NCBI GenBank assembly: GCA_020444245.1
Contig: JAHLLI010000026.1
Span: forward strand, 643 to 64,642
DNA: 64,000 nucleotides
Direction: 5' to 3'
DNA from: Actinomycetales bacterium
Lineage (GTDB): Bacteria; Actinomycetota; Actinomycetes; Actinomycetales; Cellulomonadaceae
A program made the translations under genes and the position numbers. A model generated the notes under the pieces. That model saw only the letters and a program-made list of their open reading frames with translations, was not told where the DNA came from and did no database searches. Positions 1-64,000 of this stretch are shown here, one piece after another (the stretch's first letter is position 1; every line of letters begins with the position of its first letter).

Positions 1-2
1 CG

Positions 3-1154
3 GGCAAGGAGACCTACGAGCAGGGCGCGAAGGGCCAGCGGATCCCGGGCGGCACCGACGAGGTGGACCCGGCGGTCCCCGGGCGGGACGTCCAGCTGAC
101 CATCGACCGCGACCTGCAGTACGTGGCGCAGTCCGCGCTCGACGCCCAGGTCAGGAAGATGGGCGCCGAGTGGGGGACCGTCGAGGTCGTCGACACCCGC
201 AGCGGCGAGATCCTCGCGCTCGCGGACTCGGGTTCGATCGACCCGAACAGCCCGGCCAACGCCGACCCGAGCCGCGCCGCGGCGAAGGTCTACGAGCCCG
301 GCTCCACCGCCAAGGTCATCACCATGGCGGCGATCCTGGAGAACAAGATCGCGACGCCGACGTCGAAGTTCACCGTGCCGTACTCCTACCAGGTGCCCAA
401 CGGCGAGGTCTTCCACGACTCCCACCAGCACCCCACCCTGAAGCTCACGCTGACCGGGATCCTCGCCGAGTCCTCCAACGCGGGCACGGTGATGGTCGGC
501 CAGAACCTTCCCGCCCAGACGCGGCTGGACTACCTGGCCAAGTTCGGCTTCGGGACCTCGACCGGCTCGGGTCTGCCGGGTGAGTCAGCCGGTCTGCTGC
601 GCACCCTCAAGGAGTGGAACGGCGACGGACGCTCGCCGTACACGATCCTGTTCGGTCAGGCCGTGTCGGTGACGACCCTGCAGGCCACCCAGGTGTTCGC
701 CACCCTGGCCAATCACGGCGTGCGCGTCCAGCCGCACCTGGTCAAGGCGGTCGAGGACGCCGACGGGACCATGCAGCCGGTCGAGCTCGACGCCCCGACC
801 CGGGTGGTCTCGGCCGAGACCGCCGACACCGTGGTGCGCATGATGGAGAGCGCCGTGGCCGACGGCACGGGCTCGCAGGCCGAGGTCCCCGGCTACCGGA
901 TCGCCGGCAAGACCGGTACCTCGCAGGCCTTCGAGGGCACCCAGACCAAGACGGTGGCCTCGTTCATCGGCATCGCCCCGGCCGACGACCCGCGGATCGT
1001 GGTCAACGTGACCCTCTACCACCCGCGGGCCTCGATCTACGGCGGCACGGCCGCGGCGCCGGTGTTCAGCGAGGTCGCGGGGTACGCGCTGCAGTACCTC
1101 GGCATCCCGCCGAGCGGCACGAAGGCCGACCTGTACCCGACCACCTGGCAGTGA
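3..1154 (+). CDS. ftsI: Division penicillin-binding protein FtsI/PBP3, 5' truncated by window edge
   Basis: Frame open from base 3; transpeptidase motifs EPGSTAK (SxxK), SSN (SxN), KTGT; directly upstream of murE. Confidence 0.92.
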   Translation, partial: GKETYEQGAKGQRIPGGTDEVDPAVPGRDVQLTIDRDLQYVAQSALDAQVRKMGAEWGTVEVVDTRSGEILALADSGSIDPNSPANADPSRAAAKVYEPGSTAKVITMAAILENKIATPTSKFTVPYSYQVPNGEVFHDSHQHPTLKLTLTGILAESSNAGTVMVGQNLPAQTRLDYLAKFGFGTSTGSGLPGESAGLLRTLKEWNGDGRSPYTILFGQAVSVTTLQATQVFATLANHGVRVQPHLVKAVEDADGTMQPVELDAPTRVVSAETADTVVRMMESAVADGTGSQAEVPGYRIAGKTGTSQAFEGTQTKTVASFIGIAPADDPRIVVNVTLYHPRASIYGGTAAAPVFSEVAGYALQYLGIPPSGTKADLYPTTWQ

Positions 1155-1203
1155 CGGGGGACGTGGACGCGATGCCACGACGGGACCCGGGCGCAACGCC
1201 CGG

Positions 1204-1209
1204 TAGATT
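1204..1209 (+). promoter_or_regulatory. -10 hexamer TAGATT, probable leaderless murE promoter
   Basis: TANNNT hexamer 6 nt before GTG 1216; no SD. Confidence 0.55.
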
Positions 1210-1215
1210 CGCCCC

Positions 1216-3246
1216 GTGACGTCCCCTCAAGGCCGGATGCGTCCCGTGGGACGACCCAAGCGCCGGCTGACCGAGATCGCCGCGCGCATCGGAACCACCG
1301 CGGCGGCGGACGTCGAGGTACGTGGACTCGCGCTCGGCTCGGCCGACGTCGTGCCGGGCGACCTTTTCGCCGCGCTGCCCGGGCTCAAGGCCCACGGGGC
1401 CGACTTCGCCTCGGCGGCCGTCGCGGCGGGCGCCGTCGCCGTGCTGACCGACGCCGACGGCGCGGCGCGGATCCTCGCGATGGGCCTGGACGTGCCGGTC
1501 CTGGTCACCGACCGGCCGCTGCGCGGGCTGGTCGGCGAGCTCGCGGCCTGGCTCTACGACGAGCCCGCGACCGGGGTCACGACCGTCGGGGTGACCGGCA
1601 CCAACGGCAAGACCACCACGACCTACTTCGTCGACGCGGCGCTGCACCGCCACCACGAGCGGACCGCGGTGATCGGCACGGTCGAGCTCAGGGTCGGCGA
1701 CGAGACCATCGAGAGCCCGCGGACCACCGTCGAGGCGCCCGTGCTGCACGCGCTGTTCGCGATGATGCGCGAGCGCGGCGTCACCGCCTGCGCGATGGAG
1801 GTCTCGTCGCACGCGCTGGCCCTGGAGCGGGTCTCGGGGCTGCGGGTGGACGTGGCCGGGTTCACCAACCTCCAGCGTGACCACCTGGACTTCCACGGGG
1901 ACATGGAGGGCTACTTCGCCGACAAGGCGAGGTTGTTCGCCCCCGAGCGCGCGGCCCGGGCCGTGGTCTGCGTCGACGACGAGTGGGGCGTGCGGCTGGC
2001 GGCCGAGGCCCGGATCCCCGTCGACACCGTGGCGACCCGCGAGAGCTCGGCGGGCCGGGCCACCGCGGACTGGCAGGTCCACGACGCCGACATCGGCCTG
2101 GACGGCGTCGGGTCGTCGTTCCGGCTCACCGGCCCGGACGGGATCGACGTCGCCGCGACCAGCCCGCTGCCGGGCCTGGTGAACGTCTCCAACGCCGCGG
2201 TCGCGATCGTGCTGGCCCACCGCGCCGGCGTGCCGCTGGCGGACGCGGTCGCCGGGGTCGGCGCCGCCACGGCGATCCCCGGCCGCATGGAGCGCGTCGT
2301 CGAGCGCACCGACGGCTGGCCGCTGTGCCTGGTGGACTACGCGCACACCCCCGACGCCCTCGTGCTGGCCCTGGAGGCGGTACGCCCGATCACCCCTGGT
2401 CGGCTCGTGATCGTGCTCGGCTCGGACGGCGACCGGGACCGCGGCAAGCGACCGATCATGGGCCGGATCGCGGCCGAGCTGGCCGACGTCGTGGTGGTCA
2501 CCGACGAGAACCCGCGCTCCGAGCCGCCGGAGACGATCCGCGCTGCGATCCTGGCCGGCGCCCGCGAGGTCCGGCCCGACCTGAGCGAGGTCTACGAGGT
2601 CGCGCCCCGAGCCGCGGCGCTCCGCGTCGGGACCCTGCTCGCCGGGCCGCAGGACACCGTGATCGTCACCGGCAAGGGGCACGAGCCGACCCAGGAGATC
2701 GCCGGGGTGTTCCACCGCTACAACGACCGCGACGTCTACCGCGCCGTGCACGCCGAGGGCCGGCGCGGCCCGGTCGACCCGGCCGAGCTGCTGGCCACGG
2801 ACGTCCCGGCCGACCGGCCGGCGGACGGCCCGGTCGACGCAGGACCGCTGACCGTCCTGGACGTCACGGGCGAGCCCACCATGGCGGACCTGGTCGCGGC
2901 GGTGCGCGCCCTGCGCCGCACGGCCGTGCACCGGCGGCGGGTCGCCGTGGTCGGAGCGCCGTCCGGGCCGGCGAGCGTGGTCGAGCTCGACGCCCTGGGA
3001 CGGCTCGCGGTACGCCTGGACGTCCAGCGGCTGGCGGCCGTCGGCCGCCCGGCCCGGGCCGTCTACACCGGCGCCTACCAGGAGGGCTCCTGGGACGCCG
3101 AGTCGGTGCACGTCGAGGACGTGGCCGATGCGCGCGAGTGGCTCACCGACGAGCTGCTCGAGGGCGACGTGGTGCTGGTCGCGGGTGCCGGCCCGGAGCT
3201 CGAGTCGTTGGCCGCGGACCTCCGGGCGGGGGTGGTCCACCCGTGA
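1216..3246 (+). CDS. murE: MurE ligase fused to a degenerate MurF C-terminal domain (676 aa)
   Basis: GTNGKTTT P-loop, [37 protein letters not shown]; the extra ~160 aa contain [17 protein letters not shown]...EGSWDAESV...GDVVLV typical of the actinobacterial MurF C-terminus. Confidence 0.9.
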
Positions 3247-4325
3247 GAGCGCTGCTGATCTCCGGCGGGCTGGCGATGGTCGTCGCCCTGTTCGGCACGC
3301 CGCTGTTCATCCGCTGGCTGGTGCGCCGGCAGTACGGCCAGTTCATCCGCCAGGACGGGCCGACCGCGCACTTCACCAAGCGTGGCACACCCACGATGGG
3401 CGGCGTCGTGATCATCGCCGCGAGCCTGTTCGGCTACTTCGGCTCGAAGGTCGTCACGGGTTCGGCGCCCACCACGTCGGCCCTGCTCGCCCTGTTCCTC
3501 ATGACCGGCCTGGGTGTGGTCGGCCTGCTGGACGACTACATCAAGATCTCCCGGCAGCGCAGCCTGGGGCTGAGGGCCCGGTGGAAGATCGTCGGCCAGG
3601 GGCTGGTGGGCGTCGCGTTCTCGGTGCTCGCTCTGCAGTTCCCCAACGAGCACTTCCGGACGCCGGCCTCGACCCAGGTCTCGTTCATCCGCGACACCAA
3701 CCTGGACCTGGCCTTCAAGGGCGCGACCGTGGGCCTGATCCTCTTCGTCATCTGGGCGAACTTCCTCATCACCGCCTGGTCGAACGCGGTGAACCTCACC
3801 GATGGGCTCGACGGCCTGGCCACGGGTGTGTCGCTCATCGTGTTCGGCGCCTACGTCGTGGTGGGCATCTGGCAGAACAACCAGTCCTGCCAGAACATCC
3901 TCACCGCCGGTCCGCGCTGCTACGAGACGCGAGACCCGCTCGACCTGGCGATCGTCGCCGCGGCGATCACCGGCGCGCTGTTCGGCTTCCTGTGGTGGAA
4001 CGCCTCGCCGGCGCGGATCTTCATGGGCGACACCGGGTCGTTGGCGCTGGGCGGCGCCCTGGCCGCGCTCACGATCCTGAGCCGCACCGAGATCCTCGGC
4101 GCGATCATCGGCGGGATGTTCGTGCTGATCGTCCTCAGCGACGTGATCCAGATCGGCTTCTTCAAGCTCACCGGCAAACGGGTGTTCAAGATGGCACCTC
4201 TGCACCACCACTTCGAGCTGTCCGGCTGGGGCGAGGTCACGATCGTCATCAGGTTCTGGTTGATCGCGGGCCTGTTCGTCGCGGTCGGGGTCGGGGTCTT
4301 CTACGCCGAGTGGGTGACCGGCTAG
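3243..4325 (+). CDS. mraY: Phospho-N-acetylmuramoyl-pentapeptide transferase
   Basis: GTG overlapping murE stop; [38 protein letters not shown]. Confidence 0.96.
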
Positions 4326-5770
4326 TGGCCGACGCGCCTTCCGCACCGGTAACGGACCTGCGGGGGCTGCGCGTGCTGGTCGCCGGACTCGGGGTGACCG
4401 GGCGCGCGGTCACCGCGGCGCTGCGGCACCGCGAGGCGGTGGTCACCACCCTCGACGACTCCGCCGACGACGCGGACCTGCACGACCAGACGGCCGTCGA
4501 CCTCGACGGGACCGATCTGGTGGTCGCCTCGCCGGGCTGGCGGCCGACGTCGCCGGTGCTGGTCGCGGCTGCGGGCCGCGGGCTCGCGGTGTGGAGCGAG
4601 GTGGAGCTGGCCTGGCGCCTGCGGGCCGAGCGGGCGCGCGGCGGCGGGCCCGCACCGTGGCTCGCGGTCACCGGCACCAACGGGAAGACCACCACGGTGG
4701 GGATGCTGTCGGCGATCGGTGCCGCGGCGGGGTTGGACATGCCGGCGGTCGGCAACGTCGGCAGGCCGGTGATCGAGGCCGCCGTCGACCCGGGCCATGA
4801 CGCGCTCGCCGTGGAGCTGTCCAGCTTCCAGCTGCACTTCACGCACTCGATGACCGCGCAGGCGGCCGCGATCCTCAACGTCGCGCCGGACCACCTGGAC
4901 TGGCACGGGTCGCTCGAGCAGTACGCGGCGGCGAAGGCGCGGATCTACCGCGGCGTGCAGGTCGCGTGCGTGTACGACGCCGCCGACCCGTTGCTGGAGC
5001 CCCTGGTGCGTCGCGCCGACGTCGCCGAGGGCGCCCGGGCCGTCGGGGTCACGCTCGACGCTCCCGGCCCGGGGCAGCTGGGCGTGGTGGACGGCGTGCT
5101 GGTGGACCGCGCGTTCCACCTGCCCGCCGACCACCCGACCCGTCGGGCGAGCGCGGCCGAGCTCGGCACGTTCGACGACCTGGCGCACCTCGCCGGACCG
5201 GACGGTCGCCTGGCGCCCCACGTGGTGAGCGACGCGCTGGCCGCTGCGGCCCTGGGCCGGGCGCACGGCGTGCCCGCCGCGGCCGTGCGCGACGGGCTGC
5301 GCGCCTACCGGCCCGGCGCGCACCGGGTCGAGCTGGTCGCCACCGCCGGCGGCATCGCGTACGTCGACGACTCCAAGGCCACCAACGCGCACGCCGCCGC
5401 GGCGTCCCTGGCGGCCTTCGCCCCGGGCAGCGTGGTCTGGATCGCGGGCGGTCTGGCCAAGGGCGCGTCGTTCGACGACCTCGTGCGTGACCGGGCGGAC
5501 CGGCTCCGGGCCGCTGTGCTGATCGGGGTGGACCAGACCCCGCTGGCGGACGCACTTGCCCGACACGCGCCGGCAATCCCCGTCCACCGGGTCGATCCCA
5601 CGGACACTGGGACGGTGATGTCCCGTGCCGTGACCGCGGCCCGTCGGCTGGCCCGGCCGGGCGACACCGTGCTGCTCGCTCCCGCCTGCGCGTCGATGGA
5701 CCAGTTCGTGTCCTACGCCCAGCGTGGTGAGGCGTTCACGGCGGCGGTCGGGGCACGCACGGGCACGTGA
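4325..5770 (+). CDS. murD: UDP-MurNAc-L-Ala:D-Glu ligase
   Basis: [54 protein letters not shown]; GTG 4325 overlaps mraY stop. Confidence 0.95.
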   Translation: MADAPSAPVTDLRGLRVLVAGLGVTGRAVTAALRHREAVVTTLDDSADDADLHDQTAVDLDGTDLVVASPGWRPTSPVLVAAAGRGLAVWSEVELAWRLRAERARGGGPAPWLAVTGTNGKTTTVGMLSAIGAAAGLDMPAVGNVGRPVIEAAVDPGHDALAVELSSFQLHFTHSMTAQAAAILNVAPDHLDWHGSLEQYAAAKARIYRGVQVACVYDAADPLLEPLVRRADVAEGARAVGVTLDAPGPGQLGVVDGVLVDRAFHLPADHPTRRASAAELGTFDDLAHLAGPDGRLAPHVVSDALAAAALGRAHGVPAAAVRDGLRAYRPGAHRVELVATAGGIAYVDDSKATNAHAAAASLAAFAPGSVVWIAGGLAKGASFDDLVRDRADRLRAAVLIGVDQTPLADALARHAPAIPVHRVDPTDTGTVMSRAVTAARRLARPGDTVLLAPACASMDQFVSYAQRGEAFTAAVGARTGT

Positions 5771-7041
5771 CGGCCACCCGCGGGCCCGACCTGGAGGTCT
5801 CGCCCCGCGAGCCGGGCACCTGGAACGGACCGGTCACGAGCTACTACCTGCTGATCGGGGCGACCGGGCTGCTGCTGTCCATCGGCCTGGTGATGGTGCT
5901 GTCCAGCTCGACCGTCGACTCGCTGACCGCCTCCAAGGGCGCGACGCCGTACTCGGTGTTCCTCAGCCAGGCTCAGTTCGCGCTCATCGGGCTGCCGATC
6001 GCCTGGCTCGCGAGCCGGCTCCCGGTGCGGTTCTACAAGGCGATCGCCTGGCCGGCCCTGGCCGTCGCGGTGGCCCTGCAGCTGCTCGTGTTCACCTCGC
6101 TGGGCATCAAGGCCAACGGCAACCGGAACTGGATCGGCATCGGCTCGTTCACGATGCAGCCGTCGGAGGTGCTCAAGCTCTCCCTCGCGGTCTGGCTGGC
6201 GAGCGTGCTGGCCACCAAGCGCGCCCTGCTGCACCGGTGGTTGCACGTGATCGTGCCGGGCCTCGTGGTGGCGATGGGCGTCATCGGGCTCGTGCTGCTC
6301 GGCGACGACCTCGGCACCGCGCTGATCATGCTCGTCCTGGTGGCCGGGGCGATGTTCATCGCCGGGGTGCCGCTGCGGATGTTCGCGGTCGCGGGCGTGC
6401 TCGCGGGCGTCGTCGTGGTCAACCTCGCCCAGTCCACCAGCACCCGCGTCACCCGGATCACGACGTTCTTCTCCGAGGACTGCGACAAGCTCGGGCCGTG
6501 CTACCAGACCACCAGGGGCCTGTACGCGCTGGCCTCCGGCGGACTCACGGGAGAGGGGCTGGGGGAGAGCCGGCAGAAGTGGTCCGGCCTGCCCGAGGGC
6601 CACAACGACTTCATCTTCGCCGTGATCGGCGAGGAGCTCGGCCTGCTCGGCACCGTGCTCGTGCTCGTGCTGTTCGCGATCCTCGCGGTGGCCATGGTGC
6701 GGGTGATCCGGCGGCACGCCGACCCGTTCGCCCAGATCGCGACGGCCGGCATCGCGTCCTGGATCCTGGGGCAGGCGCTGGTCAACATCGCGGTCGTGAT
6801 CGGGCTCCTGCCCGTGGTGGGGCTGCCGCTCCCGCTGGTCTCGGCCGGCGGTTCGGCGCTGATCACCACGCTCGTCGCGCTCGGGGTGGTGGTGTCGTTC
6901 GCGCGCAGCGAGCCCGGCGCGGCCGAGGCCCTGCGGGCCAGACCCGGGGCGGTGCAGCGGTCGCTGGCGGTGATCGGCGGGGCCCGCGGCGCGGACCGCG
7001 GGGTGCCGACACGGCGGCCGAAGGGAGACGGCCGTGGTTGA
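5767..7041 (+). CDS. ftsW: Peptidoglycan polymerase FtsW
   Basis: Multi-TM SEDS protein; RNWI, MQPSE, LPEGHNDFIFAVIGEELG, LPLVSAGGS. Confidence 0.95.
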   Translation: MTATRGPDLEVSPREPGTWNGPVTSYYLLIGATGLLLSIGLVMVLSSSTVDSLTASKGATPYSVFLSQAQFALIGLPIAWLASRLPVRFYKAIAWPALAVAVALQLLVFTSLGIKANGNRNWIGIGSFTMQPSEVLKLSLAVWLASVLATKRALLHRWLHVIVPGLVVAMGVIGLVLLGDDLGTALIMLVLVAGAMFIAGVPLRMFAVAGVLAGVVVVNLAQSTSTRVTRITTFFSEDCDKLGPCYQTTRGLYALASGGLTGEGLGESRQKWSGLPEGHNDFIFAVIGEELGLLGTVLVLVLFAILAVAMVRVIRRHADPFAQIATAGIASWILGQALVNIAVVIGLLPVVGLPLPLVSAGGSALITTLVALGVVVSFARSEPGAAEALRARPGAVQRSLAVIGGARGADRGVPTRRPKGDGRG

Positions 7042-8152
7042 GGTGCTGATGGCCGGGGGCGGCACCGCCGGCCACGTCAACCCGCTGCTGGCCGTGGCGG
7101 ACGAGCTGCGCCGCCGGGACCCGTCGACCGGGGTCGTCGTGCTCGGGACCTCGACCGGGCTGGAGACCCGGCTCGTGCCGGCCCGGGGATACCCGCTCGT
7201 CGAGATCCCTCGGGTGCCGCTGCCGCGGCGACCCACGCTCGACTGGTTCCGCCTGCCCGGGCGGCTGCGGGCCGCCGTGCGGGCGGTGGCCGACGTGATC
7301 GCCGAGCGCGGCGTGGACGTGGTGGTCGGCTTCGGTGGCTACGTGTCGACGCCCGCGTATCTCGCCGCGCGCCGGGCCGGCGTGCCGGTGGTGATCCACG
7401 AGCAGAACGCCCGGCCCGGGCTGGCCAACCGGCTCGGGGCCCGCTGGGCCCGGACCGTCGCCACGACGTTCCCCGGGACGCCCCTGCGGGGGGCGCAGGT
7501 CACCGGGTTGCCGCTGCGCCCGGAGATCGCTGCGCTCGTCGAGGCTCTGGTCGCGGACCCCGTCGCGGTGCGGACGCGGGCCGCGCGGGCACTCGAGCTG
7601 GATCCCGAGCTGCCCACCCTGTTGGTCACCGGCGCCTCGTCGGGCGCCGTGAGCCTGAACCGGGCGCTCGCGGGCGCCGCAGGGGACCTGCTGGCCGCCG
7701 GGGCCCAGGTGCTGCACCTGACCGGCGCGGGCAAGGCCGACCTCGTGCGGTCCGCCGTGGACGGGCTGCCCGGTGCCGGGCGCTACCACGTCCTGGAGTA
7801 CCTCGATGCGATGCAGGACGGCCTGGCCGTGGCCGACCTCGCGGTGTGCCGTGCCGGGGCCGGGACGGTGATGGAGCTGGCCGCCGCCGGCGTGCCCTCG
7901 GTGTTCGTGCCCCTGCCGGTGGGCAACGGCGAGCAGCGGCTCAACGCGGCGCCGGTGGTGGCCGCCGGTGGTGGCCTGCTGGTGGCCGACGCGGACCTGA
8001 CCCCGGCATGGCTGCGCGAGCACGTCGTGCCGCTGCTCGGTGACGCGGACCGGCTGGCCGCGATGCGCGCGGGCGCGCGCTCCGTGGGCGCGGCCGACGG
8101 CGCGTCGCGGGTGGCCGACCTGGTGCTGGCGGCCGCGGGGGAGCGCCGGTGA
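7034..8152 (+). CDS. murG: MurG glycosyltransferase
   Basis: GGGTAGHVNP, GFGGYVS, HEQNARPGLAN, RAGAGTVME, EQRLNA. Confidence 0.96.
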   Translation: MVEVLMAGGGTAGHVNPLLAVADELRRRDPSTGVVVLGTSTGLETRLVPARGYPLVEIPRVPLPRRPTLDWFRLPGRLRAAVRAVADVIAERGVDVVVGFGGYVSTPAYLAARRAGVPVVIHEQNARPGLANRLGARWARTVATTFPGTPLRGAQVTGLPLRPEIAALVEALVADPVAVRTRAARALELDPELPTLLVTGASSGAVSLNRALAGAAGDLLAAGAQVLHLTGAGKADLVRSAVDGLPGAGRYHVLEYLDAMQDGLAVADLAVCRAGAGTVMELAAAGVPSVFVPLPVGNGEQRLNAAPVVAAGGGLLVADADLTPAWLREHVVPLLGDADRLAAMRAGARSVGAADGASRVADLVLAAAGERR

Positions 8153-9567
8153 GCGACGACCTCGCGGCGATCTCCGGGCGCGGCCGGGTCCACCTGGTCG
8201 GGGTGGGTGGTGCGGGCATGTCCGCGGTCGCCGCGCTGCTGGTCGCGCGCGGGCTGGAGGTGTCCGGCTCGGACGCCGGCACGGGCGGGCTGGACGCGGT
8301 CCGGGCTGCCGGCGTCGCCGCGCACCACGGTCACGACGCGACGCTGGTCGACGGCGCCGGCACGCTGGTCGTGTCCAGCGCGATCCGGGCCACCAACCCC
8401 GAGCTCGTGCGTGCGCGGGAGCTGGGCGTGCCGGTGCTGCACCGCTCCGGCGCGCTAGCCGCCCTGATGGAGGGGCGGCGCGGGGTCGCGGTCGCCGGCG
8501 CGCACGGCAAGACCACGACGTCGGCGATGGTCGCCGTCGTGCTGGCGCACGCCGGGCTGGACCCCTCGTGGGCGATCGGCGGCACGGTCCGCCACGCGGG
8601 TGCGGGCGATGCGGACCCGGTGGGCGGGGCCCACGCCGGAGCCGGTGAGGTCATGGTGGTCGAGGCCGACGAGTCGGACGGGTCCTTCCTGGCCTACCGC
8701 CCCGAGATCTCCGTGGTCACCAACGTCGAGCCGGACCACCTGGACCACTACGGCAGCCGTGAGGCGTTCGAGCAGGCGTTCGTGGACTTCGCCGCGCGCG
8801 TCACCGGCACGCTGGTGGTGTGCGCGGACGACTCCGGCGCGGCGCGGCTCGCGAGCGCCGCTCGGGCGAACGGCACGCGCGTGCTGCGCTACGGGACCGG
8901 CGAGGGCGCTGACGTGCTCGTCGGCCCGTGGGTGCCGTCCGGTGCGGGGGGGACCACGACGTTCACCGAGCGCGGGGGACCGGCGGTGCCGGTGAGCCTT
9001 GCGGTGCCGGGCGCGCACAACGCGCTGAACGCCGCGGCCGCGTGGTCGGTGGCCCGGCTCCTGGACGTGGACGCCGGTACGGCCGCGGCCGGGCTGGCCA
9101 CGTTCGCCGGGACCGGCCGCCGCTTCGAGGACCGGGGCAGGGCGGCCGGCGTGCGGGTGGTGGACGACTACGCCCACCACCCGACCGAGGTCGCCGCGCT
9201 GCTCCGCGCCGCACGCGCCGTGGCCGGGCCGGGCCGGGTGCTGGTGCTCTTCCAGCCGCACCTGTTCTCCCGGACGGCGACGTTCGCCGCGGAGTTCGCG
9301 CAGGCGCTGACCCTCGCCGACGAGGTCGTGGTCACGGACGTGTACGCGGCGCGCGAGGACCCGGACCCCTCGGTCACCGGTGCCCTGATCACCGACCGGA
9401 TGGCCGGCGCCGGCCGGTTCGTGGCCGACCGCACCGAAGCAGCGCACGCCGTGGCGGCGCTCGCACGGCCCGGTGACCTGCTGCTGACCGTCGGCGCGGG
9501 GGACGTCACCGGCCTGGCCCCGGTCGTGCTCGCCGACCTCGCGGCGCGGGAGAGGACAGGCGCATGA
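8149..9567 (+). CDS. murC: UDP-MurNAc:L-Ala ligase
   Basis: GVGGAGMS, GAHGKTTTS, EADESDGSF, EPDHLDHY, DDYAHHPTE, FQPH. Confidence 0.96.
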   Translation: MSDDLAAISGRGRVHLVGVGGAGMSAVAALLVARGLEVSGSDAGTGGLDAVRAAGVAAHHGHDATLVDGAGTLVVSSAIRATNPELVRARELGVPVLHRSGALAALMEGRRGVAVAGAHGKTTTSAMVAVVLAHAGLDPSWAIGGTVRHAGAGDADPVGGAHAGAGEVMVVEADESDGSFLAYRPEISVVTNVEPDHLDHYGSREAFEQAFVDFAARVTGTLVVCADDSGAARLASAARANGTRVLRYGTGEGADVLVGPWVPSGAGGTTTFTERGGPAVPVSLAVPGAHNALNAAAAWSVARLLDVDAGTAAAGLATFAGTGRRFEDRGRAAGVRVVDDYAHHPTEVAALLRAARAVAGPGRVLVLFQPHLFSRTATFAAEFAQALTLADEVVVTDVYAAREDPDPSVTGALITDRMAGAGRFVADRTEAAHAVAALARPGDLLLTVGAGDVTGLAPVVLADLAARERTGA

Positions 9568-10508
9568 GGCCGCCGCCGCGCCCCCGGGTGCCGGCGCCAC
9601 CCGTCGTGCCGGCACGCGCGCCCGCCCCACGCCCGCCTGCCGTCCGTCCGTCGCGGACACCGCCCGTCGGCCCTGCGGGGGCTCGCGCGCCGGAGCGCGC
9701 GACGGGCGCGAAGGCCGCCGTCGCCGCCGAACGGGCGCCGCGCTGGCAGCCTCGCCGGCCGGCTGTGGTCTCGACCGGCTCCGCAGCCCGCTTCGCCGAG
9801 CGGGTCAGGATGCGTCGGCGAATCCTGCGCGACCGCGTGCTGGCCTGGTCGGCCGCAGGGGTGGTGGTCGCGGCCCTGGCCTGGCTGCTGCTGCTCTCGC
9901 CGGTGCTGGCCCTGCAGGCCGACGAGGTCGCCGTGCGGGTCGAGGGCGACCGGGCGGTGGTCGACGTCACCGCGGTGACCACGATCCTGACGAACCTGGC
10001 CGGCACCCCGCTGCCCCGGCTGGACACCGTGGGGGTGCGCCGCGAGGTGCTCGACGTGCCCGGGGTGCGGGCCGCCTCGGTCACCCGGTCGTGGCCGCAC
10101 GGGGTGCTCGTCACGGTGGTCGCGCGCGACCCGGTGGCGGCGGTGCCCGAGGGCGGCGGCTACGCGCTGCTGGACGCCGAGGGCGTGCAGGTCGGCCGCA
10201 GCGACGACGCGCCGAAGGACCTGCCGGTGGTGACGGTCCCGCTGGACGACCCGGCGGCCATGACGGCCGTGCTCCTCGTGCTGCAGCAGCTCCCGGCCGA
10301 CCTGGCCGCGGACGTCACGGGCGCCTCGGCGGAGAACCAGGACGCGGTCCGGCTGTCGCTGTCGGACGGCACGACCGTGGAGTGGGGGAGCGCGGACCAG
10401 TCGGCGCTGAAGGCTGCCGTCGTGCGGACCCTGCGGGCCTCCAAGGCGGCGGCGGGGGTCAAGGTCTACGACGTCTCCGCGCCGACCTTGCCCATCACCC
10501 GGTCCTGA
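9564..10508 (+). CDS. ftsQ: Cell division protein FtsQ/DivIB
   Basis: Pro/Arg-rich N-terminus, single TM, POTRA-like region (RSWPHGV), C-terminal YDVSAP; lies between murC and ftsZ. Confidence 0.9.
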   Translation: MRPPPRPRVPAPPVVPARAPAPRPPAVRPSRTPPVGPAGARAPERATGAKAAVAAERAPRWQPRRPAVVSTGSAARFAERVRMRRRILRDRVLAWSAAGVVVAALAWLLLLSPVLALQADEVAVRVEGDRAVVDVTAVTTILTNLAGTPLPRLDTVGVRREVLDVPGVRAASVTRSWPHGVLVTVVARDPVAAVPEGGGYALLDAEGVQVGRSDDAPKDLPVVTVPLDDPAAMTAVLLVLQQLPADLAADVTGASAENQDAVRLSLSDGTTVEWGSADQSALKAAVVRTLRASKAAAGVKVYDVSAPTLPITRS

Positions 10509-10618
10509 CCGCAGGGCGTGCGGGTGCGCGCAATCGGCGAAGGTCGAGCGACACGCGCCCGCGGTGATTGCCGGGGGGCCACCTGCAACCTAGCGTCGTC
10601 ATCGACAGCACGTGACAT

Positions 10619-10646
10619 AACTCTAACGTTCAACCTGAACGTGAGA
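10619..10646. promoter_or_regulatory. Dyad upstream of ftsZ, candidate MerR-type (FtsR-like) operator
   Basis: Perfect inverted repeat ACGTTCA-acc-TGAACGT (10626-10642), extended by TCT/AGA, in an AT-richer patch 19 nt before ftsZ GTG. Confidence 0.55.
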
Positions 10647-10661
10647 CTCGGAGGACACGCC

Positions 10662-11900
10662 GTGGCAGCTCCCCAGAACTACCTGGCCGTCATCAAGGTG
10701 GTCGGGATCGGCGGCGGCGGCGTCAACGCCGTCAACCGGATGATCGAGGTCGGACTCAAGGGCGTCGAGTTCATCGCGATCAACACCGATGCGCAGGCCC
10801 TGCTGATGTCCGACGCGGACGTCAAGCTCGACGTCGGCCGAGAGCTCACCCGTGGTCTCGGCGCCGGCGCGGACCCCGAGGTCGGCAAGCGTGCCGCCGA
10901 GGACCACACCGAGGAGATCGAGGACGTGCTGCGCGGCGCGGACATGGTCTTCGTCACCGCGGGCGAGGGCGGCGGCACGGGCACCGGCGGCGCACCCGTC
11001 GTCGCGCGGATCGCCCGGTCGCTCGGCGCCCTGACCATCGGCGTGGTGACGCGACCGTTCACGTTCGAGGGTCGGCGGCGCTCGGTCCAGGCGGAGACCG
11101 GGATCGACGGCCTGCGGTCCGAGGTCGACACCCTGATCGTCATCCCCAACGACCGGCTGCTGTCGATCTCCGACCGGTCGGTGTCCGTGCTGGACGCGTT
11201 CCGCTCGGCCGACCAGGTGCTGCTGTCCGGTGTCCAGGGCATCACCGACCTGATCACCACCCCAGGGCTGATCAACCTCGACTTCGCCGACGTGAAGTCC
11301 GTCATGCAGGGTGCCGGCTCGGCCCTCATGGGCATCGGATCGGCGCGCGGGGACGACCGCGCCGTCCAGGCCGCGGAGCTCGCGATCTCCTCCCCGCTGC
11401 TCGAGGCGAGCATCGACGGGGCGCACGGCGTGCTGCTGTCCATCCAGGGCGGCTCCGACCTGGGCCTGTTCGAGATCAACGAGGCCGCACGCCTCGTGCA
11501 GGAGGCCGCGCACCCGGAGGCCAACATCATCTTCGGCGCGGTCATCGACGACGCGCTCGGTGACGAGGTGCGGGTCACCGTGATCGCTGCCGGTTTCGAC
11601 TCCGGGTCGCCGACCGTGCGCAAGGACTCGCGGGCCCTGGGTCAGGTCAGCCCGCCCCGCGCCCCCGTGGTGGTCGAGCCGGAGCCCGAGCCGGAGCCGA
11701 CGGCCACCGAGCCCGCGGCCGAGCACGAGGTCCCTCGTCCGCAGGTTCCCGGCGAGCTGTCCGAGGAGCGGGACGTGCCTGCGTTCCTGAGCGAGGAGGG
11801 CGGCCAGGGCGGCGTCGACGTGCCACGGGTCTTCGAGGACCGCCCGCGCCGGGCCACCGACGACCTGGACCTGCCGGACTTCCTCAAGCACCCGCAGTGA
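10662..11900 (+). CDS. ftsZ: Cell division protein FtsZ
   Basis: GGAGGA SD then GTG; [18 protein letters not shown] tubulin signature, INLDFADV, C-terminal DLDLPDFLK. Confidence 0.98.
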
Positions 11901-12589
11901 CGCTCGGGCCGTGGCTCGAGGTCGACCTCGGGCCCGGCGTTCGCGCGGGGTTCTCGACCGTCGTGGCGGGCAACCTGGGCCTGGGGCTCGGCGACGAGCC
12001 CGACGCGGTCGCCGAGCGGCGGCGCGCCGCTGAGCGCTGGGCCGGCGGACCCGTGGCGTGGGGCCGCCAGGTGCACGGCGCGGCCGTCCACCTGGCCACC
12101 GCAGGCGGCGACGACGTCGCGGCCTGCGACGCGATGGTCGCCACCCAGGTCGGGCTCGCGGTCCTGGTGGCCGACTGCGTGCCCGTGCTCGTCGCCGATC
12201 CGGCGGCCGGCGTGGTGGGAACGATCCACGCCGGCCGGGCGGGAGTGGTGGCGGGCGTGGTCCCCGCTGCCGTGGGCGCGCTGCAGCGGGCGGGCGCCCG
12301 GGAGCTGCGAGCGGTGGTCGGCCCGGCGATCTGCGGCGCCTGCTACGAGGTGCCGGCTGCGATGCGCGACGACGTCGACGCGCAGGTCCCCGGCACGGCG
12401 TCGACGACCTCGTGGGGCACGCCGGCGCTGGACCTGCCGCGCGCTGTGACCCGCCAGCTCGCCGAGCTCGGGGTCCGGGTCGAGGACCTGGGGCTGTGCA
12501 CCCGCACCGACGCCCGGTTCTTCTCGCACCGCGGGGTGCGCGACGGCCGGCCGGCCGGGCGGGTGGCAGGGATCGTGCGGCTGGTCTGA
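11897..12589 (+). CDS. pgeF: PgeF/YfiH laccase-domain purine nucleoside phosphorylase family
   Basis: [29 protein letters not shown]; directly after ftsZ. Confidence 0.9.
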
Positions 12590-12739
12590 GCCACCCGCGC
12601 CCGATGCGCAAGCACCTGGCCATGGCCGGGCGTGTCGGCGCGGCGCGACGCGACGGCTCGATTACCGTGAGGAGGGTCCGGAGTCCGTCCGACGGACGAG
12701 CACCAGCCTGTGACGGGTCGGAGGAAGGTGGAGGCCGCC

Positions 12740-13183
12740 ATGGCCGGAGCGCTGCGCAAGACCATGCTGTACCTGGGCCTCGCCGAGGACGAGCACGAGG
12801 TCGGCGACGAGTACGTCGAGGAGTACTTCGAGCCCGAGGAGACCCATCGCGCGGACGTCACGCCGTTGCACCGGCCGACGCCGCGCCCCGTGCCGAGCGG
12901 CGGCGACCTGCGCCGGATCACCACGATCCACCCGCGCTCGTACAACGACGCGCGAGCGATCGGCGAGGCGTTCCGGGCGGGCACCCCGGTGATCATGAAC
13001 CTGTCCGAGATGACCGACGCCGACGCCAAGCGTCTGGTGGACTTCTCGGCCGGCCTGATCTTCGGCCTGCACGGCGCCATCGAGCGGGTGACCTCCAGGG
13101 TGTTCCTGCTGTCTCCCGAGCACGTGGAGATCGCCGGTGAGGACGGTGCGGGCGAGCCCGCCGGGTTCTACAACCAGAGCTGA
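12740..13183 (+). CDS. sepF: Cell division protein SepF
   Basis: [40 protein letters not shown]. Confidence 0.95.
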
Positions 13184-13192
13184 GGTGCCGCC

Positions 13193-13483
13193 ATCACCAT
13201 CCTCTGGGCAGTCCTGTACTACGTCGTCCTGGCCTACTTCCTGCTGATGTTCGTCCGCCTGGTGCTGGACTGGGTGCAGGTGTTCGCGCGGGACTGGCGC
13301 CCGCGCGGCGCGGCCCTCGTGGTGGCCGAGGTGACGTACACGATCACCGACCCTCCGCTGCGCGCGGTGCGCAAGGTGGTGCCCCCGCTGACCCTCGGGC
13401 AGGTCCGGCTCGACCTGGCGTTCCTGCTCGTGATGCTGGCCTGTGCGGTCCTGCTCTCGGTCTTCGGAAACCTGGCCACCTGA
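13193..13483 (+). CDS. YggT family membrane protein; start uncertain (ATC 13193 proposed, first ATG 13247)
   Basis: LVLDWVQ...YTITDPPLRAVRKVVPPL...DLAFL; between sepF and divIVA; hydrophobic helix continues upstream of the ATG. Confidence 0.8.
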   Translation: MTILWAVLYYVVLAYFLLMFVRLVLDWVQVFARDWRPRGAALVVAEVTYTITDPPLRAVRKVVPPLTLGQVRLDLAFLLVMLACAVLLSVFGNLAT

Positions 13484-13597
13484 GCCGCGCCACGCCCGAC
13501 GGCGCGGAGCAGGCGCGACGCGTGCGAAGTCCGCTACGGTGGCCTTGGCGGTCGGCGTACTGCCAGGTCTGCCCGCACGACAAACCGAGGTGACACG

Positions 13598-14284
13598 ATG
13601 GCTCTGCTCACCGCAGACGACGTCCTGAACAAGAAGTTCCAGGCGACGAAGTTCCGTGAGGGGTACGACCAGGACGAGGTCGACGACTTCCTGGATGAGG
13701 TGGTCAACACCTTGCGGGCCGTGTACGCCGAGAACGACGACCTCAAGGCGAAGCTCGCTGCGGCCGAGCGCCGGATCGCCGAGCTGAGCCGCGGCGGAGC
13801 GGCCCCGTTCGCCGCCGAGGCCGAGGCCGTGGCGCCGGCCCCCGAGCCCGAGCCCGTCGTGCAGCCGGAGCCTGAGCCGGCCCCCGAGCCCGAGCCGGCC
13901 CCGGAGCCCGCCCCCGTGATGGCCGCGGCCTCCGGGATGGCCCACCTCAGTGAGCCCGAGTCCGCCACCGGGATGCTCCAGCTGGCCCAGAAGCTGCACG
14001 ACGACTACGTGCGCTCGGGCCAGGAGGAGGGCGAGCGGATCATCGGCGACGCGAAGTCCCAGGCCCAGCGCATCGTGCGTGAGGCGGAGGAGACCTCGAA
14101 CCGGACCCTCGCACAGCTCGAGCAGGAGCGGAGCCTCCTGGAGCGCAAGATCGACGAGCTCCGGGTCTTCGAGCGCGACTACCGCACCCGCCTGAAGAGC
14201 TACCTCGAGAACCTGCTCGGCGACCTCGAGTCGCGCGGGGCCTCGGTGTCCCCGCGCGCCGGGGACGTACAGCTCGGCGGCTGA
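13598..14284 (+). CDS. divIVA: DivIVA/Wag31 polar growth protein
   Basis: LTADDV...FREGYDQDEVDDFLD; C-terminal LRVFERDYRTRLKSYLE. Confidence 0.95.
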   Translation: MALLTADDVLNKKFQATKFREGYDQDEVDDFLDEVVNTLRAVYAENDDLKAKLAAAERRIAELSRGGAAPFAAEAEAVAPAPEPEPVVQPEPEPAPEPEPAPEPAPVMAAASGMAHLSEPESATGMLQLAQKLHDDYVRSGQEEGERIIGDAKSQAQRIVREAEETSNRTLAQLEQERSLLERKIDELRVFERDYRTRLKSYLENLLGDLESRGASVSPRAGDVQLGG

Positions 14285-14292
14285 AGCAGCCA

Positions 14293-14334
14293 CACGACGC
14301 ACCACGCCGGGGTGACCCGGCGCGGTGCGTTGTG
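14293..14334 (+). terminator. GC-rich hairpin after divIVA
   Basis: CACGACGCACC/GGTGCGTTGTG outer stem (one G-U), CGCCGGG/CCCGGCG inner stem, GTGA tetraloop. Confidence 0.7.
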
Positions 14335-14387
14335 CGTCATGCCCGGGGGGTCTACTCTCACGGGACGCCTCGTCAGCAGGGAGAGAG

Positions 14388-14852
14388 ATGGCCATCCAGG
14401 ACCCGGTGAGCGCCTCCGGACGCGCCCGCCCGTCACGCGCGGACCTCAAGGGTCTCGTGAAGACCTTCCCCGTGCGCGACGGCGAGGAGCCGTGGACCGT
14501 CGACGAGGTGGAGGCGGTGGCCGACGAGCTCACCGCCGAGATCTCGCGGCTCGAGGTCGAGCTGTCCGAGGCCGACGCTGAGCTGACCAGCCTGCTGCGG
14601 TACTCCGGCGACGGCGCCGGCGACGACCAGGCGGACTCCGGCAGCTCCGCGCTCGAGCGTGAGCAGGAGCTCACGATGCTCAACAACACCAAGGACCTGC
14701 TGGACCAGAACCGGCGCGCCCTCGAGCGGGTCGGCCAGGCCGGTTTCGGGACGTGCGAGTCGTGCGGGGGGCCGATCGGCAAGGCGCGCGTGCAGGCCTT
14801 CCCGCGCGCGTCGCTGTGCGTGGCGTGCAAGGCCAAGCAGGAGCGTCGCTGA
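14388..14852 (+). CDS. TraR/DksA C4 zinc-finger protein
   Basis: Coiled coil with DDQAD tip; CESC...RVQAFPRASLCVAC zinc finger; SD-like GGGAGAGAG. Confidence 0.88.
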   Translation: MAIQDPVSASGRARPSRADLKGLVKTFPVRDGEEPWTVDEVEAVADELTAEISRLEVELSEADAELTSLLRYSGDGAGDDQADSGSSALEREQELTMLNNTKDLLDQNRRALERVGQAGFGTCESCGGPIGKARVQAFPRASLCVACKAKQERR

Positions 14853-14854
14853 CC

Positions 14855-15466
14855 GTGCCCCGTCGTCGCCACCTGGTGGTCGTGCTGGCCGTGGTGGCGG
14901 TCACCGTCCTCGCGCTGGACCAGGTCACCAAGGCGTTGGCGCTGGCGCACCTGACCGAGGGTGAGCGGACGCCGCTGGTCGGTGACCTGCTGGGCCTGCA
15001 GCTGATGCGCAACCCCGGTGCCGCGCTGAGCATGGCCTCCGGGATGACGTGGGTGTTCACCATCGCCGCGGTCGGGGTGAGCATCGTGATCATCCGGGTG
15101 GCCGACCGCCTGGGGTCGCGCGCCTGGGCGCTGGCCCTCGGCCTGCTGCTCGGCGGCGCGGTGGGCAACCTCATCGACCGGCTGGTTCGGCCTCCGGGCT
15201 TCGGGGTGGGACACGTCGTCGACTTCATCGCCTACGGGGACTGGTTCATCGGCAACGTCGCGGACATCGCGATCGTCGCGGCGGCTGTGCTGATCGTGCT
15301 GCTGACGATGATCGGGATCGGCATCGACGGGCGCCGTGCCGGGACCGAGGGCGCCGAGCCGACCGAGGACGGCGCGCCGGGCTCGGACACCCGGCCCGAG
15401 GGCGCCGAGCCGGCGCAGGACACCGAGCCGGCCGAGGGCGCCGAGCCCGCTCCGCCCACGCCGTGA
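14855..15466 (+). CDS. lspA: Lipoprotein signal peptidase II with acidic low-complexity tail
   Basis: [30 protein letters not shown]; tail has three GAEP repeats. Confidence 0.94.
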
Positions 15467-16410
15467 GCACTCGGAGCCTGCCCGTCCCCGACGGCCTGGC
15501 AGGTGAGCGGGTCGACGCCGGCCTGGCGCGACTGCTCGGCGTCTCGCGCACCCGGGTGGCGGACCTGGCGGAGGCCGGTGCGGTCCAGATCGACGGCCGG
15601 CCGGCAGGGAAGTCCGAACGCCTGGTCGCCGGGTCCTGGCTCGAGGTGGACGTCGAGGCGCTCGACGGCCCCACCCACCCCGTCGCACCGCCGGAGCCGG
15701 TTCCCGGGATGCGCATCGTGCACGAGGACGACGACGTCGTGGTGGTCGACAAGCCGGTGGGCGTCGCGGCCCACCCGTCTCCGGGCTGGACCGGGCCGAC
15801 CGTGGTCGGGGCGCTCGCCGCGACCGGGCACCGGGTCTCCACCTCCGGCGCCGCCGAGCGGCAGGGCGTCGTCCACCGCCTGGACGTGGGCACGTCGGGT
15901 CTCATGGTGGTCGCCAAGAGCGAGCGTGCCTACACGCTGCTCAAGCGCGCGTTCAAGGAGCGCACGGTCGAGAAGGTCTACCACGCGGTGGTCCAGGGTC
16001 ATCCCGAGCCGACCACCGGCACCATCGACGCGCCGATCGGCCGCCACCCCCGCGACGACTGGAAGTTCGCCGTCGTCGCGTCCGGCAAGCCGTCGGTGAC
16101 GCACTACGAGGTGCTCGAGATGGTCCCCAAGGCGTCGCTGGTCGAGGTGCACCTGGAGACCGGGCGCACCCACCAGATCCGGGTGCACATGGCGGCGGTC
16201 CACCATCCGTGCGTCGGAGACCTGACCTACGGCGCCGACCCGGCCCTGGCCGCGTCGCTCGGCCTGACCCGGCAGTGGCTGCACGCCGCCCGGCTCGGGT
16301 TCGACCACCCGGCGACCGGTGAGTGGCTCGAGCTGTCCAGCGAGCCGCCCCAGGACCTGGCCAGGGCCTGGGCGATGCTGCGTGACGGGTCGTCGGACAC
16401 GCCGGAGTGA
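15463..16410 (+). CDS. RluA/RluD family pseudouridine synthase
   Basis: S4-like N-terminus, [33 protein letters not shown]. Confidence 0.93.
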
Positions 16411-16494
16411 CCTTCGTCATACCGGGTCGCAGGGGGTGCGTGCCGGGCTCGGCGAAACGCCCCTGGGCGCGTCGGGCGTGTGGGCGGCGCAACC

Positions 16495-16500
16495 TAGGAT
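16495..16500 (+). promoter_or_regulatory. -10 hexamer TAGGAT, probable leaderless dnaE promoter
   Basis: 7 nt before ATG 16508. Confidence 0.55.
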
Positions 16501-16507
16501 GGCGGGC

Positions 16508-19500
16508 ATGTCGGTCGGTGATCCTGGTTGGGAGCTGGGCCAGGACTTCGCCCATCTGCACGTGCACACCGACTACTCGATGCTCGACGGCGCCGCGCGC
16601 GTCGAGGAGCTCCTGAGCTACGCCGAGGAGCTGGGCCAGAAGGCCTTGGCGATCACGGACCACGGCTACCTGTTCGGGGCTTTCGACTTCTGGCAGCGGG
16701 CCCAGAAGCATGGGATCAAGCCGATCATCGGCGTCGAGGCGTACCTCACACCGGGGACGAGCAGGTTCGACCAGTCGCGGGTCCGCTGGGGGGACGACAG
16801 CCAGAACGGCGACGACGTGTCCGCCCGCGGCGCCTACACGCACCTGACGATCGTCTCGGAGACGACCGCCGGGATGCACAACCTGTTCCGGATGGGCTCG
16901 CTGGCCTCGCTCGAGGGCCAGATGGGCAAGTGGCCCCGGATGGATCGCGAGCTGCTCTCGACGTACCACGACGGCCTCATCGCGTTCAGCGGCTGCGCGT
17001 CCGGCGAGATCCAGACCCGGCTGCGGCTGGGGCAGTGGGACGAGGCCGTGCGCACCGCCGCGGAGCTGCAGGACATCTTCGGCAAGGAGAGCTTCTTCGT
17101 CGAGCTGATGGACCACGACATCGAGATCGAACGTCGTGTCCTGCCGGACCTGCTGCGCCTGGCCAAGCACATCGGTGCACCGCTCGTGGCGACCAACGAC
17201 TCGCACTACACGCGCAAGGAGGACGCGCACGCGCACGAGGCGCTGCTGGCCGTCCAGTCGGGCTCGACGCTGCTGGAGCCCACCTCGGACCAGGGCGGCA
17301 CCCGGTTCGCGTTCTCGACGGACAAGTTCTACCTGTGGACCGCCCAGGAGATGCGTGACCTGTGGCGGGAGCACCCCGAGGCCGCGGACAACACGCTCCT
17401 CATCGCCGAACGCTGCGACACCACCTTCAACACGTCGGCGAACTACATGCCGAAGTTCCCGGTGCCGGCCGGGGAGAGCGAGCAGTCCTGGTTCGTCAAG
17501 GAGATCGAGACCGGGCTGCGTCGCCGCTACCCGTTCGGGATCCCCGACGACGTGCGCAGGCAGGCCACCTACGAGACCGACGTCATCACCCAGCTCGGCT
17601 TCGCCGGGTACTTCCTGGTGGTCGCGGACTTCATCAACTGGGCCAAGTCCCAGGGCATCCGGGTCGGGCCGGGCCGTGGCTCGGCCGCGGGGTCGATGGT
17701 CGCCTACGCGATGGGCATCACCGAGCTGGACCCGCTCAAGCACGGCCTGATCTTCGAGCGCTTCCTCAACCCCGAGCGCGTGTCCTGGCCGGACGTCGAC
17801 GTGGACTTCGACGAGCGTCGGCGTGGCGAGGTCATCCGGTACGTCACCGACAAGTACGGCGAGGACCGCGTCGCGCAGATCGTGACCTACGGCACGATCA
17901 AGGCCAAGCAGGCCCTCAAGGACTCCTCGCGGGTGCTCGGCTACCCGTTCGCGATGGGGGAGAAGCTCACCAAGGCGATGCCGCCGCCGGTGATGGGCAA
18001 GGACATCCCCCTGACCGGCATGTACGACCCGTCGCACGAGCGCTACGCCGAGGCGGAGGAGTTCCGGCAGGTCGTCGCCGCGGACCCGGACGCCCAGAAG
18101 GTGCTGGAGACCGCGCGCGGGCTCGAGGGCCTCAAGCGGCAGTGGGGCGTGCACGCCGCGGGCGTGATCATGTCGAGCGAACCGCTGCTCGACATCCTGC
18201 CGATCATGAAGCGCCCGCAGGACGGCGCGATCATCACGCAGTTCGACCAGCCGGGCGCCGAGGCGCTCGGGCTGATCAAGATGGACTTCCTCGGCCTGCG
18301 CAACCTGACGATCCTCGACGACGCGCTGGACAACATCCGCGCCAACGGCAAGGGCGACCTGGTCATCGAGGACGTCCCGTTGGACGACCGGCCGACCTAT
18401 GAGCTGCTGGGCCGCGGCGACACGCTGGGCGTGTTCCAGCTCGACGGCGGGCCGATGCGCGCGCTCCTGCGCCAGATGCGCCCGGACAACTTCGACGACA
18501 TCTCCGCGGTCATCGCGCTGTACCGGCCCGGGCCGATGGGGATGAACTCGCACACCAACTACGCGCTGCGCAAGAACGGGCTGCAGAAGGTGGAGCCGAT
18601 CCACCCCGAGCTCGTCGAGCCGCTCGCCGAGGTGCTCGACGAGACGCACGGCCTGGTGGTGTACCAGGAGCAGGTGCAGAAGGCCGCGCAGATCCTCGCC
18701 GGCTACACGCTCGGCCAGGCGGACCTGCTGCGCCGGGCGATGGGCAAGAAGAAGAAGGAGATCCTGGACAAGGAGTTCGTCCCGTTCGAGGCCGGCATGA
18801 AGGAGCGCGGCTACTCCGACGCCGCGATCCGGGCCGTGTGGGACGTGCTCGTGCCGTTCGCCGGCTACGCGTTCAACAAGGCGCACTCGGCGGCCTACGG
18901 CGTGGTCTCGTACTGGACCGCGTTCCTCAAGGCCAACTACCCGACCGAGTACATGGCCGGGCTGCTGACGTCGGTGCGTGACGACAAGGACAAGTCCGCG
19001 CTCTACCTGGCCGAGTGCCGGCGGATGGGCATCACGGTGCTGCCGCCGGATGTCAACTCCTCGGTGGCGAACTTCGCTGCGGTCGGCGCGGACATCCGCT
19101 TCGGCCTGACCGCGGTGCGCAACGTGGGCGCGAACGTCGTCGAGGAGATCGTGCGCACCCGCGAGGCGAAGGGGGCCTTCACCTCGTTCACGGACTTCCT
19201 GGACAAGGTGCCGGCCGTGGTGTGCAACAAGCGCACCGTCGAGTCGCTCATCAAGGCCGGCGCGTTCGACTCGCTCGGACACGGTCGTCGCGCGCTGCTG
19301 CTGGTCCACGAGCAGGCCGTCGACGCGGTGATCGGGGTCAAGCGTAAGGAGGCCGAGGGCCAGTTCGACCTGTTCGCGGACCTGGGCGGCGAGAGCGACG
19401 AGGTGGGATTCTCCGTCGTCGTGCCCGACGTGCCGGACTGGGACAAGAAGCAGCGGCTGGCCTTCGAGCGGGAGATGCTCGGGCTCTACGTGTCCGACCA

Positions 19501-20074
19501 TCCGCTGTCCGGGCTCGAGCACGTGCTCGCCCAGGCCGCGGACTGCTCGCTGGCCACGCTCACCGCCGACGAGACCCGCGCCGAGGGCTCGACCGTGACC
19601 GTCTGCGGGCTGGTCACCAACCTGCAGCGCCGGATGAGCAAGAACGGGAACCCGTGGGCCTCGCTGACCCTGGAGGACCTGGACGGCTCGATCGAGGTGC
19701 TGTTCTTCGGGGAGACCTACCTGGCCTACACCACGTCGCTCGTCGAGGATGCGGTGCTCACGGTGCGAGGGCGGGTGCGCCGCCGCGACGACACGATGCA
19801 GCTCCAGGCCAACGAGGTGTCGTTGCCGGACGTCACCGCCGTCGACGACCGGCCGGTCACCATCTCGATGCCGGTCGCCCGGTGCACCGCACCGGTGGTC
19901 GAACGGCTGCGCGAGATCCTCTCCGACCACCCCGGCGTCACCGACGTCCACCTTCGCCTGACCCAGCCGGGCCGCTCCACGGTCATGCGCCTGGACCACG
20001 GCCTGCGGATCGAGCGTGGACCGGCGCTCTACGGCGACCTCAAGGCGCTCCTCGGCCCCAACTGTCTGGCCTGA
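16508..20074 (+). CDS. dnaE: DNA polymerase III alpha subunit (1188 aa)
   Basis: PHP domain HLHVHTDYSMLDG, GPGRGSAAGS, PDVDVDF, KMDFLGL, FNKAHSAAY, OB-fold; alternative ATG 16499. Confidence 0.97.
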   Translation: MSVGDPGWELGQDFAHLHVHTDYSMLDGAARVEELLSYAEELGQKALAITDHGYLFGAFDFWQRAQKHGIKPIIGVEAYLTPGTSRFDQSRVRWGDDSQNGDDVSARGAYTHLTIVSETTAGMHNLFRMGSLASLEGQMGKWPRMDRELLSTYHDGLIAFSGCASGEIQTRLRLGQWDEAVRTAAELQDIFGKESFFVELMDHDIEIERRVLPDLLRLAKHIGAPLVATNDSHYTRKEDAHAHEALLAVQSGSTLLEPTSDQGGTRFAFSTDKFYLWTAQEMRDLWREHPEAADNTLLIAERCDTTFNTSANYMPKFPVPAGESEQSWFVKEIETGLRRRYPFGIPDDVRRQATYETDVITQLGFAGYFLVVADFINWAKSQGIRVGPGRGSAAGSMVAYAMGITELDPLKHGLIFERFLNPERVSWPDVDVDFDERRRGEVIRYVTDKYGEDRVAQIVTYGTIKAKQALKDSSRVLGYPFAMGEKLTKAMPPPVMGKDIPLTGMYDPSHERYAEAEEFRQVVAADPDAQKVLETARGLEGLKRQWGVHAAGVIMSSEPLLDILPIMKRPQDGAIITQFDQPGAEALGLIKMDFLGLRNLTILDDALDNIRANGKGDLVIEDVPLDDRPTYELLGRGDTLGVFQLDGGPMRALLRQMRPDNFDDISAVIALYRPGPMGMNSHTNYALRKNGLQKVEPIHPELVEPLAEVLDETHGLVVYQEQVQKAAQILAGYTLGQADLLRRAMGKKKKEILDKEFVPFEAGMKERGYSDAAIRAVWDVLVPFAGYAFNKAHSAAYGVVSYWTAFLKANYPTEYMAGLLTSVRDDKDKSALYLAECRRMGITVLPPDVNSSVANFAAVGADIRFGLTAVRNVGANVVEEIVRTREAKGAFTSFTDFLDKVPAVVCNKRTVESLIKAGAFDSLGHGRRALLLVHEQAVDAVIGVKRKEAEGQFDLFADLGGESDEVGFSVVVPDVPDWDKKQRLAFEREMLGLYVSDHPLSGLEHVLAQAADCSLATLTADETRAEGSTVTVCGLVTNLQRRMSKNGNPWASLTLEDLDGSIEVLFFGETYLAYTTSLVEDAVLTVRGRVRRRDDTMQLQANEVSLPDVTAVDDRPVTISMPVARCTAPVVERLREILSDHPGVTDVHLRLTQPGRSTVMRLDHGLRIERGPALYGDLKALLGPNCLA

Positions 20075-20077
20075 CCG

Positions 20078-20473
20078 ATGCTCCGGCTCAACCCCGAGCA
20101 GCTCGTGTTCCTCACCGAGCGGCACCTGGCGACCCTGACCACGCTGCGTCCGGACGGCACGCCGCACGTGGTCCCGGTCGCCCCCACCTGGGACCCGGGT
20201 ACCGGACACCTGCTGATCACCACCCGGGACGGGTCGGCCAAGGTGCGCAACGTCGAGTCCGGCCGCCCGGCGCGAGTCGCGGTGTGCCAGGTCGAGGGCG
20301 GGCGATGGCTCACGCTCGAGGGGGTCGCGACGGTGTCGCGCGACCCGCAGGCGGTGGCGGACGCCGAGCGGCGTCACGCCGTGCGTCACCACGCGCTGGA
20401 GCCCGATCCGCACCGGGTGGTCGTCGTGGTCGCGGTCGACCGCGCGATGTCCTCGGACTACATGGCGCCCTGA
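20078..20473 (+). CDS. PPOX-class (probably F420-dependent) oxidoreductase
   Basis: LATLTTLRPDGTPHVVPV, KVRNV, WLTLEG split-barrel motifs. Confidence 0.8.
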   Translation: MLRLNPEQLVFLTERHLATLTTLRPDGTPHVVPVAPTWDPGTGHLLITTRDGSAKVRNVESGRPARVAVCQVEGGRWLTLEGVATVSRDPQAVADAERRHAVRHHALEPDPHRVVVVVAVDRAMSSDYMAP

Positions 20474-20514
20474 CCGACCCGGCCGACCGGGCCGTTCCGG
20501 CGGGCCGGGCCGCC

Positions 20515-20520
20515 TACACT
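20515..20520 (+). promoter_or_regulatory. -10 hexamer TACACT, probable leaderless hisD promoter
   Basis: 7 nt before GTG 20528. Confidence 0.6.
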
Positions 20521-20527
20521 CGGGCGG

Positions 20528-21847
20528 GTGATCTCCCGCATCGACCTCCGTGGCCGCACCCTGTCCGCTCGCGAGCTCACCGCGATCCTGCCCCGACCCG
20601 AGCTCGACGTGGCCCACGTCGCCGAGCAGGTCGCGCCGATCCTGGCCGACGTCCGCGAACGGGGCGCGGCCGCGCTGCGTGACCTGAGCGAGAGGTTCGA
20701 CGGGGTGCGGCCCGAGCGCCTGCGCGTCCCGGAGACCGCGCTCGCTGACGCGCTCGAGTCCCTCGACCCGACCGTGCGCGCGGGCCTGGAGATCTCGATC
20801 CGCCGGACCAGGGCGGTGCACGCGCAGCAGCGACCGTCCGGCTTCCGGATCGAGTTCGAGCCCGGTGCGGTGGTGCGCCAGCGCTGGATGCCCGTACGCC
20901 GGGTGGGCCTGTACGTGCCCGGCGGGCTCGCGGTGTACCCGTCGTCGGTGGTGATGAACGTGGTTCCGGCGCAGGAGGCCGGTGTGCCCTCGCTCGCGGT
21001 GGTCAGCCCGCCCCAGGCCGACGGGCTGCCGCACCCCGCGATCCTGGCGGCCTGCCGCCTGCTGGGCGTGGAGGAGGTGTACGCGGTCGGTGGTGCGCAG
21101 GCGATCGCGATGCTCGCCTACGGCGCCGCCGGTGAGGTCCCGGAGGACGGCGCCGTGCTCTGCGAGCCGGTCGACGTCATCACCGGCCCGGGCAACCAGT
21201 ACGTCACGGCCGCCAAGCGGCTGGTGCGCGGCACGGTCGGCATCGACTCCGAGGCCGGGCCCACCGAGATCGCCATCCTGGCCGACGGCACCGCGGACCC
21301 GCGACATGTCGCGGCCGACCTCGTCTCCCAGGCCGAGCACGGACCGACATCGGCGTCGGTCCTGGTCACCAGCTCGACCGAGCTGGCCGGCCGGGTCGAG
21401 GAGCTGCTGGTGGACCTCGTCGCCGCGACCAAGCACGGTGACCGCGTCGCGACCGCGCTGGGCGGTCCGCAGTCGGCCATCGTGCTGGTGGACGACCTGG
21501 GCGCGGGTCTCGCGGTGGTCAACGCCTACGGCGCCGAGCACCTGGAGATCCAGACCGCGGACGCCGCACAGGTCGCCGAGCGCGTGACCTCCGCCGGAGC
21601 GATCTTCGTCGGCCCCTACTCGCCGGTCTCGCTGGGTGACTACATGGCCGGGTCGAACCACGTCCTGCCCACCGGCGGCTGCGCGCGCTACGCGAGCGGG
21701 CTGGGCGTGCACAGCTTCATGCGCGCGGTGCAGCAGGTCGAGTACGACCAGGCCGCCCTCGACGCCGTCCGGGCGCGCATCCTCGCGGTCGCCGGCGCCG
21801 AGGACCTGCCCGCGCACGGCGAGGCCGTCGAGGCCCGCTTCGTCTGA
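20528..21847 (+). CDS. hisD: Histidinol dehydrogenase
   Basis: [48 protein letters not shown]. Confidence 0.97.
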
Positions 21848-21860
21848 CCGAGGAGCAACG

Positions 21861-22508
21861 ATGCCCTGGCTGGAGATCATCGGCTGGGCCGGTTCGGCCC
21901 TGCTCGTGCTGTCCCTGGTGCAGACCCGCCTCATGCGGCTGCGCGTGCTCAACAGCGTGGCGTGCGCCGTGCTGATCGGCTACAACGCGGCGCTCGCCGT
22001 GTGGCCGATGGTCGCGATGAACGTCGTGCTCGTCGGGATCAACCTCTGGGCCATCGCCCGGCTGCTGCGCGAGCGGCACGACGCCCGGGTCTACGACGCG
22101 GTGCCGATCGGCACGGACGAGCCGGTGCTGCACCACCTGCTGGCCAGGCACGCCGCGGACATCGCGCGGTTCAATCCCGACCTGGCCGGCCAGGAGCCCG
22201 CCGATCTCGCGGCCGGGGCCGACCATGCGTTCCTGGTCACCACCTCCGACCAGGCGGTCGGCGTGGTGCTGACCCGCGACGGCGCCGCGCCGGGAGAGCA
22301 GCAGGTGGTGCTCGACTACGTGCTGCCCGCCTTCCGGGACTTCACGCCCGGCGAGTTCGTGTTCCGCGCCGACGGACCGTTCCGCGAGCTGGGCACCCGG
22401 ACGGTGGTCGCCTCCCCGGGCATGGCCGCGTCGGAGCGCTACCTGCGGGCGGTGGGATTCGCCGAGCGTGACGGACGGCGGGTGCTGGACCTTCCGGCCA
22501 CGGGCTGA
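21861..22508 (+). CDS. Membrane protein: three short N-terminal TM helices plus GNAT-like soluble domain
   Basis: GAGGAG SD; hydrophobic N-terminal ~68 aa; LDYVLPAFRDFTPG...YLRAVGF resembles a degenerate GNAT motif. Confidence 0.6.
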   Translation: MPWLEIIGWAGSALLVLSLVQTRLMRLRVLNSVACAVLIGYNAALAVWPMVAMNVVLVGINLWAIARLLRERHDARVYDAVPIGTDEPVLHHLLARHAADIARFNPDLAGQEPADLAAGADHAFLVTTSDQAVGVVLTRDGAAPGEQQVVLDYVLPAFRDFTPGEFVFRADGPFRELGTRTVVASPGMAASERYLRAVGFAERDGRRVLDLPATG

Positions 22509-22707
22509 CGGGTGCCGAGCGCACCGACGGGGGCGTGATCGGTGCGTTCATCGCTTCGGGTGAACGCGCCGCCCGGCACCGGGTGAAGTCGTTGGGCCGA
22601 CCGTGGGATCGGCCGGTCCGCCCGGACCGCTGGGACCGGTCTCCTGGTCTACTCCTCAACAAGGCAGAGATGAGGCATCTGCCCGGAGTGGGAGGGAAGG
22701 TACTCCA

Positions 22708-22812
22708 ATGAGCAAGTGGGTGTCCCGTAAGGCAGTCCTCTCTTCCGCCAGCACCGCGATGGTCCTCGCTGCCCTGGCAGCAGTCACCGGTGCGGGCATG
22801 AAGTGGTGGTGA
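22708..22812 (+). CDS. Small peptide, 34 aa, MSKWVSRKAVLSSASTAMVLAALAAVTGAGMKWW
   Basis: Strong SD (GGAGGGAAGG 22691-22700); basic N-terminus, hydrophobic core, KWW end; stop 4 nt before the next gene. Confidence 0.75.
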   Translation: MSKWVSRKAVLSSASTAMVLAALAAVTGAGMKWW

Positions 22813-22816
22813 CACC

Positions 22817-24946
22817 GTGAGTGCCGGGGGCGGTGCTCCGCGGCGCCGCCCCCGGTCGCGGCGCGGCGAGCGCACCGGCCCCCTGCACCCCGCATGGGCT
22901 CTGCCGCTCTACGCGTACGGGGTGGGCGTGCTCGGCGTGGTCGCCGCGGCTGTGGTCGTCGTGGTGTCGCCGCCGTGGTCGGAGGGCGGTGCCCCGGTGC
23001 TCCAGCTCGGGGTGCTGGCCGCGTTCCTCGTCGTCGGTGAGCTGACCTCGGTCCCCGTGATGCGGGGCGACCGGGCCGCCGAGCCGGTGACCACGTCCAC
23101 GACGTTCGCCGTCGCGCTCCTGGCGCTCGGTCCGCTCTCCCTCCTGCTGCTGGTGCACACCCTTGCGGTCGCACTCGACGACCTGCGTGCCCGTCGCCGC
23201 CCGATCCAGGTCGTGTTCAACGCCGGCCAGTACGCGGTGAGCATCCTCGCCGGCCGCGCGGTCTTCTCCCTGATCTCCGGGGTCGGCTTCCTCGGCGGCG
23301 TCCCCGCGTTCGACGCCGGCCTGCTGCTGGCCACCCTCGCCGCGGGCCTCACCTTCGCGATCGTCAACGACGCGCTGGTCTCCGCGGTAGCCGGGTTGGC
23401 CACCGGGCAGCCGATCACGGCGATGCTCTTCGACGACCTGCTCTTCAAGCTCGAGACCTACGGCGTGCTCGTCGCGCTGGGCCCGGTCGCCGCCCTCGTC
23501 GTCGGCACCTCGGTGCTGATGCTTCCGCTGCTCCTGCTGCCGGTGCTCGCCGTGCGCCGCACCGCGCAGGTCGCCGCGCTCCGCGAGCACCAGTCGTTGC
23601 ACGACCCCTTGACGGGCCTGGCGAACCGGACCTTGTTCCGGCGCCGCCTCGAGCGCGCGATCGACTCCCACGGGGCCCGCGGGCTCGCGGTGCTGATGAT
23701 CGACCTCGACCACTTCAAGGACGTCAACGACACCCTCGGTCACGACGTGGGCGACGACCTGCTGCGCGAGATCGCCCGGCGGCTCGAGGCCGCGGCCGCC
23801 CAGCGCGAGGAGCAGGTGGAGGTCGCGCGGCTGGGCGGCGACGAGTTCGCCCTGCTGGCCGTCGCGGACCACCCGCGGCTGTTCGCCCTGGACCTGGCGT
23901 CCGAGATCCTGGGGGACCTCGCCCGCCCGATCGAGTCCGGACCCACCCGGTTGTCGATCCAGGCGTCCGTCGGCATCACCACGAGCGAGGGCACCCCGCT
24001 GCTCGACGTGCGCACCACGCTGCGGCAGGCGGACATCGCGCTGTACGAGGCCAAGCACGAACGAGCCCGCGCCGTCGTCTTCCACCCCGCTGCCCTGACC
24101 GAGTCGGTCGATCGGCTGCGGCTGCTGCCGGACCTGCGCGAGGCCCTCGACGACGACCAGATCCGCACGGCGTTCCAGCCCCAGGTCGACGCGGTCACCG
24201 GCCGGGTGGTCGCTGTCGAGGCACTGGCCCGCTGGGAGCACCCCGCGCAGGGCTCGCTGCTGCCGGAGACCTTCATCGGCGTGGCGGAGAGCTGCGGGCT
24301 CATCTCGGCGCTCACCGTGTCCGTGCTGAGGCGATCGCTGGAGGCGGTCGCCGCCTGGCGCTGCGCCGGCCACGACGTCGGCGTCGCGGTGAACCTGTCC
24401 GCGCGACTGCTGTCCGACCTGGCGCTGCCAGAGCGCATCGCTCGCCTGCTGGCGGAGACCGGGGTCCCTGCCGAGGCACTGACGGTCGAGGTCACCGAGA
24501 ACTCCCTGATGTCCGACGTGCGCGCGGCCCGGACCATCCTGCGAGGGCTGCGCGACATGGGGGTCCGGCTGTCGATCGACGACTTCGGGACCGGCTACTC
24601 CTCGCTCCTGCTGCTCCAGCAGCTCGACGTCGACGAGCTGAAGATCGACAAGAGCTTCGTCGAGGACCTGACGCCCGGCTCGCACGGCGAGTACCTCGCA
24701 CGGTCGATCATCGAGCTCGGCCACAACCTCGGTCTGTGCGTGGTGGCCGAAGGGGTCGAGAGCGCGGCCACGGCGGCCCGGCTGCGCGAGCTGGGCTGCG
24801 ACCGGCTCCAGGGGTTCCTGTATGCGCCGCCGGTCGATCGCGGCGAGGCCGACCAGCTCGTCGGCACCCTCCTTCGAGACGGGCAGCGTGCCGCCACGGT
24901 GGACGAGCTCATCCCGGCCGAGCCACGCCCGCGGGTGGCGGTCTGA
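22817..24946 (+). CDS. Membrane sensor-GGDEF-EAL protein (709 aa)
   Basis: Multi-TM N-terminal ~240 aa (MASE9-like by recall: VVFNAGQY); HDPLTGLANR, DLDHFKDVNDTLGH, RLGGDEF; EAL, DDFGTGYSS, LKIDKSF, AEGVE, QGF. Confidence 0.93.
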   Translation: MSAGGGAPRRRPRSRRGERTGPLHPAWALPLYAYGVGVLGVVAAAVVVVVSPPWSEGGAPVLQLGVLAAFLVVGELTSVPVMRGDRAAEPVTTSTTFAVALLALGPLSLLLLVHTLAVALDDLRARRRPIQVVFNAGQYAVSILAGRAVFSLISGVGFLGGVPAFDAGLLLATLAAGLTFAIVNDALVSAVAGLATGQPITAMLFDDLLFKLETYGVLVALGPVAALVVGTSVLMLPLLLLPVLAVRRTAQVAALREHQSLHDPLTGLANRTLFRRRLERAIDSHGARGLAVLMIDLDHFKDVNDTLGHDVGDDLLREIARRLEAAAAQREEQVEVARLGGDEFALLAVADHPRLFALDLASEILGDLARPIESGPTRLSIQASVGITTSEGTPLLDVRTTLRQADIALYEAKHERARAVVFHPAALTESVDRLRLLPDLREALDDDQIRTAFQPQVDAVTGRVVAVEALARWEHPAQGSLLPETFIGVAESCGLISALTVSVLRRSLEAVAAWRCAGHDVGVAVNLSARLLSDLALPERIARLLAETGVPAEALTVEVTENSLMSDVRAARTILRGLRDMGVRLSIDDFGTGYSSLLLLQQLDVDELKIDKSFVEDLTPGSHGEYLARSIIELGHNLGLCVVAEGVESAATAARLRELGCDRLQGFLYAPPVDRGEADQLVGTLLRDGQRAATVDELIPAEPRPRVAV

Positions 24947-24955
24947 GGGGGCGCG

Positions 24956-25534
24956 GTGCTGATCCTGGCGTGCGTGCTGCTCGGGCTGCTCCTCGTGCCC
25001 GCGACCGGCGGCATGCTGCGCCGCCTCGGGGACCTGCGCTGGCGCTCGGCCTGGCTCGTGGTCGCGGCGCTGGGGGTTCAGCTCGTCGTGCTCGAGGGCC
25101 CGGGCCTGCCTACGACCCTCGCCGCCGCGGGTCACGTGGCCACCTATGCGATGGCCGCGGCCTTCGTATGGCTCAACCGGTCCGTGCGAGGCCTCGTCGT
25201 GCTCGCGGCCGGCGCGCTGAGCAACGGCCTGGCGATCGTGCTCAACGGCGGCACGCTGCCGTCGAGCGCGGCGGCGCGAGACCTGGCCGGGCTGGAGGAG
25301 GCCGCAGGGTTCGCGAACTCGGGGGTGGTCGAGCGCCCGGTGCTCGGCTTCCTGGGCGACAACTTCGCGATCCCGGCCGGGTTCCCGCTCGCCAACGTCT
25401 TCAGCGTCGGTGACGTCCTCATCGTGGTCGGCGCCCTGTGGGTGCTGTTCTCGGCGACCCGCGCCGGGCGGCCCGCGGGGCCGGACCGTCCTCTGGTCGG
25501 GCATGCCCACCGTGGGATCGGCCAGGCTCCCTAG
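24956..25534 (+). CDS. DUF5317-like membrane protein
   Basis: Hydrophobic; GALSNGLAIVLNGGTLP, FLGDNF, ANVFSVGDVLI; GTG 9 nt after the GGDEF-EAL stop. Confidence 0.75.
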   Translation: MLILACVLLGLLLVPATGGMLRRLGDLRWRSAWLVVAALGVQLVVLEGPGLPTTLAAAGHVATYAMAAAFVWLNRSVRGLVVLAAGALSNGLAIVLNGGTLPSSAAARDLAGLEEAAGFANSGVVERPVLGFLGDNFAIPAGFPLANVFSVGDVLIVVGALWVLFSATRAGRPAGPDRPLVGHAHRGIGQAP

Positions 25535-25537
25535 AAT
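25532..25537 (+). promoter_or_regulatory. -10 hexamer TAGAAT, probable leaderless hisC promoter
   Basis: 6 nt before GTG 25544; overlaps the TAG stop of the DUF5317-like gene. Confidence 0.6.
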
Positions 25538-25543
25538 CGCTGC

Positions 25544-26656
25544 GTGCCCGCCGACCTGCAGCCCGCCCTGCCGCTGCGCCCCGAGCTGGCCGGGCTCGAG
25601 CCCTACGGCGCGCCGCAGCTTGACGTGCCGGTGCGGCTGAATGTCAACGAGAACCCGTACCCGCCCTCGCCATCCGTCGTCGCCGACATCGCGAGCGCCG
25701 TGGCGGCGGCCGCCGGCGGCCTCAACCGCTACCCGGACCGGGACTTCGTCGCCCTGCGCGCCGACCTGGCCGACTACCTGCTGCGCGAGTCGGGTGTGAG
25801 CCTCGACCCGGTGCAGGTGTGGGCCGCGAACGGCTCCAACGAGGTGATGCTCCACCTGCTCCAGGCCTTCGGCGGGCCGGGGCGCACGGCCGTGTCGTTC
25901 GCGCCGACGTACTCGATGTACCCGGAGTACGCGCGCGACACCGCGACCGGGTGGGTCGTGGGCCACCGGGAGGCGGACTTCGGCCTGGACCCGGAGCACG
26001 CCACGGCGATCATCGCCGAGCAGGCGCCGAGCGTCGTGCTGCTGGCGAGCCCCAACAACCCGACGGGCACGGCCCTCCCGCTCGACACCGTGCGTGCGGT
26101 GCTCGCCGCCGCGGCCCGGGTGCCGGGCGGGTGCGTCGTCGTGGTCGACGAGGCCTACGCCGAGTTCCGGCGGGCCGGGACCCCGTCCGCCCTCACGCTG
26201 CTCGCCGAGCACCCCCACCTGGCCGTCTCGCGCACCATGTCGAAGGCCTTCGGGATGGCCGGCGCCCGGCTCGGCTACCTCGCGGCGGCCCCGGCGTTGG
26301 TCGACGCGCTGCGGGTGGTGCGGCTGCCGTACCACCTGTCCGCGGTCACCCAGGCGGCGGCCCGTGCCGCGCTGGCGCACGCCACCGAGCTGATGGCCCA
26401 GGTGGACGGGCTGCGGGCCGAGCGCGACGCGCTGGTGGACTGGCTCCGAGCCCGCGGCCTGGCGGTCGCGGACTCGGACGCGAACTTCGTGCTGTTCGGG
26501 GTGTTCGACGACAGGCACGCGATCTGGCAGGGTCTGCTGGACCGGGGCGTGCTGATCCGCGAGACCGGACCCGACGGCTGGCTGCGGGTCAGTGTCGGCA
26601 CGCCGGAGGAGACGGCGGCCTTCCGGGCCGCCCTGGTGGAGGTGGCTGGACTGTGA
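25544..26656 (+). CDS. hisC: Histidinol-phosphate aminotransferase
   Basis: [41 protein letters not shown]. Confidence 0.96.
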
Positions 26657-27261
26657 GCGCGACGCACCGCACGGCAGTGGTCGACCGGACCACCTCGGAG
26701 TCGACCGTGCACGTCGAGGTCGACCTGGACGGCACCGGCCGCACCGAGGTCTCCACGACCGTGCCGTTCTACGACCACATGCTCACCGCGCTCGGCAAGC
26801 ACTCCCTCATCGACCTCGTGGTGCGGGCGAGCGGCGACACGGACATCGACGTGCACCACACCGTCGAGGACGTCGCGATCACGCTGGGCCAGGCGCTCGC
26901 GCAGGCGCTCGGCGACAAGACGGGGATCAGCCGGTTCGGCGACGCGCTCGTGCCGCTGGACGAGGCGCTGGCCCAGGCCGTCGTCGACGTGTCCGGGCGC
27001 CCGTACTGCGTGCACAGCGGCGAGCCCGAGGGTCAGGAGTACCACCTGATCGGCGGGCACTTCACCGGGTCGATGACCCGCCACGTGCTGGAGTCCCTCG
27101 CGCACCACGCCCGGATCTGCCTGCACGTGCGTGTCCTGGCCGGGCGCGACCCGCACCACATCGTGGAGGCGCAGTTCAAGGCCGTCGCGAGGGCCCTGCG
27201 CGCCGCGGTGGCGCCGGACCCGCGGGTGCAGGGCGTGCCGTCGACCAAGGGCACGCTGTGA
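26653..27261 (+). CDS. hisB: Imidazoleglycerol-phosphate dehydratase
   Basis: [39 protein letters not shown]. Confidence 0.97.
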
Positions 27262-27719
27262 CCGAGGGAGACGCGACACCCGGCACGGACGCGCTCGCCG
27301 TCGTCCTGACGCAGGTGGCCGATGCGGGCCCGCTCGTCGCTGCGTGCGCGCTGGCCGGCGTCGAGGTGGACGCGGCGCCCACGGCGGTGGGCGCGGTCGC
27401 AGTGTGCCGGCACACCGATCCGGGCGAGCCGGAGGCCGTGGCCGAGGCGATCTCGCGGCTGCTGTCCAACACCCCGGTCCTGCTGGTCGTCCGCCGGGAC
27501 GGTGCGCTGGTGGCGACCCGGTGGGCCGGCGGCTCCGCCGCGGCGGAGGTCGCCCCAGGGCTGGTGCTGGACGGGGCGCCCCCGGAGATCGAGGGCCTGC
27601 TGATCGGCACCGTCGACGTCGCGGACCTCGACGGTGTGCTCAGCTCGGTCGGCCTCGGCCGCTGGCGCGCCACCCGGATGCTCGCGTCGGCCGCGCGCGC
27701 CGCGCGCCGGGCCCGCTGA
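27258..27719 (+). CDS. Hypothetical protein (153 aa)
   Basis: GTG overlapping hisB stop; fills the hisB-hisH gap; GC3-rich codons. Confidence 0.65.
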
Positions 27720-27754
27720 GCGGACGCGACCGCCGGGGCGCCGGGGCCGCTCGG

Positions 27755-27760
27755 TAGACT
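27755..27760 (+). promoter_or_regulatory. -10 hexamer TAGACT, probable leaderless hisH promoter
   Basis: 6 nt before GTG 27767. Confidence 0.55.
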
Positions 27761-27766
27761 CGCGCG

Positions 27767-28405
27767 GTGCCCGTTCCCCGCGTCGTCGTGCTCGACTACG
27801 GCTTCGGCAACGTGCGATCGGCCCAGCGAGCCCTCGCCCGGGTCGGAGCGGAGGTCGAGCTCACCGCTGACGTCGACGCCGCTCTGGCGGCCGACGGGCT
27901 CGTGGTCCCGGGCGTCGGGGCGTTCGCCGCGGTGATGGCGGGGCTGCGAGCGGTCCGCGGGGACCAGATCGTCGACCGGCGCCTGGCCGGTGGTCGGCCC
28001 GTCCTCGGGATCTGCGTCGGCATGCAGGTGATGTTCGAGGCGGGCGTCGAGCACGGTGAGCGGGTCGAGGGCCTGGGGGAGTGGCCGGGCGTGGTGGACC
28101 GGCTGGACGCGCCGGTCGTCCCGCACATGGGGTGGTCCACGGTCTCGCCGGCCGAGGGCTCGGTGTTGTTCCGAGACGTCGCGGACGAGCGGTTCTACTT
28201 CGTGCACTCCTACGCCGCGCGCTCGTTCGCCCCGCTCGGCGGTGGCCGGTTCGCCGCGCCGATGGTCACGTGGGCCGAGCACGGTGAGCCGTTCGTGGCC
28301 GCGGTGGAGAACGGCCCGCTGGCGGCCACCCAGTTCCACCCGGAGAAGTCCGGCGACGCAGGCGCACGCCTGCTCGAGACCTGGGTGCAGGGCCTGAAGG
28401 GATGA
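27767..28405 (+). CDS. hisH: Imidazole glycerol phosphate synthase glutaminase subunit
   Basis: [39 protein letters not shown]. Confidence 0.96.
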
Positions 28406-29136
28406 CGATGACACGTCTGGAGCTCCTGCCCGCGGTCGACGTGGCCGACGGTCGCGCCGTGCGGCTCGTCCAGGGCGAGGCGGGTTCGGAGACCTCGTAC
28501 GGCGACCCGATGGCGGCGGCGCTGGCGTGGCAGGCCGACGGCGCCGAGTGGATCCACCTGGTGGACCTGGACGCGGCGTTCGGCCGTGGCACGAACGCCG
28601 ACCTGCTCGCCGCGGTGGTCGGCGCGGTCGACGTCAAGGTCGAGCTCTCCGGCGGGATCCGCGACGACGCCTCGCTGGCCAGGGCTCTGGCGACCGGGTG
28701 CACCAGGGTCAACCTGGGCACCGCGGCGCTGGAGAACCCCGAGTGGACCGCGCGGGTGATCGACGAGCACGGCGACCGGGTGGCCGTCGGGCTCGACGTG
28801 CGCGGTACGACGCTCGCGGCCCGCGGCTGGACCCGGGAGGGCGGCGACCTGTGGGACGTCCTGGAGCGTCTGGACACCGCAGGCTGCGCCCGGTACGTCG
28901 TGACGGACGTGACCAAGGACGGCACGTTGCGCGGGCCCAACCTCGACCTGCTGCGCGACGTCTGCGGGCGGACCGGGGCCCCGGTGGTCGCCTCGGGCGG
29001 GATCTCGGCGCTGGCCGACCTCGAGGCGCTGCGCGAGCTCGTCCCGGCCGGGGTCGAGGGCGCGATCGTGGGCAAGGCCCTGTACGCGGGCGCGTTCACC
29101 CTGCCGCAGGCGCTCGACGTCGCCGGGCGACCGTAG
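28402..29136 (+). CDS. priA: Bifunctional HisA/TrpF isomerase PriA
   Basis: [51 protein letters not shown]; possible start 28408. Confidence 0.94.
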
Positions 29137-29879
29137 TGGGCTGCGGCCTGCCCGCCGGCGACGGACCCCGCGAGCTGCCGCCGGTCTCGGCGTTCGCCGG
29201 CGACGACGGGTCGCCCGACCCGCGCCTGGCTGCGGTCCTGGACGAGCACGCCGACGGGCGCGCCGAGATCGCCGACGTGGTCGAGGCGCTCGCGACCAGC
29301 CGCGTGCTGGTGCCCGTGATGGCCCACGAGGTGGCGGATGGGGCGACCGGCCAGGGACCGTTCGCCGAGCGCGAGGTCGAGACCTCGGTGGTGGCCCTTC
29401 AGGCCCCCGATGGGCGTACGGCCCTGCCGGTGTTCACGTCCGTGGCCGCGCTGTCGGCGTGGCGGGCCGAGGCGAGGCCGATGCCGGCGGAGGCGCCGCG
29501 CGCCGCCGCCTCGGCGTTGGCCGAGGGCTGGCCGCTCCTGGTGGTCGACCCCGGCGGCCCGGTCACGGTCGTGGTCCCACGGCCGGCGGTCCAGGCGCTC
29601 GCGGCCGGGCTGACCTGGCACCCCGCGGTGCGCGGTGGGCAGGTGCGCGCCGACGTGCGCGAGGCGATCGAGCGCTCCGTGGCCCAGGTCCCGGCAGTGC
29701 GCTCGGTGGACGTCGAGCCGGGTGCGCGCAGCGAGGTCGCGGTGGTGGTGGGCCTGCCGCGCGGGCTGGACCGCTCGGGCCTCGAGGCGGTGCTGGCGCA
29801 GGTCAACGCCAGGCTCGCGGCCGACCCGATGGTCGCCCAGATCGACACCCTCGAGCTGCGGCCCGTCGCCGCGGGCTGA
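29136..29879 (+). CDS. SseB family protein
   Basis: FAGDDG..DP, RVLVPV, PDGRTALPVFTSV, W...ARPMP; position after priA. Confidence 0.8.
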   Translation: MGCGLPAGDGPRELPPVSAFAGDDGSPDPRLAAVLDEHADGRAEIADVVEALATSRVLVPVMAHEVADGATGQGPFAEREVETSVVALQAPDGRTALPVFTSVAALSAWRAEARPMPAEAPRAAASALAEGWPLLVVDPGGPVTVVVPRPAVQALAAGLTWHPAVRGGQVRADVREAIERSVAQVPAVRSVDVEPGARSEVAVVVGLPRGLDRSGLEAVLAQVNARLAADPMVAQIDTLELRPVAAG

Positions 29880-29886
29880 GCCCGGC

Positions 29887-30636
29887 TCAGGTGCAGGCCG
29901 GCACCGGCGAGAACGCTGCGTCGTCCGAGAGCAGGTCGCGCAGGGTGCTCACCGGGACGATGTAGCTCTGGTCGGCCGCGTTCTTCGCGTACACGACCCC
30001 CACGACGCGGCCCTCGGAGTCCAGGACCGCCGACCCCGAGCTGCCGGGCTCGACCTGGGCATCGGTGACCAGGACCTCGCCCAGGCTCTCGTGCAGCGGA
30101 TCGGTCGTCGCGCCGATCACCGCCCCGGTCGTCACCCTGAGCTCGCCGCCGAGCGGGTAGCCGACCACGGTGACGGGGTCACCGACCTTGGGGTCGACGT
30201 CCGAGAGCTGTTGCTGGCTCGGCAGGTCCTCGGTGGTGCGCAGCACCGCGAGATCAGCGAGGGACGCCGTCAACGCACCGCTGACCGGGATGTCCCGGCC
30301 GTCGTAGGTGGAGACCTGGAGGATCGCGGAGTCGGCGACCACGTGCCGGTTGGTCACCACCGTGTGCGAGTCGATCGCGAAGCCCGACCCGGTGGACAGC
30401 GAGTCGCACCCGACGTTGCGGATCCGGACCGCCATCCGCTCCGCGTTGGCGAAGCCGTCGGGAGACAGGTTGCCGGTGGCCACCGGGCTGGGCTCCTCGG
30501 CCGGGCTGGGCACCCACGAGGTGATCGCAGGGCCGGGCATCTGCGGGACGTTCTCGATCGCGGCGCAGCCGCTGAGCGCCAGGACGACGGCCACGCCGGC
30601 GAGGCCCGCGCGCACCCGAGTTCGCGGCCCGGTCAT
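29887..30636 (-). CDS. Trypsin-like (S1) serine protease lipoprotein
   Basis: Lipobox LSGC; triad VTNRHV, ADLAV, GSSGS; no PDZ domain. Confidence 0.88.
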   Translation of the reverse strand: MTGPRTRVRAGLAGVAVVLALSGCAAIENVPQMPGPAITSWVPSPAEEPSPVATGNLSPDGFANAERMAVRIRNVGCDSLSTGSGFAIDSHTVVTNRHVVADSAILQVSTYDGRDIPVSGALTASLADLAVLRTTEDLPSQQQLSDVDPKVGDPVTVVGYPLGGELRVTTGAVIGATTDPLHESLGEVLVTDAQVEPGSSGSAVLDSEGRVVGVVYAKNAADQSYIVPVSTLRDLLSDDAAFSPVPACT

Positions 30637-30643
30637 CGCGGGG

Positions 30644-31417
30644 TCACCGTGACAGCTCGGCCTGCAGCGCCGAGTTGGCGTCGGTCGCGGCCTGGCACAG
30701 GTCCTGCACGTCAGCGGCGTAGGCGTCGAGGTCCTTGGGGTCGTACAGCTCGGCGTTCTGCAGGTAGCCGATCAGCTGGTTCTGGCCACGCACGCACTGG
30801 TCGAGCGCCAGGGCGACCTTGCCGGCGGCGCTGGAGATCCGCTCCTGGTAGTCCACCAGCAGCCGCTGGGCCTCCCGGTCGTCGCCGATCTGGGCCTTCT
30901 CGTTCGCGAGCTCGATGATCCGGGCCTGCGCCGTCGACAGCTGGGACTGGACCGCTGAGAGCTCGTCGGTGGTCGCCTTGAGCTCGGCGCGGGTGTCCGA
31001 CAGGTCGGAGCCCAGGTCGTGGGAGACGGCCTCGTAGTCGTCGGCGCGGCTCTCCCAGGCGTCCGACGTGCGCCACAGGTACGCGGTGGACCCGATGAGG
31101 AGTGCGGTGGTGACGGCGAGCAGCACCGCGGCGACCCTTGCGCGCCGACCGGGTCGGCGGGTCGCGACAGCGGGCACCGGCGCGTCGGCGTCCGACGTCT
31201 CGAGCGAGGTGGTGGCCGCGAGCGTCGAGTCGTCCGTGGCGCGGGTGGAGGCTCCTGCCGGCGGGAAGGTCGGCGGCGGGCCGGACGCCTCGGTCGCGAC
31301 ATGGCGATGCGGTGTGACGCGGTCCGGCGCGGCAGGCGGGCGCCGCGGCTCGGGTACCTGCGAGGGCGCCACCTGCGGCCCCTGGGCGGGGCTGCGCGGG
31401 TCGCTCGACTCACTCAC
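30644..31417 (-). CDS. Single-TM coiled-coil hypothetical protein (257 aa)
   Basis: Pro-rich N-terminus, TM VAAVLLAVTTALLIG, heptad-rich C-terminus with two Cys; TATCCT -10 (31430-31425) 7 nt before GTG. Confidence 0.7.
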   Translation of the reverse strand: MSESSDPRSPAQGPQVAPSQVPEPRRPPAAPDRVTPHRHVATEASGPPPTFPPAGASTRATDDSTLAATTSLETSDADAPVPAVATRRPGRRARVAAVLLAVTTALLIGSTAYLWRTSDAWESRADDYEAVSHDLGSDLSDTRAELKATTDELSAVQSQLSTAQARIIELANEKAQIGDDREAQRLLVDYQERISSAAGKVALALDQCVRGQNQLIGYLQNAELYDPKDLDAYAADVQDLCQAATDANSALQAELSR

Positions 31418-31469
31418 GCCGACCAGGATAGGTGGCGTTCGGGTGACACCGAGGGTCACGTGGCGGACT

Positions 31470-31829
31470 TCACCCGACGGGTCCGGTGAGGTCCTCGCCC
31501 GGGCCCTGCCCGATCGGGTCCGGGTACGGGGACGCCTCGCGGAAGGCGAGCTGGAGCGAGCGCAGCCCGTCGCGCAACGATCGGGCGTGCTGGTTGCCCA
31601 GGTCGGGGGCGGACGAGGTGACGAGGCCGGCCAGCGCGACGATGAGCTTGCGTGCCTCGTCCAGGTCCTTGAGCTCGGCGCCGGCGCGGTCGTCGGTGTC
31701 GGGCGCCAGCCCGCACTTGACCGCGGCGGCGCTCATCAGGTGCACGGCAGCGGTGGTGATGATCTCCACGGCTGGCACGTCGGCGATGTCGCGGGCCTCG
31801 TCCGGGATCGGGGGCTGGTCGGCGGGCAT
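31470..31829 (-). CDS. DUF1844-like protein
   Basis: AAVHLMSAAAVKCGL, DLDEARKLI, LRSLQLAFREAS; divergent from infC as is usual in actinobacteria. Confidence 0.8.
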   Translation of the reverse strand: MPADQPPIPDEARDIADVPAVEIITTAAVHLMSAAAVKCGLAPDTDDRAGAELKDLDEARKLIVALAGLVTSSAPDLGNQHARSLRDGLRSLQLAFREASPYPDPIGQGPGEDLTGPVG

Positions 31830-32256
31830 GACGTGATCCTTGCAGACCCTCGGGGTCTGTGACGGCTCGCGGGGAAGCCGCCGGTACGAGGCCGACCGCG
31901 CGGGGCGCGACCGGATCGTGGCGGTGGCTCGGCGGCCGGATCGTGCCCCGGGAGCGGTGCAGCGAGGGTGCTACCCTTGTCGGCGACCGACCGGTTCGGC
32001 GTGCCTGCGTGAGCGGCCGCAGGGCCGGTGCACAAGTGGAGTTCATCCCACCCAGGCGCCGACTGAGCGGCGTGGCCCCGGCCGCGCGGATCGACTGGTT
32101 CCGGGTTCAGGTCCGGTAGCCGTGCTCCATGCGGCTGCGCGTCGCGTTCGGTGCTGCCCGCACCACGCTTCGCTGGACTCAGGCCTCCGCTCGTGCTCGG
32201 CAGCGGGGGCCTTTCCCGTCGCCGACGATCGTCCCGACGACGTACAGGAGTCCCAC

Positions 32257-33312
32257 ATCAGCGAGCCCCGCATCAACGATCGGATCCGCGTCTCCGAGGT
32301 CCGCCTGGTCGGTCCGGCCGGCGAGCAGGTCGGCATCGTCCGCGTGGAGGACGCGCTGCGCCTGGCCCAGGAGGCCGACCTCGACCTCGTCGAGGTGGCG
32401 CCGGACGCCCGCCCGCCGGTCTGCAAGCTCATGGACTACGGCAAGTTCAAGTACGAGGCGGACATGAAGGCGCGTGAGGCCCGGCGCAACCAGGCCAACA
32501 CCGTGCTCAAGGAGATCCGTTTCCGGCTCAAGATCGACCCGCACGACTACGGCACGAAGAAGGGCCACGTCGAGCGGTTCCTCAAGGCCGGGGACAAGGT
32601 CAAGGTCATGATCATGTTCCGTGGTCGCGAGCAGTCGCGCCCGGAGATGGGCGTGCGCCTGCTCCAGCGGTTGGCCGATGACGTCGCCGAGCTGGGCACG
32701 ATCGAGAGCATGCCTCGGCAGGACGGCCGGAACATGATCATGGTGCTCGGGCCGACGAAGAAGAAGGCTGACGTCAAGAACGAGCAGCGGCGCCGGGCAC
32801 GCGAGGCCGAGGCCGCCAAGCAGACCCCGGTGCGCGAGGCCGGAGGCGGCGCGCCCGCCGAGGTGGCGGCGCCCGAGGCGACGAGCCCGGCTGTGGCGGC
32901 GGCTCCTTCGGCGCCCGCTCAGCCGGAGCCGACGGTCACTCCCGCTGCGCCGGCGGTTGCCGAGGCGGAGCTCGCGACAGCGCCTGCCGAGCGGGCGCCT
33001 GCCGAGCCCAAGGCGGTCGAGCCCAAGGCGGTCGAGCCCAAGGCGGCGGAGCCGGAGGCGGTGGAGCCTGCGGCGGCCGAGCCCAAGGCGGCGGAGCCGG
33101 AGGCGGTGGAGCCTGCGGCGGCCGAGCCCAAGGCGGCGGAGCCTGCGGCGGCCAAGGCCACACCCGCGAAGCCCGCGGCGGCCAAGGCCACACCCGCCAA
33201 GCCCGCGGCGGCCAAGGCCACACCTGCGGCGGCCAAGCCCACCCCGGCCACCGCCAAGCCGTCGGCTGCTGCGCCGAAGCCCACCCCGCGGCCCCGCGCC
33301 CCCAAGAGCTGA
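32257..33312 (+). CDS. infC: Translation initiation factor IF-3 with ATC start and long repetitive tail
   Basis: AGGAG SD then ATC AGC GAG CCC CGC ATC AAC; [37 protein letters not shown]. Confidence 0.96.
33001..33240 (+). repeat. Coding tandem repeats in the infC tail
   Basis: Ten 15-bp [AV]EP[KEA]A units (33001-33150) with a perfect 45-bp duplication (33034-33078/33079-33123); then 30-bp [10 protein letters not shown] twice plus a partial copy. Confidence 0.9.
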
Positions 33313-33359
33313 CCCACCCGTGCCGCCCGTCGGGTGGCCTGACCAGAAAGGGCACACCC

Positions 33360-33554
33360 GTGCCGAAGAACAAGACGCACAGCGGTGCGAAGAAGCGGTT
33401 CCGGGTGACCGGCTCCGGCAAGCTCATGCGCGAGCAGGCCGGCGCCCGCCACCTGCTCGAGCACAAGTCGAGCCGCAAGACCCGCCGCCTCGCCTCCGAC
33501 CAGCCGGTCGCCCCTGCCGACGTCCCCAAGATCAAGAAGCTGCTCGGCAAGTGA
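33360..33554 (+). CDS. rpmI: 50S ribosomal protein L35
   Basis: [21 protein letters not shown]...KIKKLLGK. Confidence 0.98.
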
Positions 33555-33608
33555 CCGCCGCGGGCCGTGCGCCCCGGACTCACCTGTGAGCCCTGAAAGG
33601 AGCATCAC

Positions 33609-33992
33609 GTGGCACGCGTGAAGCGGGCGGTCAACGCCCAGAAGAAGCGTCGTTCGACCCTCGAGCGGGCCAGCGGCTACCGCGGCCAGCGCTCGCGGCT
33701 GTACCGCAAGGCCAAGGAGCAGGTCACCCACTCGATGGTGTACTCCTACCGCGACCGCAAGGCGCGCAAGGGAGACTTCCGTCGGCTGTGGATCCAGCGG
33801 ATCAACGCGGCCTCGCGCGCCCAGGGGCTGACCTACAACCGGTTGATCCAGGGCCTGAAGCTGGCCGGTGTCGAGGTCGACCGTCGCGTGCTGGCCGACC
33901 TGGCCGTCAACGACGCCCAGGCGTTCAACGTCCTGGTGCAGGTGGCCAAGGACGCGCTGCCCGCCGACGTCAACGCGCCGTCGGCGGCCTGA
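33609..33992 (+). CDS. rplT: 50S ribosomal protein L20
   Basis: [29 protein letters not shown]. Confidence 0.98.
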
Positions 33993-34014
33993 GCACGACT
34001 CCGGACGCCCGGCC

Positions 34015-34845
34015 GTGCCCGAGCTGACCAACCCCCGCGCCGAGCGGGTGAAGGCAGTGCGGGCGTTGGCCGGGCGTCCGATGCGCGAACGGCGAGGCCG
34101 CTTCCTGGTCGAGGGGCCCCAGCCCGTGCGCGAGCTGGTGCGGTACATGCCTGCGCGGGTCCACGACCTGTTCATGACGGCGGCCGCCGGCCAGCGCTAC
34201 CCCGAGATCCTGGCCGCGGCACACGCCGCAGACCTGTCGGTCGAGACCGGGACCGTCGAGGTCCTCGACGCGATGTCCCGCGACGCGCAGGGTGTGCTCG
34301 CCGTCGCGCAGACCTGGACCCCGACCCTGGACCAGCTCGGCCAGCCCCGGCTCGTCGCGGTCCTGGTCGAGGTCCGGGACCCGGGCAACGCCGGGACCGT
34401 GATCCGCGCGGCGGACGCCGCCGGTGCCAACGCCGTGGTCCTCGCGGGCCACGCCGTCGACGTGTTCAACCCGAAGGTCGTCCGTGCGACCGCGGGCTCG
34501 TTGTTCCACCTGCCGGTGATCCGGGCAGGGCACCTGCCCGAGGCGATCGCGCGGCTGCGCGGGTCGGGCCTGCAGGTGCTCGCCGCGGACGGTGGGGGCG
34601 ACCACGACCTCGACGGGTTGCTGGACGCCGCGTCGTGGCCACCAGGTCCCGACGCGCCCGCCGGCCCCGACCTGCGGGTGCCGACCGCGTGGCTGTTCGG
34701 CAACGAGGCGTGGGGGCTTCGCGAGGAGGACCTCGCTCAGGCCGACGCCGCGGTCGCCATCCCGCTGCGCGGTGCGGCCGAGTCCCTCAACCTGGCGGCC
34801 GCGGCCGCCGTCTGCCTGTACGCCAGCGCTCACGCTCAGCGCTGA
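34015..34845 (+). CDS. TrmH/SpoU family RNA methyltransferase
   Basis: FLVEG, DPGNAGTVIRAADAAG, ATAGSLFHLP, LFGNEAWG, ESLNL; follows rplT. Confidence 0.92.
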   Translation: MPELTNPRAERVKAVRALAGRPMRERRGRFLVEGPQPVRELVRYMPARVHDLFMTAAAGQRYPEILAAAHAADLSVETGTVEVLDAMSRDAQGVLAVAQTWTPTLDQLGQPRLVAVLVEVRDPGNAGTVIRAADAAGANAVVLAGHAVDVFNPKVVRATAGSLFHLPVIRAGHLPEAIARLRGSGLQVLAADGGGDHDLDGLLDAASWPPGPDAPAGPDLRVPTAWLFGNEAWGLREEDLAQADAAVAIPLRGAAESLNLAAAAAVCLYASAHAQR

Positions 34846-34854
34846 GTGCCGGCC

Positions 34855-35187
34855 TCAGGCCTGCGGGTTCTGCGGCGTGACCGGCTGGGAGCCGGTCGGC
34901 TGCGGGTACTGCTGGGCGTAGGGCCGCTGCGGGTAGGGCTGCTCCGGGTAGCCGGGAGCGTAGGGCTGGGGGCCCCAGGTCGAGCGCTCGGACGGCATGA
35001 GGATCCACAGCACCGGGTAGATGAGGATCTGGCTGCCCGGGATGATCATGAGCACCAGGATGAACAGCAGGCGTGCGGGCCAGGGGTCCAGACCGAACCG
35101 GCGCCCGAGGCCGGCGCACACGCCGCCCAGGACGCGACCCTGCTCGGGGCGGACGAGGCCCTGACGGGCCATCTGGTCGTGGATCAT
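34855..35187 (-). CDS. PspC-domain protein with Pro/Gln/Tyr-rich tail (110 aa)
   Basis: GAGGAG SD; LVRPEQGRVLGGVCAGLGRRFG...LIYPVLWILMP; tail PQPYAPGYPEQPYPQ. Confidence 0.88.
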   Translation of the reverse strand: MIHDQMARQGLVRPEQGRVLGGVCAGLGRRFGLDPWPARLLFILVLMIIPGSQILIYPVLWILMPSERSTWGPQPYAPGYPEQPYPQRPYAQQYPQPTGSQPVTPQNPQA

Positions 35188-35272
35188 TGCTGCACTGCTC
35201 CTCTCGAGCGCCGGTCCGTCCGGCACACCCCAAGGGTGGCCGCCGCGGGATCGTCCGCGCATCGGGGCCCAA

Positions 35273-35310
35273 CCCTGATCCGCCCCTGATCGGCCCCTGA
35301 TCCCTCAGGG
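35273..35310. promoter_or_regulatory. Repeat array upstream of pspC, candidate response-regulator operator
   Basis: CCCTGATC at 35273, 35284 and 35295 (11-bp period) plus inverted TCAGGG at 35305. Confidence 0.55.
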
Positions 35311-35333
35311 GCGCTGCCCTGCGCCGGTCCGCG

Positions 35334-35930
35334 CTATGCGGTGCGGTCGAACCCCAGGCCGGGCCGAGCACCGTCGACCTCGACGCGGTCCAGCCAGGGT
35401 GCGCGCCGACGGATCATGCTCTCGAGCCGCGCGTGCACGGTCAGAGCGGCGGCGGGGCAGCCGTGGCACGTCCCGGTCAGTCGTACCGTGACGGTGTCGG
35501 GGCCGACGCCCAGCAGGTCGATCCCGCCGCCGTGACCGGCCGCGTATGGCCCGACCGTGGTCTCCAGGGCCTCGCGCGCGGCGCTCTCGAGCGCCGCGCG
35601 GCGCGCCTCGGGGTCGGACGGCCCACCGGCCGCGCACGCCGTGGCCGCCCGCTGGGCGGCGTCACGCACCGCCGCGGCGTGGTCGGCCCACGCGAGGTCG
35701 GGCGCCAGCGTCACGCGCGCGGCCCCGGGGAGCGCCGTCACGCACGTCACGACGGCGCTCGAGGTGAGCGGCGCGAAGGCGTCGTCGAGTGCATCCTGCC
35801 AGCCGGGTCCCGTGCTGCCGTGCCCGGCTCCGAACCGCCACAGCACGGTCCCGGGGTCCTCGGTCCGTTCGGGGTGCACGGGTACGGTGCCCTGCTGAAT
35901 GGCCGGACCGTGCATGGTGGTAGCCGTCAT
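35334..35930 (-). CDS. NfuA/NifU-like Fe-S carrier protein (198 aa)
   Basis: ATG overlaps feoB stop (ATGA); HGGGIDLL...VRLTGTCHGCPAA NifU C-terminal CxxC motif. Confidence 0.85.
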   Translation of the reverse strand: MTATTMHGPAIQQGTVPVHPERTEDPGTVLWRFGAGHGSTGPGWQDALDDAFAPLTSSAVVTCVTALPGAARVTLAPDLAWADHAAAVRDAAQRAATACAAGGPSDPEARRAALESAAREALETTVGPYAAGHGGGIDLLGVGPDTVTVRLTGTCHGCPAAALTVHARLESMIRRRAPWLDRVEVDGARPGLGFDRTA

Positions 35931-37870
35931 CCGAGCACCGCCGCGACCACGGTACGGGCGACCCATGCCATCAACCACGCCAGGGTGCCCATGTAGGCGA
36001 ACGCGAGCGCCGGCCAGCGCCACGAGTTGGACTCGCGGCGCATCACCGCGATGGTCGCGAAGCACTGCAGGGCGTACACGAAGAACACCAGCAGGGCCGC
36101 GATCGTCGGCGCGTCGAACAGCGCCTCGCCGGCGCCCGGCCCATCGGTCCGGGTCAGCTCCGCGAGCGCGCCGGCCGGGTTCTCGGGGTCCTGCGCCGCG
36201 GCGACCTGGCCCATGGTCGAGACGAACACCTCGCGGGCCGCCATCGCGCCGATCAGGCCCACGTCGATCCGCCAGTCGAAGCCGAGCGGTTCGAACACCG
36301 GCTCCACCGCGTGGCCGATCGACGCGGCCCAGCTGTGGTCGAGGACGTAGGCGGACGCCTCGGCCGGCGCCATGCCCGCAGTCTCGACCGGCCGGGCCGG
36401 GAACGAGATGAGCGCCCAGAGCACCACCGTGGCGATCAGGATGACCGTCGCCATCTTGCGCAGGAACGCGCCGACCGTCGTGCCGACCGTGCGCAGCACC
36501 GTTCGCCCGGACGGCATCCGGTACGGCGGCAGCTCGAGGTAGAACGGAAGGCCGCCGCCGCGCAGGGCGGTCTTGGTCAGCACGGCCGCGGCGACCAGAG
36601 TGGACAGGCCGCCCAGCAGGTACAGCCCGAAGAGCACCAGGCCCTGCGCGCCGAAGGGGCCCCAGGTGGCGCCGGCAGGCACCAGCATGCCCACGAGGAG
36701 CAGGTACACCGGCAGCCGGGCCGAGCAGGGCATCAGCGGCGCGGCCATCATGGTCGCGAGGCGGTCGCGCGAGGACGGCATCGTGCGGGTCGACATGATC
36801 CCGGGGATCGCGCACGCCACCGACGAGAGCATCGACACGAACGCCCGTCCGTCGAGCCCGGTGACCGCCATGACGCGGTCCATGAGCACGGCCGCGCGCG
36901 CCAGGTAGCCCGAGCCCTCGAGCAGCGCGAGCAGAACGAAGAGCAGGGCGATCTGCGGGAGGAAGACCAGCACCCCGCCGACGCCCCCGATCAGGGCGGT
37001 GCCGACGAAGTCCGCGAGCAGCGGCTGGGTGATCGCGCCGGCGGCAACGCCGGCGAGCGCCGCGAACGCCTGCTCGACGAGGCCCTGCAGCGGCGCCGCC
37101 ACGACGAAGATCGTCTGGAAGAACGCCGCCATCACCAGACCGAACGTGAGGACTCCGGCGACCGGGTGGAGGAGCACCCGGTCGATGCCTCGTGAGGTCC
37201 GTGGCAGCGAGGCGGCGCGGTAGCCGACCGCGGCGAGCACGGAGTCGCTCCAGGCCGCGAGCTGCTCCTCGTCGTCGACCGGCGGCGGGACCACGGGGAG
37301 CGGCCAGGTGTGCCAGGCCAGGATCGCCTCGCGCAGGGCGGGGATGCCGCGGCCGCGGTGCCCGACGACCTCGTGCACGGGCATGTCCAGGGCGCGGGCG
37401 AGGGACTGGGCGTCGACGTCGCCGCCCCGGGAGCGCAGCTCGTCGACCATGGTGAGTGCCACGGCGCACGGTCGGCCGCTCGCGGCGGCCTGGGCGACGA
37501 GCGACAGCGACCGGCGCAGCGTGGTCGCATCGACCACCAGGACGAGCGCGTCGGGCGCGTGGGCACCCGGCAGCCGTCCGGCCAGGTGGTCGGCCACGAC
37601 CTGCTCGTCCGGGCTGACGGGCGTCAGGCCGTAGGTGCCGGGCAGGTCGGTCAGGGTCACGCCGGTCGCCTCCGCACCCGCCCCGCCCGCCGCCTCGATC
37701 CGCCCGGAGGCCCGCGTGACGGTCACCCCGGGGTAGTTCGCGGTCTTCACCCGCAGGCCCGTGAGGTGGTTGAACACGCTCGACTTGCCGGCGTTCGGTG
37801 CCCCGACCAGGGCGACATCGACTCCGACCACGGGCGCTCCTGGCCCCTGGTCGTGGCAGGTGGCAGTCAC
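35927..37870 (-). CDS. feoB: Ferrous iron transporter B (647 aa)
   Basis: G1 GAPNAGKS, G2 NYPGVTV, G3 DLPG, G4 variant TMVD; GIAC-like ACAIPGIMSTR, PCSARLPVY, ELPPY, YALQC; GTG overlaps feoA stop. Confidence 0.95.
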   Translation of the reverse strand: MTATCHDQGPGAPVVGVDVALVGAPNAGKSSVFNHLTGLRVKTANYPGVTVTRASGRIEAAGGAGAEATGVTLTDLPGTYGLTPVSPDEQVVADHLAGRLPGAHAPDALVLVVDATTLRRSLSLVAQAAASGRPCAVALTMVDELRSRGGDVDAQSLARALDMPVHEVVGHRGRGIPALREAILAWHTWPLPVVPPPVDDEEQLAAWSDSVLAAVGYRAASLPRTSRGIDRVLLHPVAGVLTFGLVMAAFFQTIFVVAAPLQGLVEQAFAALAGVAAGAITQPLLADFVGTALIGGVGGVLVFLPQIALLFVLLALLEGSGYLARAAVLMDRVMAVTGLDGRAFVSMLSSVACAIPGIMSTRTMPSSRDRLATMMAAPLMPCSARLPVYLLLVGMLVPAGATWGPFGAQGLVLFGLYLLGGLSTLVAAAVLTKTALRGGGLPFYLELPPYRMPSGRTVLRTVGTTVGAFLRKMATVILIATVVLWALISFPARPVETAGMAPAEASAYVLDHSWAASIGHAVEPVFEPLGFDWRIDVGLIGAMAAREVFVSTMGQVAAAQDPENPAGALAELTRTDGPGAGEALFDAPTIAALLVFFVYALQCFATIAVMRRESNSWRWPALAFAYMGTLAWLMAWVARTVVAAVLG

Positions 37871-38145
37871 CGGACGAGCACCAGCTCGGCGAGCGGGCGA
37901 CGCAGGCAGAGGTCCGTCTCGCCGATCCGGTAGACGACGGGCGAGCCGAGCGGCGCCCGGCGCACGCACGTGACCGGGGTCCCGGCGGTGAAGCCGAGGT
38001 CGCGCAGCCGGCAGCGGACGGCCGTGTCGCAGTCCTCGCAGATCCCCGCGACCGTGGCCTGCTGACCGGCGCGCATCGTCGACAGCCGGTCGGCGGGGAC
38101 GGTTCCCGCGGGATCGGGTGCCGTGCTGAGGGGAGCCGCCTGCAT
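37867..38145 (-). CDS. feoA: Ferrous iron transport protein A
   Basis: RLRDLGFTAGTPV...APLGSPVVYRIGETDLCLRR. Confidence 0.93.
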   Translation of the reverse strand: MQAAPLSTAPDPAGTVPADRLSTMRAGQQATVAGICEDCDTAVRCRLRDLGFTAGTPVTCVRRAPLGSPVVYRIGETDLCLRRPLAELVLVR

Positions 38146-38178
38146 CGCCGTCCTCCGGGTCGGAGCGAGTGGTCGGAA

Positions 38179-38202
38179 GTAGGTTAGCCGAGCCTTACCT
38201 AA
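38179..38202. promoter_or_regulatory. DtxR/IdeR iron box (two overlapping 19-mers)
   Basis: GTAGGTTAGCCGAGCCTTA and TTAGCCGAGCCTTACCTAA each match 14/19 of TTAGGTTAGGCTAACCTAA; covers the feoA -10 TAACCT (38186-38181). Confidence 0.82.
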
Positions 38203-38301
38203 GCTCGTGCGGGCGGAAGGTCCCGGGTCAGGCGCAGCGTTCCGCCGCGGACCGAGGGCCTAGCATGGGTCGGGCGTTCGCGCTGGCCGCAAGGGGGCGG
38301 T

Positions 38302-39114
38302 ATGGAGCAGTCGATCTCGTTCGCCGACGCCGAGCTGGCACTCCTTGCCGACCTCCTCGGCGAGTCGTTCCCCAGGCAGCTCGGCGCCGACCACCATCGC
38401 GCCGCGACGAGCGACGCCCGGCGTGGCGCCGAGTCCGCGCTGCGGCGCCGCGGGGTGGTCGTCGACACCGACGCGGGGCGGGCCGAGGTGGTCCTCACCG
38501 TCGCCCGACTGGTGCAGATCCTCAGCCGCCCCATGATCAGGATCGACATCGGGGTCGGTGCCGGCACATGGGCCGCCGGTTCCCACCACCTGGCCGTCGG
38601 GCCACGCGTCGGCGTGGAGGCCGCGCGGGTCGAGGGCGGCTATCGGTTGACGCCGTTCGCAACGGGCGGCCTGGTCCGGCGGATGGCTGAGCGCGCCCGG
38701 ATCGGCGACGTGATCCCCGGGCCGCGTCCGGTGAGCCTGCCGTCGTCGTGCCTGGTCGCCGTGTCGCGTGCGGGCGACCCGGCGCGAGCGCGCGCCGAGC
38801 TGGCGGATGGGCTGCGCGACCGCGACCGGGACCTGACCGACGCCCTCACCGACGCCTTCGCCGGCCGCAGGACCGTGGTCAGCGTTCGGAGCCGGCCGGT
38901 GACCGGCCGGGCCGGCGGGCTCGAGCTCGCCTGGGTCGGCGCAGCCCGAGGGGCGTGGGAGGTGCCGCCCGCGATCACCGAGCCCGGCCCGGAGATCGAC
39001 GGCACGACCACCGCCGAGCTCGAGCCGATCGGCGCGGAGCGGCTGCTCACCGCGATCCGCGGCTCGATCGAGTGGCTCGCCGAGTCAGCCCCGGTGGGTG
39101 GGCGCCGACGCTAG
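38302..39114 (+). CDS. Hypothetical protein, possibly EspG-like T7SS chaperone (270 aa)
   Basis: Precedes WXG100 genes; AESALRRRGVV...VARLVQILSRP pattern recalls EspG family; TAGCAT -10 at 38261. Confidence 0.5.
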   Translation: MEQSISFADAELALLADLLGESFPRQLGADHHRAATSDARRGAESALRRRGVVVDTDAGRAEVVLTVARLVQILSRPMIRIDIGVGAGTWAAGSHHLAVGPRVGVEAARVEGGYRLTPFATGGLVRRMAERARIGDVIPGPRPVSLPSSCLVAVSRAGDPARARAELADGLRDRDRDLTDALTDAFAGRRTVVSVRSRPVTGRAGGLELAWVGAARGAWEVPPAITEPGPEIDGTTTAELEPIGAERLLTAIRGSIEWLAESAPVGGRRR

Positions 39115-39151
39115 CCTGAGTCCAGCAGTCGACTACGAGAAGGGCACGGGG

Positions 39152-39415
39152 ATGCCACTCATCGGTGGAGAGCTCGACGAGCTGGCCTCGCTGAAGGCGA
39201 CGTTCGACCGCGAGGGCAACCTCGTCGCGGATGTTCTGTCGACGATCCGTTCGCAGCTCGGGAACACCTACTGGGAGGGGCCCGCCGCGGCGCGCTTCCG
39301 GGAGACCTGGCAGAGCGAGTTCGAACCGATGCTCCAGCGTCTGCAGACTCAGATCTCCGAGGCGGGCACCGAGATCGCCCGTCGTCGTGAGGCGTTGCAG
39401 CGCGCCGGGTCGTGA
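39152..39415 (+). CDS. WXG100 family protein (87 aa)
   Basis: Central YWEGPAAARFRETW motif; helical hairpin size; purine-rich SD; TAGCCT -10-like hexamer at 39112. Confidence 0.9.
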   Translation: MPLIGGELDELASLKATFDREGNLVADVLSTIRSQLGNTYWEGPAAARFRETWQSEFEPMLQRLQTQISEAGTEIARRREALQRAGS

Positions 39416-39427
39416 GCCGGGACGGGC

Positions 39428-39685
39428 ATGGCTGACGCAGCCGCGCTCGAGTCCGCAGCCGCAACCCTGATCGCCCGGGCCGAGGACCTCGCCTACCTCG
39501 GTGACCAGATCGTGCTGCACGGCACTCGCGCGCACTGGGAGTGCGCCAAGGCGGACCGGTTCAGGGAGGCGATGGTGGCCCGCCGCCGGGAGTCGTCGCG
39601 GGTGGCGTTCGAGATGCGCGAGCTCGGCCGGGCGGTGCGGGCCCGCGCGATGGCCGCGGAGGCCGTCGAGCAGGCGGGGACCTGA
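39428..39685 (+). CDS. WXG100-like protein with WEC variant motif (85 aa)
   Basis: Central HWECAKADRFRE aligns with YWEGPAAARFRE of the upstream gene. Confidence 0.7.
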   Translation: MADAAALESAAATLIARAEDLAYLGDQIVLHGTRAHWECAKADRFREAMVARRRESSRVAFEMRELGRAVRARAMAAEAVEQAGT

Positions 39686-39686
39686 C

Positions 39687-41246
39687 GTGCCGACCCGGGT
39701 GGTGGTCGACACCGACTCGTTGCGGACCACCGCGCGGTACCTCCAGGGCGCCCTCGACCAGCTCACCCTGATCCGGCAGTCGTTGACCCAGGTCGGCGCC
39801 GTGGTCGACACCGACGCCGACCAGGCGACCCGTCGCCTGGCGATCCTGGCCTGGGTCGAACGGCTCGGTGCGGCGCTCACCGAGGACCACCGGGCCCTGG
39901 CGCAGGAGATCATGGAGCTCGAGGCGCAGGAGGGCGACCCACCGGCCGGCTTCGCCGAGAAGGCGGCCGGCGGCCCGACCGGCGCGGCCGCGAACCTGGT
40001 GCTCCTGCCCACGATCGGCTCCCTCGTGCTGCGCCGCATCGACGGCCCACCCGAGCCGCCGCCGGAGCCGTGGGACGAGTCCTGGGTGAACCCGGACGGG
40101 AGCGTGCCCGCCGGGCCCACCACCGCGGGGTCCGGGTCGCAGACCGGGGCCGCCCCGGGCAGCGGCTTCGGCTCGCAGTGGGACGACCGCGAGGAGTCCG
40201 CCGAAGGGCAACCCGGTGGCTCGGGGGGTGCCGGCGGCGGGGGCGCCGGCGCGTCCGGCAGCGTGACCTTCGACGTGGACGCCGACGCCGACGCGGACTC
40301 CTACGCCGGGGCCACCGATGGCGGCGGCTACGCCGCGGGGGCCTCCGCCGAGGCCGGAGTCGGCGTCCACGGACACGTCGACGGGGAGTTCGACGCGGGG
40401 GCGCTCAGCGGCTCGGCGCAGGCGGACGCGTCGGCGCAGGCCTGGGCGGGCGCCCACGCCGATGGTCAGGTGGGCCCCGACGGGCTCGACGCATCGGTGG
40501 GGGCCTCGGCCGGTGCGACGGCCGGCGTGGAGGCGAGTGGCTCGGTGGACCTGGGCCCGGTGTCGGCCGGCGGCCAGGCGCACGCCGAGGCCGGTGCGCA
40601 GGCCCACGGCGAGGCGAGCGCTCACGCGGGGCTCGACGGCGTCGACGGCTCTGCGGGCGCCGGTGCGTTCGCGGGTGCGGAGGCGGGAGCGAGCTACCAG
40701 GCCGGTGTCGGCGACTCCACGGTCGGCGGCGGCGCGGGCGCCCGGGCCGGCGTCGGCGCCGAGGTCCACGCGTCGGCGGGGATCGACGGCGAGGGGGTGG
40801 GCGTCAGCTTCGACGCCGGAGCGGCGCTGGGCGTCGGCGTCTCGTTGGAGGTGGATGTGCACCTCGACTGGAGCGACCTGGACGTCACAGAGTGGTTCGA
40901 CGGCGACTCCGGCGCCCCGGCGGCCGGACCCACCGCCCCTGCGGCGCCTGCCGATGCGCAGCCGCCCGCGGCCGAGCCGGAACCGGTGCTCGGGACCCCG
41001 GCGCACCGAGACCCCGGTCCGCAGCTGCACCGGTGGGCGCCCGACATCGGCCCGGGCCGGCCGGAGGTGTCGGCCGTCCCGCACCCGCCGCTCGCCGCGG
41101 ACGCGGGGCTCACGCCGTCGGTGCAGGGGCCGTCGCTCGTCCCGCCGCCCCCGGACGGGTTCGTCGGTGAGGCGGCGCGCGCGCCGTCACCGCCGGGTCG
41201 CCCCGACCTGTCCGCGGTGCTCGACCGCCTCATGCCCTCCCACTGA
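39687..41246 (+). CDS. Putative T7SS substrate: helical N-terminus, Gly/Ala beta-repeat domain, Pro-rich tail (519 aa)
   Basis: GTG 1 nt after previous stop; VVVDTDSLRTTARYL N-terminus typical of WXG100-like leaders; alternating G/A repeats ~40257-40880. Confidence 0.7.
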   Translation: MPTRVVVDTDSLRTTARYLQGALDQLTLIRQSLTQVGAVVDTDADQATRRLAILAWVERLGAALTEDHRALAQEIMELEAQEGDPPAGFAEKAAGGPTGAAANLVLLPTIGSLVLRRIDGPPEPPPEPWDESWVNPDGSVPAGPTTAGSGSQTGAAPGSGFGSQWDDREESAEGQPGGSGGAGGGGAGASGSVTFDVDADADADSYAGATDGGGYAAGASAEAGVGVHGHVDGEFDAGALSGSAQADASAQAWAGAHADGQVGPDGLDASVGASAGATAGVEASGSVDLGPVSAGGQAHAEAGAQAHGEASAHAGLDGVDGSAGAGAFAGAEAGASYQAGVGDSTVGGGAGARAGVGAEVHASAGIDGEGVGVSFDAGAALGVGVSLEVDVHLDWSDLDVTEWFDGDSGAPAAGPTAPAAPADAQPPAAEPEPVLGTPAHRDPGPQLHRWAPDIGPGRPEVSAVPHPPLAADAGLTPSVQGPSLVPPPPDGFVGEAARAPSPPGRPDLSAVLDRLMPSH

Positions 41247-41257
41247 CCGGAGCCTCC

Positions 41258-41737
41258 ATGGACCTGTCCTACCCGAGCGCGGACTTCCCCGGGCCGCCGT
41301 CCTTGACCGTGGCCGTGCCCGACGGCTGGGTGCGCCTGGACCAGGCGGACACCGTGGTCGCGGCCGTCGACCCCGCCTCGCCGCAGGGCGCGGCCACGAC
41401 GTTCCTGGTGACCGTCGCCCGGGTGGTCGGCGAGCAGGACCTCGACGGTCTGGTCGGGCGTCAGGTGAGCGTCGCGGCCGAAGGGCTGGGTGCCACGGTC
41501 GAACGCCAGCGGCGCGAGCAGGTCGCCGGTCTCGACGCGGTCTGGTCGGCGTTCAGCCTCCCGGCACGCAGCGACCGTCCGGTGAGCCTGTTCCAGGCCC
41601 AGACGGCGCTGCTCGTGCCGCGGCGGCCGCGGGTCCGCGACCTCGTCACGATGGTCGCGACCTGTTCGGCCGATCTCGCGCCACGCTACGGCGAGGTCTT
41701 CCGGGAGATCTTCCTGAGTCTGGCCCTGGAGGTCTGA
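41258..41737 (+). CDS. PsbP/DcrB/LpqN-like soluble protein (159 aa)
   Basis: GGAG SD; LTVAVPDGW, then beta-rich Q.ALL...LVTMVAT...FREIFLSL pattern; no signal peptide. Confidence 0.6.
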   Translation: MDLSYPSADFPGPPSLTVAVPDGWVRLDQADTVVAAVDPASPQGAATTFLVTVARVVGEQDLDGLVGRQVSVAAEGLGATVERQRREQVAGLDAVWSAFSLPARSDRPVSLFQAQTALLVPRRPRVRDLVTMVATCSADLAPRYGEVFREIFLSLALEV

Positions 41738-41740
41738 CCC

Positions 41741-44700
41741 TCATCCCAGCCGGGCGACCTGGACGTAGTCCACGATGCCGCGGTCGACCAGCAGACCGCG
41801 CCCGGCGGGGAACCGCCGCGAGGCCCGCCGTGGGAACCGGAGGCCGAACAGGTCACCGTCGGTGTCGACGTCGGGCGTCAGCACGATGCCGTGCTTGCCC
41901 TTGCGCAGGTCGGTCGCCCACCCGCCGAAGGCGCGGTGCGCGGTGTGCGTGCCGAGCGCGGCGAGCACCACCAGGTCCAGATCCCGCCCCGTGCGGATCA
42001 GGGTCGACAGTGCCGTGGCGTTCGGGGAGTCCACGAGCTCGTCACCGTCGTCGACGACCACCAGCCACGGACGCCCGGGGGTGGTCCGGCGCTCGCGCGC
42101 CTGGTCCGCCAGGCGCCGGGCCAGGTCGTCGCTCGCCTCCGTCCCGCGGGCGACCTCGTGCCACCACGGTCGCTCGGCCAGGGGGGTGCGCCGTGGCGCG
42201 AGCAGGTAGCACTCCAGCTCGGGGCGTGCTGCGACCAGACCCGCGGTCAGCGTCTCCAGCGTCGTGGTGCGTCCCGAGAGTGCCGGTCCCAGGACCGCGA
42301 ACACCGGGTCCTCGCCCATGTCCACGCCGACGGGACCGTGGCTGATCCCGGAGATGCCGATCGGCACGGCCGAGAGCGTCGGGGCAGCGACCGGCAGGTC
42401 CGAGGTTCGGATGTCGTCCCCCAGGACCTCCACAGCAGGGGGACGGACGGCGTCGGCCCCGCCCGGCCGCGACCGCACGGTGGCGCCGAGCCGTTCCAGC
42501 GCGAGCGCCTGGCCCGCGCCGGAGGCATCGTCGCCGAGCATCGCGATCTGGACCTCGGAGCCCTGCGCGAAACCCCGACCGGGCGGGAGCGTCGTGTCCG
42601 CCAGCGCCGACGGCAGGCCGAGTGAGGCGTAGTCGTTGCCTTCGGCCATCCGCAGGACCACCCGCTCGCTGACCGCGCTGGACAGCGTCGACGGCACCGC
42701 GTTCGGCCGGTCCGCCGTCACCACGAAGGTCACGCCGACCGCTCGACCACGCGCGACGAGCCGGTCGAAGCGCTCGACGAGCTCACCGCGGTCGACGTTG
42801 AGGTAGGTCTGGCGGAAGGCGGCGAAGCCGTCGAGCAGCACCACCACGTAGGGCAGCCGCCCACCGCCGGCGCGCAGCTCGGCGAGGTTCGACGCCGCAG
42901 CCTCGCTCAGCCTCCGGGTGCGCCGCGCCACGAGCGCGTCGAGCATGTCGAACAGCCGGTCGACGCGCTCGGACTCCTCCGCCGCCACGACCCCGCCGAC
43001 CTGTGGCAGGGCCACGAGCGGCGCCAGACCCCGCCCGGCGAAGTCGAGGCCGTAGAGCTGGATGTCGGCCGGGTCGAGTCGCGCTGCCAAGGACGCGGCC
43101 ACGGTGCGCAGCAGCTGGGTCTTGCCCGCTCCACCGGTGCCGAAGACGAGCACGTGGCCGTGGACCTCCGGGTCGTACCAGTGGATGTCCCTGGCCTGGC
43201 GCTCGGGCCTGTCCACGAGGCCGAGCGGTGCGGCAGCTGCGGTGAGTCCCGCGGGTGCTGCGGCGTCGAGCAGGTCGGCCAGGTCCACCCGGTCGGGAAG
43301 CGGGTCGAGCCAGGGCCGCGGCTGGTCGGGCACCCCGGCTGCGACGTGCGCGGCCCGGATCGCCGTCACGAGGCGTTGCAGGTCGGTGGGCCGCTCGTCG
43401 TGGACCTCGCGGACGCCGGACGAGGTGGCCCGCAGACCCGACCGCACCTCGAACGGTGTCACCGTGGTGGGCTGACGGGTGGCGCCGCGCTGCTGGGACC
43501 GGGCGCTCGCGTACGCCGACTGCACCAGCGTGACGTCGGTGTGCCCGAGGCGGACGTACCCGCGGCCCGGCAGGCCCTTGGGGATGCGCGCGGCGTCGGG
43601 GCGGTCGAGCACGTCACTGCTGTCCTGCTCGTCGGCCATCCGGAGCGCGATGCGCAGGTTCGTGTTCGCCCGGATGCTGTCGTCGACCACGCCCGCCGGA
43701 CGCTGCGTCGCCAGCATCAGGTGCACCCCGAGGGACCGACCGCGCTGTGCGATGTCGATGACGCCGGAGACGAACTGCGGGACCTCCTTCTTGAGGAAGG
43801 CGAACTCGTCGAACACGAGGAACAGGCTGGCCGGCGCCGCGGCCGGGAACCGCTGCTCGAGCTCCGGGAGGTCCTTGCAGGAGTGCTCTCGCAGGATCTC
43901 CTCGCGGCGGCGCAGCTCGGCGTTGAGCGACACCAGCGCACGGCTCGCCAGGTGGGCGTCCAGGTCGGTGAAGAACCCGACCGTGTGCGGGAGATCCACG
44001 CAGTCCTTGAACGCCGCGCCGCCCTTGTAGTCGATCAGCACGAACGTCAGCGCCGAGGCCGGATGGGTGGCAGCGAGGGCGCCGATCCACGCCTGGAGCA
44101 GCTCGCTCTTGCCCGATCCGGTGGTGCCGGCGGTCAGGCCGTGCGGACCGTCCCTGCGGAGGTCGACGACCACCGGTCCGGCGGCACCCTCGCCGAGCGG
44201 GGCGCCCAGATCACCCGTCCCGGCATGGTCGGACCATCGGCGGCGGATGGCGTCAGGGTCGGGTTCGGGCAGCCCGAGCAGGTCGAGCAGCAGGACGCGG
44301 CGCGGCACCTCGCCCGAGGCCGAGCTCGCGCTCGCGTCGCGCAGCGGCGCCATCCGGCGCCCGAGATCGGTGGCCTGATCGCTGCCGAGCGCGTCGAGTC
44401 GGACCCCGGGCACGGTGTCCCCGGTGGCGGTCAGGGTCACCGAGCCGTCCGGACCGGCGGCGTCGACCACGGCGCGGCACTCCCCGGGGAGCTGCTCGAC
44501 CCCGCCCGCCCCGACCACCACGAGGACGCCGTGCCGAGGCCCATCGGCCATCAGCCGGGACAGCGCGGGCCGTGGGACCGGGATCGGTCCGGGCACGACG
44601 ACGAGCACGACCGGGTGCGCCGTCTGGTCGCCGACACCGCGCTCGGCGCGCAGCCGGCGCTGGACGACCAGGTCGTCGACCACCTGGAACAGCGCGCGGA

Positions 44701-46132
44701 CGTCGTCCTCCTGGCACGCGACGCTGCGTCCGCCCGGCAGGCCCTGGAGCAGGGTCTCGGTGTGGGGGAGCCATCGCAGCCAGGACCACGACGGGCCGTC
44801 GTCGGGCAGCAGTCCCACGATGGCCAGGTCCTTGGGGCTGTGCAGCGCGGCGGCCTGGAACGCGATCCACCGCAGCAGCGCGTCGCGTGCGGTCGGGTCG
44901 CCGGCGACGCCCAGGACCCCGACCGTCGGCAAGCCGACGTCCACGGGCACGGCTGGGTCCGTGGCGTGGGTGCGCGCGAGCTCCTCGGCTCGCTCGAGGT
45001 CTGCGGGGTCGGGCGTCGCGTCGGGATCGGCGGCCGCGACTGCGACGTCGACCACGAGCCTGGAGGGCAGGTCGGCGGTGCCGATCCGCACCGTGAGGAA
45101 GTCGGTGTCGTCGGGCCGGCGCTTCCAGAGCCGCGGGCTGCGCGAGTGCACCCAGCCGGCCAGCTCGGCGAGGTTGGGCGCGTCCGCGCGTCGGGCGGCG
45201 AGCAGGTCTCGGTAGGTCCCGTCGACCTGGTCGGACAGCTGGGCCAGGGCCGTCTCGTAGGCGGCGCGCCGGGTGGCGTAGTCCCGGCGCCCGCTGCGGC
45301 GGTCCTCCCAGGTCGAGGCCACCAGGACCAGCGGCCCCATGAGGGCGAACAGGAGCATCACGGGACCGAGGAAGTAGGCGAGGACCCCGCCCACGAGCAC
45401 CGGCACCAGTGCGGCGCTCAGGGGGATGCGCCGTCGGGGCGGCTTCTGCGGCGGTGCGGGCACCTGGATCCGTCGAGGGATGTCAGGTCTGGCCACCCGG
45501 GGAGGCCGCGAGAAGGCGTCGCGCCCGTCGGCGCGCCGGACCGAGGCCGTCGCGGTGCCCCGCGCCGGTTCGATGGTGAGCTGGGTCGAGCCGATCTCCA
45601 CCACCTGTCCGGCCAGCACGGGGGTCGGCTCGTCGAGCCGTGACCCGTCGAGGAACGATCCGTTGCTGGAACCGGCATCGGTCGCGACCACGGACTTCGA
45701 GCCGACGCCGAGGTGCAGGTGGCGACGGCTGATCCGCTCGTCGTCGAGCACGATGTCGGCCGAGGCGTCCCGACCGACCAGGTACCCCCGGCCTGCCACG
45801 AGGGGCTCGCGGCGACCCGCACCGGGCCCGGCGGCGACGCACAGCTCGAACGCGGCCGGGGTGCGGGTGGCGTCGCTGGAGGTGCCCGTCGGTGCGGTCC
45901 CCGGCACGGTCAGCTCGACCGTGTCACCGTGCGCGAGACCGAGCTCGGCGACCGGCCGCGCCGGATCGATCCGCGCGCCGGTCGGACTGACCCAGCCGTC
46001 GACCTCGCCGACGCCACCGGTCGCGTCACGAAGGGCGGCGAGCAGCTCGGCCGCCGGGCTGGCCGGGTCCACCTCGACGCGCACCTCACGCGGGGTCCGG
46101 CTCGGGCCCGTGACGACCAGCAGCAGCTCCAC
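41741..46132 (-). CDS. EccC/EssC-type FtsK/SpoIIIE ATPase with N-terminal ubiquitin-like and FHA domains (1463 aa)
   Basis: Ubl-like first ~80 aa (LGLAHGDTVEL); FHA VGR/ISRRH/SSNGS; two TM helices; ATPase 1 GTTGSGKS/FDEF, ATPase 2 GTGGAGKT/LDGF, ATPase 3 GPALSGRT/VDDGD. Confidence 0.92.
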   Translation of the reverse strand: MELLLVVTGPSRTPREVRVEVDPASPAAELLAALRDATGGVGEVDGWVSPTGARIDPARPVAELGLAHGDTVELTVPGTAPTGTSSDATRTPAAFELCVAAGPGAGRREPLVAGRGYLVGRDASADIVLDDERISRRHLHLGVGSKSVVATDAGSSNGSFLDGSRLDEPTPVLAGQVVEIGSTQLTIEPARGTATASVRRADGRDAFSRPPRVARPDIPRRIQVPAPPQKPPRRRIPLSAALVPVLVGGVLAYFLGPVMLLFALMGPLVLVASTWEDRRSGRRDYATRRAAYETALAQLSDQVDGTYRDLLAARRADAPNLAELAGWVHSRSPRLWKRRPDDTDFLTVRIGTADLPSRLVVDVAVAAADPDATPDPADLERAEELARTHATDPAVPVDVGLPTVGVLGVAGDPTARDALLRWIAFQAAALHSPKDLAIVGLLPDDGPSWSWLRWLPHTETLLQGLPGGRSVACQEDDVRALFQVVDDLVVQRRLRAERGVGDQTAHPVVLVVVPGPIPVPRPALSRLMADGPRHGVLVVVGAGGVEQLPGECRAVVDAAGPDGSVTLTATGDTVPGVRLDALGSDQATDLGRRMAPLRDASASSASGEVPRRVLLLDLLGLPEPDPDAIRRRWSDHAGTGDLGAPLGEGAAGPVVVDLRRDGPHGLTAGTTGSGKSELLQAWIGALAATHPASALTFVLIDYKGGAAFKDCVDLPHTVGFFTDLDAHLASRALVSLNAELRRREEILREHSCKDLPELEQRFPAAAPASLFLVFDEFAFLKKEVPQFVSGVIDIAQRGRSLGVHLMLATQRPAGVVDDSIRANTNLRIALRMADEQDSSDVLDRPDAARIPKGLPGRGYVRLGHTDVTLVQSAYASARSQQRGATRQPTTVTPFEVRSGLRATSSGVREVHDERPTDLQRLVTAIRAAHVAAGVPDQPRPWLDPLPDRVDLADLLDAAAPAGLTAAAAPLGLVDRPERQARDIHWYDPEVHGHVLVFGTGGAGKTQLLRTVAASLAARLDPADIQLYGLDFAGRGLAPLVALPQVGGVVAAEESERVDRLFDMLDALVARRTRRLSEAAASNLAELRAGGGRLPYVVVLLDGFAAFRQTYLNVDRGELVERFDRLVARGRAVGVTFVVTADRPNAVPSTLSSAVSERVVLRMAEGNDYASLGLPSALADTTLPPGRGFAQGSEVQIAMLGDDASGAGQALALERLGATVRSRPGGADAVRPPAVEVLGDDIRTSDLPVAAPTLSAVPIGISGISHGPVGVDMGEDPVFAVLGPALSGRTTTLETLTAGLVAARPELECYLLAPRRTPLAERPWWHEVARGTEASDDLARRLADQARERRTTPGRPWLVVVDDGDELVDSPNATALSTLIRTGRDLDLVVLAALGTHTAHRAFGGWATDLRKGKHGIVLTPDVDTDGDLFGLRFPRRASRRFPAGRGLLVDRGIVDYVQVARLG

Positions 46133-46148
46133 GCTCAGGCCCCCGTGC

Positions 46149-47870
46149 TCACGGGCGCAGGGCACATGCGACGGGCCCGGGCTGGCTCTCGACGAACCCC
46201 TCGGTCATGGCCGTGATCTCGTAGCAGCTCGTACCCGAGGGAGGCTCGTCGAAGTAGCAGTGCGGGAAGTCGATCCCGCACTGCGTGGTGTCGTCCCGGG
46301 GGACCTGGGCGACGACGGTCCAGGGGCCGGTCGTGCTGGTCGAGCGGTAGATGTTGTAGACGGAGGTGAACGACGACGTGGACTCCGACCAGACCACGGC
46401 GATCGTGCCCGCACCGTGCCCCGCGGCGTAGGTCGTCACGGGCGCCGTCGGCGCAATAGCGACGATCGACGGGAGCGGGGGCTTCAGGGTGAGCTTCGGG
46501 GTCGGCGCCACCGTGACGGTCGCCGTCGCGGTGGGCGTGGCCGACTCCGCGCTGGGTTCAGGGCTGGGCGTCGCGGTCTCGGTGGGGGTGGGCGTCGCGG
46601 TCTCGGTGGGAGTGGGCGTGCTGGTCGCCGTGCTCTGCTCGCTCGTGGTGCTGGTGTCGCTCGTGGGGATCGGCTCGGCGCCGACCGTGCCCTGCCAGGG
46701 CCTCAGCACCGCCACGGCGACACCGCCGCCGGCGAGCAGGACGGCCAGCGTCACGACGGCGACGAGCACGCCGGTGCGGGAGCGACGACGCGGGGGCGTG
46801 GCCGCGGCATCCGGGTTGGCGTCGCGGTCGCGACCTCCGGCCACCGTGGCCTCGCCGCCCACCGGCGCGGCGTGCCCGGTGAAGGCAGGCGGCGCGATGG
46901 TGGCTCCGGTCGCGGCAGCGCCGGCGGCGGGGCGCACGGTCCGTGCACCGACCGTCGTAGCGGCGGCGGGCGCAGGGCCGGGCGCGGCCGGCGGGGCGGC
47001 GGAGCCGACGATCATCTCCGTGACCGGGAGGCCGGAGTCACGCTGGGCGCGCTGGAGCAGCTCGCCGAACGCTGCCGCGGAGGCGGGCCGGTCGGCCGGG
47101 TCCTTGGCCATCGCGGCCGCGACCACCCGGCGAAGCGGCTCGGGGACCTCGGGCGGGAGCTCGGCCGGCGGGCTGTGCAGGACGTCGTCGACGAACACCG
47201 CGAGGCCGGTGTCCCCGGTGTGGGCGAACGCCGGCCGACCGGCGAGCAGCTGGTACAGCGTGGACCCGAGCCCGTAGACGTCGCTCGCCACGCTGGCGGG
47301 CTCGCCGCGCAGGACCTCCGGCGCCGCATGGCTGGGGGAGTAGGCCGCGGTGAGGCCGGTCGCCGAGACCCCGGCCACGGTCGCGATCCCGAAGTCGGCC
47401 AAGGCCGGCTCCCCGAACGCGGTGACCAGGACGTTCTCGGGCTTGAGGTCGCGATGCAGCACGTCGTGCTGGTGCGCGGTGTGCAGCGCGCCGGCGATCT
47501 TCACGCCGATCCGCGCGACGTCCTGCGCCGGCAGTGGCCCGGCGTGGAGCATGCCGGCGAGCGAACCGCGCTCGCAGTACGTCATCGACAGGTACGGCCG
47601 CCCGTCGTCGAGGAACCCGGAGTCGAGCACGGTGACGATGTTGGGGTGGCCGGTCAGCCGGCCGGTGATCGCCGCCTCGCGCTGGAACCGGTGGCGTGCG
47701 GCGTCATCGGCGATCCCGGCGTCGAAGACCTTGATGGCGACGTAGCGGTCCTGTGCCACCTGGCGGGCGCGCCACACCGACCCGAACGCACCGCGGCCGA
47801 CCTGCTCGGAGGGCTCGTAGCCATCGATCTGTGGTCCGACCGGATGGGGCACGCCCCCTTGGGTGCTCAC
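46149..47870 (-). CDS. Transmembrane Ser/Thr protein kinase with extracellular Fn3-like domain (573 aa)
   Basis: GRGAFG, VAIK, HPNIV, HRDLKPEN, DFG, APE all intact; TM VLVAVVTLAVLL; Thr/Pro stalk; VWS..YNIYRS..CYEITA; TAGGGT -10 6 nt before GTG. Confidence 0.93.
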   Translation of the reverse strand: MSTQGGVPHPVGPQIDGYEPSEQVGRGAFGSVWRARQVAQDRYVAIKVFDAGIADDAARHRFQREAAITGRLTGHPNIVTVLDSGFLDDGRPYLSMTYCERGSLAGMLHAGPLPAQDVARIGVKIAGALHTAHQHDVLHRDLKPENVLVTAFGEPALADFGIATVAGVSATGLTAAYSPSHAAPEVLRGEPASVASDVYGLGSTLYQLLAGRPAFAHTGDTGLAVFVDDVLHSPPAELPPEVPEPLRRVVAAAMAKDPADRPASAAAFGELLQRAQRDSGLPVTEMIVGSAAPPAAPGPAPAAATTVGARTVRPAAGAAATGATIAPPAFTGHAAPVGGEATVAGGRDRDANPDAAATPPRRRSRTGVLVAVVTLAVLLAGGGVAVAVLRPWQGTVGAEPIPTSDTSTTSEQSTATSTPTPTETATPTPTETATPSPEPSAESATPTATATVTVAPTPKLTLKPPLPSIVAIAPTAPVTTYAAGHGAGTIAVVWSESTSSFTSVYNIYRSTSTTGPWTVVAQVPRDDTTQCGIDFPHCYFDEPPSGTSCYEITAMTEGFVESQPGPVACALRP

Positions 47871-47965
47871 AGGTTCACCCTAGCGGCGGGGGACCGGGCG
47901 CCGGAGGGACCGAACGGGGGTTTGCCGGCGGGTCGGCGCCGACGATGGTCTGGGATGCTGGGCGG

Positions 47966-48586
47966 GTGCGCCTGTTCGCCTCGATCCGTCCACCGGGCCC
48001 CGTCCTCGACCACCTCCGTGGCGCGCTGCACACGGCCGCGACCGCGGACCTTCCGGTGCGGTGGACCGCCGAGGAGAACTGGCACCTGACGGTCGCGTTC
48101 TTCGGCGAGGTGCCCGACGGCGCCCTCGGCGAGCTCGGTGGGTCCTTGGGCCAGGTCGCGGGTGTCGCGGCGCCGTTCGAGCTGCGGCTGCGCGGTGCTG
48201 GCGTGTTCTCCGGGCGCACGCTGTGGGTCGGCGCGTCCGGCGACGACGGCGCGATGGCGGCCCTGGCCAGATCGGCGCGTGAGGCGGGCGAGATGGTCAG
48301 CGGCTTCCGCGACACCCGAGACCGGCACCGCGCTCACCTGACCGTCGGCCGGGTGCTCGACGACGGCTCCGCCGCGCGCCGCGCCTGCTCGCGCGACGGC
48401 CGGCGCGTACCCGGTGCGGTCGACCACCTGGTGCACGCGCTCGCGCTGTACGAGGGGCCGGCGTGGACGGTGGGTGAGCTGCTGCTCGAGCAGTCGTGGC
48501 CCGGCGGTGGGCGTGGCGGGGGGCCGCGCTACGAGCGGGTCGGCCGGTGGCCGCTCGGGAACGCGCCCCGCACTGTGGCAGGATGA
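47966..48586 (+). CDS. thpR: RNA 2',3'-cyclic phosphodiesterase (2H family)
   Basis: MRLFASI, WHLTVAF and AHLTVGR HxT motifs, LWVG. Confidence 0.85.
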   Translation: MRLFASIRPPGPVLDHLRGALHTAATADLPVRWTAEENWHLTVAFFGEVPDGALGELGGSLGQVAGVAAPFELRLRGAGVFSGRTLWVGASGDDGAMAALARSAREAGEMVSGFRDTRDRHRAHLTVGRVLDDGSAARRACSRDGRRVPGAVDHLVHALALYEGPAWTVGELLLEQSWPGGGRGGGPRYERVGRWPLGNAPRTVAG

Positions 48587-48644
48587 CCGCGTGGCACGCG
48601 GTGATCGTCGATTTAGCCAGCCCGCCGGTGGGCGGCGCGGCTGA

Positions 48645-49798
<1,154 letters not shown>

Positions 49799-49799
<1 letters not shown>

Positions 49800-52402
49800 T
49801 GCCGCGCATCCCGCTGCCCTGGCTCGCCGAGCACGTCGCGCTGCGCCCCGGGACGGACGCCGAGGCCCTCGCGGCCGACCTGGTCAAGGTCGGCCTCGAG
49901 GAGGAGGCGATCCACCCCGCGGCGGTCAGCGGCCCGCTCGTCGTCGGACGCGTGCTCACCGAGGTGGGCGAGCCGCAGAAGAACGGCAAGACCATCCACT
50001 GGTGCACCGTCGACGTCGGTCCCGAGCACAACGCGACCAACCCGGCGGACCCGGACGGGCCGGCGTGCCGCGGCATCGTCTGCGGCGCGCACAACTTCGG
50101 CGCCGGCGACCTCGTGGTGGTCTCGCTGCCCGGCGTGGTGCTGCCCGGCGGGTTCGAGATCGCCGCGCGCAAGACGTACGGCCACATCTCCGACGGGATG
50201 ATCTGCTCGGTCCGCGAGCTCGGCATCGGCGAGGACCACGAGGGGATCCTGGTGCTCGACGACGACGCGATCGCGCGCTACGGCCTCGACCCCGACGCGC
50301 TCGTGCCGGGCGCTGACGCCAAGGCCATGCTCGGTCTGGCCGACGAGGTGCTCGAGATCAACGTCACCCCGGACCGCGGGTACTGCTTCTCGATGCGTGG
50401 GGTGGCCCGCGAGTACTCGCACTCCACGGGAGCGGCGTTCACCGACCCCGGCGTGCCCACGGCCGCCGACCTGGAGCCCGCGGCGGGTGAGTTCGCGGTC
50501 GAGCTGGACGACGATGCGCCGATCCACGGCGTGCCCGGCTGCGACCGCTTCGTGGCGCAGGTGGTGCGCGGGGTCGACCCGTCGCGGCCGTCGCCGGGGT
50601 GGATGCAGCGCCGGCTGACCCAGGCCGGCATGCGCCCGATCTCGCTCGCGGTCGACGTGACGAACTACGTGATGCTCGACCTCGGGCAGCCGCTGCACGC
50701 CTACGACCTGGCGACCCTGCACGCCCCGATCGTCGTGCGCCGCGCCCGGCCGGGTGAGCGGCTCACCACGCTGGACGACGTCGACCGGGCCCTGGACGCC
50801 GAGGACCTGCTCATCACCGACTCCGAGGGAGACCGCGGCGCGCGGATCATCGGCATGGCAGGCGTCATGGGTGGCGCGGCGACCGAGATCTCGGCGAGCA
50901 CCACCGACCTGCTCGTCGAGGGCGCGCACTTCGACCCGATCTCGGTCGCCAGGACCGCGCGGCGCCACAAGCTGCCCAGCGAGGCCGCCAAGCGGTTCGA
51001 GCGCGGAGTGGACCCGCTGCTCCAGCGGGTGGCCGTGCGCCGGTGCGCCGAGCTCATCACGACCTACGGCGGCGGTGAGATCTCCGAGGTGCTCACCGAC
51101 GCGGGCGGCGGGTTCGCCCCGGTGACCGTCACGTTGCCGCTCGACCTGCCCGAGCGGGTGGTCGGCGTGGCCTACACCCGCGACGAGGTGCTCGGCACGC
51201 TGCGCGAGCTGGGCTGCGAGCTCGGCCCGGTGCGCGAGCAGGGCGGCACGCAGGTGGTCGACGCGACGGTGCCGTCCTGGCGCCCCGACCTGCTGGTGCC
51301 GGTGGACCTGGTCGAGGAGGTCGCGCGGCTGCGCGGCTACGACCGGATCGACTCCGTGCTGCCCTCGGCACCGGCGGGCCGTGGTCTGACCTTCGGTCAG
51401 CGGATGCGTCGCCGCGCCGCCGACGCGCTGGCCGACGCGGGCTGGGTCGAGACGCTGTCGTACCCGTTCGTCGGGGACGCCGAGCTCGACGCCCTCGGGC
51501 TGCCGGCCGACGACCCGCGGCGTGACGCGGTCCGGCTGGTCAACCCGCTGGCCGAGACCCAGCCGCTGATGCGCACCTCGCTGCTCCTCACCCTGCTGGC
51601 CACGGCCCGGCGCAACGTCTCGCGCGGCGTCGGCGACCTGGCGGTCTTCGAGGTCGGCCTGGTGACGGTGGCCGACGCCAAGGCCGCACCCGCCCCGACC
51701 GGTGGCGTGTACCCCGGCGACGACGTCCTCGCCCGGATCGAGGCCGCCGTGCCCAGCCAGCCTCGGCACGTCGCCGGCGTCCTCGCGGGCCGCCGGGAGC
51801 CGGCCGGATGGTGGGGCCCCGGGCGGGCGGCGGACCACACGGACGCCATCGAGGCCGTGCGGCTGGTCGCTCGTGCCGTCGGTGCCGAGGTCACGGTGCG
51901 GGCGGCGGAGCTCATGCCGTGGCACCCGGGCCGGTGCGCGGCAGTGCTCCTGGGCGACACCGTCGTCGGGCACGCGGGCGAGCTGCACCCGTCGGTGGTG
52001 GCAGGCCTGGACCTGCCGGCGCGCGCCGTGGCATTCGAGGTCGACCTCGACGCGTTGGTCGCGGCCGTGCCTGACGCGCCGCGCCAGGCCGTCCCGGTGT
52101 CGACGTTCCCGCTCGCCAAGGAGGACCTCGCGCTCGTCGTCGACGAGGCGGTGACGGCCGCGGAGCTCGGGGCTGCGGTGCGAGCCGGTGCGACCGGCTC
52201 GACCGCCGGGCACGTGCTTGAGGAGCTGCGGCTGTTCGACGTCTACCGCGGTGCCCAGGTGGGCGAGGGGAAGAAGTCCCTCGCGTTCGCCCTGCGCCTG
52301 CGTGCGGCCGACCGCACGCTCACCGCCGAGGAGATCGAGGCGGTCCGTGAGTCCGCGATCGCCGAGGCAGCCGGGCGCTGCGGAGCGGTCCTGCGCTCCT
52401 GA
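49799..52402 (+). CDS. pheT: Phenylalanine--tRNA ligase beta subunit
   Basis: CGAHNF, TPDRGYCFSMRG, VDVTNYVM, RFERGVD, DLVEEVARL, FDVYRG..KKSLAF. Confidence 0.97.
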
Positions 52403-52417
52403 CCCCTACCGCGTGAT

Positions 52418-52456
52418 CACGGGGGGCGTACCCGGCGAGCGGGCACGCCCCCCGTG
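52418..52456. terminator. Bidirectional hairpin between convergent pheT and the trpB2-like gene
   Basis: Perfect 12-bp stem CACGGGGGGCGT/ACGCCCCCCGTG plus inner CCCG/CGGG. Confidence 0.8.
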
Positions 52457-52477
52457 TCGCGTCGGGACGTGCGTGGG

Positions 52478-53779
52478 TCAGACGTAGTCGTGGTAGGCGG
52501 GCAGGTCGAGGACCCCGTTGCCGGACAGGCCGATGACGATCGTCTCGTCGGTCGTGGCCTCGCGGGCGCGGGCGATGGCCCCGGCGACCGCGTGCGTGGA
52601 CTCGGGGGCGGGGATGATCGCCTCGGACCGCGCGAAGATCAGGCCTGCCGCGAAGGCGGTGTCCTGGTCGATCGCGACCGCGTCCAGCAGCCCCAGCTCC
52701 TTGGCGTGCGAGACCATCGGCGCCATGCCGTGGTAGCGCAGCCCGCCCGCGTGGATGGGCGGCGGCACGAAGTCCTTGCCGAGGGTGTGCATCTTGAGCA
52801 GCGGCGTGAGGCCCGCCACGTCCCCGAAGTCGTAGCGGTACTCACCCTGCGTGAGCGAGGGGCACGAGGCTGGCTCGCACGCGACGACCTTGGTCGTCGT
52901 GCCGTCGCGCAGGTTCCGGCCCAGGAACGGGAAGCTGAGGCCACCGAGGTTGGACCCGCCGCCGGCGCACCCGAAGACCCAGTCGGCCTGCTCGCCGATC
53001 TCGTCGAGCTGGGCGAGGGCCTCCTGGCCGATCACCGTCTGGTGCAGCAGCACGTGGTTGAGCACGGAGCCGAGCGAGTAGTGCGCGCGGGGGTCGGTCG
53101 CGGCCATCTCGACCGCCTCGCTGATCGCCATGCCCAGGGACCCGGTGGTGTCGGGGTCCTTGGCGAGCATCGCGCGACCGGCCTCGGTGAGCTCGGACGG
53201 GGACGGGTGGCAGGTGCCCCCGTAGACCTCCATCTGCATGCGCCGGTACGGCTTGGAGTCGTACGAGGCGCGGACCTGCCACACCTCGCACTCCAGGCCG
53301 AACAGCGCGCACGCCATCGACAGCGAGGCGCCCCACTGCCCGGCGCCGGTCTCCGTCGTGAGCTTGGCGATGCCCTCGGCGGCGTTGTAGTAGGCCTGCG
53401 CCACGGCGGTGTTGGGCTTGTGCGAGCCGGCCGGGCTCACGCCCTCGTACTTGTAGAAGATCTTCGCCGGGGTGCCGAGCGCCTTCTCCAGTCGCCGGGC
53501 CCGGATCAGCGGGGACGGCCGCCACAGGGCGTAGACCTCGCGCACGGCCTCGGGGATCTGGACGTACCGCTCGGTGGAGACCTCCTGCATGATCAGCGCC
53601 ATCGGGAACAGCGGCGCGAGGTCGTCGGGGCCCAGCGGCTCCTGGGTGCCCGGGTGCAGCGCGGGCGGGACCGGCTCGGGCAGGTCGGCCGCGAGGTTGT
53701 ACCAGTGGGTGGGAACGGTCGAGGGGACGGCGCTCCCCAGCGGAGCGGGGGCGGTGGCGGTGGCGGGGGAGTCGGTCAT
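52478..53779 (-). CDS. TrpB2-type (TrpB-like) PLP-dependent enzyme
   Basis: [58 protein letters not shown]. Confidence 0.92.
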
Positions 53780-53905
53780 CGGGCCCTCCGGCTCGGCGCG
53801 CCGCGGCGCGCGTGGGTGTGGTCACCGACCGACCACCGACCGGCGTCGACGGACGGCCTGCGGTCCGCACCCTAGCGTCGTGCGCCCGACCTGAGCAGGG
53901 ACCGC

Positions 53906-54889
53906 CTACGGGATGAGAAGGACCTTGCCCGTCGTCGCTCTGGCCTCGAGCGCGCGATGGGCGTCCGCGGCCCGCTCGAGCTCGAACCGGGCGCCGATCC
54001 GCACGTCGAGGTCGCCGTCCGCCAGGAGCCCGAGGACCGCGTCCGTGCGCCCCAGCAGCTCGTCGCGGGTCACCACGTGGTGCCGCAGCGACGGCCGGGT
54101 CAGGAAGAGCGATCCGCCGCGCTCGAGTCGCATCGGGTCGAACGGCGGCACGGCTCCCGACGCGCCCCCGAACAGCACGAGAGTGCCACGCACCCGCAGG
54201 CTGGCCAGCGAGGCGTCGAACGTGGTCGCCCCCACCCCGTCGAACACCGTGTCGACGCCGTCGGGCACGTGGTCGCGAACCCAGGCCGGCAGCTGGGTCG
54301 CGGGGTCGTCGAGCAGGTCGTAGCGCAGCACGTCGGTGGCGCCCGCGCCGCGCGACAGGTCCGCCTTCTCGGTGGTGGACACCGTGGTCAGCACGCGCGC
54401 TCCGCGGGCCACCGCGAGCTGGGTGAGCAGCAGGCCCACGCCGCCCGCCCCGGCGTGCACCAGCACGGTCTGGCCCGGTCGGACCGGTGCGGTGTCGACG
54501 GCGAGGTAGTGCGCGGTGACGCCTTGGAGCATGACGGCTGCGGCGTCCTCGAGACCGACCCCGGCCGGCACCGGGACGGCGCGCGCGGCGTCCACCACGG
54601 CCAGGTCGGTGTACGAGCCGTCGGTGCCGTCCAGCCAGGCCACCCGGTCCCCGACCGCGACGGCGGTGACCCCGGCGCCGAGCGTGGTCACGGTGCCGGC
54701 GCCCTCGGATCCCACCACGTGCGGGAAGGGCACCAGGTAGCGGCCCGACCGCCGGTAGGTGTCGACGAAGTTGACGCCGGCCGCGGCCACCCGGACCACG
54801 ATCTGCCCGGGCCCGGGCGAGGGGTCGGGCAGGTCGTCGACGGACAGGACCTCAGGACCGCCGGGGGCGGTGGCTCGAACTGCGCGCAT
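53906..54889 (-). CDS. NADPH:quinone oxidoreductase (zeta-crystallin/MDR family)
   Basis: [38 protein letters not shown]. Confidence 0.9.
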
Positions 54890-54958
54890 GGGTCCAGTCA
54901 ACGCCGCTCCGGCCTTCCACGCGCCCCGACCCGCATGGTGGGGCGCGCCGGCACCTTG

Positions 54959-54992
54959 TCCCGAAGTATGCAATCGACTGTATAGTCATGCA
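54959..54992 (+). promoter_or_regulatory. ARG box(es) overlapping the argC -10
   Basis: TGTATAGTCATGCA (54979-54992) resembles TGCATA-N3-ATGCA; a second ATGCA lies 20 nt upstream; TATAGT -10 at 54981 is 7 nt before GTG 54994. Confidence 0.75.
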
Positions 54993-54993
54993 C

Positions 54994-56040
54994 GTGACGA
55001 TCACAGTGGCGGTCTCCGGCGCCAGCGGATACGCCGGCGGCGAGGTGCTGCGGCTGCTCGCCGCCCACCCCGAGGTCGAGATCGGCGCCGTCACGGCGCA
55101 CTCCAACGCCGGTGACACCCTCGGCGCCCACCAGCCCCACCTGCGCGGCCTGGCCGACCGGGTGCTCGAGCCCACGCGCACCGACGTGCTCGCCGGCCAC
55201 GACGTCGTGGTCCTCGCGCTGCCGCACGGTGCGTCCGGCGCGGTGGCCGCCGAGCTCGGCCCCGACGTGCTGGTGCTCGACTGCGGCGCCGACCACCGCC
55301 TGGCCGACGCCGACGCGTGGCGCGCCTACTACGGCTCCGACCACGCCGGGACCTGGCCGTACGGCATGCCGGAGCTGCTGCACGCCGACGGCACCCGGCA
55401 GCGCGACGTGCTCGCCGGCGTCGCCCGGGTCGCGGTCCCGGGCTGCAACGTCACCGCCGTCACCTTCGCGATCCAGCCCGGCGTCGCCGCCGGCCTGGTG
55501 GACGCCGGAGCGCTCACCGCGACCCTCGCCGTCGGGTACTCGGGCGCGGGCCGGGCGCTCAGGACGCACCTGCTGGCCGCCGAGGGCCTCGGCTCCGCCG
55601 CGCCCTACGCGGTCGGCGGCACGCACCGCCACATCCCCGAGATCGAGCAGAACCTGCGGGTCGCGGGCGCCGAGCACGTCCGGGTGACCTTCACCCCGGT
55701 GCTCGTCCCCATGTCGCGCGGCATCCTGGCGACCGTGACCGCGCCGTTGCTCCCGGGCGCGGACGCCGCGGCCGTGCGCGAGGCGTGGTCGCAGGCCTAC
55801 GCCGACGAGCCGTTCGTCCAGCTGCTCCCCGAGGGGCAGTGGCCGACCACCGCTGCGACCGTCGGCGCCAACACCGCGCTGGTCCAGGTCACGGTCGATG
55901 AGCGGGCCGGCGCCGTCGTGGCGATCTGCGCGCTGGACAACCTGGTCAAGGGGACCGCAGGCGCCGCCGTCCAGTCCATGAACCTCGCCCTCGGCCTGCC
56001 CGAGGCGACCGGTCTGACCACCGAGGGGGTCGCTCCGTGA
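54994..56040 (+). CDS. argC: N-acetyl-gamma-glutamyl-phosphate reductase
   Basis: [37 protein letters not shown]; alternative ATG 54988. Confidence 0.96.
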
Positions 56041-57200
56041 GCGTCACCGCACCGCAGGGCTTCCGGGCCGCCGGCGTCACCGCAGGGCTCAAGGCCTCCG
56101 GCCGCCCGGACCTGGCCCTGGTCGTCAACGACGGCCCCGACCACGTGGGCGCCGCCGTGTTCACCAGCAACCGCGTGGTGGGCCACCCGGTCACCTGGTC
56201 GCGCCAGGTGCTCGCCGACCACGTGGTGCACGCGGTGGTGCTCAACTCCGGCGGGGCGAACGTGTGCACCGGCCCGCCCGGGTTCGCCGACACCCACCTC
56301 ACCGCCGAGCGGGTCGCCGCCGCGCTTGACGTGTCCGCGGGCGACGTCGTGGTGTGCTCGACCGGCCTGATCGGGGAGCGGCTGCCGATCGACGCGTTGC
56401 TCGCTGGTGTCGACGTCGCGGCGGCCGCGCTCGCCACGGACGGCGGCCGGGACGCCGCCACCGCGATCATGACCACGGACACGGTGACCAAGGAGGCGGT
56501 CGCCGAGCGCGAGGGCTGGAGCCTCGGCGGCATGGCCAAGGGCGCCGGGATGCTCGCGCCCGCGCTGGCGACGATGCTCGTGGTGCTCACCACGGACGCG
56601 GTCGTCGACCCCGCCGATGCGGACGCCGCACTGCGCGCCGCGACTCGCGTCACGTTCGACCGGATCGACTCGGACGGCTGCATGTCGACCTCGGACACCG
56701 TGCTGCTGATGTCCTCGGGGGCCTCGGGTGTGCCCGCGGACCGCGACGCCCTCACCGACGCGCTCGCCCAGGTCTGCGCATCCCTGGCCCGCCAGCTCGT
56801 CGCGGACGCGGAGGGCGCCACCCACGACATCGCGGTCCGCGTGGTCGGGGCACAGACCGAGGACGCCGCGGTCGCGGTGGCCCGAGCGGTGACCCGTTCG
56901 AACCTGCTCAAGGCCGCGATCTTCGGCAACGACCCGAACTGGGGCCGGGTGCTCGCCCAGGTCGGCACCGTGCCGGTCGAGGTCGCCGCGTTCGACGCGG
57001 ACGCCGTGGACGTGACGATCAACGGTGTGATGGTCTGCCGGGCGGGCGGTGTGGGCGAGCCCCGCGAGCTGGTCGACCTCGCCTCGGCCCGCGAGGTGCT
57101 CATCGACGTCGACCTGCACGCCGGCGACGCCGAGGCGACCGTGTGGACCAACGACCTCACCCACGCCTACGTGCACGAGAACAGCGCGTACTCGACATGA
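56037..57200 (+). CDS. argJ: Ornithine acetyltransferase
   Basis: [54 protein letters not shown]. Confidence 0.96.
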
Positions 57201-58189
57201 CGGAAGGGCCCATGACTGACGCGTCACCGGTGCCGGACGACTTCGTCTTCAACACCCGCACCGACCTGCGCCCCGACCAGAAGGCCGAGGTGCTCATCGA
57301 GGCGCTGCCCTGGCTGCAGGAGTTCTCCGGGGCCCTCCTGGTGGTCAAGTACGGCGGCAACGCGATGGTCGACGACGACCTCAAGCGCGCCTTCGCCCAG
57401 GACATGGTGTTCCTGCGCCAGGTCGGCCTGCGCCCGGTGGTCGTGCACGGCGGCGGCCCGCAGATCTCGTCGATGCTCGACCGGCTCGGGATCGAGTCGG
57501 AGTTCCGCGGCGGTCTGCGGGTCACGACGCCGGAGTCCATGGACGTGGTGCGGATGGTCCTGACCGGCCAGGTCTCTCGCGAGCTCGTCGGCCTGCTCAA
57601 CGCGCACGGCCCGTACGCGGTGGGGCTGTCCGGCGAGGACGGCGGCCTGCTCAAGGCCGAGCGCCGGATGGCTGTCGTCGACGGCGAGGAGGTCGACGTG
57701 GGCCACGTCGGGGACGTCGTGGACGTCGACCCCAGGGCGGTCAAGGACCTCCTGGATGCCGGCCGGATCCCGGTGGTCTCCACCGTCGCCCCGGACATCG
57801 ACGACCCCACCCGGGTGCTCAACGTCAACGCGGACACCGCCGCCGCGGCGCTCGCCGTCGCACTGCGGGCCCGCAAGCTCATCATGCTCACCGACGTCGA
57901 GGGGCTCTACGCCAGCTGGCCCGACCGGGACTCGCTGCTGCAGCAGATCCGGGTGTCGGCGCTCGAGCGCATGCTGCCCACGCTGGAGTCCGGGATGGTG
58001 CCCAAGATGGAGGCCTGCCTGCGCGCGGTCCGGGGCGGTGTCCCGGCCGCGCACGTCGTCGACGGCCGCCAGGCCCACTCGGTCCTGGTGGAGGTCTTCA
58101 CCTCCCAGGGCGTGGGCACCATGGTGCTGCCGGACGACCTCACCGGGTCGCTGCCGGTGATCCGGCGGCAGCCGGGAGTGCCGGCATGA
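57197..58189 (+). CDS. argB: Acetylglutamate kinase
   Basis: [33 protein letters not shown]; start 57197 or 57212. Confidence 0.96.
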
Positions 58190-59430
58190 GCGGCCACGGA
58201 GGAGCGGAGCTGGCCTCGGTCACCGCGGGGCCGCCGGCCAGCTCCGAGCAGTGGACGGCGCGCTACTCCGATGCCCTGATGAACACCTTCGGCACGCCCC
58301 GCCGGGTGCTGGTGCGTGGCGAGGGCCCGTACGTGTGGGACGCCGACGGCCGGCGCTACCTCGACCTGCTCGGTGGCATCGCGGTCACGTCGCTCGGCCA
58401 CGCCCACCCCACGCTCACCGCGGCGATCTCCGCGCAGCTGGGCACGCTCGGGCACGTGTCGAACTTCTTCGCCACGCCCACCCAGGTCGCGCTGGCCGAG
58501 CGCCTGCTGGCTCTGTCCGAGGCGCCGCAGGGCTCGCGGGTGTTCTTCACCAACTCCGGGACCGAGGCCGTCGAGGGCATGGTCAAGATGACCCGGCGCA
58601 CCGGCCGGACCCGGATCCTGGCGCAGGAGGGCTCGTTCCACGGCCGGACCATGGGTGCGCTCGCGCTGACCCACAAGGCCGCCTACCGCGAGCCGTTCGA
58701 GCCGCTGCCCGGCGAGGTGGAGTTCGTGCCGTTCGGCGACGTCGCGGCGCTCGAGGCGGCGATGGCCGACGACGTCGCGGCGATCGTCCTGGAACCCATC
58801 CAGGGCGAGGCAGGCGTTCGCCCGCTACCGCCGGGCTTCCTGGCCAGGGCCCGCGAGCTGGCCGACGCCCACGGCGCGCTGCTGGTGTTCGACGAGGTCC
58901 AGACCGGGGTCGGCCGGACCGGCGCCTGGTTCGCGTTCCAGCACCCGCAGGTGGGCGGCGGCGTCCGGCCGGACGTCATGACGCTCGCCAAGGGGCTGGG
59001 TGCGGGCTTCCCGATCGGTGCCGTCGTCGGGTTCGGGGCGGCCGGTGCGCTGCTCGGACCCGGGCAGCACGGCAGCACCTTCGGCGGCAACCCCGTCGCA
59101 GCCGCCGCAGGGTTGGCCACGCTCGGGGTGATCGAGCGCGACGGTCTGCTCGCCCACGTCCGCGAGCTGGGCGCGCGACTGACCGACGCGCTGTCCGCCG
59201 TCCCGGTGGTGACCCAGGTGCGGGGTACGGGCCTGCTGCTCGGTGCCCGGCTCGTCGCGCCTGCCGCCGCCCGCGTCGCCGACCTCGCCCTCGAGGCCGG
59301 TTTCATCGTCAACCCTGTCACTCCCGACACCCTGCGTCTGGCCCCACCGCTGATCCTCACGTGGGACCAGGTGTCCGGGTTCGTCGATCTGCTCGCGGGC
59401 CTGACGCCCGCAGACCTCGAGGAGGCCTGA
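58186..59430 (+). CDS. argD: Acetylornithine aminotransferase
   Basis: [48 protein letters not shown]. Confidence 0.95.
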
Positions 59431-60370
59431 TGGTGCGCCACCTGCTGCGCGACGACGACCTGAACCCTGCCGAGCAGCGCCAGGTGCTCGAGCTGGCCTG
59501 GCGGATGAAGGAGGACCGCTTCGGTGTGCACCCGCTCGCGGGCCCGCGCTCGGTCGCGGTGATCTTCGACAAACCGACGCTGCGCACCCAGCTCTCCTTC
59601 ACCCTCGGGGTCGTCGAGCTCGGCGGCTACCCCATGGTGGTCGACGGCAACCTCGCCCAGATCGGGGTGCGTGAGTCGATCGCCGACACCGCGCGGGTGA
59701 TCGGGCGCCAGGCTGCCGCCATCGTGTGGCGGACCTACGACCAGTCGCGGATCGAGGAGATGGCCCAGCGCTCGGGCGTGCCGGTGGTGAACGCGCTGAC
59801 GGACCAGTTCCACCCGTGCCAGGTGCTCGCCGACCTGCTCACCGTCGCCGAGCAGCACGACGGCGTCGAGGGGCTGCCGGGGCTGACGCTGGGCTACCTC
59901 GGCGACGGGGCCAACAACATGGCGCACTCCTACCTGCTCGGTGGTGCCACGGCCGGGATGCACGTGCGGATCGGCACCCCGGCCGGGCGGCAGCCGGACC
60001 CGGCGATCCTGGCCGACGCGCAGCGCATCGCCGCGGTCACCGGCGGCTCGGTGCTGGTCACCGACGACCCGGCGGCGGCCGTGGCCGGTGCGGACGTCGT
60101 GGCGACCGACACCTGGGTGTCGATGGGTGATCAGCGGGCAGCTGACGAGGCCGAGGCGCTGTTCGGCCCGTTCCGGCTGGACGCAGCCCGGCTGGCCGGT
60201 GCGGCACCGCACGCGGTGGTGCTGCACTGCCTGCCCGCCTACCGCGGCAAGGAGATCACCGACGAGGTGATCGAGGGACCTCAGTCGGTGGTGTTCGACG
60301 AGGCGGAGAACCGTCTGCACGCCCAGAAGGCGGTCCTCACCTGGCTGCTCGAACGCGCGGGGGAGGGGTG

Positions 60371-60371
<1 letters not shown>
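59430..60371 (+). CDS. argF: Ornithine carbamoyltransferase
   Basis: [52 protein letters not shown]. Confidence 0.96.

Positions 60372-64000
<3,629 letters not shown>

Follow-up and report, generated by a model that had tools for sequence, protein, structure and literature searches.

A conserved family of tiny predicted membrane proteins encoded next to MASE9 c-di-GMP enzymes and DUF5317 proteins in Actinomycetota

Introduction

What is the product, if any, of a short reading frame that stands directly in front of a gene for a membrane-bound c-di-GMP enzyme, and what has it to do with that enzyme? The question is raised by a stretch of 64,000 nucleotides from an Actinomycetales bacterium (GCA_020444245.1, JAHLLI010000026.1:643-64642), analysed as a whole and called the window below; the genome is high-GC and its named relatives are those of the Cellulomonas/Actinotalea group. 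An earlier note had taken the frame for a small gene likely missed by annotation, and had likened its terminal double tryptophan to the type II ComS/XIP pheromones of streptococci. The features of the window that bear on the question are the following.

22690..22700, + strand: Shine-Dalgarno region GGGAGGGAAGG of sORF-A, read directly from the sequence
22708..22812, + strand, stop included: sORF-A, encoding a 34-aa microprotein MSKWVSRKAVLSSASTAMVLAALAAVTGAGMKWW, read from the sequence, with the ORF listing giving the same frame
22815..22866, + strand: stable RNA hairpin, MFE -44.4 kcal/mol (z -4.56), a stability reached by 0 of 200 shuffles
22817..24946, + strand: 709-aa membrane enzyme MASE9-GGDEF-EAL, Pfam GGDEF 9e-37 and EAL 3e-69
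24956..25534, + strand: DUF5317 membrane protein of 192 aa, Pfam PF17248, 6e-23

Results

The small ORF as a coding gene

The frame of sORF-A runs from an ATG at 22708 to a TGA at 22810-22812, with the same coordinates, frame and 34-aa translation that the earlier note had given, and the residues singled out there are all in place: K3, R7 and K8, the hydrophobic AMVLAALAAV (17-26), TGAG (27-30) and MKWW (31-34). The strong Shine-Dalgarno (SD) signal seen before is there as well, GGAGG lying 12 nt and GAAGG 7 nt 5' of the ATG, and two relatives have the same SD region or one hardly different from it. When 61 related genomes were searched in six frames, full-length orthologues came to light in two relatives, at 88% and 85% identity, together with more remote copies 34-36 aa long; dN/dS over the three closest copies is 0.02-0.18. 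In one relative the upstream frame is interrupted by a 1-nt indel that falls between SD and ATG, and this places the start of sORF-A at the ATG of 22708. Among 110 distinct family members, 89% have an SD 4-20 nt upstream of the start, against a background of 21.5% at random positions, and 104 begin with ATG, while the invariant Gly, Ala, Pro and Tyr residues of the family are written with varying synonymous codons. Judged from these comparisons, sORF-A is a genuine protein-coding gene under purifying selection. That selection is strong at the C-terminal end, where the earlier note had placed its own test (the dN/dS range just given, and an invariant GAGxKW), and the homology and profile search of small ORFs that it had proposed returned orthologues plus a family in genus and order.

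The suggestion that annotation had missed the gene holds in part. No Pfam or NCBIfam model covers the peptide, and the exact 34-aa product carries no name; it is, however, already present in public gene-call collections, and the C. carbonis copy is annotated by NCBI as a 'hypothetical protein' of 43 or 54 aa, with an N-terminus that is too long.

Around the start of the gene, a 5'-UTR block CCTGGTCTACTCC (window 22645-22700) is conserved also in loci L002 and L003, and is able to pair with GGAGTGG(G/A)AGGG, the SD region of sORF-A, around an inner hairpin GGCAGA...TCTGCC. In folding energy this pairing does not surpass shuffles (z -0.31), and three sequences so close to one another leave no room for covariation to show. 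A search of 22300-23100 with Rfam gave no riboswitch or known RNA at E <= 1, and a sigma-70 promoter scan found none.

What the peptide family conserves

A profile built from 14 members found matches in 64 of the 401 genomes of the order, and the same profile retrieved 53 clusters among 1.84 billion proteins, all of 29-110 aa. The motif is C-terminal in all listed cluster hits except P0041, a frameshifted outlier, and none of the 53 clusters holds a fusion of the peptide to MASE9, to DUF5317 or to any larger protein. The sequence logo of 84 non-redundant members, anchored at the C-terminus, has R or K at -22, then 19 residues among which Ala, Ser, Thr, Gly, Val and Leu abound (with a preference for S-18, A-17, T-15, L-14 and A-12), and closes on V-V-G-A-G-x-K-W. 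The search pattern by which these members were collected required G(-4), [KR](-2) and W(-1); beyond this requirement K(-2) and A(-5) are invariant and G(-6) occurs in 81 of 84. An N-terminal M-x-K-W...VR is likewise kept. The layout of the family can be given as about 23-40 aa with a basic N-terminus, 15-19 small or hydrophobic residues, a small-residue motif, and a basic residue plus Trp near the C-terminus, deep-branching versions ending in AGGKW, GGARVRV or STVRW. sORF-A fits the family logo in its basic N-terminus, its small/hydrophobic stretch and its GAGxKW end.

The double tryptophan on which the comparison with ComS/XIP was built is present in the window copy and is not a conserved element. 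The residue after KW (n = 152) is W in 27 cases, N in 17, Y in 13, G in 12, V in 11 and missing in 12, and this variability marks the second tryptophan as an accident of the window lineage.

Conservation along the helix has a period of about 3.6-4 residues (permutation p 0.036), and the arginine and the Lys-Trp pair stand 19 residues apart in the peptide, as expected for two membrane interfaces. The hydrophobicity of sORF-A is borderline: its 19-residue Kyte-Doolittle mean of 1.83 exceeds the usual cut-off of 1.6, and its Hessa-scale sum of +1.65 kcal/mol makes TM insertion marginal. The peptide can also be read as a tripartite n-/h-/c-layout with the small residues G-A-G at -3 and -1, followed by only 3-5 residues. 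In the family GAG itself is invariant, and not loosely a set of small residues.

The enzyme and its MASE9 domain

The GGDEF and EAL signature motifs of the 709-aa enzyme are intact by eye. Its GTG start (22817-22819) lies 4 nt past the stop of sORF-A, and is supported by ATG-started orthologues that share the N-terminal tail. The N-terminal domain of the window copy does not match the Pfam model of MASE9 (PF20972) even at E 10; the model is matched by the N-terminal domains of 16 of the 19 aligned orthologues (best E 2e-8), the matching ones having 28-78% identity with the window copy across the full domain, so that the membership of the below-threshold window copy was assigned by orthology. 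MASE9 was defined by Galperin and Chou in a preprint to which the input of the domain was not known, which proposed that a ligand binds within the membrane, and which lists the fusion to GGDEF-EAL among the architectures (10.1101/2021.11.05.467447). MASE9 proteins include TM1467 of T. maritima and HdgA of S. venezuelae (10.1101/2021.11.05.467447; PMC6205966), with which the window enzyme shares the domain by orthology, the linkage to a small ORF and to DUF5317 being new: both are absent from the MASE9 preprint (10.1101/2021.11.05.467447) and from the Streptomyces survey (PMC6205966).

An AF2 model of the MASE9 domain (window 22880-23599; pLDDT 88.2, pTM 0.86) was compared with the PDB by Foldseek, and the best matches are almost all S components of ECF transporters, among them RibU, ThiT, BioY, FolT, PanT and a NikM-like protein, with target-normalised TM-scores of 0.6-0.66, E-values of 0.03-0.1 and Foldseek probabilities of up to 1.0. 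This likeness, which the MASE9 preprint (10.1101/2021.11.05.467447) does not mention, is only suggestive; as a lead taken from a predicted model, it would fit a ligand pocket inside the membrane.

The third gene, DUF5317

Five TM helices are predicted for the DUF5317 protein, whose conserved loop would be extracellular by the positive-inside rule; the invariant residues of the protein are Q42, H60, Y64, N74, N90, N97, N121, S122, D135, N147, S150 and D153. Its AF2 model (pLDDT 87.6) finds no fold match in the PDB with Foldseek (best E 1.9, TM below 0.25). A protein search returned solely actinobacterial relatives among the 120 matches listed, and our literature search found no paper in which DUF5317 is named.

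We also considered whether DUF5317 might be an LspA-like (Peptidase_A8) aspartyl peptidase, and rejected it. The resemblance is one of motifs only (LGDxF, FSVGD), and neither profile nor fold supports it: an hhalign comparison of the two families (20 versus 15 sequences) gave a probability of 0.57% over 17 columns, the DUF5317 profile found nothing relevant among PDB sequences, and Foldseek returned no LspA match.

A hairpin between the small ORF and the enzyme

The stop of sORF-A lies 3 nt 5' of the hairpin, the main stem of which pairs CCGGGGGCGG (22824-22833) with CCGCCCCCGG (22846-22855), and whose basal pairs take in the GTG start codon of the enzyme. The window hairpin has no U-tract, and a terminator scan found no canonical terminator. 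Since it moreover lies within the Arg-rich N-terminal tail of the enzyme, we read it as a coupling or attenuating structure. Relatives within the genus have equally strong hairpins directly past the stop that are unrelated in sequence, one of them with a U-rich tail. Over the named loci, the MFE of the 70 nt behind the last small ORF ranks among the lowest 5% for the locus in 39 of 52 cases (median z -2.5); where there are several small ORFs, the sequence behind the first one is unusually stable in 1 of 26. The hairpin is conserved in place, not in sequence.

The cassette within the his cluster

The window has the cassette flanked by hisD, together with a 214-aa ORF, on one side and by hisC on the other. 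When window 20528-26656 is compared with the corresponding loci of the two nearest relatives (L060 and L061), the same three genes, 76-88% identical, are found about 7 kb further along the his cluster, between convergent gene ends, at a site that corresponds to about 29.86-29.89 kb of the window. About 130 nt 5' of the ATG are conserved along with the cassette. The three genes move as a unit, and there has been a recent relocation within the his cluster. The 214-aa ORF (window 21864-22508), the membrane N-terminus of which weakly resembles YgjV (Pfam E 0.0025), is not beside the cassette in the two nearest relatives and is thus no part of the module.

Synteny and breadth of the module

At all of the first 14 loci that were inspected, the small ORF stands directly 5' of the GGDEF-EAL homologue, and the genes further upstream differ. 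In the extended set the order of small ORF(s), MASE9 gene and DUF5317 gene was found at 19 of the 19 loci with a MASE9 gene, a count that leaves out a twentieth locus (L070) where the contig ends and which holds small ORFs only. The named loci number 80 and come from Demequina, Cellulomonas, Actinotalea, Kineosporia, Jatrophihabitans, Nanopelagicales, Acidothermaceae and many MAGs; 70 of them have enough upstream DNA, and of these 56 carry a small ORF at the expected place. Over 301 genomes of the phylum, DUF5317 occurs in 121, MASE9 in 130 and both in 92, an odds ratio for co-occurrence of 11.9 that is not corrected for phylogeny. Among 14 control genomes, MASE9 and DUF5317 were both matched only in Thermus and Thermotoga.

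Many named loci have two small ORFs. The first ends in ...VVGAG[TSV]KW.., and the second is either a TM peptide ending in ...GAG[RK]KW.. or a hydrophilic peptide ending in ...PG[YR]KW[VG]. In a Demequina MAG, three near-identical tandem genes for a 36-aa peptide precede MASE9-GGDEF-EAL (L071, G340:C1) and two more copies lie at the end of another contig (L070, G340:C14), the contigs having probably broken at the repeat of the peptide gene. In deep-branching lineages of low GC, versions of 23-32 aa precede MASE9-HD-GYP genes; the operon there runs from an ORF of 25-32 aa, such as MKGRIFTILIALATLVLAGGARVRV or two tandem copies of MKVRILRALAILASIASCVVAGGKW, through one or two MASE9-HD-GYP genes to DUF5317, and one low-GC family has 1-3 tandem copies of a 23-aa peptide gene. 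Where Pfam detects no DUF5317, the peptide gene still stands just 5' of MASE9 at 14 of 20 loci, and this persistence makes MASE9 the tightest link of the microprotein. The pairwise divergence of the peptide only weakly follows that of MASE9 and DUF5317 (rho 0.26-0.30), and we made no use of so loose a correlation.

Several of these loci have particulars of their own. The second small ORF, sORF-B, is found in several families and starts 4-5 nt past the stop of sORF-A at L013/L038 (genome G051, coordinates 1019-1177 and 1462-1642), L039 (G044), L037, L042, L051 and L055-L059; it has a hydrophilic, variable body and an invariant end PG[YR]KW[VITA], in which the Pro and Gly codons vary synonymously, and some genomes have two tandem pairs of sORF-A and sORF-B. 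Inspection by eye led us to discard a programmed frameshift joining sORF-A to sORF-B, since the -1 frame is closed by a stop and UGG is an implausible site for a +1 slip. At L067 (G123:C3, 4223-6200) the MASE9-GGDEF-EAL gene is split over several frames, through frameshifts or assembly errors, with sORF-A, sORF-B and DUF5317 intact. Loci L216-L225, of the low-GC family f39 and with no DUF5317 detectable by Pfam, have 1-3 tandem genes for peptides of 23-26 aa (for instance MKKLMRVLIALGSLVGICSTVRW), an additional single-TM ORF of about 52 aa upstream, and, 3' of the MASE9-HD-GYP gene, a gene for a membrane protein of about 171 aa which may replace DUF5317.

Discussion

A proposed membrane-resident partner of MASE9

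On balance, and with some hesitation, we favour a membrane-resident microprotein that is a partner of MASE9 or is sensed by it, whether DUF5317 takes part or not, and whose translation is tied to that of the enzyme. The product of sORF-A would be a single-helix membrane protein of 34 residues, predicted to have its N-terminus in and its C-terminus out, and its invariant GAGxKW end would lie at the outer interface of the membrane. Remaining in the membrane, the peptide would act on the sensor domain MASE9, perhaps in company with DUF5317, either as a small accessory subunit or as an in-membrane ligand, and would thereby tune the synthesis or the breakdown of c-di-GMP. A ribosome terminating at 22810-22812 would melt the hairpin and allow re-initiation at the GTG that follows. 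As the ribosome must open a hairpin that buries the GTG, the output of the enzyme would be coupled to that of the peptide, and probably lie well below it; we infer the coupling of the two translations from this arrangement.

The conservation along the whole helix and the N-terminal region suggests that the intact peptide functions, and not only a C-terminal fragment, and as far as the alignments tell, it exceeds the needs of a disposable signal peptide; no gene for processing or export was identified. Four observations count against a partnership within the membrane. The hydrophobicity is marginal for autonomous insertion, tandem identical peptide genes fit a dosage-hungry signal better than a 1:1 subunit, the peptide diverges only loosely in step with MASE9 and DUF5317, and the hydrophilic sORF-B keeps the G-x-K-W end with neither TM helix nor export signal, which a role in the membrane fails to explain.

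Other explanations of the small ORF

The tandem copies would suit a secreted product. The peptide might be the precursor of a released signal, cut after GAG or elsewhere by signal peptidase, by DUF5317 or by another membrane protease, and sensed by MASE9 through its KW end or its helix as an autocrine or quorum ligand that sets c-di-GMP; we regard this as unlikely. The n-, h- and c-regions with G-A-G at -3/-1 before a tail of 3-5 residues would suit it, as would the variability of the positions flanking KW, which is of the kind seen in pherotype-like diversification. So would a hairpin that lets the peptide mRNA exceed the enzyme mRNA, the placing of the invariant Asp, Ser, His and Asn of DUF5317 in a loop predicted to face outward, and the weak resemblance of the MASE9 model to ligand-binding S components. 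Signal peptidase I, however, needs A/G/S-x-A/G/S and not a strict GAG, neither a processing enzyme nor an exporter has been identified, and DUF5317 has no detectable relation to LspA or to any solved protease. The helix and the N-terminal region are kept in sequence, and not merely in hydrophobicity, and sORF-B has the same end with no export signal. A product of 3-5 residues would be unusually short for a pheromone, and we know of no peptide pheromone as short as this; a processed product such as GMKWW or AGMKWW, as the earlier note had put forward, is pure conjecture.

The hairpin, for its part, could be all that matters. If sORF-A were a purely cis-acting leader, working by attenuation or by termination-reinitiation and perhaps responsive to Trp-tRNA, its product would have no function, and the stop placed 3 nt ahead of a -44 kcal/mol hairpin in which the following start codon is concealed, the conservation of that hairpin past the last small ORF, the placing of the cassette inside a his cluster, and the position of Trp codons at the extreme end, where trp leaders have theirs, would all be accounted for. 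We consider this improbable, as it leaves the amino-acid constraint along the whole peptide (dN/dS as above, with many invariant non-Trp residues across the phylum) to be explained, and as some lineages keep the peptide with no W in its tail; tandem copies and paired small ORFs would be superfluous, a search that was not exhaustive identified no alternative antiterminator, and the window hairpin lacks a U-tract. A cis role alongside the peptide's own function is likely. More improbable still is an independent small membrane protein (of the type I toxin-like kind, or a housekeeping micro-subunit) that sits beside a c-di-GMP gene by chance, or a spurious ORF. Small hydrophobic ORFs are indeed common in GC-rich DNA, and the link between the genes comes from comparative data, but synteny with MASE9 is kept from family to family and from class to class amid changing flanking genes, the three genes of the cassette relocate together, and purifying selection with a conserved SD and ATG excludes a spurious frame. 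A force-sensing arrest peptide of the MifM/SecM type was rejected as well, because translation arrives at the stop codon with the helix still inside the ribosomal tunnel.

Relation to known systems

ComS/XIP-ComR and SHP-Rgg are peptide pheromone systems of streptococci, in which PptAB and Eep serve processing and export, and Opp/Ami the re-import. sORF-A shares with them a very short ORF, a basic N-terminus, a hydrophobic body and a functional determinant presumed to be C-terminal, and in the window copy even the final WW. The family as a whole does not conserve WW and has no cytoplasmic receptor; no Rgg/ComR-type receptor gene lies beside sORF-A, whose neighbours are the 214-aa membrane ORF, MASE9-GGDEF-EAL and DUF5317, the second of these being a membrane sensor enzyme. 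The whole helix is conserved, and the hosts are Actinomycetota and not Firmicutes. The parallel with type II ComS/XIP thus falls away, on receptor adjacency as well as on the conservation of WW, and we rejected membership in that group.

The small single-pass membrane regulators of sensors, of which MgrB and SafA (both acting on PhoQ) and MzrA (acting on EnvZ) are examples, offer a further likeness, in that a tiny bitopic protein with no enzymatic domain, easily overlooked in annotation, is proposed to modulate a sensor through TM or interface contacts. sORF-A is not related to them in sequence, and its target would be a c-di-GMP enzyme with MASE9 and not a histidine kinase. It differs from them also in being the first cistron of the operon of its sensor, with a proposed translational coupling and a conserved hairpin behind it, and in being often paired or in tandem and travelling with DUF5317.

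The agr circuit consists of a precursor (AgrD), a membrane peptidase (AgrB) and a membrane receptor (AgrC), and the cassette resembles it in joining three genes in one operon, for a small peptide, for a polytopic membrane protein (DUF5317) and for a polytopic membrane sensor with cytoplasmic output. There is no homology to AgrB, AgrC or AgrD, however, the output is GGDEF-EAL or HD-GYP and not a kinase, sORF-A has no Cys for a thiolactone, and DUF5317 has no recognisable peptidase fold. CbiN and NikN are auxiliary small subunits of metal-specific ECF S components, CbiN having two TM helices in about 100 residues. Here the likeness lies in a small membrane protein that goes with a binding protein of the S-component type, the matches of the MASE9 model including a NikM-like protein; the fold match is suggestive only (E 0.03-0.1), the cassette has no EcfT or EcfA genes, and its output is signalling and not transport. 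With a transcription-attenuator leader, finally, sORF-A shares the hairpin, but its peptide is constrained in amino acids and its hairpin in the window has no U-tract.

Implications

Membrane sensor domains of the MASE type head many c-di-GMP enzymes, and for the input of MASE9 a dedicated microprotein of the same operon, together with DUF5317, is a concrete and testable hypothesis. The MASE9-associated microprotein family and its linkage with DUF5317 are described in no paper that we found; they add a widespread family of tiny proteins, of 23-36 residues, that lies outside the Pfam and NCBIfam models. They also reveal a recurring operon design of peptide gene(s), strong hairpin and sensor gene, which probably sets the ratio of peptide to sensor. 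One might speculate, and we do so tentatively since we think it rather doubtful, that the microprotein is the self-made input of MASE9, whether as an intact helix with a KW tail that plugs a pocket like that of the ECF S components, or as a KW oligopeptide set free on the outer side with the aid of DUF5317. If so, its abundance would be set by its own promoter, by tandem gene dosage and by the hairpin, and would be read out as c-di-GMP, a circuit from peptide to second messenger with neither kinase nor transcription factor in between. It would then be the first natural ligand for any MASE-type domain.

Follow-up and report, generated by a model that had tools for sequence, protein, structure and literature searches.

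The 64,000-nucleotide stretch of actinobacterial DNA analyzed here (hereafter the window) carries a conserved accessory type VII secretion (T7SS) cluster of 9.6 kb (positions 38302–47870), as judged from its gene content and gene order. T7SSs drive virulence and interbacterial killing. The locus probably encodes an accessory T7SS of a distinct ATPase lineage, clade A, in which a receptor kinase and a forkhead-associated (FHA) domain would gate the motor by phosphorylation and the motor would export a pair of WXG100-type proteins together with a Gly/Ala-repeat protein.

All seven named genes of the cluster were located where the first-pass annotation had placed them and all are supported by third-position GC (Table 1). 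They form two convergent operons, as previously proposed, with stop codons at 41737 and 41741 that lie 3 bp apart. The substrate operon on the forward strand encodes an EspG-like protein, WXG1, WXG2, the Gly/Ala-repeat protein and an LpqN/DUF1795(PsbP)-like protein. The machinery operon on the reverse strand encodes a Hanks kinase followed by an EssC/EccC-type ATPase that contains a ubiquitin-like domain (Ubl), an FHA domain, two transmembrane (TM) segments and three P-loop domains. TM segments within the cluster are confined to the ATPase and the kinase.

Table 1. Position of the genes and domains of the cluster within the window.
Feature	Position	Strand	Description
EspG-family chaperone	38302..39114	+	270 aa; first gene of substrate operon; no TM
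WXG1 (WXG100 protein)	39152..39415	+	87 aa; motif YWEGPAA; alternative GTG start 39098
WXG2 (WXG100-like partner)	39428..39685	+	85 aa; starts after 12-bp gap from WXG1
Gly/Ala-repeat protein	39687..41246	+	519 aa; no TM or signal peptide
LpqN/DUF1795(PsbP)-superfamily protein	41258..41737	+	159 aa; cytoplasmic; no signal peptide or TM
EssC/EccC-type ATPase	41741..46132	-	1463 aa; alternative GTG start 46165
ATPase, Ubl domain	~45890-46132	-	residues 1-81
ATPase, Ubl-FHA linker			Thr-rich; sequence PTGTSSDATRTP
ATPase, FHA domain	~45503-45856	-	residues 93-210
ATPase, TM hairpin	~45305-45430	-	residues 235-276; followed by stalk/DUF region and three P-loop domains
Receptor-type Hanks Ser/Thr kinase	46149..47870	-	573 aa; Pkinase E=1e-44
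Kinase, catalytic domain	~47076-47819	-	residues 18-265
Kinase, TM segment	~46698-46781	-	residues 364-391; single TM
Kinase, linkers			Thr-rich juxtamembrane segment before TM; Thr/Pro linker and ~100-aa extracytoplasmic domain after TM

Conservation and phylogeny of the cluster

The gene order is common to about 20 loci of Propionibacteriales, Micromonosporaceae and Acidimicrobiia, a synteny that excludes chance assembly. The arrangement kinase–(ECF sigma)–ATPase and LpqN-like–Gly/Ala-repeat–WXG2–WXG1–EspG is kept in twelve loci (L010, L011, L012, L013, L014, L017, L018, L020, L023, L024, L028 and L030). A sigma-70/ECF gene separates kinase and ATPase in seven loci (L010, L012, L013, L014, L017, L025 and L032); the window locus has no sigma factor gene. 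In Phytohabitans suffuscus (L030), the only complete cultured relative, the ATPase reads in two frames; Micromonosporaceae bacterium KJ-029 is a cultured clade-A carrier with an intact cluster. Relative to congeners, three of which lack it, the cluster is an insertion, either gained by horizontal transfer or retained differentially. A gene between the kinase gene and pheS, missed by the third-position GC filter, was considered as an additional component and rejected, its product being a 2H-phosphoesterase (LigT/ThpR-like).

The window ATPase falls into clade A (support 98/98), which is joined (100/99) to a sister clade B (100/100); TsdC of Bifidobacteriaceae (L076, P0157, P0161 and P0166) nests in clade B. 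Clade A therefore has the T7SSd-containing clade as its sister in this tree and appears to be a distinct lineage; the literature searched has no name for it and no description of this gene set. The 33–36%-identical ATPases of loci L036–L089, initially candidates for canonical EccC, were reassigned to clade B on three grounds: their PGAP product name is 'FtsK/SpoIIIE domain-containing protein', their genes adjoin those for WXG100 proteins and a 'putative T7SS-secreted protein', and the alignment with true EccCa is confined to domain 1. In a tree rooted on EccC, firmicute EssC and the FHA clade of actinobacteria each sit on a long branch of their own. An earlier suggestion that the locus may resemble the ancestor of T7SSb is not borne out: the ATPase tree separates the two lineages, and nothing in it puts clade A on the T7SSb stem.

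The first-pass annotation had made its proposal depend on conserved linkage of the kinase, and the linkage holds. The kinase gene lies within 10 kb of the ATPase gene in about 21 of 24 clade-A loci, compared with 1 of about 50 sister-clade loci. The clade-A kinases constitute one clade (99/94) whose topology mirrors that of the ATPase tree, indicating that the linkage is conserved and that the two proteins co-diverged. Moreover, the genome encodes 6–7 Ser/Thr kinase domains in 4.4 Mb, which makes adjacency of kinase and ATPase by chance unlikely.

Known T7SS components were sought throughout the 99%-complete genome. For EccB, PF05108 gave no match genome-wide at E<=0.1 (the control matched in C. 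glutamicum) and tblastn with three EccB sequences was negative; for EccD/YukD, the genome had no match to PF08817 or, by tblastn, to Streptomyces EccD. Further tblastn searches of the genome were negative for MycP (a Streptomyces S8 mycosin-like query) and for EssA, EssB and EsaB (B. mycoides and L. monocytogenes queries). TsdH (single TM) and TsdI (large and Ig-rich) have no counterpart in the cluster, and genome tblastn for them was negative. The absence of EccB, EccD and EssA, previously recorded for the window, thus extends to the whole genome, and neither paralogues nor known T7SS parts were found elsewhere in it. A weak WXG100 match on contig C26 was rejected as a T7SS part; it belongs to a YhgE/Pip-type membrane protein beside an MMPL transporter gene, the sole YhgE/Pip-like protein of the genome and unlinked to the cluster.

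The motor ATPase and its receptor kinase

The ATPase combines TM segments with three tandem P-loop domains, as do EccC/EssC-type motors. Its Pfam domains are FHA and FtsK_SpoIIIE, and it scores just under the respective cut-offs of the NCBIfam models for EssC (578 bits), EccCa (410 bits) and EccCb (343 bits); in the PDB it is closest to T. curvata EccC (279 bits), followed by B. subtilis YukB (231 bits). The three Walker A motifs are GTTGSGKS (669), GTGGAGKT (998) and GPALSGRT (1282), with a lysine-to-arginine replacement in the third P-loop.

The N-terminal 75 residues adopt a β-grasp topology in the AF2 model (pLDDT about 82–96) and the Ubl profile matches ubiquitin (E=1.3e-5), in agreement with the earlier claim that a Ubl is fused to the ATPase. 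PF08817 matches the fused Ubl at sub-threshold values (E=0.043 for the window protein and 4.9e-4 for L010). In a leave-out HMM test, the N-terminal YukD-like domain of EccD scored 19 bits, and EsaB a non-significant 6–11 bits; an apparent EsaB similarity at E about 1e-15 from an iterated HMM was discarded as circular, the targets having been inside the model. A Foldseek search with the two-domain Ubl-FHA model returned FHA matches only and is thus silent on the Ubl. Of 16 Bifidobacteriaceae homologues, 15 likewise carry the Ubl at the N-terminus of the ATPase.

The FHA residues G120, R121, S135, H138, N157 and G158 (the GR, SxxH and NG motifs) do not vary among 17 orthologues, and structurally the domain is nearest to the phosphothreonine (pThr)-binding FHA domains of OdhI, GarA and CT664. 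The FHA domain of the ATPase is predicted to be pThr-competent; such invariance is not required of a purely structural FHA domain.

The kinase has an intact set of motifs, namely GRGAFGSV (25), VAIK (44), HRD (139), DFG (159) and APE (183), and by these residues is catalytically intact, as the first-pass annotation had stated. A gap of 16 nt follows its stop codon before the ATPase gene starts. The extracytoplasmic domain is conserved only among the closest relatives.

Putative chaperones and substrates

The EspG-like protein has no direct Pfam match. A word-indexed homologue search gave a single relative, and a seven-sequence profile matched nothing in the PDB. Sufficient family depth was reached with a full HMM search against 1.84 billion representative sequences, and the resulting 91-sequence profile matches EspG1 (5vba, E=1.4e-6) and EspG3 in the PDB; 18 of the 91 members match PF14011. 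Consistently, the top 15 PDB matches of the AF2 model (pLDDT 92.5) in Foldseek are all EspG (E 6e-13 to 4e-9, TM-score about 0.6).

The matches of WXG1 to PF06013 (E=5e-5) and TIGR03930 (E=2e-6) fall short of the cut-offs; its profile matches S. aureus EsxA (2vs0, E=2.6e-4). Identity is 44–80% over 18 loci, with W41 and G43 invariant. WXG2 shows marginal WXG100 similarity (PF06013, E=0.11 across its full length, likewise under the Pfam gathering threshold) and carries an invariant W-x-C-x-K, in which W-x-C replaces W-x-G; W37, C39, K41, R44 and R46 are invariant in eight orthologues.

The Gly/Ala-repeat protein, for which no Pfam family was matched, is built from a helical head of about 90 residues (TRIVIDTDxLR...LEAxEG), a PWNxxWVxxDG motif, a Gly/Ala/Asp repeat body of about 250 residues and a Pro-rich tail. 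The head is conserved in 12 loci; in L019, L026 and L035 it is attached to bodies that are unrelated. A head shared by different bodies is the pattern expected of a secretion-targeting domain, and the protein is probably a secreted substrate. The LpqN-like protein falls into the Mog1/PsbP/DUF1795/LpqN superfamily by profile similarity: its profile matches 3lyd (E=2.7e-16) and, weakly, EagT6/PA0094 (E about 0.06), and 10 of 16 orthologues match PF10738 Lpp-LpqN (best E=4.2e-7). The protein is a probable adaptor or chaperone.

Proposed mechanism and relation to known systems

In the mechanism that we favor, the ATPase would oligomerize, presumably into a hexamer like EccC, the channel being built from its TM hairpins. 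The YukD-like Ubl would pack on the FHA domain and stalk/DUF region of its own chain, as free YukD does on YukB. The receptor kinase would use its variable C-terminal domain to sense a cue outside the cytoplasm, and would autophosphorylate its Thr-rich juxtamembrane segment, phosphorylate the Thr-rich Ubl-FHA linker, or both. Reading of this mark by the FHA domain would lead to assembly or release of the motor, taking the place of the EssB pseudokinase-FHA2 contact in T7SSb and paralleling PpkA-Fha1 of the P. aeruginosa T6SS. The cargo would be the WXG1/WXG2 pair and the head-bearing repeat protein, and the EspG-like chaperone together with the LpqN/DUF1795-like adaptor would maintain the latter in a state fit for export. 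We infer gating by phosphorylation from the intact kinase and FHA residues.

More tentatively, clade A may be a self-sufficient T7SS whose only membrane parts are the Ubl-FHA-ATPase and its cognate kinase, making it the simplest complete T7SS known. The unit of Ubl, FHA and kinase fold could then be the core ancestral to all FHA-bearing T7SSs, with a kinase that has stayed active and a Ubl that has stayed in cis, and the T7SSd Ubl would be the one fused to TsdC. To our knowledge, a pore formed by the ATPase alone is unproven for any T7SS, and all T7SSs examined to date require further proteins besides the ATPase; such proteins may lie unrecognized elsewhere in the genome.

A different and rather unlikely arrangement retains the T7SS-type module, with the kinase controlling transcription of the cluster, through an ECF sigma factor or another regulator, or phosphorylating substrates, and with the FHA domain as a phospho-independent scaffold as in staphylococcal EssC. 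CFP10 phosphorylation has reportedly been seen in M. tuberculosis, in line with the kinase acting on substrates. The sigma-70/ECF gene between kinase and ATPase in seven relatives' loci would suit a kinase acting on transcription, as would the Esr pathway, which works largely at the transcriptional level (PMC13622651); however, the window has no sigma factor and its kinase and ATPase genes are just 16 nt apart. The scaffold role of the FHA domain, for its part, sits poorly with pThr-binding residues that are invariant across the clade.

It also seems improbable that the system depends on the repeat protein, on unrecognized proteins encoded elsewhere, or on both, as structural parts of the channel or as a conduit across the envelope such as TsdI or EsaA has been proposed to be; 'minimal' would then be an annotation artefact. 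Nearly every core clade-A locus has a single copy of the repeat protein; its body, in which small residues alternate with charged ones and GxDG turns occur, looks β-rich, and the requirement of studied T7SSs for more than the ATPase points the same way. However, the protein has neither TM nor signal peptide, its gene sits among chaperone-type genes, and a head found on unrelated bodies is a substrate-like trait; no paralogues or known parts turned up elsewhere in the genome to fill the role. It is hardly credible that a mobile island uses the ATPase for DNA translocation or conjugation and that the WXG-like genes are incidental: FtsK/SpoIIIE-family motors do drive actinomycete conjugation and the cluster is an insertion, but the protein has three tandem P-loops and a TM hairpin and best matches EccC, YukB and EssC rather than FtsK or TraB, the linkage to WXG100 and EspG genes is conserved, and no integrase, relaxase or replication genes lie within the cluster.

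If the phospho-gated reading is correct, the two-membrane-protein variant would be a compact test of whether an EccC/EssC-type ATPase alone forms a pore. It would also be a test of gating by threonine phosphorylation, which is proposed but not shown for T7SSc/d/e/j. The locus and its relatives broaden the known range of T7SS subtypes to include Acidimicrobiia, Propionibacteriales and Micromonosporaceae and provide a new candidate targeting head for T7SS substrates.

A membrane Hanks kinase and an FHA reader govern the assembly or activity of an export machine in the threonine-phosphorylation pathway of the P. aeruginosa H1-T6SS (PpkA-Fha1-PppA) and in FHA-gated transporters such as Rv1747/PknF. 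These machines are unrelated to that of the window; in the window, the FHA domain resides within the motor itself and the cluster has no PP2C phosphatase. Within the Actinomycetales, control of Esx by kinase/FHA signaling has been shown experimentally for Esr (bioRxiv 2026, PMC13622651). Both link kinase and FHA signaling genetically to an actinobacterial Esx system. Esr, however, works next to a canonical Esx system with accessory proteins that comprise a β-propeller sensor, MoxR, vWA, a kinase paired with a phosphatase, and a stand-alone FHA protein; the window has none of these accessory genes.

Like T7SSa/ESX, the window locus has an EccC-like motor, an EspG-fold chaperone and a WXG100 pair, and its fused Ubl weakly resembles the N-terminal domain of EccD. 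Unlike T7SSa, it has no PE/PPE genes, the genome lacks EccB and EccD, and the ATPase carries Ubl and FHA domains, neither of which is present in EccC.

In T7SSb (Ess/Yuk), YukB, YukC and YukD form a core unit in which free YukD packs on the FHA and stalk/DUF region of YukB (PMC12637312). In both systems, the cytoplasmic face would be the meeting point of an ATPase that carries FHA, a bitopic membrane protein of kinase fold and a ubiquitin-like domain; the three modules that the first-pass annotation had likened to T7SSb, Ubl, FHA and kinase, were all detected. In the window, however, the Ubl is part of the ATPase chain, where it takes the position of the first FHA domain of EssC, which has two, the kinase is catalytically intact by its motifs, the FHA domain keeps its pThr residues, EssA is missing from the genome, and the ATPase lies outside the EssC branch.

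The closest described systems are kinase-linked. T7SS variants with a kinase and an FHA-ATPase (T7SSc/d/e/j), including the actinobacterial T7SSd, have been described, with active membrane kinases and pThr-competent FHA-ATPases (Garrett, Higginson & Palmer 2024, PMC11217815). As this phospho-gated design was published in 2024, the cluster represents a further variant of a known principle, and a kinase-linked FHA T7SS is not new in itself, given T7SSc/d/e/j (PMC11217815) and Esr (PMC13622651). [quoted passage not shown] Both T7SSd and the window system are actinobacterial, with an FHA-bearing EssC-like ATPase that has the pThr-binding motif, a membrane Ser/Thr kinase with an intact site, and WXG100 proteins. 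Neither has a free YukD/EsaB gene, EccB or EccD (by genome search for the window), and their ATPases, from sister clades, both bear an N-terminal Ubl. They differ in that the window ATPase belongs to clade A and Bifidobacteriaceae TsdC to clade B, and in that the window kinase appears to be of another lineage than Alloscardovia TsdD, from which it stands apart in a kinase tree where TsdD is a long branch. TsdH and the Ig-rich TsdI of ~1400–1650 aa, both present in L076, are absent from the window, which instead adds an EspG chaperone, an LpqN/DUF1795-like protein, a WxC partner and a head-bearing repeat protein.

Organization and products of the locus

The cluster lies in a window of 74% GC on contig C5 of a 4.4-Mb actinobacterial genome (completeness 99.4%) and consists of two convergent operons, which are backed by third-position GC and have only 3 bp between their stop codons. 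Intergenic gaps are 1–37 nt in the plus-strand arm, and 16 nt separate the kinase stop from the ATPase start in the minus-strand arm. The coordinates and gene list of the first-pass annotation were correct, the open reading frames being supported by third-position GC. Between the kinase and pheS, a plus-strand gene (window 47948–48586) encodes a LigT/ThpR-like 2H-phosphoesterase with two H-x-T motifs; its stop-to-stop frame overlaps the start of the kinase.

Coordinates of the cluster genes (window) and of sigma-70/ECF-type genes in related loci (L numbers)
Feature	Location	Strand	Remark
EspG-like gene	38302-39114	+	first of substrate arm
WXG1	39152-39415	+	
WXG2	39428-39685	+	
Gly/Ala-repeat protein gene	39687-41246	+	
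LpqN-like ('PsbP-like') gene	41258-41737	+	
ATPase	41741-46132	-	
Kinase	46149-47870	-	
Sigma-70/ECF-type gene	L010:9369-9998		
Sigma-70/ECF-type gene	L012:9174-9860		
Sigma-70/ECF-type gene	L013:635-1342		
Sigma-70/ECF-type gene	L014:9443-9988		
Sigma-70/ECF-type gene	L017:9306-10016		

The kinase and the ATPase are the sole transmembrane proteins of the cluster. At the sequence level, the kinase carries the full set of Hanks catalytic motifs, one transmembrane helix, a small extracytoplasmic domain and a 100-residue juxtamembrane segment with 10 Thr. The ATPase contains FHA and FtsK_SpoIIIE domains (Pfam), a single hydrophobic hairpin of 42 residues (235–276) and three Walker A motifs, in the third of which Arg replaces Lys. 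Its NCBIfam scores were 578 bits for EssC, 410 for EccCa and 343 for EccCb, all slightly below the cut-offs, and the closest solved structures are Thermomonospora curvata EccC and Bacillus subtilis YukB. An AlphaFold2 model of residues 1–215 (pLDDT 84) places a β-grasp fold (β-β-α-β-β-α-β) in residues 1–75, followed by the FHA domain. The N-terminal profile matched ubiquitin (E=1.3e-5), the Rad23 Ubl and OdhI/GarA-type FHA domains, and matches to Pfam YukD were sub-threshold (E=0.043 with the window's sequence and 4.9e-4 with that of the related locus L010). The FHA G-R, S-x-x-H and N-G motifs are invariant in the aligned N-termini of 17 ATPase orthologues.

In the substrate arm, the first gene encodes a true EspG-family protein, though without a direct Pfam match. 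Searching 1.84 billion representatives with an HMM recovered 334 relatives, 18 of the 91 aligned members match PF14011, the family profile matches EspG1 and EspG3, and the structural model (pLDDT 92.5) gave significant E-values to EspG structures only. WXG1 is a WXG100 protein, 44–80% identical across 18 loci, and its partner WXG2 is of WXG100 size and has W-x-C as an invariant motif. The 'PsbP-like' protein is assigned from its sequence to the LpqN/DUF1795 superfamily: its profile matched 3lyd (E=2.7e-16) and, weakly, EagT6 and PA0094, 10 of 16 orthologues match Lpp-LpqN, and no signal peptide was found. The repeat protein matched no Pfam family; it has a PWNxxWVxxDG motif and a conserved helical head of ∼90 residues, which in loci L019, L026 and L035 is joined to unrelated C-terminal bodies, the pattern expected of a secretion-targeting domain.

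The first-pass annotation had reported no EccB, EccD, EccE, MycP, EsaA or EssA in the window, and for EccB, EccD and EssA the searches extend this absence to the whole genome. Pfam EccB and YukD models gave no match genome-wide although they did in the controls, and no match came from tblastn with reference EccB, EccD, mycosin-like S8, EssA, EssB and EsaB or with Alloscardovia TsdH and TsdI. Elsewhere in this genome (G000), an orphan WXG100 gene (C32:70842-71159, minus strand, E=3.7e-14) adjoins groEL and is remote from every T7SS ATPase. A further three-P-loop FtsK/SpoIIIE ATPase of 1265 aa (C11:236879-240676, equal to L006:5880-9677, minus strand), the second in the genome and very divergent, has a weak FHA-like stretch. 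Its neighbours encode WhiB, an ABC transporter of FtsX type and a PdtaS-type kinase, and its surroundings lack a WXG100 gene. A CbxX/EccA-like AAA ATPase (C6:254340-259864) shares 41% identity with the AAA part of a Nocardia EccA and has a weak kinase-like match a few kb away.

Inheritance of the kinase–ATPase pair

One genome per species was scanned, yielding 80 loci, which were then analysed by tblastn and ORF clustering. Gene order is conserved as kinase–(ECF sigma, some loci)–ATPase / LpqN-like–repeat protein–WXG2–WXG1–EspG in Propionibacteriales, Micromonosporaceae, Acidimicrobiales/Ilumatobacteraceae and unclassified Actinomycetota; in a more distant subgroup (Gaiellaceae, Thermoleophilia) the kinase lies on the opposite side. 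The sigma-70/ECF-type gene stands between kinase and ATPase in many loci of clade A (the ATPase clade of the window, below) and is absent from the window. In Phytohabitans suffuscus NBRC 105367 (chromosome, L030:13312-13372), the clade-A ATPase is in two frames with a switch near residue 1116–1135, so that it is a pseudogene with a frameshift or else the assembly is in error, and the substrate arm differs in orientation.

ATPase trees, a quick one of 52 rows and a careful mixture-model one of 38 rows including firmicute EssC, EccC of Streptomyces, Nocardia and Mycolicibacterium, and Bifidobacteriaceae TsdC, were concordant. The window ATPase falls in clade A (98/98). Clade B (100/100), joined to clade A at 100/99, holds FHA-FtsK ATPases of Streptomyces, Actinoplanes and Microbacteriaceae that neighbour WXG100 and 'putative T7SS-secreted protein' genes, and T7SSd ATPases nest within it. 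Clade-B Ubl-FHA-FtsK ATPases also adjoin WXG100 genes on plasmids of Streptomyces atratus (L090:2074-13056, with a 2029-aa 'putative T7SS-secreted protein' beside the ATPase) and Curtobacterium (L091:4084-12915); no EccB/D or kinase was found at either. The two loci seem to represent a second minimal T7SS-like arrangement that is widespread.

In clade A, ∼21 of 24 loci have a kinase within 10 kb of the ATPase, and the others have incomplete flanks; in the sister clade this holds for 1 of ∼50 loci. The window's whole genome has only 6–7 kinase domains. The kinases that adjoin core clade-A ATPases group in a single clade (99/94), which branches in parallel with the ATPase tree. The kinase linkage, whose loss elsewhere the first-pass annotation had held would speak against its reading, is therefore conserved.

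Only 2 of 400 genomes sampled evenly across the phylum carry a close WXG1 homologue, and no ATPase more than 41% identical was found among 40 relatives, including 24 congeners. Three congeners (L111–L113) carry g34855-ThpR-FeoB-pheS uninterrupted, versus FeoB-[cluster]-ThpR-pheS in the window, with FeoB and ThpR swapped around the cluster (35927–37969, 47948–49799). The cluster is thus an accessory insertion accompanied by a local rearrangement. No GC anomaly or mobility genes were found in the cluster, and its surroundings showed neither repeats nor a tRNA or an integrase.

Proposed mechanism and comparison with known systems

The gene content, the folds, the synteny, the joint inheritance of kinase and ATPase and the absence of the other known parts searched for are observed; on top of them, a working model may be drawn. 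The ATPase oligomer would form the pore with the Ubl acting in cis; the kinase would phosphorylate itself or the linker, and the FHA domain would read the mark. The exported cargo would be WXG1, WXG2 and the repeat protein with its conserved head, and the EspG-like and LpqN-like proteins would aid its export. Alternatively, the kinase may work on transcription or on substrates, or hidden structural partners may accompany the two membrane proteins; a DNA-transfer role is unlikely. The cluster is of moderate-to-good appeal because it is compact, conserved and found in cultured strains.

The observation underlying the first-pass annotation stands and its interpretation, a minimal phosphorylation-gated T7SS, is partly supported; the suggested resemblance to the ancestor of T7SSb gains no support from the tree, which is unrooted and has EssC and EccC on separate long branches.

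Garrett, Higginson and Palmer (2024; PMC11217815) defined T7SSc–j in a survey seeded with Brevibacillus EssC (BLAST against RefSeq). Among the parts of these systems are active membrane kinases (TscD, TsdD, TseD, TsjD) and FHA-ATPases whose pThr motifs are conserved, and phospho-regulation was proposed in that paper. The actinobacterial system of the series is T7SSd, and the Alloscardovia locus matches its published layout of kinase, small protein, large Ig-rich protein and ATPase. A ubiquitin-like component has been reported absent from T7SSd. A Ubl HMM, built from clade-A and clade-B N-termini alone with test sequences left out (E-values at Z=1e6), matched residues 1–79 of Alloscardovia TsdC (L076:7841-8080; 36 bits, E=4e-7) and residues 1 to ∼79 of 15 of 16 Bifidobacteriaceae TsdC homologues (P0156–P0171; 29–47 bits). 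It scored 19 bits against the Streptomyces EccD Ubl (E=0.05–0.1) and a non-significant 6–11 bits against EsaB. On these sequence-profile matches, which cover Bifidobacteriaceae, the 'missing' component of T7SSd seems to be joined to the ATPase.

The actinobacterial YukD domain was described as always fused to a 12-TM protein (Iyer et al., 2006; PMC1779556). In the literature found outside subscription journals, clade A, the EspG/LpqN-like/repeat-protein set and the ATPase-fused Ubl were undescribed. A 2026 preprint on Esr reports Esx control by kinase/FHA signalling in Schaalia (PMC13622651). In the 2025 YukB-YukC-YukD structure, the FHA and DUF domains grip YukD between them, and FHA2 is the docking site of the pseudokinase; its three modules are exactly those of the window's cluster (PMC12637312).
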